Shown here piece after piece: positions 1 through 64,000 of a stretch of DNA of 64,000 nt. The notes beneath the pieces are model-generated. The model made no database searches, was not told where the DNA came from, and saw only the letters and a program-made list of their open reading frames with translations. Source of the stretch: Eledone cirrhosa (Eukaryota). The number at the start of each line of letters is the position of its first letter. Positions within the stretch are counted from its first letter, which is position 1. Where the stretch lies: NCBI GenBank assembly GCA_964016885.1, contig OZ024740.1, positions 194,556,001-194,620,000 on the forward strand, in the 5' to 3' direction. The position numbers and the translations under genes were made by a program.

Positions 1-74
1 ACAGTGTACATTACAAAAATATTATATACACGCCTCTAGACATCTAAAATCTGAAAGAACGGTTAGACTCTACA

Positions 75-115
75 TCGCCGATGAGTTTCCATGAGACTGA
101 AACTTGTCCAATGAC
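75..115 (+). ncRNA. Degenerate type I hammerhead ribozyme
   Basis: catcg-CCGATGA-gtttc cat gagac-t-GAAAC TT GTC-caatg; core has U4C and stem I is imperfect. Confidence 0.45.
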
Positions 116-402
116 ATCATAATACATCCAAGACTTAGTTTCCCGCAACATTGTATTTTCAATAAATTGTAAATCAGAGTTAGTCATTACAATAAATATT
201 TGTTCTCCTAATTGTGAATGTAATCTTAAATAATTGAAATTTCAGGACTCATTACATTTATTATATTATCGCCTTTATTGTTTTTGATGCAGCAGTTGTC
301 CCTGGATATCCATCCATCCAGCCAGTTATTGTTTTGTGAATTATACATATACACAGCCAAGCTCCCGATTGATACGCGTTCGAATAATAGGTTTCTCGAA
401 AT

Positions 403-567
403 AATTGTTTCTACTTTTGGCCCAAGGCCAGCAATTATCTCAGTGTATTACTGATGCTTTATTTTATCGACCCCGTAAGGATGAAAGGCAAAATTACCTC
501 GGCGGGATTTGAATAAAGGGCCGTTATTCTATGCTGCAAAGCATGGTGTCCGACTCTCTACCGATAC
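403..567 (-). mobile_element. tRNA-derived SINE, family 1
   Basis: Reverse complement matches copies at 54425 and 61699 (TTCAAATCCCGCCGAGG...TTTCATCCTTACGGGGTCGATAAAA...GTAGAAACAATTA). Confidence 0.8.
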
Positions 568-1482
568 GAAATAATATGGTTGCAAATTGTTACCAAATGT
601 CGAAAATTATTAGTTGAGACTAGATGCTGAAAATCATACGGTCTAGTTTCAATAAGCACATTGATAATTTCAAACGTCGTGTGGAAATTATTCTGCTGTG
701 TTCTCAAGCGGTTTCAAATGCCAAATTAAGAAGTTATAGCGACAATTGCTCAACGACGGTTACGATTTACAGGACATTGCTGGAGAAGTAAATAGGAAGA
801 TGTACACAAATTACTGGGAGACGCAGTAGAGAGAGACTTGCTTGAACTTTCATCGATCAACTCTCAGATGATATAAATACCAGTAGAGAGCTGTCGCCGT
901 GGGCAATGTAAAATCGTGAAATGTGCAGAGACGTTGTCAGGAATATTCGACTGTAGTCGCAATGGTGAGTTTTATAAATATCTCCTGCTGTGTATATTTG
1001 GTTTAGAATAAGTACATTTTATGCCAGCCTCTCGTATTAGGCAAGTAAAATAGTTGTCGCCATTATCGACATCCGGCCGTAAAATATTATCTCAAAAAGT
1101 ATGAAACTTGTCTTGGACCCCGTAATTCCTGTAATTCCTTAGACGCTTGTTGAGGGAGGGGAGGAAAGATATGTAATACGTCTACTATTTCGTATAGTAA
1201 TTGTGTTCTTCAACTCCACTAAAATGTAATACATGATCTAACCGCAGTAACTATGGATAAAAAGAACTAATGAACAAAACCCTAATGAAAATTTGAATCA
1301 AGAGTGTGTAAATGAAGAAGTGGGTTATCAAGACTTGAATGAAAATGAACAAATAAAGTAAATTACCATTAAAGATGATAAAGATGGTTTCTTTCACGAA
1401 AAGTTAAATCAATTGCTGAAGAACATCGACCTTAATAATAATCTTAATAAAGATCCGATTTCGAGGAAATTTGGACATACTA

Positions 1483-1745
1483 TGGCTTAAAGTTAGGAAG
1501 GTTAGTGTAGGATCGTAATGTCGTCAGTTAGATTCCTGGTTAGGCTGATGCGTTGTGTACTTCAGCAAAACACTTTATTTCACGTTGCTACATTACACTC
1601 AGCTGTGAGTGAATACCAGCAGTATCTGGGGGGTTAAACCTGTGGTAAACCTGTGTCTTGTCCTGGGAAAGTTTTGTACCCTCAGTCACTTAACACCAAG
1701 AAAATCAGGGAAAGCACGGGCCTAATGAGCTTCGGCTTAACACAG
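1483..1745 (+). mobile_element. tRNA-derived CORE-type SINE, diverged
   Basis: TGGCTTAAAGTTAG box A-like head, then CAGCAAAACACTTTATTTCACGTTGC shared with the 61104 copy. Confidence 0.55.
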
Positions 1746-1884
1746 TTATAATTATATCGCTTCTACAGATAGTTAGACGCAAAGAAAAGAAAGAAATGGA
1801 TAATGATTGGTACAATGGTATACAAATAACACGGTATATCAATATATTCGTTAAAATGTATTGTTTAACTCTCCTTTACACACT

Positions 1885-1969
<85 letters not shown>

Positions 1970-2019
1970 AATCAATTATTCATTTTCAATATGCTGAATA
2001 CTCTAAAAGTCTAAAGTCT

Positions 2020-2292
2020 GTCTCAAGCCCGGAGGCTCACCAGACCAGTGCTTATCCCTGTTTTCGTGGCGTTAAGCGACTGAGTATACAAGACGGACTC
2101 CATGCTGGTGGACAGATCGCCAATCCTTCCAGTGTTATACCCTCAACTTATTATGCTGATACTAATTTTCATCTGAGTATACTGGAGCAACGTGAAATGA
2201 AGTGTTTTGCTCAAGAACACAATACATTCCAGGGATCGAACCCACGACAATGTGATCGTATGCTCAACATCCTTACCACTAGGCCACGCGCT
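2020..2292 (-). mobile_element. tRNA-derived CORE-type SINE
   Basis: Minus strand TGGCCTAGTGGTAAGG (box A), GGTTCGATCCC (box B) and TTCTTGAGCAAAACACTT (CORE-like). Confidence 0.7.
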
Positions 2293-2719
2293 TCCATACC
2301 ATGGATACTAAACATATATTTACTTCTCTTTTTCATTACATTCCACTAGAAATATAAGAAACATTGCTGTAATTCAGTTTCAACCGGATATTTTTGAGTC
2401 CTGAACGTGTTATTTCATTCTTCTATATATTTATCTATCATGTTCAAGGTTTGCTATTGTTTTCCTGAGTAAAAGGTTTTCATCATACAGATTAACCGTG
2501 CTAATAGAGTTTATTGTATGTGTGCTTGTATGTAAATGTTTACACATAAACATACACACACACATACGCACACACAGATACCTACCTACATTTCATACAT
2601 GCATAGATACATACATACATACATACATACATACATACATACATACATACATACATACATACATACATACATACATACATACATACATACATGCATGCAT
2701 ACATACATATGGCTGTATC

Positions 2720-3120
2720 TCGATTTCGAGAATTGCCATCACCTGACCTTTTTCTCAGACATATGCCGTACGAACATGAGATCTTAGCCTTGCCAAAGTC
2801 TTACGTTCCTTTCTGTAGAAAATCCCTCGACCAACTTCGGTCAACCATGTAACAAACAGGAATGTCATTTACATGAAATGATGCCTGTGTTTGAAGCTTT
2901 TTAAGTGAAGAAAGGCCTTACACTGGACCAATCCAATTTTCTGAACAAGTTTGACAGATATCAAAAAAGATCAGATCACCATTGCCTGCCATCGAGTCGC
3001 AAATTTTACATCGCATTTTTCCTTCCCCTAGTATGATGACCTAACAAAGCTTCTGAGTTGTTCACTCCCGGTTGGCTAAACACGCACTTGGGCAGCAAAC
3101 CGAGTATTTCTATGATCCGC
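2720..3120 (+). pseudogene. Highly decayed PLE GIY-YIG C-terminal fragment
   Basis: Remnants KPYT and NKASELFT resemble the PY...LNxRSE(F/L)FT end of the intact GIY-YIG domains here; many frameshifts. Confidence 0.3.
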
Positions 3121-3198
3121 GCATATATAAATATATAAATATATATATATGTATATATATGTGTGCGTGCGCGCGTGCGCGCGTGCGCGCGCGCGCGC

Positions 3199-3255
<57 letters not shown>

Positions 3256-3779
3256 TGTGTCTGTGTGTATATATATGTATTGATATGCACATATTATACA
3301 TAAACATTTAGTATATGCTTTAATATGCACACCTGTTACGTTTCACGATATATCAAAGCATTACTACTGCTTATGGATCCGAGTCAACAAGCTTCTGCTC
3401 TCTATGCAAATGAGGTTCATCAGCCGATCTTCAGAAGCACACAACTAATAAGCCTTCAGCTTATTTTGACTAAGCATCAAAAGAGTTTTCCTTTTTGATG
3501 ACGTATAAAAATTCGGAAACCGTGCATTCATGGGGTTCTACCTTTGTTGCTAGGAATAGAGTGATATGATCTCAGCTTATTAAAAAACCATAGCGAATGT
3601 AAAATGATGTTCCTTATACAGATAGATTTTAGATTATGTTTTACGTTCGTTAGGCCAGCGCATTATACATTCAAGGAGATTTGTAACATAATATGTCTCT
3701 GTCATTGTCTATTCAGGTATTTTCATATGGTTTTAAAAACCGCTTTAGAGAAAAGGACTCGGTGACAAAAATCGCAATT

Positions 3780-4375
3780 CCAATAAACTTTTTCAATCCT
3801 TACCAATTCATCCTTTCTTGCCGCCCGTTATAGCTCTGCGTTTGCTTTTTTCATTTCACCCAATAATTGACACACTGCTTTTTGTAAAACTTCAGTGTCA
3901 GGGGTCATTCTTCTTCATTTAGGACCTAGGATCTGCCGAATGCACTTTTGGTGGAGCTTTCAAGTATCTTGAAAGGCCGATGGTGAGTGGTTCATGTTTC
4001 ACACCCATACAACAACACTGAAAGCCCACATGCCTCATACACAGTTATTTTTGTCCTCACAATTAATCCTCTATCACTAATTTTCCAAATGCAGGGCTTG
4101 CCTTCTGTTCACGAAGATGTATTTCTGCATCTAAACTCCCATTCCTTGATACAGTATATCCTAGATACACAAAAGAACCAACACCACCATCCTGATCCCA
4201 TTCAGATATATAGTTAGCACAACTTAAGTTTCTCCTCATTTTTTAGTGTACATTAACTTGGTCTTAGTTAAGTTTCCAGTGAACACTCCAAAAAGTACAT
4301 ACTTCAGAAATGTTATTCACTCTGGGTGGCATATCTGCTTTTGTGCAACAAAATCGACATTGTCAGCATAAAAGT
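3780..4375 (-). pseudogene. Decayed RTE-clade LINE RT 3' fragment
   Basis: Minus-strand remnants YADN, YLGY and LLYGCET*T. Confidence 0.5.
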
Positions 4376-4804
4376 AATAGAGAAGACAGATGGTTGAAAC
4401 GAATAAAATTAATTTAATTAATTAATTGTCCAGGAAATGTTTAATAACTATTATATTGAGGTGGGCTGTCTCTATTCAGACAGACGATAAAATTAATGGC
4501 TGAACAAACTTCTCATCTGCGACTAAACAATATTTTTGTTTAAATCTGAGAAAACAGTAATTTTCTCATAGTAATGTTATTTCTTTAAAAACATTTACCA
4601 TGTTTTAAAAATCCTCTCTCGTTCAATTGATTCATTTCAAATTATTGTCCTGCGCACGTAACAGTACAACATTGTTTAACTATCACCTTCCCTCACAGCG
4701 TCTATCTCACTCTCTATCACTCTGTATAAACACACACACACACATATCTGTATATATATATATATATTCTATGACCTTTTCTGTTTTCAACGGAAATTTC
4801 AATA

Positions 4805-4879
<75 letters not shown>

Positions 4880-4954
4880 AAATGTGTGTACATATATATA
4901 TATACATATATATACACTTATGTGATATGTTCATATATATATATATATATATAT

Positions 4955-5049
4955 TTAATATAGAAAAGCTTCTACAGGACTAGAACTTTTTCATTCGTGA
5001 GGAATCATCAGGAGATTCCTGATGATTTCTCACGAATGAAACAGTTCTA
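4955..5049. mobile_element. Short fold-back of a hammerhead-containing terminus (same family as 22114-22315)
   Basis: Palindrome centred near 5011; CTGATGA at 5019 and GAAAC at 5038. Confidence 0.7.
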
Positions 5050-5685
5050 AAAACCGGTTTGTCTGTGTGTTTACATACAGAATAGCTGGCCACTCACAGT
5101 AAAGTGACCAGTGAAAAAAAAACTTGGTACATCTACATATGTATACGTGTGTGTATTCATATACATACTAGTATTTCAGTATACATATATGGATGTACAT
5201 CTTTAACTTAATTGTTTAAGCGTCAGTCATACAAAAGTGAGTTACAAACGAAACGAAATGTAATTTCGTTTCGTTATTTGTTTTTATCGTCTCCGTTGAA
5301 CCGGTACTTACTCACACTCTATGCAAATTGGTCTGCCCACTACTAATTTTCATAGAAAAAGCATATAACGATATGTGCTTTTACGATTCTCTAGAGAGGC
5401 CGGAAGATAGGTAAATATTGCTGATGAGTTGTAACAACAACGAAACTAGTTCAATATTCCTTGTTTGGCTTTCTGGAGAATAGAGGAAAGGTGTTTCCTC
5501 AAAAACCAGTATGACTCTAAAAACCGGTTTGTCTGTGTGTTTACATACAGAATAGCTGGTCACTCACAGTAAAGTGACCAGTGAAAAAAAAAACTTGGTA
5601 CATCTACATATGTATACGTGTGTGTATTCATATACATACTAGTATTTCAGTATACATATATGGATGTACATCTTTAACTTAATTA
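5047..5685 (+). mobile_element. Retrozyme-like non-coding tandem unit, period about 470 nt
   Basis: 5047-5213 is repeated at 5517-5684; contains ATGCAAAT at 5321 and a hammerhead at 5421; ends in (TA)n. Confidence 0.75.
5410..5460 (+). ncRNA. Minimal type I hammerhead ribozyme
   Basis: aatattg-CTGATGA-gttg taacaa caac-GAAAC TA GTT-caatatt; stems I and II pair perfectly and stem III is palindromic (ACTAGT). Confidence 0.9.
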
Positions 5686-5743
5686 TATATATATATATAT
5701 GTGCACATATATATTTATATATATATATGCACATATATATTTA

Positions 5744-5786
<43 letters not shown>

Positions 5787-5824
5787 GTGTGCACATATAT
5801 ATTTATATATATATATATGTGCAC

Positions 5825-5859
<35 letters not shown>

Positions 5860-5901
5860 CACATATATATATATATATATGTGCATATATATATATATAT
5901 T

Positions 5902-5925
<24 letters not shown>

Positions 5926-5932
<7 letters not shown>

Positions 5933-6350
5933 AGATCAAAAGATGGTTAAAGGAGTTCAATATATTTTATTATGCGCATTTCAAAAACAAACATCATCAA
6001 ACAATAATATTTGTGTTTTCATCAGATAAAACAGGAGAACATGATATGAAGGCTAAAAAAACACTTGTTGATAGTGCAGTTTTAAATCAACATATGATAT
6101 GTTGATTTAAAACTGCACTATCAACAAGTGTTTTTTTAGCCTTCATATCATGTTCTCCTGTTTTATCTGATGAAAACACAAATATTATTGTTTGATGATG
6201 TTTGTTTTTGAAATGCGCATAATAAAATATATTGAACTCCTTTAACCATCTTTTGATCTTATATTATGCATACTCCAGTCCCACAAACTGTAGAGTGCTT
6301 CTTATCCGATATCTGCATTGCTTTATTGTACTACAATAAAACTCACCTCC

Positions 6351-6353
<3 letters not shown>
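5926..6353. mobile_element. Fold-back non-coding insert with a hammerhead in each arm (family also at 37642-37979)
   Basis: About 165-bp inverted arms centred near 6095; right arm has an extra tail of about 87 nt; (TA)n on both sides. Confidence 0.85.
6161..6227 (+). ncRNA. Type I hammerhead ribozyme
   Basis: ttttat-CTGATGA-stem II-GAAA TGCGCA TA-ataaaa; mirror copy on the minus strand near 5964-6030. Confidence 0.85.
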
Positions 6354-6434
<81 letters not shown>

Positions 6435-6465
6435 GAAGTTGTTACACAACAGTTAGTTCACCATA

Positions 6466-6505
6466 CCGAGAACAATTGTTTCACCTTAGTGGATCCTCAG
6501 CTCGG
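6466..6505 (-). ncRNA. Minimal type I hammerhead in PLE 3' end
   Basis: Minus strand ccgag-CTGAGGA-tcc actaa ggt-GAAAC AATT GTT-ctcgg. Confidence 0.85.
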
Positions 6506-7958
6506 AATGGGCATGGTTATAGGAACAGGAAGGACAACCGTACGAACGCGCATGCGCAGAAACCCGGTCACTTCACACAGGCAATACTAGACTGCGTGCG
6601 TGAGGTGTAAGGGAGTTAACTGCGAAAGTCCGAAAAGTTTTTAGGTTGAAAATAAAATTACAAAGAATCAGTCCGGAACCTTGTAGTTATGCAATAGGTG
6701 TTTGGCGCCGTGTGGACAACTTGTGAAAAATTCACTTCTCGTGTTTAGGCAATGACTATTGCGTAATCTCTTTAGAATAGTTATTCGTTCGTCAATACAT
6801 AAGCCACACGTCGGATTTTCCCTTGCGTATGGCTTGGACTTAGTGATGGCTTTCCATTGAATGGCGTAGTCTTTACTTGAGTCCTTGAGGGACCATACGT
6901 AGCTCGCGAGTTTCGTGGATGAACGTCTGTCCGGGTACCTGAAGGTCAACTGGTGGTTCAGGAAACGTTCCTTAAATCGGCCCTCCGCCATGCCCACATA
7001 GGATTTGACCTCCTGTGGTTCGTTTGGTCGGTTGGAAGTGACCACAGCTTCATAAATTACAGCTGGTGTGTTTCATTGGTGTTGAAGGGGGCAAGCTTCA
7101 GGCTTACGGCAAGAGCACCCAGGTGGGGTGTGGCTCCTAGGGCTGTTTGTGATGTGGGCCATCATGTTCTTAGCGCAGGAGTATCCTAGTTTAACTTTGT
7201 GTCTGTTAAAGATGGAGCGGTATTTATGACCTATGGGAAAGTGTCTATCTAAGATGGCTAGAAATGTTTTTCTTACATTGGTTTTAACGTTTAGTGAGAA
7301 TGGAGGAGAGAACCAGATAGTTTGTCTATTGTTGTGCTTACTTTTCTTAACGGTGATGTTACTAGTGGGAGATTAAGTGATAGGTTGTAAGAAGCCGCTG
7401 TTAGCCAACGCCGTGTTATAGTAGGGTGCCGCCCTGTCGAAGGTAGCCTTATTAGAGGAAAGGTTTGAAATTCTAGTACTGATATTCTTAACGAAGTTTC
7501 TAAAAACAGTGGGAGGGTGGCATGTGTCCTTGTGAATGTAATTGAGTTTCACGTTTAGCTTTTGGAATGGTCTGTGGGTGTGTGTGCAAAGGTCTAAATT
7601 AATGTCTAAGAAATCTATGCAAGAGAGGTTGGTGGCTACTGTTATCTCATTGAAGGTAGAAGCTAAGTCTTTTTTAAACCGGTCGAGGTTGTGACCACTT
7701 TTATGGCTCGATAAAGTCAGTCCAACGTCGCGGTATATTCCCGTGTGGAAGTCCGGGAATCAAACACGTAATATGTCTAAGATAAATAGGCCAACCAAGT
7801 CACATACATCAGCACTGTCAAACGAGCCCATGGAGACGTCGAATACGTCTGAAGTTGTAGACTTCTTTGCCCAGGCTATATTGCCTGTGTGAAGTGACTG
7901 GTTTCTGCGCATGCGCGTTCGTACGGTTGTCCTTCCTGTTCCTATAACCAGGCCCATT

Positions 7959-7998
7959 CCGAGCTGAGGAACCGCTAAGGTGAAACAATTGTTCTCGG
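7959..7998 (+). ncRNA. Minimal type I hammerhead in inverted pLTR
   Basis: ccgag-CTGAGGA-acc gctaa ggt-GAAAC AATT GTT-ctcgg. Confidence 0.9.
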
Positions 7999-8092
7999 TA
8001 TGGTGAACTAACTGTTGTGTAACCACTCCTACCTAACTCGTCCCATGGACTGAGTGCTCTACCACTACGGATATTACCTTCCAGTCTTCCAC

Positions 8093-8186
<94 letters not shown>

Positions 8187-8211
8187 GTGCACATATATAT
8201 ATATATATATT

Positions 8212-8242
<31 letters not shown>

Positions 8243-8247
<5 letters not shown>

Positions 8248-8434
8248 AACCAGTAAGACCCCGACAGCTGAGCTCAAGCCGTTTCGACGGCTAATTCTGG
8301 ACAGAATTAGCCGTCGAAACGGCTTGAGCTCAGATGTCGAGGTCTTACTGGTTCCTATTACCCACTCTACTACCTCAAGTATTGAGTACTTTGGTGCGTT
8401 ATGGTCCACCTGGTTCCTTACCACATTTCCTTCG

Positions 8435-8437
<3 letters not shown>
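8243..8437. mobile_element. Mini fold-back of PLE 3' terminus, family D
   Basis: Palindrome centred near 8300 plus an 80-nt tail; same family at 9021, 14646 and 27249. Confidence 0.85.
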
Positions 8438-8503
<66 letters not shown>

Positions 8504-8530
8504 TATATATATATATATATACACATATAT

Positions 8531-8820
8531 GGAAAGTTATATTTAAATTGTTGGGTTACAACTAGTAAATATTTATAACTGATATAAAAGCACTCAACAA
8601 GTATTTGGAGTATATTTACAATATTAAATAAATGGAAACTATATTTATAAAACCATATTTATTTCATTATATATATTTCAGGGATATCATATTAACAATA
8701 TGCTATGCCTTCCTCAGACAAAATACAATATAAACAGTTTTATAGATAAATAGATTCGACATACCGTAACAACATCGACTTGTATTTGAAAAGGTTGATT
8801 TGGTAGTTTAAACTGTTTAT
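8531..8820 (-). mobile_element. Hammerhead-bearing non-coding insert, family C
   Basis: Minus strand CTGAGGA...GAAATATATATA at about 8661-8725; homologous to 21194-21513. Confidence 0.7.
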
Positions 8821-8826
8821 ATACAC

Positions 8827-8919
<93 letters not shown>

Positions 8920-8953
8920 TATGTATATATATATATATATGCACATATATATA

Positions 8954-9009
<56 letters not shown>

Positions 9010-9020
9010 TATATATATTT

Positions 9021-10189
9021 ATAGGAAAAAGTATTGACCCGATAGCAGAGCTCAAGCCATTTCGACGGCTATTTATGGACTAAATTAGAATTTTTAGCCT
9101 GGTGAATAAATAGCCGAACTTGTCAAGGGGGTACTTCCTTATATGGAAAGATTGTAGTTGTCAAGAGGATTGGTTAAAATTTGTTGTAAACACAAATAAG
9201 TCTATCAAAGACGAACTGGTAACCGCATGCAAACACAGATTGCGTAGGACTTACCTCGCCCTCAAACCCCCTTCCGGGTGGGTAGACAAGGGCTGATACC
9301 CCCCCCCCCCCCCCACACACACACACACACTTGCCGAATAGGTTAGGGGAAACCCCACCTAACATAGGTAGATGTATCTCTTTTCTTTTCTTTCCCTCAT
9401 TGCCTTCTTCTTCCCCTTGTCTCATCCTATCATTTCCTACCACCCCCTATTTTCTTCCTCGTCTGCTTTTCCCCTTTCGCCTACCCCGATGCAGCCCATC
9501 GGGCCTCTGTAGCATCAGTTCCCCCACCCCTGTAATTTTAAGTTGGAATTGGCCGAATAAGTTTTACTAACTACTTATAGCAGACGTGTTAAACCCTTTT
9601 AATTTTTGTATCAGTTTTGGTACTATTCAATTTCTAGAAGTTTTTTCTATTCTCAATTTATTAACCTGTAATTGTAAGATAGCATTGTGATTTTTTTTTT
9701 ATTCATTTCTCAATATCTAATTTTATATATTTTTTTTTATTTCTATTATCTTTTATTGTCTCCTACTCTCATTCGATTTACCTATTCTATAACCTCCCCC
9801 TCCACTTCATACACTATCCTTAGAATCTGCTGTATACATATCACTTTCAACGCTTCACCGCTCCAGTCACTCCCCTATTGTTCTACAGGCAAGTTCAGCC
9901 ACCCCTACCTCCCACCATATGCCATGATAGACTTATTTGTGTTTACAACAAATTTTAACCAACCCTCTTGACAACTACAATCTTCCCATATAAGGAAGTA
10001 CCCGCTTGACAAGTTCGGCTATTTATTCACCAGGTTAAAAATTCTAATTTAGTCCAGAAGTAGCCGTCGAAAAGGCTTGAGCTCAGCCGTCAGGGTCATA
10101 CTTTTTCCTATTTCCCACTGTACTAGCCTAATTATTGAGTACTCTGGTGCGTTATGGTCCATCTGGTTCCTTACCACATTTCCTTTGTT
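9021..10189 (+). mobile_element. 3' end of a Naiad-type PLE (family D) with inverted pLTR
   Basis: 9021-9207 is the reverse complement of 9925-10111; plus frame KDELVTACKHR near 9208-9240 matches the PLE C-terminal motif; followed by about 0.9 kb of 3' region. Confidence 0.75.
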
Positions 10190-10369
10190 ATATATATATA
10201 TTTATATAAGTTAAAACAATGAAATAAAAAATCAAGTCATTAGAGATATACTTCACTGCTTTACTATCGTTTCTAGGTGATGATAATACATTGTAGCTAT
10301 GCTCCGTTATTGATCTATGTAAGGTTAGTTACAAAATATCAGATAAAGAGAATATTTACTTACATGCAA

Positions 10370-10426
<57 letters not shown>

Positions 10427-10480
10427 ACATATATATATATATATTTATATATATTTATATATATATATATATTTATATAT

Positions 10481-11663
10481 AAGGGTTATCATATACATAA
10501 AATTAAATTAAGGATATATATATGTTGCAACTGTTCACTTTTAAGCTCAATGAAGAATTAATAAATTAAAATCAAATGATCAGAGCATTATATCATAAAT
10601 TATGTCTATAGAATCAATCAGATATTAAAATATATACTATTTCTTCTTCTAATCAGCATAATTAACCATATACAAAATCAAACCTAGCAAGCTTTAAGAA
10701 TAAATTTTCTTACGGGGAAATCTCTGACAAGCAATTGATCGTAACCTCTTCGCGGCGGCTCCGTTCCACTATTTATCAAACATTTCGGCAGCATGCAGAA
10801 TCCGATCAAATATACTATCAACCACACATAATTAGTAGTAAAATTAAACTTGGAAGAAATGTGCACATACCGTAATTATATCTCTACCATGGTTTCTTCC
10901 TTATTTAGGACATCCAAATAATATTGAATCCCAGAGTTAGGTTTCATCAGGAGATAAACTCAAAATCAGACATTTAGTTTCTCAAACCGACCGCGCCAAA
11001 TTTAGATTCAAAAATGGCTAAGATCGCTATGTAGCTGTGTACCAGCCAGAGAGAAAGCGTGTGATTGGTTGCTTACGGCGGGTAGGCTTGCTGCTAGAAA
11101 GCGCAGCCATAAATCGCCAAATTTAATCTCAACCAATTGGGAGATTATTAAATATAAAGGTTATCATATACATAAAATTAAATTAAGGATATATATATGT
11201 TGCAACTGTTCACTTTTAAGCTCAATGAAGAATTAATAAATTAAAATCAAAAGATCAGAGCATTATATCATAAATTTTTCTCTATATATTAAGAACTATT
11301 TCAAGAGTAACTTACTCACTAAATGTCTGATTTTGAGTTTATCTCCTGATGAAACCTAACTCTGGGATTCAATATTATTTGGAGGTCCTAAATAAGGAAG
11401 AAACCATGGTAGAGATATAATTACGGTATGTGCGCATTTCTTCTAAGTTTAATTTTACTACTAATTATGTGTGGTTGATAGTATATTTGATCGGATTCTG
11501 CATGCTGCCGAAATGTTTGATAAATAGTGGAACGGAGCCGCCGCGAAGAGGCTACGATCAATTGCTTGTCAGAGATTTCCCCGAAAGAAAATTTATTCTT
11601 AAAGCTTGCTAGATTTGATTTTGTATATGGTTAATTATGCTGATTAAAAGAAGAAATAGTATA

Positions 11664-11664
<1 letters not shown>
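10481..11664. mobile_element. Retrozyme-like unit (period about 676 nt) with inverted partial copy
   Basis: 10481-10600 is repeated at 11157-11276; 11318-11664 is the reverse complement of 10632-10978; both arms carry a hammerhead. Confidence 0.8.
11341..11416 (+). ncRNA. Type I hammerhead ribozyme
   Basis: atctc-CTGATGA-about 47 nt-GAAAC CATG GTA-gagat; mirror copy on the minus strand near 10880-10955. Confidence 0.8.
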
Positions 11665-11701
<37 letters not shown>

Positions 11702-11704
11702 CAC

Positions 11705-11779
<75 letters not shown>

Positions 11780-11795
11780 CACATATATATATATA

Positions 11796-11837
<42 letters not shown>

Positions 11838-11840
11838 CAC

Positions 11841-11871
<31 letters not shown>

Positions 11872-11925
11872 TATATATATATATTTATATATATATATTT
11901 ATATATATATATATATATATATATA

Positions 11926-14076
11926 GTATAAAAGAGAAAACACAGGTAAGCATTAAGAGAAGCATTTTATCCAGGTATTTACGACCGTTTCATTGGTAAG
12001 TGCAACCTTATATTGCTATACTGCAAATAACAGCCACTCAATTATAATTGTTGTTCACGTCCAAATTTTCAAAATAGTGAGTAAGTTACTCTTGAAATAG
12101 TTCTTAATATATAGAGAAAAACATTTTTGGGGAATTGTATTTATTAGTATAGAGAGGGATGAAGAGGAATTAGAAGGTGTGGGACAAACGGAATAGTATA
12201 GAGAGAGAGGAAGGGGGAGAAGTGTTAGGAAGTAGAGTGACAACTGAGATGGAGGGAAGGGTAGAGGTGGAAGGATTCTTTGATCAGTTTTGATATGTAG
12301 ACTTCATGTCGTCGTATGTAGTGAGTTAAAGAGAATTAAATTGATCATTATGGGAGGTATGGAGAGAGAGGAGGGAGATATAAAGAGATAAATATATATA
12401 TAAAAAATAAAGATAAAGATAATAATGACAAAAATAAAAGCAAAGAAGGGGGAGAAAGAAGAAAAGAAAAGATAACCAAAAAGGGGAGGGAAAGAAGAAA
12501 ACGAAGAAATAGAAGAGGAATGAAGGAGAAGGGAGGGATATAGGTATTGGTTTTTGTGGGTAATTAAAAGGGTTTAGATTCAATAAGAGGGTATATAGTC
12601 TAAGTATATGCAGTTTGTCAGTTGGTAGTAAGAGGTTAAGGGTTCGATTTGCACTTGTAGTGCGAAAACCTTTCTTTGGTTACAATAAATTGATCTTTCG
12701 ATTTTATTGTTGAGTAACTTATTCTTCGAACTCAAAATATGGAACAGCTCAAGGTCACATAATCGACAGCTTCTCATACCACTCCGATATGGGGGCGCGT
12801 TCGATAATTTGTTCCACTTCAGGGTGTATTGATGCTTACTTTCCCACAGTTGCCTGGTCTTGTTTGCAAGGGTAGTTACAAAACGAAGCTGGGAATGTTT
12901 CATTGCGTAACGGTGTGTATACCAACGGGCTTTAAATGTATTCCCAGTCACTCCGATGTAATACCATTTCTGGTTGTCTGATTCCACTGTGCATTGGTAA
13001 ACCAGTTTAGACTGCATACATTCATTATGTAATGGACAGGTTTCAGGTAGGTGGCAGTTACAATTCTTGTCATGGGCAACTTTGGCATTATTGGTGGGCT
13101 GCGATGCTTGTACAAGTGTTATGTTTTGTTTGCCTATTAGTGGGTGGTTGTGTATTAGATATTCTGTTGTGTTAAATGGTGATTGTATTGTTATTGTTGT
13201 AAATTTGTGTTCTGGTGTTGTTATGTATCTTTTTAGCGTTAAGCATCTTAATGTGTGCCTCTATATTTGGTGCCATGGAGTAAGATAGTCTAATAGATTT
13301 AGTGTTAAGGATTTTGCTGTATCTATGTGAATCTGGAAAGTGCTTATTTATTATTCTTAAGAATATAGAGGGTAGGTTAGTACTAATAGAGGTGTTAAAT
13401 ATGGGGTTATACCAAATATATGTTCTACTGCGAGACTTGTTTGATTTCGATGTTGTATTTCTATTTACCGTATACTTTGTAGTTCTCTGCGTAAGTGCGT
13501 GTGTGCGTGTGTTATGCGTGTTCGTGTGCGCTTTGCGGAGGCTTTCATCTATATATTCTACTCTATCTAAGTGGCCTGCCTTGTCTAATGCGGTATTGTA
13601 GTATTCTGCATGTTCCTCGAAGATTTGTCGGTTAGACGAGAGGCGGGAGATCCTAAGGGATATGCTGCGTGGAATTGATTTAATTATGATTAGTGGGTGG
13701 TTTGAGTTAGAGTTGATGTATGCTAAGTTTTCATTAATCTTGTGAAAAGATCTTATAAGTCCTGTATTAAGGTTAAGCGTCGCGTCTAGAAAGTTAACTG
13801 TTTTAGTGCTGTACTCATACGTTATGCTAAGGCCTAGTTTCCGAGAGTATTTCTAATATTCTTACGGAGTCTTTCTATGCTCTGGTCATTTAGGTTCTTA
13901 ACTAGGAGAAGGGCGTCGTCTCTGTAGATTCCACCGTGAAGGTCGCTAAACTCACTCTGTAAACTATGGGCTATGTAAATACCTACTACATCTGTGACTT
14001 GAGCCGAGTCGTTAGCCCCCATCGTGATGTCAAAGTTATTTAATCTATCCTTACGTTCCCAATAGGTTTTTTCAAA
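11926..14076 (-). mobile_element. 5'-truncated Naiad-type Penelope-like element
   Basis: ORF 13834-14082 has FDITMGANDSAQVTDVVG and YRDD; ORF 12580-13017 has YYIGVTGNTFKARWYTH and CRLC, preceded by CNCHLPETCPL. Confidence 0.9.
11974..12076 (-). ncRNA. Hammerhead variant with U3-A8 core and long stem II
   Basis: Minus strand tatt-TTGAAAA-t ttgg...ccaa t-GAAAC GGTC GTA-aata. Confidence 0.6.
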
Positions 14077-14878
<802 letters not shown>

Positions 14879-14918
14879 TATATATATATGTGCACATATA
14901 TATATATATATATATATT

Positions 14919-15071
<153 letters not shown>

Positions 15072-15103
15072 GCATATATATATATATTTATTTATGTGCA
15101 CAT

Positions 15104-15170
<67 letters not shown>

Positions 15171-15518
15171 AATTAATAGAGAGAAGCACACGAACGTAGC
15201 CAGTACAAATCAAGATAATCAATAACTGAAAGAGCACAATTCAAAGGATGCCATGATTTTATTATATCTATGTGAATTAAACAAACGTAAAGAACGAATA
15301 ACATAATCTGGAACATTTACCACAAGTTTACAAGTTATATTTATACAAAGGCGTAGCTATATGTTTAAGGAAATTGTTTCTCAACCATATAGTATCGGAT
15401 TCAATCGCGCTACCTGGCAAAATTGGCAACAACCTTCTACTATAGCTTCACCTAGACTGGTGCCTTCTTAGTGAAATATGATAATCACACACACACACAC
15501 ACACATATATATGATAAT

Positions 15519-15638
<120 letters not shown>

Positions 15639-15747
15639 CGCATATTTCAGACCAGACACCAACGCATATACACACTGGGAGGACCTTTAATTTAGAGTAT
15701 CTTCGTATCGAAGTCATTGTCATCATATATATATATATGTATGTGCA

Positions 15748-15809
<62 letters not shown>

Positions 15810-16227
15810 AATTCGTGTAAAATTGTATGCTAAAGAGAGATAGTTATATCTGTGTATATACAGGCTAATAATAATAGACATTGGGTAAATGTGTGCAAAA
15901 ATTTATACATTTTTAGTAAATTTTTTGAAATAGAGTTACAGTGAAATACTTATATTTGGCATGTTTATATGTCTTTATATTTAAAATGTGTATACATTAC
16001 ACAATCTCGTTTGCCTCTATTGTGTATAAATACAGATATAACTTCATCATATATTTCTTCTACTTAGCGCACAACAATATATATCTTAATTATTTTCGCT
16101 TTCTTTAGCTTCCTCAGTACGAAATATTTCGAGTCCATTAGATACAAATCAAGTCCCATTTATTATGGTTGATGAGGGAAGTAAAATTTGAGAAATCATG
16201 TAAAAGCAACTATACAATCATACTTAC

Positions 16228-16258
<31 letters not shown>

Positions 16259-16285
16259 CATACATACATACATACATACATACAT

Positions 16286-16344
<59 letters not shown>

Positions 16345-16759
16345 CACATATACTGGTCTTGTTAGTCCACAAGGGAGGCAGATCTCGGTATTGATAATAG
16401 GGTGTATATTATTTTATATATTTAGTTTCTTTCAACAGAGTTTTCTACAAAATGAGATGCGTATTCGCTAAGCTTCTCCAGTCAAGTAGTGTTTCCACGT
16501 CTTTCGTATATATAGTTTTTTGGTCGAGTTTGTAAGAAGACTTTGTGAGGTAGGGAGGTTTTGTGGGGTTAGTGTAGTAATTGTTAGGAGCATCATAGTA
16601 GTATAATTTGTTGTTGTAATTTGATATGGTAACACCACCACCCCACCCACACACACTTGTGTAAATATAAATATAGGAGGCGATCGATAAAATCCCAGAT
16701 TTCATTCGCTTACAGAGTTGGGTGGAGCTTGTCAAATCGGATAAGGAAACAATGTTTCC

Positions 16760-16925
16760 ATTGGTCATTCCATTTCTGGTAATGTCTCCCCGTCGCAACT
16801 CTGACAGAAGGTACAATGTAAAATAAAGTGTCTTGTTCAAGGACATAACGCAACGCCATATCCGGTAATCGGTCTTGTAATCTCACGATTGCGAATCAAA
16901 TTCTCTAACCACTAAGCCACACGCA
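16760..16925 (-). mobile_element. CORE-type SINE fragment
   Basis: Minus strand TGGCTTAGTGGTTAGAG and GTCCTTGAACAAGACACTTTATTT. Confidence 0.65.
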
Positions 16926-16929
16926 GTAC

Positions 16930-17400
16930 GAGGAAAATATCTTACTCTGCTACACTTCAGCTGAAAACCGAAAGAAACAATAGCAAACCAAAACCTTACC
17001 AACAATAGCAAATATACTTTCACCAACAATTCTCTCTGACCTTTAAATTTAAGCTGCCTCACTGAGTATGTAGCCATACGAATGCCAAGTCACTGGTCCT
17101 TCCCCCACAAAATATAGGCCTTACCACTAACGTGTTCAACACTCGCTTCAACGAAAACAAATTCTCTTTAAGACATAAGTTTAAACGATAGACCATATCC
17201 ATCTCAAGTTATTTATGGGAATCGAAGGACAAAAATAACCATTACGATCTGAAATATTACTTATAAAAGTGTCACTCCAACATAGATGCTCAGACAGATT
17301 ATACTCATACAACCACAAAGTTTTTAAGAAATTCCAGCATTTCAAATCCACATCCTACCATTAACAACCCCCTCAACGTAACTCTTTGCTGCAAACATGG
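16930..17400 (+). pseudogene. Decayed Naiad-type GIY-YIG fragment
   Basis: Remnants FNTRFNENKFSLRH and SISSYLWESKD. Confidence 0.5.
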
Positions 17401-18019
17401 CGTCCGACCCTCTACCGATACTGCCAATCCACAAATAATAAAATACAATCTCAGATACATAGCATACGTACCCGAACCTCAGCAAAATATCATATAACAA
17501 CACCTGAAATGTATAACCAGTATCAACACTAATAATCAGACATCTAACATTCAATAATTAATTATGGAATAATCATTTAACTATGCATAATACCAAACCA
17601 CCCCAGCTTCCTACATAAATTAAATAGACGACAGATCTTTTAGATTTCTGCTTTTTATGAACCTGTGAAATTTTCTTTAAAAATTAGATATATTTAATTG
17701 TACAATTTCCATAAAAACCAAAGTCTAAAATATCCAAATTTAACTCAAGTAAAAAAACGATATGATCAAATCAAACGTTACCTAACATCACAAGTAAAAA
17801 TGATAAGGTGACTTATATATACCTAACTCCACTTCACATTAAGTTTATAACAAATATATAGCAAGAACAAACATTTCATTGAAACCCGTACTAAAATTTC
17901 AATTAAGATGTTCAAGTATAACTTAAATAATATTTAATAAATAAAGAAAGGAAAAGAAAGATATAGATGTCTCGACCCTAATTATACAATTAATAATTAA
18001 ATAATTTAAAATTCAACCG

Positions 18020-18436
18020 TGCCAACCAATACCTATGATTATGAATCTTGTGTAATTCTTCGCGAATACAATCGGCCGAAATGGGGTTCTCCGAAGTGTC
18101 TTTGAAGTAGCGTTTCTCGATAGAGTATAAAGATTGGAGCCTCAAATTCCAGGAAGAGCTGCTACTTATCCGAATTGAGAAATCACAGCTCCGATACTGT
18201 GGATAGAATGTCTCAGGAAATAATCGCTGGACAGATTTTACGGGCCAAACCAACCGACAGGAGACCTAGTGATAGACACTAAGGCATTTGGTTGAATAAC
18301 AAACATGAGCTTAGCTGGTCATGCTTGGACCAATTGGAGGCGGTTAGTTCTGACAGGACCAACTAGAAGGAGTTTCTGAGGAATCTACCCATCGACCCTC
18401 GGAGGAATAAGTGGGAGAAGATGAAGAAAAGAAGAA
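18020..18436 (+). pseudogene. RTE-like LINE 3' end
   Basis: VDRMSQEIIAGQIL...RRP remnants and a GAAGAT/GAA-type tail; homologous to minus-strand 47930-48270. Confidence 0.55.
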
Positions 18437-18509
18437 CCGTTCTAACAAACCTCAAGTAAACAAAAATCAAAAACGAAATGCACAACCACACTCGCACACG
18501 ATAATATAA

Positions 18510-18578
<69 letters not shown>

Positions 18579-18762
18579 TTTTATATATATTATATATATT
18601 ATATATAATATATATATTATATATAATATATATATATATATAATATATTTTATATATATATATATATATATAATATATATATAATAATATAAAATATATT
18701 ATATATATATAATATATATATATTATATAAAATAAATTATATACATATAATATATAAGTATA

Positions 18763-18935
18763 TAGAGTCGGACGCCATGCTTTCCAGCATAGTTACGTCC
18801 GTTTACGATCTAAGTTCAAAGCCAGCCGAGGTTGACTTTGCCTTTCATCCTTACGGGGTCGATAAAATAAAGTACCAGTAATACACTGAGTAATTGCTGG
18901 CCTTGTGCCGAAAGTAGAAACAATTATATTATTAT

Positions 18936-18994
<59 letters not shown>

Positions 18995-19165
18995 CTACAT
19001 TTGGCACAAGGCCAGCAATTACCCAGTGTATTACTGGTACTTTACTTTATCGACCTCGAAAGGATGAAAGGCAAAGTTAACCTCGGTGGGATTTGAACTC
19101 AGAATGGCAAGGACCGTAACTCTATGCGTCAAAGCATGGTGTCCGACCCTATACCGATACTGACA
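18763..19165. mobile_element. Two family-1 SINEs in tail-to-tail orientation around (TA)n
   Basis: Plus copy 18763-18925, minus copy 18992-19165; a further minus copy at 19535-19678. Confidence 0.8.
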
Positions 19166-19177
19166 AAATCCTGCGCA

Positions 19178-19331
<154 letters not shown>

Positions 19332-19406
19332 TATATATATTTATTAAAATAACAGATAAAAGTTTAGGCAAAAATCCCTGCTTTCACCCTTAACGGGATC
19401 TTCTGA

Positions 19407-19454
<48 letters not shown>

Positions 19455-19474
19455 TCAAATAATATAATATATAT

Positions 19475-19525
<51 letters not shown>

Positions 19526-19676
19526 ATAATAATATAATTGTTTATACTTTCGGCACAAGGCCAGCAAATACCAAGTGTATTACTGGTACTTTATTTTATC
19601 GACCCCGTAAGGATGAAAGGCAAAGTTAACCTCGGCAGGATTTGAACTCAGAATGGCAAGGGCCGTAACTCTATGC

Positions 19677-19821
<145 letters not shown>

Positions 19822-20784
19822 ATATATTATATATATATGTGTGTTTAATGGCAGCTATGATCTTCCATAGGCGGTATGCCAGTTGAGCACACTATGTTCT
19901 TACAGAGCAGAGTGTGATATAATATAAAACGTAAAATAAGTGATGCATCTGGACTCAATTTATTGTGTGCTACAATTGTTTCGCTGGCAGACAGCTCGAG
20001 ACACGATCAATGTATGGATCTGCCTGATTCCCGAAATGCAGGTTCTTCAGACACTGGCAATAATTTCGGAACAAATTTTCTCACTGGGGTGTTAGCTTCA
20101 AAAAACACCTTCCTCGCTTGTCCTGATGTTGGCTGTTGTTTTCTACGTCATCATAAATTCTGGTCAATAGTTGCTGCCACACTGCCCATCAGCTACTCTC
20201 CGTCCGACACACTTCAATGAATTCATGTTGGGTTTGGTATTTCACAAGTCCACTCACACACACATATACACACATACATACATACATATAAACACACCCG
20301 CGCACTCACACATATGTATACATGCACATATATATATACACACATATGTATATACACACCCATATACATATACACACACTCTCACATACACACACACACA
20401 CGGCTACCACCATATAACCAACAACATGCGCGGCTACAGACGCCTGCCTACATGCCCTCGTACATCAGCTCTCACGCGCACGCACACAAGTACACAAGCG
20501 CACACACAAACACACATATACAAGGACAAACACATGCGTACGCGTACATCTACTCATATACATAAACATGTACAGACATATACATAGGCACGCGTACGCA
20601 CACACACACGCCTGTCCGTATAGAGAGGCACAAACACAGACACGCTCCCAGACACACATATACACACACATATATAAATATATATATACATATATGTGTA
20701 TGTACACACACATAAACGTATCCACAACAACCCCATACCCTAAGTTAGGTGCACGTACACACGCACAGACACACAACACACACA

Positions 20785-20819
<35 letters not shown>

Positions 20820-21062
20820 GCTCATATACATTCAAACAAATACCCGCCTAATTACCCCCGTGCCCACGTACATCTACATAGATACATACACGCATGCATA
20901 TATCTGTCCGTACTCAAATGTGATATACTCAGAGTCATATAAATCTGCACAAAAGGTCATACAGGGTCTTCCATGAAAGGATGCATCTTGTTATACATGA
21001 ATAAATATAAACAATGTAACCAAATACATACATACACATTCATGCATGCATACATATACACA

Positions 21063-21093
<31 letters not shown>

Positions 21094-21193
21094 GTAAATA
21101 GAAAAATAAATGAATGTAGATATCTATATACATACATATACATACATATATATATATAATATATATATTTATATATATAATATATATATATAT

Positions 21194-21680
21194 GTAGAAG
21201 TTCTATTTAAATTGTTGGGATACAACAAGCAAATATTTTTATAACTGATATAAAGCAGTCAACAAATAATTGGAGTAAAAATACGATATTAACACATGGA
21301 AACTATATTTATAAAACCATATTTATTTCATTATACATATTTCAAGGAGACCAAGTTAAATTATGGTGTGCTTTCATCAGATAAAATATAATATAGAGCA
21401 GTTTTAGAAATAAATATTGACATACCCTTAAAGAATGCGACCATTACTGTTGGAAGCTCCCGGGAGCTTCCAACAGTAATAGTCGCATTCTTTAAGGGTA
21501 TGTCAATATTTATTTATAAATTCAATACGGCTTAATACGGGATGTTTGTTTACAAACACACCGAACATTATAATAAATGTTCGGTGAATCCATACGTACA
21601 TATATATATGTGTGCATGTATGTATATATATATACATACTACTGTACGTCTGTATACATATTTGTATGTACGTGTACATA

Positions 21681-21685
<5 letters not shown>
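21194..21685. mobile_element. Composite: family C hammerhead fold-back joined to a family R fragment
   Basis: Minus-strand hammerhead near 21322-21388; palindrome centre GAAGCTCCCGGGAGCTTC near 21461; 21525-21685 matches 14306-14470. Confidence 0.8.
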
Positions 21686-21729
<44 letters not shown>

Positions 21730-21799
21730 AAATAAATACACACACACACACATACACATACACACATATATACATATATATATACACACATATATATAG

Positions 21800-21884
<85 letters not shown>

Positions 21885-22059
21885 TACACACCCACATATA
21901 TATACATACACATCTATAAAGAACCTCAAGTTTACTCAAATATACATCTAACGTGATACATTAAAAGATGTATCTCGTACTAAACATGTACAAATATAAA
22001 CATTATAATCATATACATACATTCATACACATTCACGTAACATATACATATATATATAT

Positions 22060-22113
<54 letters not shown>

Positions 22114-22117
<4 letters not shown>

Positions 22118-22311
22118 AAGTTTTAATATAGATGAGATTCTACAGGACTAGAACTGTTTCATTCTTTAGAAATCATAGGATTCCTGATGATTTCTAAAGA
22201 ATGAAACAGTTCTAGTCCTGTAGAATCTCATCTATATTAAAACTTTTATACTCTGCAATGATTTGAGTACCTTACTTACTGTGGTTACCTCCGATTCAAC
22301 CCGGAATAACG

Positions 22312-22315
<4 letters not shown>
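22114..22315. mobile_element. Mini fold-back with hammerhead-like motif
   Basis: Centre near 22180; CTGATGA at 22184, GAAAC at 22203, GTC at 22215; tail of about 65 nt. Confidence 0.75.
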
Positions 22316-22358
<43 letters not shown>

Positions 22359-22455
22359 CCGATATAAATGACACAGAAGCGAAAACCAACCAAACAGTGA
22401 GTGTGTTCTGTTATTAATTCTGGCAATATTATTACACAAATATGGCCCTCCCCAA

Positions 22456-22510
<55 letters not shown>

Positions 22511-23077
22511 TACATACACACACACACATATATACGTATATACACACATACGCTTACACATATATACTCATATAAAAGCAACAATAAAATAAAAATGCAA
22601 TATGCAGTAAAATAGATATATAATAAAATAAATATACAATACATCCATACACATTCACGTAACATATACATATGGAACATCGCCTGAGCCGGGACAGGTT
22701 GACCCGGATTCCACGGTCGCTCAGTCAAGTACCTTACACCTATAGGACAACACACCTCAACCACAATGACATACCCCCAATATGACCCGGCTACGCGCCC
22801 CCATGCATGTGTACCTTTTCAATCGTGAATACATACTCTCCACGTGCTCCATTTTGGAATATATATTATTTGTTCCGTACACAGACCTAAGTGTGCATCT
22901 CATACTCCCCATATGTAATATTTCGCACGCATACATGTACCTTTCCCTTTCTCCTTTCTTTTTCTTATATATCTCTATGTGACGTTATATGCATATTTTA
23001 ATATATTGTATATTTATATTATTGTTTTATATGCGTGTATATGCGTAGACGTGTGTGTATATATATGTATGTGTGTG

Positions 23078-23112
<35 letters not shown>

Positions 23113-23118
<6 letters not shown>

Positions 23119-24197
23119 AAATACGTCCCTCATCAGTGATTTGCCGAAGATCATAGATATTTCATTGCATTAAAAATCATATATCTCACTTCGGTGCAAT
23201 AATAACCAAAATAAGTTATTAGGACAATTAAAACGCGTAAAGCGAGTGAGACAGGAGAACAACAGAAAATATAGCATACCGTGGGGGAGAAACAAGCTTC
23301 AAAAATTATTCTGTTTAGCGTAAGCTAGGTGAATATATGAGCGCTTAGAGAATAGTACCAGCATGAACGAAGGCCATTGAGCAGAGAGAGAAAAAATAGC
23401 GTTCGTGAGTGCAGGATGAAATGAAGAGAAGAGGGAGAAAAACAGTGAGTGAGTGAAAGTGTGAGGAAGAGTTAACGGACAAGACAGAGGGGGAGAAACA
23501 GAGAGAATGGGGGAACAGTAAGAGAGAGAGAAAAAAACACAGAATCGCAGTGGTTAATATATGTATTAAAATATAGAGAAAAATACTGCAGGTAGCACAT
23601 GGTAACATGTAATAAAATACGTCCCTCATCAGTGATTTGCCGAAGATCATAGATATTTCATTGCATTAAAAATCATATATCTCACTTCGGTGCAATAATA
23701 ACCAAAATAAGTTATTAGGACAGTTAAAACGCGTAAAGCGAGTGAGACAGGAGAACAACAGAAAATATAGCATACCGTGGGGGAGGTCCGTTAACTCTTC
23801 CTCACACTTTCACTCACTCACTGTTTTTCTCCCTCTTCTCTTCATTTCATCCTGCACTCACGAACGCTATTTTTTCTCTCTCTGCTCAATGGCCTTCGTT
23901 CATGCTGGTACTATTCTCTAAGCGCTCATATATTCACCTAGCTTACGCGAAACAGAATAATTTTTGAAGCTTGTTTCTCCCCCACGGTATGCTATATTTT
24001 CTGTTGTTCTCCTGTCTCACTCGCTTTACGCGTTTTAATTTTCCTAATAACTTATTTTGGTTATTATTGCACCGAAGTGAGATATATGATTTTTAATGCA
24101 ATGAAATATCTATGATCTTCGGCAAATCACTGATGAGGGACGTATCTTATTACATGTTACCATGTGCTACCTGCAGTATTTTTCTCTATATTTTAAT
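23113..24197. mobile_element. Tandem (period about 496 nt) plus inverted non-coding unit
   Basis: 23113-23289 is repeated from 23610; inversion at about 23786; (TA)n on both sides. Confidence 0.8.
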
Positions 24198-24215
24198 ATA
24201 TATATATATATATAT

Positions 24216-24979
24216 AGTATGCTAGGGAAAGGATCAGGGGTGTATAACACTCCACTTATCCAGCAGGCAGTATGAGGTTAGCTCAATGTCTGAGGACAGA
24301 GCCGTAATATAATAAATAACAAAGAACGCTTATAGCATATGCATATCTTTACTTGCTAACATTGTTTCATCCGCACTATAAGTGGGACTCATCAGAGCAT
24401 AAAGGTTAATTACATACCATACAAGCAATAACAAATCCAAGACATTGAAGAATGAAAGGTAATAATAGACGATAAAGGATAAGAATAAAAATAAAAGTAA
24501 AAATAAAAATAAAAATAAAAATAAAAATAAAAATAAAAATAAAAATAAAAATAAAGGGTGCTATCAGTCACAGTTGGGCGGGGTGCCGTCAACATATAGT
24601 TACATACAAGCATACACATGGATAAGAGAACACACAAGAGTAGACACATGGATAAGAGAACAGACAAGAGTAGATAAGATAATGGGATTAGGTAAGAGTA
24701 GGTAAAAAATAGGTAAAAAATAGGTGAAAAACAGACTTATAATATATATAAAAAGAAATACAAAGAAATACATAACAAACTTACATATAAAATATAGGGT
24801 AAGGAATGAGATAAAATAATATAAAATTAAAAATTAAAAATTATATACATAGAACATAATATAATATAATCGTAAAATAAGATAAAATAAGGTAAACTAA
24901 AATCAAATAACATAGACTAAATTAAAATAATATAATATAAGATATAATTAAATGTATAATTAAATGTAATTAAATGTAA

Positions 24980-25019
<40 letters not shown>

Positions 25020-27208
25020 AAATTAAGAATTAAATAAATAAATAAAATTTAAATTTAAATTTTAAAATTTAAATTTAAATTTAAATTTAAATAAATAAAT
25101 AAATAAATAAATGGAGTCAAGTAAGTAAATAAATAAAATTAGATAACATGAAATGAAATAAAATAAAATGAAATAAAGTAAATTGAGATAAGATATATAT
25201 TTTTTTTTTTAGAATATATCTCTTGAATATATCAGGGGCCCACGAAGGCACTAAGTGTCACAGTTATGCGTATCACTTGACCAATTTTTTAAAATATATT
25301 TCTTGAAAACATCAGGGGCCCACGAAGGCACTAAGTGTCACAGTCACCAGTATCACTTGACCATTGCAAGGCAATGGAGGCGTCCCAGGTTGGGCAGTCT
25401 CGAAAGTTCACTCGAAAGTCATGGGTGTGCATTCACACAGTTGAGCGGTGGGGTAATCACAAACCGGTTCACACACGGGCAGGAGTCCAATGGTCAGAGA
25501 GAGGTGCATCGAAGTAGGTAGAAGAATTCACATGCATTAGCAAGCAAGGTGAGGCGGGCCAAAGCAAGCAGACACAGTTGTAGCGCATACAAAATATATA
25601 TAAAAAGACAGAAGATATATAAAAAATAGCTTCAGGAGCCATTAAGTCACCGCATTGGGACATCACAAGATTGTACACATCAATATGTTCAGCACGTATA
25701 TGCACGTATACACACCACATGCATATGCAGAGACGGTATACATATATATATATATATTTTTTTTTATATATACAGACACATATAACCACCTACACCCATA
25801 CACATATAAATGTATACACGGACACACACGCACACACACACAGCGTAGGACACACGGGTCAAAGCCGATATTAAATACGATATTAAACACCGAAATACCA
25901 CATTAGACCAGACCCACCACCACAGGTAATATATTCAAAACAAATACATACGATGAGATGTAGAAAAATAAAGTTGAAATCCTACGGAGATATTCATGTC
26001 TGCACGTGCCATTGACCGATTCGAGTGTACACAGACCGTTAGTAACTACGGAGGGCCATCGGGGCCAAAACGTTACTTTCGGGATCATAAAAACGACCGT
26101 CAATATATGGAAGGCCGATCGTGCTAGAAAGACTACAACCCCGGGTAAGAGCTCCCAGAGGTCAGCCTTTAGATCTTGAACCACAGAATATGAGGGCAAC
26201 ACGTATATGCGCCACGTATCCACTGCTTACGGCAGGATGGCACGGGTCCGCCCACAGTTACAGGCTAAATTTCTACTAGTGCAGCCTAAATCGCAGTACA
26301 CGCTTTACATAAATACATTACATCACAACTCATGCGCATACAGAGGTACAGATCAACAAGATATACGTCAGGATAGGTCCACCAATGCACTAATGGTGGG
26401 TAGGCCAGCGTGGATGGGTTACATCCACTGTGCCAAACAGGGGTGCTTATTAACATACACTCCCCTGCACACCCCAATATCAAGATCAATATCCTCCCAC
26501 AGGCATACGTATACATTCACAGACTCGTATACATAGACGGCCAACAATAGGAGACAGTTACACACAGTCAGAGACAGTTACACAAGACAGCCCAACTGGA
26601 GGAATAAGGACGTGCTAGCTAACAGGTTTAAAGTAGAAGAAAGAGCTTAATATTCGGTGGGGGCAAGAGGAAAAAATTTCAGACTTTCTATTTAGTAGAG
26701 GGCATTTAGCAAATATAATAGAGTGGGATTCGGCAAGGCACAGGTTACATACTCTACTATGAGGAGTATATGGATGGGATTTAGCAACCTGCCGCCAAGT
26801 AAGTGTGAAAGGTGTTCGTGCATTTTTTAAATTATGGACGTACGCTGCCAAAGAGGTGGAGTTCCTCAGTTTATTATGTCTAAAAGTGCATTGATGAGAG
26901 TTAAACCTGGTCTTAAAGGGGGTGGAAGTTGATCCTATATAGGTCATAGTGAACGCCGTAGTTACCACATCACACGCATAAACTATGTTTCTAACAAGGC
27001 AGAAACCATTCAGGGGGCAGCCTGAAGCCCTTCTACAGTTACAACCTCTGGTGATGCTATTCTCAGAAAGATCACCACCAGTGTTTCTGCCCACTCCATC
27101 CACTACCGTGTTTTCCCCTAGGCTTAGGTTGTCCAGGCCTTCCTTTATTTTCTTATTATTAGTAATGGCCAGATGAGAGGCCAGATTTTGGGTTGTAGAA
27201 TACGAAAG

Positions 27209-27209
<1 letters not shown>
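24216..27209 (-). mobile_element. 3' part of a Naiad-type PLE with a long 3' non-coding region
   Basis: ORF 26615-27103 has CNCRRASGCPL, YIGSTSTPFKTRFNSH and LNRKSE...CPH; same-strand hammerhead near the (TA)n end. Continuity across 24400-26600 is inferred. Confidence 0.75.
24354..24399 (-). ncRNA. Type I hammerhead ribozyme
   Basis: Minus strand tgct-CTGATGA-gtcc cac ttata gtg c ggat-GAAAC AAT GTT-agca. Confidence 0.9.
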
Positions 27210-27248
<39 letters not shown>

Positions 27249-27250
<2 letters not shown>

Positions 27251-27470
27251 CGAAGGAAATGTGGTAAGGAACCAGGTGGACCATAACTCACCAAAGTACT
27301 CAATACTTAGGGTAGTAGAGTGGGTAATAGGAACGAGTAGGACCCCGACGGTTGAGCCCAAGCCGTTTCGACAGCTAATTCTGGACTAAAAAAAAAAAAT
27401 TTTTTTTTTTAGTCCAGAATTAGCCGTTGAAACGGCTTGAGCTCAGCCGTCGGGGTCCTACTCGTTCCTA
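27249..27470. mobile_element. Mini fold-back, family D, long arm on the left
   Basis: Arms meet at an A12/T11 centre (27388-27410). Confidence 0.85.
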
Positions 27471-27479
27471 TATTTATAT

Positions 27480-27950
<471 letters not shown>

Positions 27951-27955
<5 letters not shown>

Positions 27956-29023
27956 TAAAGTTAGTCCTTCATCAGTGATCCTCCAACCATTATTGGTATT
28001 TCATCGCTTTAAAGACCATATACCTCCGGTTGGTGCGAGAAACGGCTAAAAAAGTCGTTGGGACACGTAAATAAAGGGGACACGAGAGTGTTAACAAACA
28101 AAGATGGTGAAGCAACGAAAGGTGAGGAAGAACGAGTCAAGTCCCAAATTTCCATGAATATAAGTTCGGTGAAATCGCGAACGAGAGAGAATAAAGACCA
28201 TCAAACCTGGTTGGAATGTGAGCAAGGAAGGAATTCCGTACAGGTCTAACGGGGGGAAGAAGGAATCTAGTCTGTGAATTCGGTGAACATAAGTTCTGTG
28301 AAATCGTAGACGAGAGAGAGAAAAAAAGCGAACCAGCCTGACCAAGAGTGCGAAAGAAAAGAATTACGCACAGGTCAAACGGGAAGAAGGAGGAGTAGGA
28401 GAGGTAGTAACAGAGAGTGAGTGAGTGAAGGGTGAGGAAGAGGCTAACAGAGAGAGTGACTGTTAGAGAAGGTAAAGATACAGAGAAAGAGGAAGCAGTA
28501 TGAACGAAATAGACAGGTCACAGCGGGGGGAAAAATATGTGTAAATATGAGAATAAACGGGCTGCGTGGTTGCTAATGGGTTACATATGAATAAAGTTAG
28601 TCCTTCATCAGTGATCTTCCAACCATCATTGGTATTTCATAGCTTTAAAGACCATATACCTCCGGTTGGTGCGAGCAACGGCTAACAAAAGTCGTTGGGA
28701 CACGTAAATAAAGGGGACACGAGAGTGTAAACAAACAAAGATGGTGAAGCAACGAAAAGTGAGGAAGAACGAGTCAAGTCCCAAATTTCCATGAATATAA
28801 GTTCGGTGGAATCGTGATCGAGACAGAATAAAGACCATCAAACCTGGTTGGAATGTGAGCAAGGAAGGAATTCCGTACAGGTCTAACGGGAGGAAGAAGG
28901 AATCTAGTCTGTAAATTCGGTGGACATTAGTTCTGTGAAATCGTAGACGAGAGAGAAAAAAAGCGAACCAGCCTGACCAAGAGTGCGATGGTTCAATGAA
29001 TAAATCAAAGAATGAGTTTTATA
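27951..29023 (-). mobile_element. Tandem non-coding unit, period about 636 nt, related to the 23113 family
   Basis: 27951-28351 is repeated at 28587-28988; shares the GAAATA...ATCACTGATGA.GGAC motif. Confidence 0.8.
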
Positions 29024-29056
29024 CATATATATATATATATATATGTGTGTATTATG

Positions 29057-29096
<40 letters not shown>

Positions 29097-29123
29097 ATAT
29101 GTATGTATATATATATATGTGTG

Positions 29124-29170
<47 letters not shown>

Positions 29171-29171
29171 G

Positions 29172-29202
<31 letters not shown>

Positions 29203-29225
29203 ATTTATATTTATATATATATATG

Positions 29226-29316
<91 letters not shown>

Positions 29317-29317
29317 G

Positions 29318-30039
29318 TAAACGGAAAAAATGAAACGAAATTTCATTTCTCACTCTTAGTACGGCTGTTACTTAAATATAAGTATGTATACGTACATACC
29401 TATATGTATACAGACGTACAGTAGTATGTATATATATATATATACACATACATGCACACATAAATATATGTACGTATGGATTCACCGAACATTTATTATA
29501 ATGCTCGGTGTGTTTGTAAACAAACATCCCGAATTAAGCCGTACAGTGTCTAGCAACCATCGTTGCTCATTTGTTCAACACTGACAAAGGAACGTTGTAC
29601 TAGTTTCAAGCTTATTAGCTATCGTCAGCAACGTATACCTTCCTGCCAGATGGTTGAACGTCCGAAAGTATTTACTTTCCTTATGCATATTAACGGCTGA
29701 GCAGCCTAATTTGCATATCGAGTGAGTTAATCGGCCGGGGTACCGAAAGCGATAAACCGAAAAAATGAAACGAAATTTCATTTCTCACTCTTAGTACAGC
29801 TGTTACTTAAATGTAAGTATGTATACGTACATACATATATGTATACAGACGTACAGTAGTATGTATATATATCTATGATGATGGCTGCCCCCTCGTTATC
29901 GTGTATGGCCATTGCACGAGGAGAAAAAATAAATAAATAAATAAATAAATAAATTTAAAAAAAAATAAATAAATAAATAAAAATAATAATAATTAAAAAA
30001 ATAATAAATAAATAAAAAATAAAATAAAATAAAAATAAG

Positions 30040-30087
<48 letters not shown>

Positions 30088-31887
30088 TTACACATACATA
30101 TACATACACACACACATATATACACACATATACATTAATAACAATAATAATAATAACAACAATAATAATAACGACAACAACAATAATAATATACATATAC
30201 ATATATATATACACATACACGCACATACATAAATATATCTACACACACACACACACACAATAGCAACTAACAGCGCTGCGATCGAATGTGGCTTTTTAGC
30301 CCAGACAATGGTCTAAAATGTCTTGCAGAGAGTCGTCAACCAAAACATTCACTGGGAATAGTCGGCTGTGGCTGGAGTTCGTGTACTTTTGCATGTCGCT
30401 TGAGCCCTCCTGCTCATTTACATTCTCTACCACATGTTTGGCAAGCATGATGAGTAGCATCTCCAACAGCAGGCTGGTAGTCAACCACTGGTCTTACTTT
30501 ATGACTGCGAAGATGACTTTCGAGTCCAGCTTTGCTTAGGCAGCCTCGCACAGACGCTGCATGTCAGCACCATAGGAGGACCCTCGCCGTCTGGAAGTGC
30601 AACAGCAATGCCCTTCCTCACATCCCGCTTTACTTTCTCGTATGCGATTCGAGATGCCTCAAAGGCAACTTTTCCCTCATATACAGTCTTTCTCCATTTA
30701 TTACGACCAGCAGCAATATTTTCCCATGTATCAGCAGAGATGTGAGCGTCTTTCAGAGAGGCTTTCAAGGAATCCTTATACCTCTTTTTTGGTTTATGTG
30801 TCGGTCGTTTTCCTTTAACCAACTCTCCATAAAAGAAGTGTTTTGGTATTCTAGAATCCTTCATCCTGGCAAGGTGACCACTCCAACGGAGTCGTTGCTT
30901 AAGCACAAGAGCTTCTATACTGTCACACATAGAGCTTTCCAAAATCTCGACATCACTGATGTGGTCCCTCCAGTGAACGCCATGGATCCGTCTGAGACAC
31001 ATCTGATGGAAATGCTCCAATTGCTTAAGGTGGTGTCGATATGTGACCCAAGTCTCGCAGGCATAAAGAAGACAAGAGAGCACACATGCCCTGTACACCT
31101 TTACCTTTGTCCTCCTGCATATGTCTTGCCGACCCCAGAGTCGCCTTTCTAGCTTTCCGAAAGAATCACTTGCTTGCCTAATCCTAAGTAAGATTTCACT
31201 GTCAAGGTTGCTGTATCGATTGACAGTGCTTCCCAGGTAGACAAACTGATCAACCACTCCAAGTCGTTTACCATACACATAGATATTTGGTTCAGTGTAC
31301 TGCTTACCAGGGGCAGGTTGGTACATGACGACTGTTTTCTTGAGACTGACAGTCAATCCTAGGGCAGTGCAAGCGTCAGAAAATGTATTCAAAATGTGCT
31401 GCATATCACTCTCTGTGTGCGCTACAAGATCGCAATCATCTGCATACAAGAGGTCTCTTATGATTGATGTAAATACTTTTGTCTTTGCAGCAAAGCGCCT
31501 GATGTTAAATATGTTGCCTGAGGTTCGATATCGGATGTAAACACCATGCTCGCAATTCCTGAATGCAATACAGAAAACCATTGCAAAGTATATGGCAAAC
31601 AGGGTCGGTGCTGGAATATCCCCCTGTTTCACTCCATTTTTTACTGAGATAGGCTCCGACATGTTACCTCCGACATTAACCCAAGCCTTCATGTCGTCAT
31701 GGAAAGACCTAACTAAAGCAAGGAACTTATCAGGGCAACCAACTTACTGGAGAACCTTCCATAATGCATCTCTGTTAACAGTATAGAAAGCTTTTGTCAC
31801 ATCGACGAAAACCTGATACAGATCCAAGCCTTGTTCCATGCACTTCTCCTGGAGCTGTCTAGCTGAGAAGATCATATCAGTAGTGCC

Positions 31888-31926
<39 letters not shown>

Positions 31927-33061
31927 CATGCACACATATATATATGTACGTATGGATTCACCGAACATTTATTATAATGCTCAGTGTGTTTGTAAACAAA
32001 CATCCCGAATTAAGCCGTACAGTGTCTAGCAACCATCGTTGCTCATTTGTTCAACACTGACAAAGGAACGCTGTACTAGTTTCAAGCTTATTAGCTATCG
32101 TCAGCAACGTATACCTTCCTGCCAGATGGTTGAACGTCTGAAATATATACTTTCCTTATGCATATTAACGGCTAAGCAGCCTAATTTGCATATCGAGTGA
32201 GTTAATCGGCCAGGGTACCGAAAACGATAAACGGAAAAAATGAAACGAAATTTCATTTCTCACTCTTAGTACGGCTGTTACTTAAATATAAGTATGTATA
32301 CGTACATACATATATGTATACAGTAGTATGTGTATATATATACATACACACATAGATATGTACGTATGGATTCACCGAACATTTATTATAATACTCGGTG
32401 TGTTTGTAAACAACAAATCCCGAATTAAGCCGTACAGTGTCTAGCAACCATCGTTGCTCATTTGTTCAACACTGACAAAGGAACGCTGTACGAGTTTCAA
32501 GCTTATTAGCTATCGTCAGCAACGTATACCTTCCTGCCAGATGGTTGAACGTCTGAAAGTATATACTTTCCTTATGTATATTAATGGCTGAGCAGCCTAA
32601 TTTGCATATCGAGTTTCATTTTTTCCATTTATCGTTTTCGGTACCCCGGCCGATTAACTCACTCGATATGCAAATAGGCTGCTCAGCCGTTAATATGCAT
32701 AAGGAAATTATATACTTTCAGACGTCCAACCATCTGGCAGGAAGGTATACGTTGCCGACGATAGCTAATAAGCTTGAAACTAGTACAGCGTTCCTTTGTC
32801 AGTGTTGAACAAACGAGCAACGATGGTTGCTAGACACTGTACGGCTTAATTCGGGATGTCTGTTTACAAACACACCAAGCATTATAATAAATGTTCGGTG
32901 AATCCATACGTACATATATATATATGTGTGCATGTATGTATATACATATACATACTACTGTACGCCTGTATACATATATGTATGTACGTATACATACTTA
33001 TATTTAAGTAACAGCCGTACTAAGAGTGAGAAATGAAATTTCGTTTCATTTTTTCCGTTTA
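29318..33061. mobile_element. Family R array: about 2.9 minus-strand tandem units plus one inverted unit, interrupted by an RTE
   Basis: Minus units 29318-29871 and 31889-32614, plus unit 32613-33061; hammerheads near 29590-29640, 32065-32115, 32480-32530 (minus) and 32745-32795 (plus, CCGACGA). Confidence 0.85.
29874..31888 (-). mobile_element. 5'-truncated RTE-clade LINE
   Basis: ORF 30499-31692 has GVKQGDIPAPTLF, LLYADD and LLYACETW; upstream TTDMIFSARQLQEK; 3' end GCAGCCATCATCAT. Confidence 0.92.
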
Positions 33062-33075
33062 TATATATAATATTT

Positions 33076-33112
<37 letters not shown>

Positions 33113-33262
33113 TATTGTATATATATTACATATGTATATATTATATATATAATATATATTGTATATATATATATATTATATATATATTTATATATATAAT
33201 ATTTATTGTATATATATATATTATATATATATTTATATATATAATATTTATTGTAAAATATA
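33062..33262. repeat. Compound (TA)n/ATAATATTTATTGT minisatellite
   Basis: Motif recurs here and throughout 35238-36680. Confidence 0.85.
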
Positions 33263-35238
33263 ACCTCCAGCAATGCATGATGACCATCATCAATAACCAG
33301 AGAATAGCTGAAGAGAGGTGGGCTATTGAGAAAATCAAGCTCAACCCCAAAGTGTTCTTTTCATTTGCTTAAAAACACAAGGTCATCGTCTCCACTGTTG
33401 ACCCTCTAGTTTATGAAAATGGCACACTCCAGGACAATGCCAAAACCATGGGCAAGATACTGCAGATACAATACTGCTCTGTTTTCAGCAATACTGATAT
33501 GGCCGATCTGGATCGTATCAGTGATCTTAATCCCCCAAACACTATATCAGACATAACGTTTGGCACCCCTGATGTCTTAGCGGCAATAAACGAAATTAAA
33601 CACAATTCAGTAGTAGGCCCTGACAGGTTCCCTGCTTGTGTCCTGAAGTTGTGTCGACACCAACTTGCATCTCCTCTTGCTAATCTGTGGAGGAACTCAC
33701 TGGATACTGGCTATATTCCTGAAAACTTTCTGTCCCAGTCCGTTGTCCCAGTTTTCAAAAAGGGAAATAAGTGCCTTGCAGTGAACTACCGTCCGATCTC
33801 ACTCACCTCTCATATTATAAAGGTATTTGAGAGGGTGGTGAGATCACGAATAAACTACTTTCTTGAAAGCAACGGCCTGCTGAACTCCAACCAACATGGG
33901 TTCCGTAATGGAAGGGAGTGCCTAACGCAGCTCCTGCATGATTTTGACGATATTTTGAGAGCCTTGGGGGAGGGCTCCAACACTGATGTCATTTACCTTG
34001 ACTCCAGCAAGGCCTTCGACAGGGTTGATCATAAAATTTTACTGAAAAAGCTATCCAATATTGGTGTCTCTGGAAAGTTAGTACAGTGGATCAAGTGTTT
34101 CCTGACAGGCAGAACCCAGCATGTTGTAGTCGAAGGAGTAAAATCAAACTCTGCCAAAGTCAGCAGTGGCGTCCCACAAGGCACTGTGTTGGGCCCACTT
34201 CTTTTCATCATCTACATTAAGGACATTACTGACATCATCAAGCACAGCAACATCAGAATCTTTGCAGACGATTCCAAGCTCCAAAGGGTCATCAATGAGG
34301 TGGGTGACCGGACTTGCCTTCAGTCCGACCTACTGGCTGTTATCCTATAGGCAGAGATGAATAATATGCTGTTGAATGATGATAAATTTGAATTAATGCA
34401 CTTTGGAAAAAAGGATGCCCGGAAACTACCATACTCTCTTCCTTCGGGTGAAACTCTAGTGGCTTCCAATAACATCAGAGACCTGGAAGTAATTGTGGAC
34501 GACAACATAAGCTGAGCCACTCATATAAACAGTAAAATTGATATGGCCCGCAGAATGTGTTCCTTAGAACTTTCCTGTCGAGAGATATCCACACTTTTAT
34601 CCTTCTCTTCTCCACTTTTGCCCGACCCCACCTTGAATACTGTTGTCCATTGTGGTCACCTCACACGAAACAAAGAATCATGAAAGTTGAAGCACCCCAA
34701 AGATCAATTACAAAAATGATAGATGGCATGACAGGCCCTGACTATTGGAGTCTATTAGAAAAGCTTAAACTGTATTTTCTCCAACGTCGCCGTGAGCGCT
34801 ACATTATCTGTATGATGTGGAAAATATTCCATCAGCTTTGCACAAATGATGTTGGCATCACCTTTAGTGTAGACCCAAGGCTTCAGCCCCGTCCCTATCC
34901 GCCCACGACAAAAATCTCACTCGCATCACTTAACAACAATACGGCACAATTATTTCACCTCAATTGGCCCTGCACTCTTTAACATTACACCAAGACACAT
35001 CAAAGCAGAGACAGACCCCATCAAGTTCAAGAAGTCTTTGGAGAAATTCCTGCAAGAAATCCCGGATAAGCCTCCTACATCCGGATATGCCTCCGTAAAC
35101 AATAACTCTCTGCTCGAGTGGGCCATGGTGCCCAAACGCTGATTTGTAAGACTTCGCCAGGTGGTGGTATTAAGTTAGACATGTCCTGGGCCAATACTGG
35201 CCGAATCCTATCAATGTAATCAAAGTTATCAAAGTTAT
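33263..35238 (+). mobile_element. 5'-truncated CR1/L2-group LINE
   Basis: NYRPISLTS, QHGFRNGR, YLDSSKAFDRV, SGVPQGTVLGPLLF, FADD, RPHLEYC; stops and a frameshift; 3' tail TATCAAAGT repeats. Confidence 0.9.
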
Positions 35239-35269
35239 TTATATATATATATTATATATATATATTATA

Positions 35270-35496
35270 TAGTGGTAGAACACTGGAAGGTAATATCCGT
35301 AGTGGGAGAGCACTCAGTCCATGGGACGAGTTAGGTAGATGTGGTTACACAACAGTTAGTTCACCATACCGAAAAGAATTGTTTCACCTTAGCGGATAAG
35401 ATCCGAGAACAATTGTTTCACCTTAGCGGATCTTATCCGCTAAGGTGAAACAATTGTTCTCGGTATGGTGAACTAACAGTTGTGTAACCACTTCTA
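35270..35496. mobile_element. Mini fold-back of the same pLTR as the 6430-8096 PLE
   Basis: Long arm on the left and short arm on the right, with a duplicated and inverted centre at 35393-35440 that breaks inside hammerhead stem II. Confidence 0.85.
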
Positions 35497-40467
<4,971 letters not shown>

Positions 40468-40714
40468 TATATATATATATATCTGTGTCGGGTATGTGTA
40501 TGTGTAATATGTATATGTATATATGTGTATAACGGAAATGGTGCATATGTTTTAACAACAGTTACACAATACATAATAGTTAAATAGCTAATTAAAATAA
40601 GGAAAATATAAATCATAATGTCTTGACAGTACCTATAAAATTAAATATTAAAAAGTTTAATCAGAATCACAAAATACAGTGTGTGGTATATATCTTATAT
40701 GTATATGTTATGTA

Positions 40715-40824
<110 letters not shown>

Positions 40825-40987
40825 TATATATATATACAGATATATATATATGTGTGTGTGTGTATGTGTATTGTGTGCATAAATATATATATATATATAT
40901 AGATACATGCACACAATACACACACAGACACACACATACATATATATAAATATATGGTTGCATGTGTATGTGTTATGTATGTGTGAG

Positions 40988-41021
<34 letters not shown>

Positions 41022-41028
<7 letters not shown>

Positions 41029-41650
41029 AAATTGAGGTTGGTAATGGCACATGGAATATATAAGAGACAGAATACTTTTTTGTGAAAAAACATAATTTTA
41101 TAAGGTAAGGAAATAATAAAGGGTATAAAAAATGACCGGTTTCGATGGGTCTGCAAAAGCCATCTTTTCAAATGTTGATTAATATTAAGAAAAATTAATA
41201 ATACGAAGAGTTAAAATTTGAGACTTGAAAATTCAAGTATAAAATTCATTGTGGGATTTCATAGCAGTTTTCATCTAGGTAGCAACAACAGGTTGACTGC
41301 TGTGTCCCTTTCTGGTAGTGAATGACACATGAAAGGGACACAGCAGTCAACCTGTTGTTGCTACCTAGATGAAAACTGCTATGAAATCCCACAATGAATT
41401 TTATACTTGAATTTTCAAGTCTCAAATTTTAACTCTTCGTATTATTAATTTTTCTTAATATTAATCAACATTTGAAAAGATGGCTTTTGCAGACCCATCG
41501 AAACCGGTCATTTTTTATACCCTTTATTATTTCCTTACCTTATAAAATTATGTTTTTTCACAAAAAAGTATTCTGTCTCTTATATATTCCATGTGCCATT
41601 ACCAACCTCAATTTTCTCTATAACCTTCGTTTTGTGTAGAAAATTACACT

Positions 41651-41655
<5 letters not shown>
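41022..41655. mobile_element. Near-perfect fold-back with 290-bp arms and U3-A8 hammerhead variant
   Basis: Arms 41022-41312 and 41332-41621 plus a tail of about 35 nt; TTGAAAA-gatgg...ccatc-GAAAC CG GTC at 41472-41509. Confidence 0.85.
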
Positions 41656-41707
<52 letters not shown>

Positions 41708-41779
41708 CATATATATATACATATATAAATATATATATATGTATATATATACATAAATATATATATATATACATATATA

Positions 41780-41846
<67 letters not shown>

Positions 41847-41859
41847 TTATACATATATA

Positions 41860-41914
<55 letters not shown>

Positions 41915-41995
41915 TATAGGAAATACTGTATATATTTTATCAAATGATTCTATGGACGTACTTTCTTGTATATACATATATTTATATATATATAT

Positions 41996-44083
41996 CGTTT
42001 CTGAATTTGTTTAGCAAGATTCTTTATATGAAAACGTGTGTTGAAACCGATATTGTTATACTTTGGGAGGGTCATGTTGCCAATAAGAATCACACGCACC
42101 AGTTGCTTTAACTTCAATTTATCATAGTAAATTTATAAATTTAGGAATTTATAAATTTCCGGTTGGTTCGTTGGTTCCATAACCAGATGGTTGTTTATAT
42201 ATTGTCAAAGTTCTTTCGTCACACATTATGTGACCTCTTCAGTGACTGGGGATTCTTTTCTTTGTTTTTGTGCCTCTCCTTTGTTCTGTCCTACGCCATC
42301 TTGTTTCTGTGTGTGTGTGTTGTGTGCTCAGTCTGCGCATGCGCCACATCCGGGTATCTGTGTATGTTTATATTCGTTTATTTATTTGTTTATTTACATG
42401 TTACAGGTTAGTTGTTTGTTCTATGTGCGTGTGTGTTTTCATTTTGTCCTTAATTGTAAGTTGTGATGTTGCTGTTCCACTCATGTTTTCTATTTAATTT
42501 TGGTTGTAATTCTTTTATGTTTATTGCCTCTGTGATTTGTCTAAACATTGCGTCTTTTCTGCGTGTAGATTCTATTTTTATTTCTATGTTCTCTAATTTA
42601 CCCTTATATTCTATTTTAGCATGCTGGTAGAGTACATATGATTCTTTACTATCTTGAAGGTCTCGCCAGTGTTCATTTATACGTTCCCCTACACTACGAG
42701 CTGTCTCACCTATGTACACTATATTTTTGTCTCTACATTGTCCTTCAGTACATCTTATGCTATATAATACATTTCTAGTTTTACAGTTAATATGGGGGCT
42801 TAATTCACAGGTTATACATTTCTTATCTATACAGGGGGGTCTTTTAAAAGGGTATGTCTTGCTAATAAGTGTTTTTACGGAGGTACCTGGTCTTTCTACT
42901 ATCTTAATATTGAGTTTATGTTTATCTAGGGCCCTTCTAAATTTGTAAGCTAATTCACCTCTAGGGGTTTTATCGATGAACATTACACTCTGGTATTTAT
43001 TGCTATCATACCATGAGTTTATTCTATTAGCCTTATTCCTAGTTCTTTCTATTCTATTCCAAAATTTGCTCCTATACAAGGGGCAGGTCCCATTTGTGTC
43101 ATTATTTACGATTTTTTCCCATTTGGTTCTGGCTCCTCTATACACTCTGATTTTATCTCTCTGATTGTAACCAGAGAACTGCATACGGGGGATGAAGTGT
43201 TGTATGTGTCTCTCTAGTTCTTCGGGGTTGCACATGCGGGACACGTTTCTCATCACCCGTACCAAATCCGCAATCAGTATGTTGATTTTGGTATGGTCCG
43301 AAACAGCTGAGTTTCGGTGGATCAGATATTTGGAAGTCATGGGTTTGGCATAATGGGAATGTAGGATTTGTTTTTTTGTTATTAATGGTATCTAACCAGA
43401 GCTCTGTGTCTATTACAGGTAATCGATGGTTGTGGTGTTTACTTGGGTAGTCTATAGTAACTCTAATACTCTGGTGGATGGAATTAGCTATTTGCTGGAT
43501 GCTTTCCATTGTGTTTTTCCTCTAATTCCTGACTGTTCTCTAGTGGGGGTGTTTTAACTACGATGTTTATATAATCAACGTAGCGGGAGTACATTATCAG
43601 GGTTAAAGGGTCTTCTAATTTTTCTTTAAGTTTAAGTTTAAGTCTACTGTCCCACCATACCATGAATAAGTTAGCTATGTCGCCTGCAATGCTAGCACCA
43701 ATGGCTGCTCCTTCCTCTTGGGCATATGCTTTTCCATTAAATTTGAACATATGTTCCTTAAGGGTTAATTTTATGCTGGCTCCCACCGCATGTGCAATCA
43801 TTTTCTTTAGTTCATCGTGGTTTTCGGGTGTCCGTATGGCTCTGGTCCACCCGTTCCATCTATCTGTGTGGGTTTTCTTGGGCATTGAGGTAATGGTAGG
43901 TGGTCTGCCTCTTGCTGATCTTGTAGCGCACAGGTTGCTAAGGTCATATGTGTCTAGGTAATTATTACTATAGGTAAGTTTAAGTAGGAGTCCCAGCTCA
44001 CTGGTATCAATCCCACGGAATTCAACATTGCTCTCACTGATCATTTCTACGCATTTCTCCACAGCAAAATCCACGTCAATAGA
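41996..44083 (-). mobile_element. Penelope-like element (non-Naiad, tentatively Nematis-like), left arm
   Basis: Frameshifted ORFs 43484-44104, 43153-43509 and 42450-43340 with QEEGAAIG, RYVDY and YIGETARSVGERINEH. Confidence 0.9.
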
Positions 44084-46467
44084 GAAGAAGCCCTCAATGC
44101 CCATATGGTGATGTGGACGAATATAATGCAGCCCAACAAAAGGACTGCCAACAACTTCCAGGCCTGGAACAATGACGTGTCAGCGTTTTATGGTTTTCGA
44201 GAAGACTACAAAACGAGCAGTGACCCTGTCGCGGGACCACCAACACGGTCAGTCTGTGGAGCTAACATTGCTAGTAACTACAGACTGTCCTACTTCCTCT
44301 CCCTGATCATACACCCCGTCATTGAAATGTCCCCAGATGTATGTGACAGCACGGAGGACCTCCTCAGCAGAATCGGCGAGAGTAACCGATCTAGGGACCT
44401 AACAAACTGCATAATAGGTAGTATGGCTGTTGTGTCCCTGTATCCATCTATTGACGTGGATTTTGCTGTGAAGAAATGCGTAGAAATGATCAGTGAGAGC
44501 AATGTTGAGTTCCGTGGGATTGATACTAGTGAGCTGGAACTCCTACTTAAACTTACCTATAGTAATAATTACCTAGACACATATGACCTTAGCAACCTGT
44601 TCCCTACAAGACCAGCAAGAGGCAGACCACCTACCATTACCTCAATGGCCAAAAAAACCCACACAGATAGATGGAACGGGTGGACCAGAGCCATACGGAC
44701 ACCCGAAAACCACGATGAACTAAAGAAAATGATTGCACATGCGGTGGGAGCCAGCATAAAATTAACCCTTAAGGAACATATGTTCAAATTTAATGGAAAA
44801 ACATATGCCCAAGAGGAAGGAGCAGCCATTGGTGTTAGCATTGCAGGCGACATAGCTAACTTATTCATGGTATGGTGGGACAGTAGACTTAAACTTAAAC
44901 TTAAAGAACAATTAGAAGACCCCTTAACCCTGATAATGTACTCCCGCTACGTTGATGATATAAACATCGTAGTTAAAACACCCCCACTAGAGAACAGTCA
45001 GGAATTAGAGAAAAGCACAATGGAAAGCATCCAGCAAATAGCTAACTCCATCCACCAGAGTATTAGAGTTACTATAGACCACCCAAGTAAACACCACAAC
45101 CATCGATTACCTGTACTAGACACAGAGCTCTGGTTAGATACCATTAATAACAAAAAACAAATCCTACATTCCCATTATGCCAAACCCATAGCTTCCAAAT
45201 ATCTGATCCACCGAAACTCAGCTGTTTCGGACCATACCAAAATCAACATACTGATTGCGGATTTGGTACGGGTGATGAGAAACGTGTCCCGCATGTGCAA
45301 CCCCGAAGAACTAGAGAGACACATACAACACTTCATCCCCGTATGCAGTTCTCTGGTTACAATCAGAGAGATAAAATCAGAGTGTATAGAGGAGCCAGAA
45401 CCAAATGGGAAAAAATCGTAAATAATGACACAAATGGGACCTGCCCCTTGTATAGGAGCAAATTTTGGAATAGAATAGAAAGAACTAGGAATAAGGCTAA
45501 TAGAATAAACTCATGGTATGATAGCAATAAATACCAGAGTGTAATGTTCATCGATAAAACCCCTAGAGGTGAATTAGCTTACAAATTTAGAAGGGCCCTA
45601 GATAAACATAAACTCAATATTAAGATAGTAGAAAGACCAGGTACCTCCGTAAAAACACTTATTAGCAAGACATACCCTTTTAAAAGACCCCCCTGTATAG
45701 ATAAGAAATGTATAACCTGTAAATTAAGCCCCCATATTAACTGTAAAACTAGAAATGTATTATATAACATAAGATGTACTGAAGGACAATGTAGAGACAA
45801 AAATATAGTGTACATATGTGAGACAGCTCGTAGTGTAGGGGAACGGATAAATGAACACTGGCGAGACCTTCAAGATAGTAAAGAATCATATGTACTCTAC
45901 CAACATGCTAAAATAGAACATAAGGGTAAATTAGAGAACATAGAAATAAAAATAGAATCTACACACAGAAATGACGCAATGTTTAGACAAATCACAGAGG
46001 CAATAAACATAAAAGAATTACAACCAAAATTAAATAGAAAACATGAGTGGAACAGCAACATCACAACTTACAATTAAGGACAAAATGAAAACACACACGC
46101 ACATAGAACAAACAACCAACCTGTAACATGTAAATAAACAAATAAATAAACGAATATAAACACACACAGATACCCGGATGTGGCGCATGCGCAGACTGAG
46201 CACACAACACACACACAGAAACAAGATGGCGTAGGACAGAACAAAGGAGAGGCACAAAAACAAAGAAAAGAATTCCCAGTCACTGAAGAGGTCACAGAAT
46301 GTGTGACGAAAGAACTTTGACAATATATAAACAACCATCTGGTTGTGGAACCAACCAACGAACCAAAAATTTATAAATTCCTAAATTTATAAATTTATTA
46401 TGATAAATTGAAGTGAACGCAACTGGTGCCTGTGTTTCTTATTGGCAACATGACCCTCCCAAAGTAT

Positions 46468-46472
<5 letters not shown>
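44081..46472 (+). mobile_element. Penelope-like element, right arm, 5'-truncated
   Basis: ORF 44105-45421 has SLYPSID, GAAIG and RYVDD; frameshift near 45340 into ORF 45295-46077 (Cys-rich linker and GIY-YIG). Confidence 0.92.
46279..46321 (+). ncRNA. Type I hammerhead in PLE 3' end
   Basis: gtca-CTGAAGA-g gtcac agaatgt gtgac-GAAAG AA CTT-tgac; mirror copy at 42204-42246. Confidence 0.85.
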
Positions 46473-46539
<67 letters not shown>

Positions 46540-46940
46540 TGCGTGTTAACACTACCTACGTAGTATTTTAATATATATAAAAATGAATTGATAAATGTAT
46601 GAAAAAATAAGTTTGATAAAATGTATATGTATTGACAATACTAAGATTTAAAATTAAAGCTTAAGCAGCTTTTATAAACTAAATCTACTACAACACACAA
46701 ATGAAGATACATTGGTTTGTATAGTGGGAATTACAACAATGGAAAAACAACAAAAGCAAAAGTATCACTCCCACCTAATCACAGCTCTCAAATATCCAGA
46801 AACTTACAAAATAATCATACCACATCTAACAATGTGTTCCTCGGTTTCCTACCTCAAATTAATATCCTTCTCCTTGTACCATAGTGCCATTCCAATATCA
46901 TGACTATGATGAATATTCCATTTATTTAAATAGAACAACT

Positions 46941-47420
46941 AATTGTTTCTACTTTTGGCACAAGACCAGCAATTATCCCAGTGTATTACTGGTATTTTAT
47001 TTTATCGAGCCCGTAAGGATGAAAGGCAAAGTTAACCTCGGCGGGAACAAATAATGGTTTCTACTTGTGGGTGGAATGCAAAACTAACCTCGCTGGGATT
47101 TGAACTCGTAACGCAAAGGGCCGTAACTCTATGCCACGAAGCATGGTGTCCGACGCTCTACCGATACTCCAAACCACTGCCCTATCGCTATAAATAATTG
47201 TTTCTACTTTAGGCACAAGGCCAGCAATTTGAAGGAGAGGAGAAAGTTGATTAAATTGTCCCCACTGCATTACTGGTGCTTTATTCATCGACCTTGTAAG
47301 GATGCAAGCTGAAGCCAACTACAGCGAGATTTTAACTCAGAACGTAAAGGGTCGTAACTCTATGCTACGGAGCATGTTTTCCGACGCTCTACTGATACTG
47401 CCAATACACCGCCCTATCGT
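46941..47420 (-). mobile_element. Cluster of three family-1 SINE copies or fragments
   Basis: Matches at about 46941-47046, 47085-47180 and 47195-47420. Confidence 0.8.
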
Positions 47421-47924
47421 TAAAAATACTAACATAGAAAATAAGGTAAAATACTTCAGAGATGGAATAAAGAGGCTAGTTATATTTTAACCGATTCCTT
47501 TCAACCGACTGTTGTTACATGTATTTTCTACGTTTAAGATTCCCTCATATTCAAATTTAAAATCTCCCAGCATTTCGATTTGTTTACATCTACTAATGCT
47601 CTAGGCGCTCTAGGATAGCATTCTAACCATAGGCGAAAGAAAGGATCAGAAGCCCTTTAGTGTAATGACAACGCAATTGTACGGTTTCGAGATATACAGG
47701 TTTGACTCTCCATAGGGTTAATTGGCCACTTTTTCCCCATCTCTAGGAGTAAACTCAGTTTTCTAAGCAATTATTTATAGCGTTCAATTGTTCTTGCTGT
47801 TATTTTCTGCGTTTAAGATTATCGCATTTTCATATATATAGAACCAACTAGAAGGCCTGCTTGAAGATTGCTCCACAAATCATCCCAGGAATAAGGGGAA
47901 AAGAAGTATATATATATAGCGGGT

Positions 47925-49090
47925 TCTGTCAGAAGTAAATGTCTCCAATTCATCTGGATTGATCCCCAAGTAAGACCAGCCGAGCTCATGGATGTAATTC
48001 TACCATCATACTCGGGGTCACCTGCTAGGTCTTCTGCCAGCTGGTTTTGCCCGCAAAATCTGTCAAACGATTCTTTCCTTAGACATTCTGACCACATGTC
48101 AGTAGTATCGGAGCTGTGATTTCTCAATTCGGAGAAGTGGCGGCTCAACCTCAACTGATGCACAGTATCAAGAGACGCTACACCAAAAACCCTTCGCTAT
48201 GGGCTATTTCGGCCGATAGTATTCGTAATCGTATTCTTTCGATCCTTACCCAAGATTTATGACCATAGGTAAGGGTTAGAACGAATACCGATTTAAAGAT
48301 AGCAAGTTTGGCTTTATACATAACACCCTTCTTCTGATGACCGAATGCTTAAGCTTGTGCATTACTGCACTAGGTCCTGCAATTCTTGCACTTAATTCAT
48401 CCTCCTGCCTTCCATCACTCGTGAACATGGTCCTGGGATACATGAACTTCTCCACCTGCTTCAGTGGATCTCCACTTGAATGTACTGTGCACTTCGCAAG
48501 CTTTCTTTGTACTACTTCCATTCTTCCTACCACTGCGATTGTCAATCCTGTTCGTGAAGATTATGAATAGGAGAGGTGACTGTACGCATCTTTGGCGAAG
48601 ATCGACATCACATTGAATGGTTTCGAGTTAGAACCATTTATCCGAACACCAACAGAGGCGCGTTCATATAGATATTTCAGGACAACAAGAAGCTACCCAT
48701 CAATTCCATACTCCTGCAACAGGTCCCGTGAAACGTGGTCATATGCCTTTCTGGGTCTACGAAACAAGCATACACCTCTTGGCAATACTCACATGGTTTC
48801 TCAAAGATATGTGTCAGTGTGAATATTTGGTCAACTGAGTTGCGTCTAGGGCGAAAACCATTCTGTTTGTCAGTTAAGTTGGACACGACAATATCCCTAC
48901 AGATACTATGAGAGACACTTAACATAGACTTTACTGGGGAGGCTTAACAAAGAGATCTCTCTATAGCTAGAACAATCGCTCTTGTCTCCCTGTTTGAAAA
49001 TTGTGTTTATCACTCCCAATTGCCATTGTTTAGGTGCCTTTCCACCTGGCACACAGGAATCAGCCAAATAACCACTTTCTCTGTTTTAGA
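47925..49090 (-). pseudogene. Decayed RTE-like LINE RT
   Basis: QNGFRPRRNSVDQIFTL, EVYACFVD and LKQVEKFMY...FTSDG. Confidence 0.75.
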
Positions 49091-50339
49091 CTTAATCAGA
49101 CCATAGTTGTAATATGTTGCTAGGTCATCACTGCCTCGGGCAGACTTTGTTGGAATGCACCATTTTGTTTTAAGCATTTATATCATGACACTAGTCTGAA
49201 CATAGTTAACACTATATCACCATAAGCAGCAACCCATCATTCATCAATTCTTTTTTCATTCCCCTCACTAACCTTGGAGACCCTTTAAAAGGTCATGAGA
49301 AATGTCCTCCTTCTTCTATTTAGCTATAATAAATAATTTAAAAACCAACATAATGTACACAATATAGTCTTGCTTATATTCTAGTAACTTCTATTATTTC
49401 GATCATGTTAGTATTAGATTGTTGAAGACAATGTTGATAGATTGCTTACTAAAGACGATCAACAGATATGTTATATATTTATTATACGGAAATTTTCGTT
49501 CATGCAATAACCTTTTGTAGAGTGGAAGACCGCCGCTGAGTACATTTATACAAGGAAATATCCAATTATTCACATAGTGTATAATATAGATATGTGCACA
49601 TATCCGTTTATAAAACTAACTGTTTGTTTCCTGTATCTTTCTCATTCATTGTAGAGAATATTGTCTCTTTACGTATAACTTCAAGCTAACTTCTATTTTA
49701 AAAAATAATAAATTTGTTCTCTTTCTTACTACAGGGGATTTTTCACAATAAGCTGTCTCTTACAGTCGCACAGTTGACATTTTCAATCACTCTAAGTATT
49801 TGAACTGGATAAGATAGTTGTATTCATAGCTTACGATTTAGTCAGAACAAAAGATGAGGACAAACAGAAACTAGTGAAAAGGGCAGCTGGAAGAATATAA
49901 CATTTATGTAATCTTTTCTTATTATTGCCACAAGGCTGACAGATGAGAGGATGTTACAAGTAAAGATTATGAAGATGGTGAGAGCTTTATATAATCGAGT
50001 ATGAGAAAACGGCCATAAACACAAAAGAATAAACACAAAAGGAGAAATAAAAGAAAGTCACATTCCAAAAAGGGGAGACACATTAAGATAATCGGGGAAA
50101 CCCACTGAATTCGGATTACCCTTCCTGTAGGTGATATCGGTGAAGCTAGAATACCAGACAACCAAAATATATATACACAAACACACAAATATATATATGT
50201 GAGTGTGTGTGTGTGTATGTATATATTATAATTGTTTCTACTTTAGGCACAAGGCCAGCAATTACCCAGTGTATTACTGGTACTTAAGGAACAAGGATTC
50301 AGTGTTGCATCAGACCATATTTAATAAAATATTACATAT

Positions 50340-51212
50340 GTTTCTCTATCGATCAGCTCGTGGCAAGATCGAGTGACGTACCCAGATTTAGAGACCAGTA
50401 AACGACCACACATCTCACAAATCCAACTCCCTATGTTCTTATTGAGGTTCATACTGTGGCCTTTTCGAAGCTGATGTTTACGTTTTTCATGATCAAGACG
50501 TCTCTCTTCAAACATTCTGCAGCCTTCCTTCACATGTCCTCTCCATTTACCCCCTCTTTAAAGCAAGGACTTCCCAGTTCTGAACTTCAAACTGTTGGTC
50601 TTTATGTTTTTTTCATGCAATCTTTATATCTTTTTCTTGGTTTGTGTTGAGGGCGTTTCCTAGTGTGAAATTGACTGTAAAATAGTTGTTTTAGAAGTCT
50701 TTACTCATTCATGAGCACAACATGTCCTACCCAACGCATTTGAGAGGATATGACGGTAGATTCAATGCTCGTGCAACCAGCATCTATGAGGGTTTGTGTG
50801 TCAGGTATTTTTTTGTTGCCATCTGATGTTCAGGATTCGACTTAAGCATTTTTTATTAAAGTGTTCAAGCAAATTAAGGTCTACCATCTACTGTCCACGT
50901 TTCTAAAGAGTACAACAGAGCACTCAGAGTGCAGGCCTATTACACACTAATCTTGGTCTTGATATTGATGCTATTATCAACCCCACACTTTCTTTTCGAG
51001 TTTTCCGAAGGCTACAGAAGCCTTATGAATGTGCAGGTGTATTTCTGCATCCAGTGAACATCGTTCGATAATGCACTACGCAGGTAAACAAAAGTGTCAA
51101 CTACACCCAACCTAGTTCCATGCACCATTATATTTGGCTCAATATATGCTTCCCTGGTGATGGGGTGAACATTAGCTTGGTCTTTTTTAGATTAATTTTC
51201 ATGTCAAAAGTA
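50340..51212 (-). pseudogene. Decayed RTE-clade LINE 3' part
   Basis: INLKKTKLMFTPSPGK, VVDTFVYL, KASVAFGKLE and C-terminal CEMCGR; resembles the 30499 ORF. Confidence 0.75.
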
Positions 51213-51495
51213 TTACAATACATACATACATACATGCATACATACGTGCATACATACGTGCGTATGTGTGTGTCTATGCGTATATGTACACACACACACA
51301 CACACCCACACACACACATACTCATAAACATACACGCAGGCTTACTATTCCTTGTTTATGTGTATATCCGTTTCTCCTCTCTCTCATTTTTTATGTAACG
51401 ATCTTTTATTCCTACTTTGCTGCCTCTTTTCCAATTACTCATCTGCTTTCTTTTATCATTTTCTTTCTCCCTCACCCTGCCTTTCTTTCTTTTAC

Positions 51496-51526
<31 letters not shown>

Positions 51527-51735
51527 CTCTCTCTTTCTTTCTCTCTTTCTCACCCCCTCTCTCTCATGTTATCTATTTCTTTTTTATCTGCCCCCCCCCC
51601 ACTCTCTCTGTGTCACGCTCTCTCTCTCACACCCTCTCTCTGTTACTATCTATTTCTTTTTATTGTTCCCTCTCTTTCCCCCTTTCTTCCATTCCCTCTG
51701 GTGCTCTGTTGTTTCATGACAAGTGCTCTTTCTCA

Positions 51736-51802
<67 letters not shown>

Positions 51803-53007
51803 GCCCACTACTTCGGAACATTTGGTTGTTTGGAAATGTGATGGATTTTCTTCAAATATGGTCCAGCCGTATATATTTTGTGACATGGCAAAGATACATT
51901 AAACAAAATTTCATCAAATTTAATAAAGTTCAGAATGAATTTAACTATTGAATAGATGTTAGCATTTGAATGTAATTGAAAAAAAAATGTCTGTACAAGA
52001 GTTTCAATCTTCATCAAAACTGAAGATAACTAAACGGAGGAAACAGAAGACAGAGAAAGGAACAGAAAATAGGAAACACCGTTGTTTGTGTTTTGATGAG
52101 TTTTAGAAAACTATAGAAAATAGAATATTTGTTTCAGTTAAAGAATTATGAGGTCGTGATAGATATGTTTCAAATATTTCATCTAAATGTCGGAACGTTC
52201 TCAGTACTTGGCAGTATATCCATGAATGAATGAAAACTGCACTGGCTTAAAGTATAAATTGCTCTTCAATCATTGGGAGACGGTTTAATGTGGTATTAAG
52301 TAGATTGAAATATTAGAATATTACCCATAGATATTTATATTAGTGTACAACGTTCTATAGGGATAATAGTTGTATCTATTATTCCTATAGGGTTAGTAGT
52401 TAAAATGAATTCTTATTAGTTAATTATTTGGGAGTTCAGTGTAGATACAATGAGTTCCTGACCGGTACATATCTGATGAAGAACAATTTGGTACAGAATG
52501 TTAATATTAGGTAATATATGTAGCGCGTATCTACACATCGGCATTCTGAAAGTATCTAACATTTAAATCTACTTAATAATAGCTTTTAGTGATACACTTG
52601 TAATACATATTTTTTATTTAAGTTGACGCTGATTTTCCAACACAGAAAATGCCTTCCATTTCAGATGAAAACAATCTTTTTATGCTTGAAAACACACAAA
52701 AAGAGGGAATAAAACATTTGGAATATTTTTGATAGTAGGATTTCTTTTCATATAGCAGCTGCTAAATCTTCAATATTGGGAGAAATCTTCAATATTGGGA
52801 GAAACTCCTGTCTGTATGCGTTTTACATATCTCAATTTCACACTTCACCTATATGAAGATATAACGTAAAATTATAACAGTATTTCTATGGTTCTCCCCT
52901 TGGTATACTAGTGCTGTGAATAGTGGGGTGAACTCGATGGAGTCAGAGGCTTTTTTATTGTATACGAAGGCAAAGTAGAAAGTGAAGTTGTATTCGGTTG
53001 CCTTCTC

Positions 53008-53400
53008 TTATAGGTGATTAACTACCAGGATGTGGTCTATTGTTTTGAATCCTGACCTGAATCCACCCGGCTCTTTTGGTTGGTGAGGTTCTAATGTACC
53101 GAGCATCCTCCTGAATCGGATGTATAAAAACACCTTGTAAATGGCGGGTAGGAGGTTGATTGGGTCGTAGTTTCTGGAGTCTGCTTTATCACGTTTTTTG
53201 TGCATTAAGACTATTACAACTTTCTTCCATCTGTCAGAAACAAAGCCTTCTCTAAAAACCTGTTAAAGAGCTTGTTGATTACTATGAACTCTACTAACTT
53301 TATGGCTCTCCACTATCCTGCAGTATACCTGCAGTGATGTTGTCTTTACTTCCTGTCTTGTATCTTTTTAATTGCTTACATCACAGTACTAAGAGATCTT
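53008..53400 (-). pseudogene. LINE RT fragment, RTE-like
   Basis: HKKRDKADSRNYDPINLLP...YKVF...GFRSGFKTIDHI. Confidence 0.7.
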
Positions 53401-54424
53401 TACAATGGCGCTACATCCACTATAGATGAATACACATCATTGTCTATTATTGAGACGAAGCGATATATATTTCAATATATTTGAATATATTTGAATTCAT
53501 AGTAAAATGAGAAAACACATCGTTAGACAGAGATAGGCAAAAATACCTCAGAGGATAGAAACCAGCTGCCAGTGGTCGGCAGAGAGACAATCCGCGAGGT
53601 GGGTTACAGGCAGATGAAATATAGAAAAGAATGAAAGATGAGGAGAACAAAGAGAAGTGTGTTGGCGTATAGATGTGTCTGGAAAAAGGAAATAAAGACG
53701 ATGTACAAAACAAGTTCACACACACATCTTCAACCTTTAAAATGGTTATTTTAATTAAATGGTGCGAAAACATTTTGCTGGTTTGAGAACTAATGAGGGT
53801 GAAGACGTGTGTGTGAATCTGTCTTCAGATGTTTGTCTTTGTATTTATTATTACTCTTTGGCATCTTCGGTAGAGCACGCTTCAGACTTGAAACCTTTCT
53901 ACACAAACAACACGTTAATATTTCTACGAAAAATATTATAGAAGAAGAATCAACCACAGTGCTGGCCTGATAATTTGGAAGGTGAAGTTGACCTCAGCGG
54001 GATTTGAACAGAGAGCGCCGAAACGAATACTGCAAAGCATTCTATACGACGTTCTAACGATTTTGCGAATTTGCCGCCAATCGATCGATATACTTTAAAT
54101 TAAATCGTATTGCTTGCAATAATAGAATTACCCAGGCAGTGATGTCTAATGCATTGCAATTGGACCAACGCTATTGAATAATAAACAGTGGTTTCAATTA
54201 GGTCATCGACGTATAATTTGTAATTATATTTCAGAATGGTTGTCAGGATTATTGAGAATATAAGAAGGTAAAGTATTTATCGTATACTTACTAGTCTATA
54301 GCGGGGGCGTGTAGAGAGCGATCCAGTTATGATGCTCCCCTTCAGTTATATATTTATGATGCTTTAAAATTAATTTTAAAATTAGGCTGATGCATATAAT
54401 TCCTCGCCTTATTAAGTATGATGG

Positions 54425-54627
54425 ATTGGCAGCATCGATAGAGCATCTGACACCATGCTTCACAGCATAGAATTACGGCCCTTTACATTCTGAGTTCAAA
54501 TCCCGCCGAAGTTACCTTTGCCTTTCATTCTTGCGGGTCGATAAAATAAAGAGCATTAATGCAGTGGGAGCGATTTAATCGAATTTCCCCACCCCATTGT
54601 TGGCCTTGGGCCTAAATCAGAAACCAT
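54425..54627 (+). mobile_element. tRNA-derived SINE, family 1
   Basis: TGGCAGCATCGATAG (box A-like) and GAGTTCAAATCC (box B); another minus fragment at about 53960-54080. Confidence 0.8.
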
Positions 54628-54714
54628 TAATCCTATCCGAAATTTTAAAACAGAAGGCAGAACCTCTTCCTTAAGATATGTTTAATTTTGATTTAATGTA
54701 GATGTGATGTAGAA

Positions 54715-55278
54715 AAGCAAAGATTGAGAGTCTTTGAATCCAGGGAGCTGACATCTGAGACTAAACTTAAAGTTTATAACCAATGTGTGACTCCTCTCTT
54801 GTCGTATGGAAGTGAGACGTGGACTCTCCATCGTTACCACATTAGACAGTTAAGAACAGATCAGCAACGGCACTTTAGGTTCATTCTCAACATCAAATGG
54901 AATCACTTTGTCACACACGATGAGGTTCTGAAACGTGCAAAGATTCCCGATATTGAAACTATCCTCATAAGGAATAGACTAAGATGGGTTGTCCATGTCG
55001 TCCACATGGATGATTGTGGACCTGTAAAGAAACTTCTTTTTGGTGAGCTTCAGGATGGTGTTCGACATGTAGGACGGCCTCTCTTGAAGTATAAGGACAC
55101 AATCAAAGATATTTTGAAAAAAGTTAACATTCTTCACTCCTGGAGACATTATGTCGATGACAGACCAATATGGCAGAAGCTAATCCATGATGTAAACATA
55201 GATATTGAAAACCAAAAGGAAGCAGGACAACAAGAGGAAAAGGGAGAAACGACACAATAATAGACCAGATTGACTAAT
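54715..55278 (+). pseudogene. RTE-clade LINE 3' fragment
   Basis: TKLKVYNQCV..LSYGSETW...RLRWVVHV...GRPLLKYKD. Confidence 0.85.
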
Positions 55279-55279
55279 A

Positions 55280-55470
55280 TAATTGTTTCTACTTTTGGCA
55301 CAAGGCCAGCAATTATCCCGGTGTATTACTGGTGCTTTATTTTATCGAACCCGTAAAGATGAAAGGCAAAGTTAACCTCCACGGGATTTGAACTCAGTCC
55401 GTAAAGAGACGTAACTGTGCTACAAAGCATGGCGTCCAACCCTCTACCGATACTGCTAATCCATCGCCCT
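55280..55470 (-). mobile_element. tRNA-derived SINE, family 1
   Basis: Full-length reverse-complement match to the other copies. Confidence 0.8.
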
Positions 55471-55521
55471 AATCGACTAATATAATGAACAGAGATCGTC
55501 ATGCAACTAATATAGAACTTT

Positions 55522-55591
<70 letters not shown>

Positions 55592-55604
55592 CATACATAT
55601 ATAT

Positions 55605-55946
55605 ATCATTATCTATAAAAGGCAGATTGTTGTTGTTGTTTGCATGTTCCATGTTTATACATTTGCACAATTTCAAACCGATTCGACTCAAAGTCTGTAA
55701 AGATGTTGTAAATGGTCTTACTTAGGTCAAGGACTATTTATTTCATTCAAACTCACCTACAATTACGGAAATAATCGATAAAAATAAATACATGACGCTT
55801 TACCACTCTAATACAATCAGATTACCTCTCTCTACTCCCCTTCATCAGAGAAAGTTGCAGCATGTATGTAGTTTTATCGAATATAAACATAGAACATGCA
55901 CACACACACACACAACAACAACAATCTGCCTTTTATAGATAATGAT
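55605..55946. mobile_element. Element bounded by inverted repeats of about 55 bp
   Basis: ATCATTATCTATAAAAGGCAGATTGTTGTTGTTGT...TGCATGTTC and its reverse complement at 55884-55946. Confidence 0.55.
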
Positions 55947-55974
55947 GATGATGATGATGATTAAACTTACAAAC

Positions 55975-56016
<42 letters not shown>

Positions 56017-56244
56017 GAGAGAGAGAAAGAGAGCGTTTGTTTTTGAGTGTGGAACGGTCAAACATTTATTTACTTCAATGACAAAGAGAACTTATTACAT
56101 TTCATACGAAACAACAATTATTCAAAAGCAACAGATAAATTTATTCAACAACAAAAAAAATAGCGATAAATCTTTTTTAAAACATCTATCAACGAACGTG
56201 GAAGAAAGAAGTATCAGTTCATTTACTATACACAATAATATCCC

Positions 56245-56423
56245 CTATCAGGTCACTAAACCTGCTAGAAACAGCAGCTAACTCTCCCCCATATCACACC
56301 ACTCCCTACTATCTTAAATTTAGAAAACATATCCTCTATGAGGTCACTAAACCTGCTAGAAACAGCAGCTAACTCTCCACCATATCACACCCCTTCCTAC
56401 TGTCTTAAATTTAGAAAACACAC
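56245..56423 (+). repeat. Tandem duplication of about 93 bp
   Basis: AGGTCACTAAACCTGCTAGAAACAGCAGCTAACTCTCC occurs twice. Confidence 0.85.
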
Positions 56424-56679
56424 ATTAGACAACCATGCAGAACAACTCCATCGCAGCTCTGTTGTTCGGCTGGCATCGTCTACGCGCGTGTTGCGCAAGT
56501 ACTGTGAAACAAAAAATTTCAACACTTCTTTGCACAGAGATAATATCCATAGGCGAAACTACAATTGCCACTGCTGGTGCAGCTCCTGCTTCGGCAGTCC
56601 AGGTCTGCAATTCATTCACCCAGTGCCTGGCAGACAAAACAGTGCTGCAGTAAAATGGTAAACTTTGGTAACTTACTGA

Positions 56680-56707
56680 CCCCGAGCCAAGCCGGGCTTT
56701 AATGCTA

Positions 56708-56709
<2 letters not shown>
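56680..56709 (+). mobile_element. Helitron-like 3' terminus
   Basis: CCCG-AGCCAAGC-CGGG hairpin, short spacer, then CTAG|T. Confidence 0.5.
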
Positions 56710-56799
<90 letters not shown>

Positions 56800-56890
56800 A
56801 GAAAACACAGGTAAGCATTAAGAGAAGGATTTTATCCAGGTATTTACGACCGTTTCACGAACTGGATCACACTAAGCAATTTTCTGCTTC

Positions 56891-56922
<32 letters not shown>

Positions 56923-57786
56923 CTGGAATGAATGCTTGGATATTCAGCTAAATCTCATGTTGTGAATTGTTATTTGCCCGTATCGGGACTCAGCAAGTGT
57001 ATATTAACCCTATAAAACCTAGGCGTTTTAGCGGCTCCGAAAGCCTGGGACGCTCTGAGAGACCCTAACCCCCTGCTTTATTTCTGAACCACTGATGTTA
57101 TGTCAAAGAACTTGGGCTCCAGTATAGACCATTGATAAGCAAATATTTCGGTATTACAAAAATGTTGACGTCATCATGTTTCTGATGGCGTCATCAGTTG
57201 TACCCAGATGTGTTAAAATTTAGTACGACTATAGTGTTCAAATTGTTTTCTACATCCACTAATATTATAGCATAACATTTTGAAGGTGTATATTTACTGC
57301 ATATAGGTATTGCCATGTTACTTTCTCCGTCCATGTTTGATACTAAATGAAGCAATAACAATACAGTGTCAAATATTTTGCAAAATATATAAAACATTGT
57401 TCCTGTGGCAACAACCTAGTTGCTATACAAGCTGTTGCCATGCTACTCAAAACACATACATTAGATATTGTTTGACGATGTTGTTTTAGTCAAAAGATAT
57501 ATCATTTTATACCTCCTGTCCAATTCCTGCCGTCCCCATGTTGACGGAGAAAATCTTTTTCAAAATCAGTTATATGAGCATTTAACATGATAGATTTTAG
57601 GAAAAATCACCAAATTTCAAAGAAAAATATCTCCATTCCCCTTTCTCTCAGTTTTCCACTCTCATATTCTGTTGCTCAATACAGCGTGCATAGAATGTAA
57701 GATGTGAAACTCTTTGTATTTCTTTGATAGCGCTCATCTCTTTATTCCCACACACTCTCACTCTATTTCTTTATCTTACTCTAAAA

Positions 57787-57868
<82 letters not shown>

Positions 57869-59712
57869 GACAGGCTCAGTCAGTAAAGTAGTAAAAGTGG
57901 GAAAGAAGGGAAATGAAAATGAGAAATATAGATAAATAGATAGATAGATAGATACATACATACATAGACAGAGTGTTTGTGTATGTGTGTATTTGAATTA
58001 GAGAGAGAGTGTGTGTGTTTATAAAAAGTTATGTTCAGGAAATAAGTATATATAGATAGATACACGATGCATATATTGGATTCAGTTAATCAAATTAATA
58101 ATTAACAAAGTTTTTGGACTTACTACTACATTATAGTGTAGAGTATATAGTCTCAAGGAAGATCTTCAACATATATTACTCTAATATACCGCAACATAAT
58201 GTTATCGTCATTTTATGGCTTCTTAAACATATTCCACAATATAAATATAATTCATCCTATTATAAACCGCAAAGTCAAGATTTGAAACTATTACTAACTT
58301 TCGATGTTCAAATCTGAAATTTATCGATTTTTTAATTGAAATGTTTAGATTGTGCAATCAATACCCAATACCATAATCACTTTATATATAAATACACGTA
58401 TGGCACTTAAATAACTAAACAAACTACGAATCTAACGTTGAACTCACTATTATTCAAACAACTGACACTTCCAAAATGTTCCTTGCTCAACCTAACGACG
58501 CATATCATATTAATATATTAGTACAATGCATCTAGTTTTTTGTATTTATTTTCCAAGATTCTTGATGTGTAATCGTATGTTGAAACAGATATTGTTAAAC
58601 TTAGGAAAGGTCAGGCGGAGTAAATAAAACCAAAGGGAAATTTAACTGCTGTATGAGTTTTATTGGTAACATGAACCTCCCAAAGTATAGCAAGTAGAAT
58701 GTATCGTTTTGTTAAAATCTATCATGAATTATTTATCTGAGAGTAGGTCTCTATGCGCCTTTCATGTCATTCCTTTATTTTTACCTTTTTTTCAGTATTT
58801 TCTTTTATTCGTTGTATTTATTTATCTTATTTGAACGCTTTCGTGTAGCCATGTGATCTACTGGATAAAGAAGTAATATTTTCCTCGAATTATTTTCTTT
58901 AAAATGAAAGGACAAGTTGGATGATGATTTTTTTATGGTTTAATCAGCGGTGAATGGTACCACTCATGACCTTTGCAAGGTCTCGAAAGCTTGTGGTGGA
59001 GAAAGAGAAAAAATACGACGAATACTTGCTACTGGAGGAAATATCATATGGAGGAAATGTAGATATAATCTATGAAACATAGTGCAGTCTGTTAGTGGCC
59101 ACTAAGTTTCAAGCAAGAGCGTTCATCCAATTGACGGATAAGTGTACCAGACAATATTCTATCTACCACCTGAAAAAAACATCTACTGCTGGTCTTGACT
59201 GAGAGGAGGAAATTAATGGATGGAACGTCTACACGCTCTGGGCTAAGTTGGGGCTAAACAATGACATCAACATTAAAGGAATAAGCTTAAATTTTTAATA
59301 TCGTGAGCTTTTCATCTGTTGTCATGTTTTTGATGTCTTAACCAGACAATTAATCACATAATTCTAACATGAGGAATTATTCCTCACAATTCACTAATTA
59401 TAAGAATTACCCTCTTATATGGTAGATTAATTATTGTGGTTTAAGTGTCTATTAAATAACTTGTACAAAGAGAAATAATAATACTAACGCGTCACACTCG
59501 CACCATATGTAAATAAGCTATCATCAGAAATGTAGTATTTTCAAAACCTATTTAAAAGCAGCAATAGATTCTACACCACAGTACCAAGTGAGTAAATGTC
59601 ACTAATGGTGTGATGATAGCTCAAAATACTCACAAGAATATGTACGTTTATTATACCTAAACATATTGTGTGTATGTGTGTGTTCTTGTAAGTACGAAGC
59701 TGTGAGAAAACA

Positions 59713-59745
<33 letters not shown>

Positions 59746-60311
59746 TGTACAGAACTGGTGACGGTAAATGTAGAGGTGTGTGTGCCTTTTTTCTTGGTCT
59801 GTATAAGCTGTGTGTGTGTGTGTGTGTGTGCGCGCTATATTTGTTTCTGAAAGTAAGCATCCTTAACTAGTAGATGAACTTTGAATATTTTTGTAGCACA
59901 TAGTGTATTGTAAGATTTCTGTGGATTTTGTAGCAGTGTCTAAATTAAACTTATGGTGTTTTTATTGTAATATGGTTTATTGAGATGGAATGTTCGGAGG
60001 ATTTAGATGTTGGATGCTTGATAAAAGTAAGCATACTCAGAAAATTGAGTGAAAGTGAGTATAGTGTAATTGCAGACCGAAGACGTGAATTACAGCAAAT
60101 CCTCGACGTTTCTCTTACCTTTTCCTTTGCAAAATAACATTTACACTCTCCTATATCTATTAAGTGTTGAATCAGATATTGCTGGAATATATCATTTTAC
60201 TTAAAACGCTTCCATTTATATATGTACACCTGTATATGTGTTTGTGCGTATGTATATACACATATATTAGTGTAAATAGATACATATGTGTATACATCTA
60301 TACAATGTGTT

Positions 60312-60381
<70 letters not shown>

Positions 60382-61100
60382 CGATTATTTTATTTTATTT
60401 TGCTTGACTTTTCTTTTATTTTTGTTTAACTTTGCTTTTAACATCAATTACTTTGTTATTTTTACGGAAGAAGTAATTGCTATCTTATAAACTGTTAGAC
60501 TTTGAAGACATTCAATTCACTTCCCTTTTCCTAGATAGTCGGATGTAAAAATTGGATTCTAAACTAATATTTATGGCTTTTCCAGCATTCTGTGCACCAT
60601 TAGTTATTATATACTATTTTAGGTATCATCATTTTTGTGACTGTGTTCATATAATATTTGTGGAAGGTTACACGAGGAGATAAATTTGTACATGACCAAA
60701 AATAGAAATTTGAGTACATTTTAAAAGGAAAAAATGAATGCTGAATAATGCTGATAAAAAGCTAGAAGGAAAAGTGATATTCGAAATCAATAATTTAAGA
60801 ATAGCATTTTTTGTTATTATTTGAAGTCAAGCTGTCAAGATAGTTTCCAGGAAGGAATAAATGAAATAAGAAACAAATATTGAAGATATTTTCATTTCTC
60901 TCTTAAAGTGACAAGTCGTTTAAAAGATTCATTCGCCTTTAGCCCAAATACTTAGTACCCTAAAAGTTAAATGGGTGTCATCATTCTATTTTGGAAATAT
61001 CTACAACAAAGATATTTTCCTTAAAATGTTTTTGGAAAATGATTCAAATCAAATGTGCAAATAAGTGTTTGGCGGCATTTTTACTGTGTATATCCTGATA

Positions 61101-61340
61101 CGCATGGCTTAGTGGTTAGAGCATTGGGCTTTTAGTCGAAAGGTTGTGAGTTCAATTCTCGGACCGTGTTGTTTCCTTGAGCAAGACACTTTATTTCACG
61201 TTGCTCGAGTTTACTCAGCTGTAGAAATGAGTACCGGCCTGCCCGCCCAGCCAGTGGGATGGCGTTATCTTATGGCTAAAACAGCACGACGTGCTGTGAC
61301 CAGCGGCGCTGATTGGCGCCCGACAGACTGGTTGGTCAAG
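61101..61340 (+). mobile_element. CORE-type tRNA SINE
   Basis: TGGCTTAGTGGTTAG, GAGTTCAATTC and CCTTGAGCAAGACACTT. Confidence 0.75.
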
Positions 61341-61698
61341 GTGATGAAGGTGATATCCTGATAAACTATAATATGTATCCAATCAAGTGTTTACGTTTCT
61401 TTCTGTCATTTTTAGAAACAAATAATAACAATAATAACAATGATGTATACTTCATGATCATAACGAACAAAAATAATAATATAATATATCTCATATTTAT
61501 AAACTAAGTGAAACATCCATTGTTCAATTACGATATTCGAGGTATATTTTCACACGTGAAGTTTCAATGTTCAAAATTGTACAAATAAATCAGTCACACA
61601 CACATGTACACCAGTTCTGAACACAGAAGAACCAAACTGCCACTGTGACTGCCTCCGTCTCTCCCGTTCGCCCCATCTCTCATTATTATGAGCATGAG

Positions 61699-61866
61699 TT
61701 GGCAGTATCGGTTGAGGGTTGGCCGCCAGGCTTTGACGCATAGAGTTACGGCCCTTACCATTCTGAGTTCAAATCCCGCCGAGGTTAACTTTGCCTTTCA
61801 TCCTTACGGGGTCGATAAAATACACTGGAAAATTGCTGGCCTTGTGCCAAAAGTAGAAACGATTAT
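61699..61866 (+). mobile_element. tRNA-derived SINE, family 1
   Basis: TGGCAGTATCGG (box A-like), GAGTTCAAATCC (box B) and the family body. Confidence 0.8.
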
Positions 61867-62099
61867 TATGAGCAAATGAGGGCCCACATCGTTCAATGTT
61901 TTGTTGTTGTGTAGCTTCAGACCAACCCTAAATCAGTAGTCCTATGGCCCGTAGATAACAGGTTTAATGATGAGACGGGGCCACCAAGCTTTTCAGTTAT
62001 ATTATGCCTCTATCTAGCTAAGGACTATATTGTACACTCCGACATTTAATTTATGGGATGTAGTGCGACTCTTGAACATATTGAATTCCTACTTTCTGC

Positions 62100-64000
62100 T
62101 ATCCTCTCTACACCTGTAGGATTCGTGTTGAGGTGGAAAATATAAACTCAATCAAAGCTGACATCTGCTGTTTCTCTAAACCTCTCTGAAAGTGTTGTTA
62201 TTGTGCATTACATTGACTGGTCAGCCTAACAAGTGTATTTTATTGTTTCGTAAGTGGGTATTGAGTATTTCTGTATGTATGTGTATCGGGAATTGGAGTT
62301 AAAAGCTTTGCTAACGTTGACAGTGGCTGGAATGGTACATGTATGAGGATTTTGTCGAATCTATCGTGTATTTAGTGTGTTAGTTTTGAAATGGTATATT
62401 CTAAATCCGTGTTATGATTTTAAAAGACAGTATTTAGGTTGTGATGTCAACGATTATTATCCTTTCTATATTTTTTTTTAATTGAGCATAGATGGCTAAT
62501 TGTTCTTTATGGTGTTACTTTTCTTGTGTTTTTATAATGATACATAATGAAATTATTGTGTACAGTGCTCTATTATTGTGTACAGTGCACTACAACTCAT
62601 CAAAGGTGCATGTATAGTATAGAATAATGTACAAATGTCAGGAAAATGAACTGTGTACGAATCATGAAATACATGTGTGCGTGTGTATGGAGGGGGGACA
62701 TCAGGTGTAGTGTTGGCGAATCAGTGATGATGGAATCTGTTTCTAGATTATGTACGACTTTACTCTGCTTCTTGAATTGTATAGTATTTGTATGAGTAAT
62801 TGTAGATTGGTAAGTGGCGTGATTCTCTCAGTCTCTAGATGTTTTATGTGTATTATTCTGTTAATTTGTTTAGCCTTGAGGCATTTGGGATTTTTTAGAT
62901 TTCCTGGTTGTTGTTTGGGTGGCTGGGGAATACATGGATCCAAATTGCAGTGATGATGGAAGATGTGTTGTTTTTGTTTTGTATTTCTGTCTGCTTTGTG
63001 TGCTTTTATCACTGATTTTCGAGAAAGGAATGTATGATGAGAAAGTTTAGTTTGTTACAATGTGAGTACGTTATTTGAAGTTGTTTTTGAAACATAAAGT
63101 GAGGTGTGCCAGTTGTTTTTATTAATCATTAGTCTATATAGTGTTTTTCTTTTAGTTTTGCTGGATACACACGTTTGTCAGCTTTCTGTTGGATACAGTT
63201 TATTTATTATATTTCCTTGCTATTTTGCTGCATGCTAAGTTTTATTTCGTTTGCCACTGTTTCCACCAAGATTCGCTATATTTGTTGTTTAATTAGAGTT
63301 ATATATTGTTTTGTGAATGTTGCTTTTTGTGTCTGTAATCATTTTGTTGCTGCGGTGTCTATGTCGGTAATTGGGTTGTTGAATTGTAAAAGGTTTTTAT
63401 TCAGTTTCTTGGTGGAAGATATTCCGTTAAGGTGATTTTCAGGTTTGTAAAAGTGTTTTTGCATACTCCATAAATGTGCAGATGTGCTGTAATGTTAATT
63501 GGTTGGTGGTCGGAGGAATGTTAAGGAATAGTTGAAACTGATTGCTGTAGCTAGGTATGAGAAACAGAAAGGGGTGTCATGGAAGTGTTGTTCCGTCTCT
63601 ATACTATTTGAAAACCAGAAGTGTTGAATGCATTGACGTCTCTTCCAATTATGGTGTTTACGAGAGAGTTGAAAGGATTTAGTTAGGTTCCGTAACGTGG
63701 CGAGAGCTTGCTAAGGTTGGATCTGCCAGATATACGCTTCTTATTAACATGCTTTGCGTTGCTAGTTTATAATTTGAATGGATGCCTTTTAGTGTAGTAT
63801 CATTTCTTATTAGATAATGAATACCATTTGTCATATCGGTACACTGCATAAACGTTTTTGTGTATGCTATAAGATTAGTCCTGTTGTAAAAGGATCTGCC
63901 TAGTCTGACTGGAATATAATTTGAAATGGTGGATGTTCTGAATGAATATCATGGGTAACGATAAAATCGTTGTTTTTTTTTATAAGGTGTTTTCTGTATC
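62100..64000 (-). pseudogene. Old decayed LINE (AP-endonuclease and RT remnants)
   Basis: Minus strand TIIGRDVNA near 63640 and NVSKAFNS near 62300; many stops. Confidence 0.45.

Follow-up and report, generated by a model that had tools for sequence, protein, structure and literature searches.

The array at 29318-33062 of the window analysed here (64,000 nt of Eledone cirrhosa, GCA_964016885.1, OZ024740.1, positions 194,556,001-194,620,000, forward strand) raises the question of which enzyme inserts a short, non-coding, hammerhead-bearing repeat into (TA)n tracts, and what form of RNA it copies. The repeat family, termed R, is likely inserted by the RT and endonuclease of a PLE, probably one of the Hydra clade, with both arms of an insertion likely copied from one RNA that is probably a circle; we assign this combined reading a probability of roughly 0.6. 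Copying of animal retrozymes by PLEs from RNA circles has been proposed since 2014-2020.

Table 1 Features of the window referred to in the text (window positions; c numbers refer to the R unit)
Position	Strand	Feature	Remarks
5046-5683	+	Sister family S (unit length 467-470 nt), ~1.3 units, with a hammerhead at 5421	
11941-14076	-	5'-truncated, broken Hydra-clade PLE (RT end, CxCx5C linker, GIY-YIG endonuclease, 3' UTR)	
14077-14529	+	R arm, 1.06 units, intact hammerhead at 14220, end = site A	
21526-21687	+	Short R copy, c53-c214, end = site B in (TA)n	
29020-29317	.	(TA)n target tract, left flank	
29318-29751	-	R unit 1, 3'-most of left arm, end = site A (c272)	
29592-29633	-	Minimal type I hammerhead, core CTGACGA..GAAA intact	Predicted cleavage after GUA at 29598
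29752-29875	-	R unit 2, 3' part, up to internal TA tract	
29876-31888	-	5'-truncated RTE-type non-LTR retrotransposon, later insertion into unit 2 TA tract	RVT_1 E 1.3e-10, translation, junctions
31889-32226	-	R unit 2, 5' part, hammerhead intact (core 32104)	Predicted cleavage after 32074
32227-32613	-	R unit 3, 5'-truncated at c302, core intact (32519), loop III CTAG to CTCG	
32613-33062	+	Inverted R arm, 1.05 units, end = site A, core mutated (CCGACGA at 32755)	
33063-33251	.	(TA)-rich target tract, right flank	

The two arms of the focal array, 29318-32613 (minus strand) and 32613-33062 (plus strand), meet head-to-head over ~2 nt of microhomology, and the outer ends of both lie within (TA)n. 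Without the nested element, which we take from its motifs to be of the RTE type, the minus-strand arm measures 1283 nt, i.e. about 2.9-3.0 units when a TA duplication is allowed for. This agrees with the original prediction, made from the letters of this stretch, of about three head-to-tail units, split by an RTE and set in (TA)n together with a single inverted unit. The period of 415-435 nt given there was recovered as well (435 nt end to end, 415 nt from cleavage site to cleavage site), as was the common end TTTTTCCGTTTA, adjoining (TA)n, of the copies at 14528, 29318 and 33060. No credible ORF is present, the longest (<=69 codons) being read through the TA-rich tract. The claim of one hammerhead per unit requires a qualification: each unit does contain one type I motif, but the inverted unit carries a U4-to-C change within the catalytic core and unit 3 has lost the loop-III palindrome. 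Overlooked at that stage was the fusion of the R copy at 14077-14529 to a coding PLE. Other decayed non-LTR retrotransposon ORFs are located at 33373-34982 and 54697-55260.

R is numbered over a unit of 427 nt, with c1 at the predicted cleavage site, and monomers elsewhere mostly measure 420-433 nt. Genome-wide (3.0 Gb), 5,384 sites match the 37-nt ribozyme core exactly compared with 0 for the reversed control, so the repeat is not a product of chance. The putative hammerhead comprises a 5-bp stem I, the core CUGACGA..GAAA, a 3-bp stem II over a U-U and, preceding GUA, a helix III with the palindrome CUAG, and its stems co-vary with those of the sister family S. Stem II is weak, with the U-U at its base, and the motif by itself is not predicted to fold as a hammerhead (z 0.04); the minimal form present in R has been reported to require a dimer for cutting (Cervera 2014, PMC4209133). 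Rfam failed to detect the motif, with zero matches at gathering level and nothing but AT-hairpin miRNA noise at low stringency. The circle is predicted to be highly structured (z = -8.8, 40 shuffles), a value inflated by the TA palindrome. Conservation of the hammerhead core (2% vs 3.5%) was discarded as evidence, because the loci were partly selected by that motif. Judged by its sequence (37% GC, <=69 codons), R is a metazoan non-LTR retrozyme with predicted cleavage and a predicted circular form. An older subfamily (L414-L443), 78-94% identical to R, with the hammerhead CTGATGA-CAGCT and a pattern count of 1,510, shares both end sites with R. The window also contains other short repeat families, dispersed or inverted, at 392-567, 4961-5049, 5935-6347, 8252-8430, 10484-11658, 23122-24420 and 27960-28988, and several of these have hammerhead-like motifs.

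Published metazoan non-LTR retrozymes are, like R, non-coding tandems of a few hundred nt with one type I hammerhead each, <50% GC, a self-paired fold, thousands of copies and PLE co-occurrence, the 427-nt unit of R being slightly above the 170-400 nt of invertebrate circles. They are described as direct tandems, whereas most R insertions are head-to-head with two fixed, mutually exclusive 3' ends, and R departs from those descriptions also in targeting (TA)n and in being fused to PLEs of one particular clade. Circular RNA has been demonstrated for metazoan retrozymes and is predicted for R. PLE mobilisation from a circle was proposed by Cervera and de la Pena 2020 (PMC7229834) and by Li, Clavereau and Pollet 2026 (10.64898/2026.07.22.740005); in the retrozyme literature, to the extent that it was covered here, copying of circles by PLE enzymes is not demonstrated and no helper is named. 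The literature searched, supplements excluded, contains no two-armed retrozymes and none in cephalopods, a point on which figure S9 of PMC7229834 may bear.

The 3' ends of R fall at site A (c272), at site B (c213) or, more rarely, at c165; all are internal to the unit and TA-matching, and A is positioned just 3' of a conserved hairpin, 59 nt from B. Exact end-plus-TA patterns gave 731 matches for A and 1,957 for B, the latter with a low-complexity pattern; for the sample, 90 places were taken from the first 100 listed for A and 70 from the first 100 listed for B, all on C1, and 5 segmental duplicates were removed. R arms have a median length of 0.85 unit, 59 of 155 exceeding one unit and 5 of 155 exceeding two. 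The 5' neighbour of 154 complete arms is an inverted R arm in 98 cases, a microsatellite in 16, a direct R in 3 and other DNA in 37. Across 215 non-redundant loci (of 279), 117 head-to-head pairs were counted, which divide into A/B (75), A/A (2), B/B (1), pairs with c165 (16) and pairs with another end (23). Accordingly, 75 of the 78 pairs using only A or B ends combine one of each. The same rule applies to 17 of 19 two-armed loci of S and, with a 134-nt tail, to 15/15 loci of the coding Hydra-clade PLE of the window (of 19 loci fetched, 4 show no inverted arm). The focal array, an A/A insertion outside the 117-pair count, is atypical for R in this respect.

The sampled R insertions display variable 5' truncation, microhomology junctions and (TA)n targets. 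Arm lengths within A/B pairs are uncorrelated (rho 0.09), and since either arm may be the longer one (A in 30/75, B in 45/75), neither is a fold-back copy of the other, and a model in which the second arm is made by folding back on the first was rejected. A tail on one end is a reported property of PLE insertions (Craig 2021, PMC8557442; Arkhipova 2013, PMC3846280). Hydra-clade PLEs as described there resemble R in their partial tandems, inverted 5' copy, one-end tail, microhomology or palindromic junctions, (TA)n targets and a hammerhead near the 3' end, and differ in that R is without an ORF. The tail measures 59 nt in R, 70 nt in S and 134 nt in the Hydra family of the window, as compared to 30-40 nt reported for PLEs. 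For the anole Poseidon in vitro, Frangieh 2024 (PMC11167929) equates the tail with the segment that separates two RT start sites, and reports extension of both target strands, a predicted protein dimer and AT-rich targets. Internal RT initiation at two nearby sites and extension of both strands would be common to Poseidon and R. In contrast, start sites are equal between strands for Poseidon, whereas the arms of R almost always differ, and priming by Poseidon was reported at a site lacking homology to the cut DNA, whereas the R sites end in TA-matching bases. From the A/B rule in R, S and the coding Hydra PLE, taken together with these start sites, we infer that PLE machinery inserts R, with one subunit starting at each site. 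That R is a non-autonomous element mobilised by PLEs is very likely, and the retrozyme identity and PLE RT originally put forward are well supported by the (TA)n targets, the internal TA-matching 3' ends, the tail rule, the inverted arms and two fusions to Hydra-clade PLEs.

Several observations bear on the template. The two arms of a pair match in subfamily (subfamilies AA 62, BB 5, AB 1, mosaic 8), and rare non-CpG variants are common to both arms at 0.93/kb (12/106 loci) as compared to 0.03/kb between loci; post-insertion gene conversion could also be a source of such variants. Direct neighbour units share rare variants at 0.98/kb, a figure partly inflated by one locally amplified array. 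In 64 of 75 A/B pairs both arms summed exceed one unit plus the tail. On a self-cleaved linear monomer the RT would halt at c1. The cleavage site is, however, passed by 106 of the 110 R arms that reach c1, with 4 stops against 5.8 expected, and the spacing at the cleavage junction is normal in 451/451 matches (overlapping loci and long arrays included). Read-through and unchanged junction length together imply a template continuous across c1, which may be either a multimer left uncleaved or a circle, whether closed or nicked. Stops after one full turn are in excess at site A (15 vs 5.2 expected) and not at site B (0 vs 4.1), and were dropped as proof of a circle for that reason. In a post hoc count, 4 of 13 arms have second-pass stops near the cleavage site (0.7 expected). 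Template-borne R variants comprise 19 A-to-G and 8 T-to-C changes (p 0.03, uncorrected), compared with 132 and 108 among private variants, an excess that is only a hint at A-to-I editing of the RNA intermediate.

The three long R arrays examined consist of period-2 or period-4 repeats, which rules them out as rolling-circle products and identifies them as later DNA amplifications. L121-L123 (G000:C1:51.77-51.79 Mb) form a ~52-unit R satellite with a period-4 higher-order repeat at one end, and L124 and L125 are R satellites of 10 and 4.5 units with period 2. Old arrays were reshaped later by RTE insertion, local duplication and probably contraction, and short R arms may, by inference, be contracted remnants. 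Given its atypical A/A ends and the DNA-level amplification of the three long arrays, the focal array by itself is no proof of a circle.

The sister family S (window 4961-5683; G000 C1:30.83 Mb, C18:30.95 Mb, C4:231.85 Mb and C2:105.80 Mb) is 73% identical to R, has homologous end sites 70 nt apart and 9,536 hammerhead-pattern matches, and is much younger than R. Two-armed S insertions reach 20-25 identical units. One young haplotype is present as 17.6+8.0 units with 23/23 monomers identical and as 6.9+12.9 units with 18/18 identical; it is not private to one locus, as 69 matches lie at 7 places. These young insertions favour rolling copying. In another S insertion (L378, G000:C4:1.64 Mb), one site alternates between A and G along both arms, out of phase between the arms. 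A monomer circle does not account for this pattern, which calls for a template of two units or for a modified base that is read variably. The haplotype of L374 carries three A-to-G changes clustered within 6 nt and fixed in a young S lineage, for which A-to-I editing of the RNA intermediate is again a possible source.

Alternatively, the same two-site PLE priming may operate on a long, uncleaved linear transcript of a genomic tandem array, which the hammerhead cuts rarely or later. Such a template would be in line with the anole PLE, for which hammerhead cleavage is unnecessary, unprocessed RNA is the main in vitro substrate and no reads end at the cleavage site (Frangieh 2024, PMC11167929), with the weak hammerhead of R, and with the inactivity in vitro of 8/9 frog dimers (Li 2026, 10.64898/2026.07.22.740005). 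Long homogeneous arrays exist as possible sources, and the alternating S insertion and the second-pass stops fit, too. However, RNAs of at least 17 units (8 kb) would be needed with every hammerhead uncut. Furthermore, among the arrays that carry the young S haplotype, the longest one is a recent A/B insertion with two arms, no longer source array was found in the assembly (two small contigs with the haplotype left out), and units of old source arrays differ by 2-5%, whereas the young daughters are uniform. We therefore regard an uncleaved multimer as unlikely and copying of R from a circular RNA template as probable. Of the rolling-circle reverse transcription originally proposed, mobilisation by a PLE RT is well supported and the circular template is favoured only.

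Template jumping is established for R2-type RTs, and an RT that copies self-cleaved linear monomers by jumping from one 5' end to the next 3' end could in principle also build R arrays, with the few arrays that switch subfamily internally (L138, L116) as compatible examples. The 5' ends of all R arms are not enriched at the cleavage site, however (8 vs 6.2 expected), junction length is unchanged, and arms and units are mostly of one haplotype, which makes such jumping improbable. A nicked circle held by stem I is indistinguishable from a ligated one and was counted with the circular template.

Two chimeras point to a candidate for the PLE that supplies the enzyme. The PLE at 11941-14076 ends at its own tail-less site B in (TA)n and represents the candidate helper family; its motifs (RWK, DKT for DKG, CxCx5C linker, C-terminal GIY-YIG) and (TA)n target fit the Hydra clade as defined by Craig 2021 (PMC8557442), an assignment made by motifs. 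Pfam searches with the Hydra pieces found no family, and a protein search for longer relatives returned none. The R arm at 14077-14529 is joined head-to-head to this PLE via a 3-nt microhomology and occupies the position of the PLE family's own inverted arm. In a second fusion (L394, G000:C1:77.44 Mb), R ending at A is head-to-head with a truncated Hydra-like PLE with a tail-less end, which belongs to the family at window 6432-8095. The two fusions hence involve two different Hydra-like families, and both combine R-at-A with PLE-at-B. L086 was rejected as a third chimera because a 19-nt second R arm separates R and PLE. Fusions amount to 1/154 sampled R arms, which fits the 1/76 of subfamily-discordant pairs. 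No sequence shared by R and the fused Hydra family was detected, pLTR included. A tail-less end is common anyway, occurring in 13 of 19 Hydra PLE copies. Since both chimeras could be deletions between neighbours, and since (TA)n is likewise the target of a window PLE that belongs to a different clade, a Hydra-clade helper for R is somewhat favoured and no more than likely. At least 4 more PLE insertions in (TA)n are present in the window (6432-8095, 26615-27208, 38110-40457 and 41919-46470), three of them Hydra-like and one of the other clade; the latter has 2-kb inverted arms with hammerheads at 42242 and 46283. Those of the four that are two-armed likewise have extra sequence at just one end.

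That R represents only the pLTR of a coding PLE, seen in 5'-truncated copies, is highly improbable. Its anatomy, with hammerhead, two start sites and tail, fits a pLTR, one copy in the window touches a PLE ORF, and R may descend from a pLTR, as Li 2026 (10.64898/2026.07.22.740005) links frog retrozymes to pLTRs. However, what precedes an R unit is a further unit of the same family, an inverted arm, (TA)n or unrelated DNA. A same-strand PLE ORF, detected by similarity to the window's PLE proteins, is located upstream of 2/378 arms at the 215 sampled loci, and both are separate insertions. The original prediction had itself named this reading as one that would refute it; over the 378 arms, R is without an ORF of its own upstream, which speaks against that refutation. 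Moreover, the fused PLE has its own pLTR, R is found on 0/29 other copies of that PLE, and the older R subfamily lacks an attached ORF (30 loci). A flank search revealed no coding parent of R, and neither did two relaxed hammerhead patterns, which returned S and the older R subfamily. Chlamys-clade PLE derivatives such as MRC1 (PMC8557442) are, like R, non-coding PLE passengers in multicopy head-to-tail form, but MRC1-type elements resemble autonomous partners at the 3' end, whereas no such partner was found for R, and that report describes no canonical hammerhead for the Chlamys clade, whereas R has one. A different hammerhead-bearing repeat (21198-21426, 8436-8765 and L444) is the pLTR of a coding Hydra-like PLE, with the ORF ~1.1 kb upstream in L444.

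Finally, an origin of R as a DNA satellite that recombination by itself has spread and inverted is barely credible. The higher-order repeats in long arrays speak for it, but the 3' ends of R are fixed and paired within (TA)n, its 5' truncation varies, its copies are scattered across many chromosomes, and its end rule is the same as in coding PLEs.

Based on the directly observed unit, two end sites, their pairing, shared haplotypes, read-through and chimeras, we propose that R would be copied as follows. A tandem copy would be transcribed, and two hammerheads would pair via the palindromic helix III to excise monomers, which may close to circles, either ligated or nicked and held by stem I. 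A PLE protein dimer would then cut both (TA)n strands, with one subunit priming at A (c272) and the other at B (c213), 59 nt upstream. Both subunits would run through the cleavage site and may pass more than one unit, and the two cDNAs would subsequently join head-to-head by short complementarity, often in the palindromic TA-rich stem. More tentatively, and with rather less than even odds, an asymmetric, doubly target-primed dimer may roll on one circle and so produce up to 25 identical units in a single event, with Hydra-clade enzymes serving unrelated ribozyme circles in trans and sometimes loading two different RNAs, from which the retrozyme-PLE chimeras would result.

In conclusion, the footprints counted in the Eledone cirrhosa genome are paired start sites, one template for both arms and passage through the cleavage site. 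A candidate helper clade can now be named, along with a short RNA substrate on which two priming sites are mapped and with (TA)n as a simple target. Together these suffice to examine directly in vitro whether a telomerase-related enzyme carries out rolling-circle reverse transcription. The 'optional' tail of PLEs obtains a rule, in which one arm has the tail and the other has none. Should the asymmetric dimer on a single circle prove correct, a single mechanism would account for the tail of PLEs, their inverted pLTR and the arrays of retrozymes, and changes made to the circle by A-to-I editing might become fixed in genomic copies.
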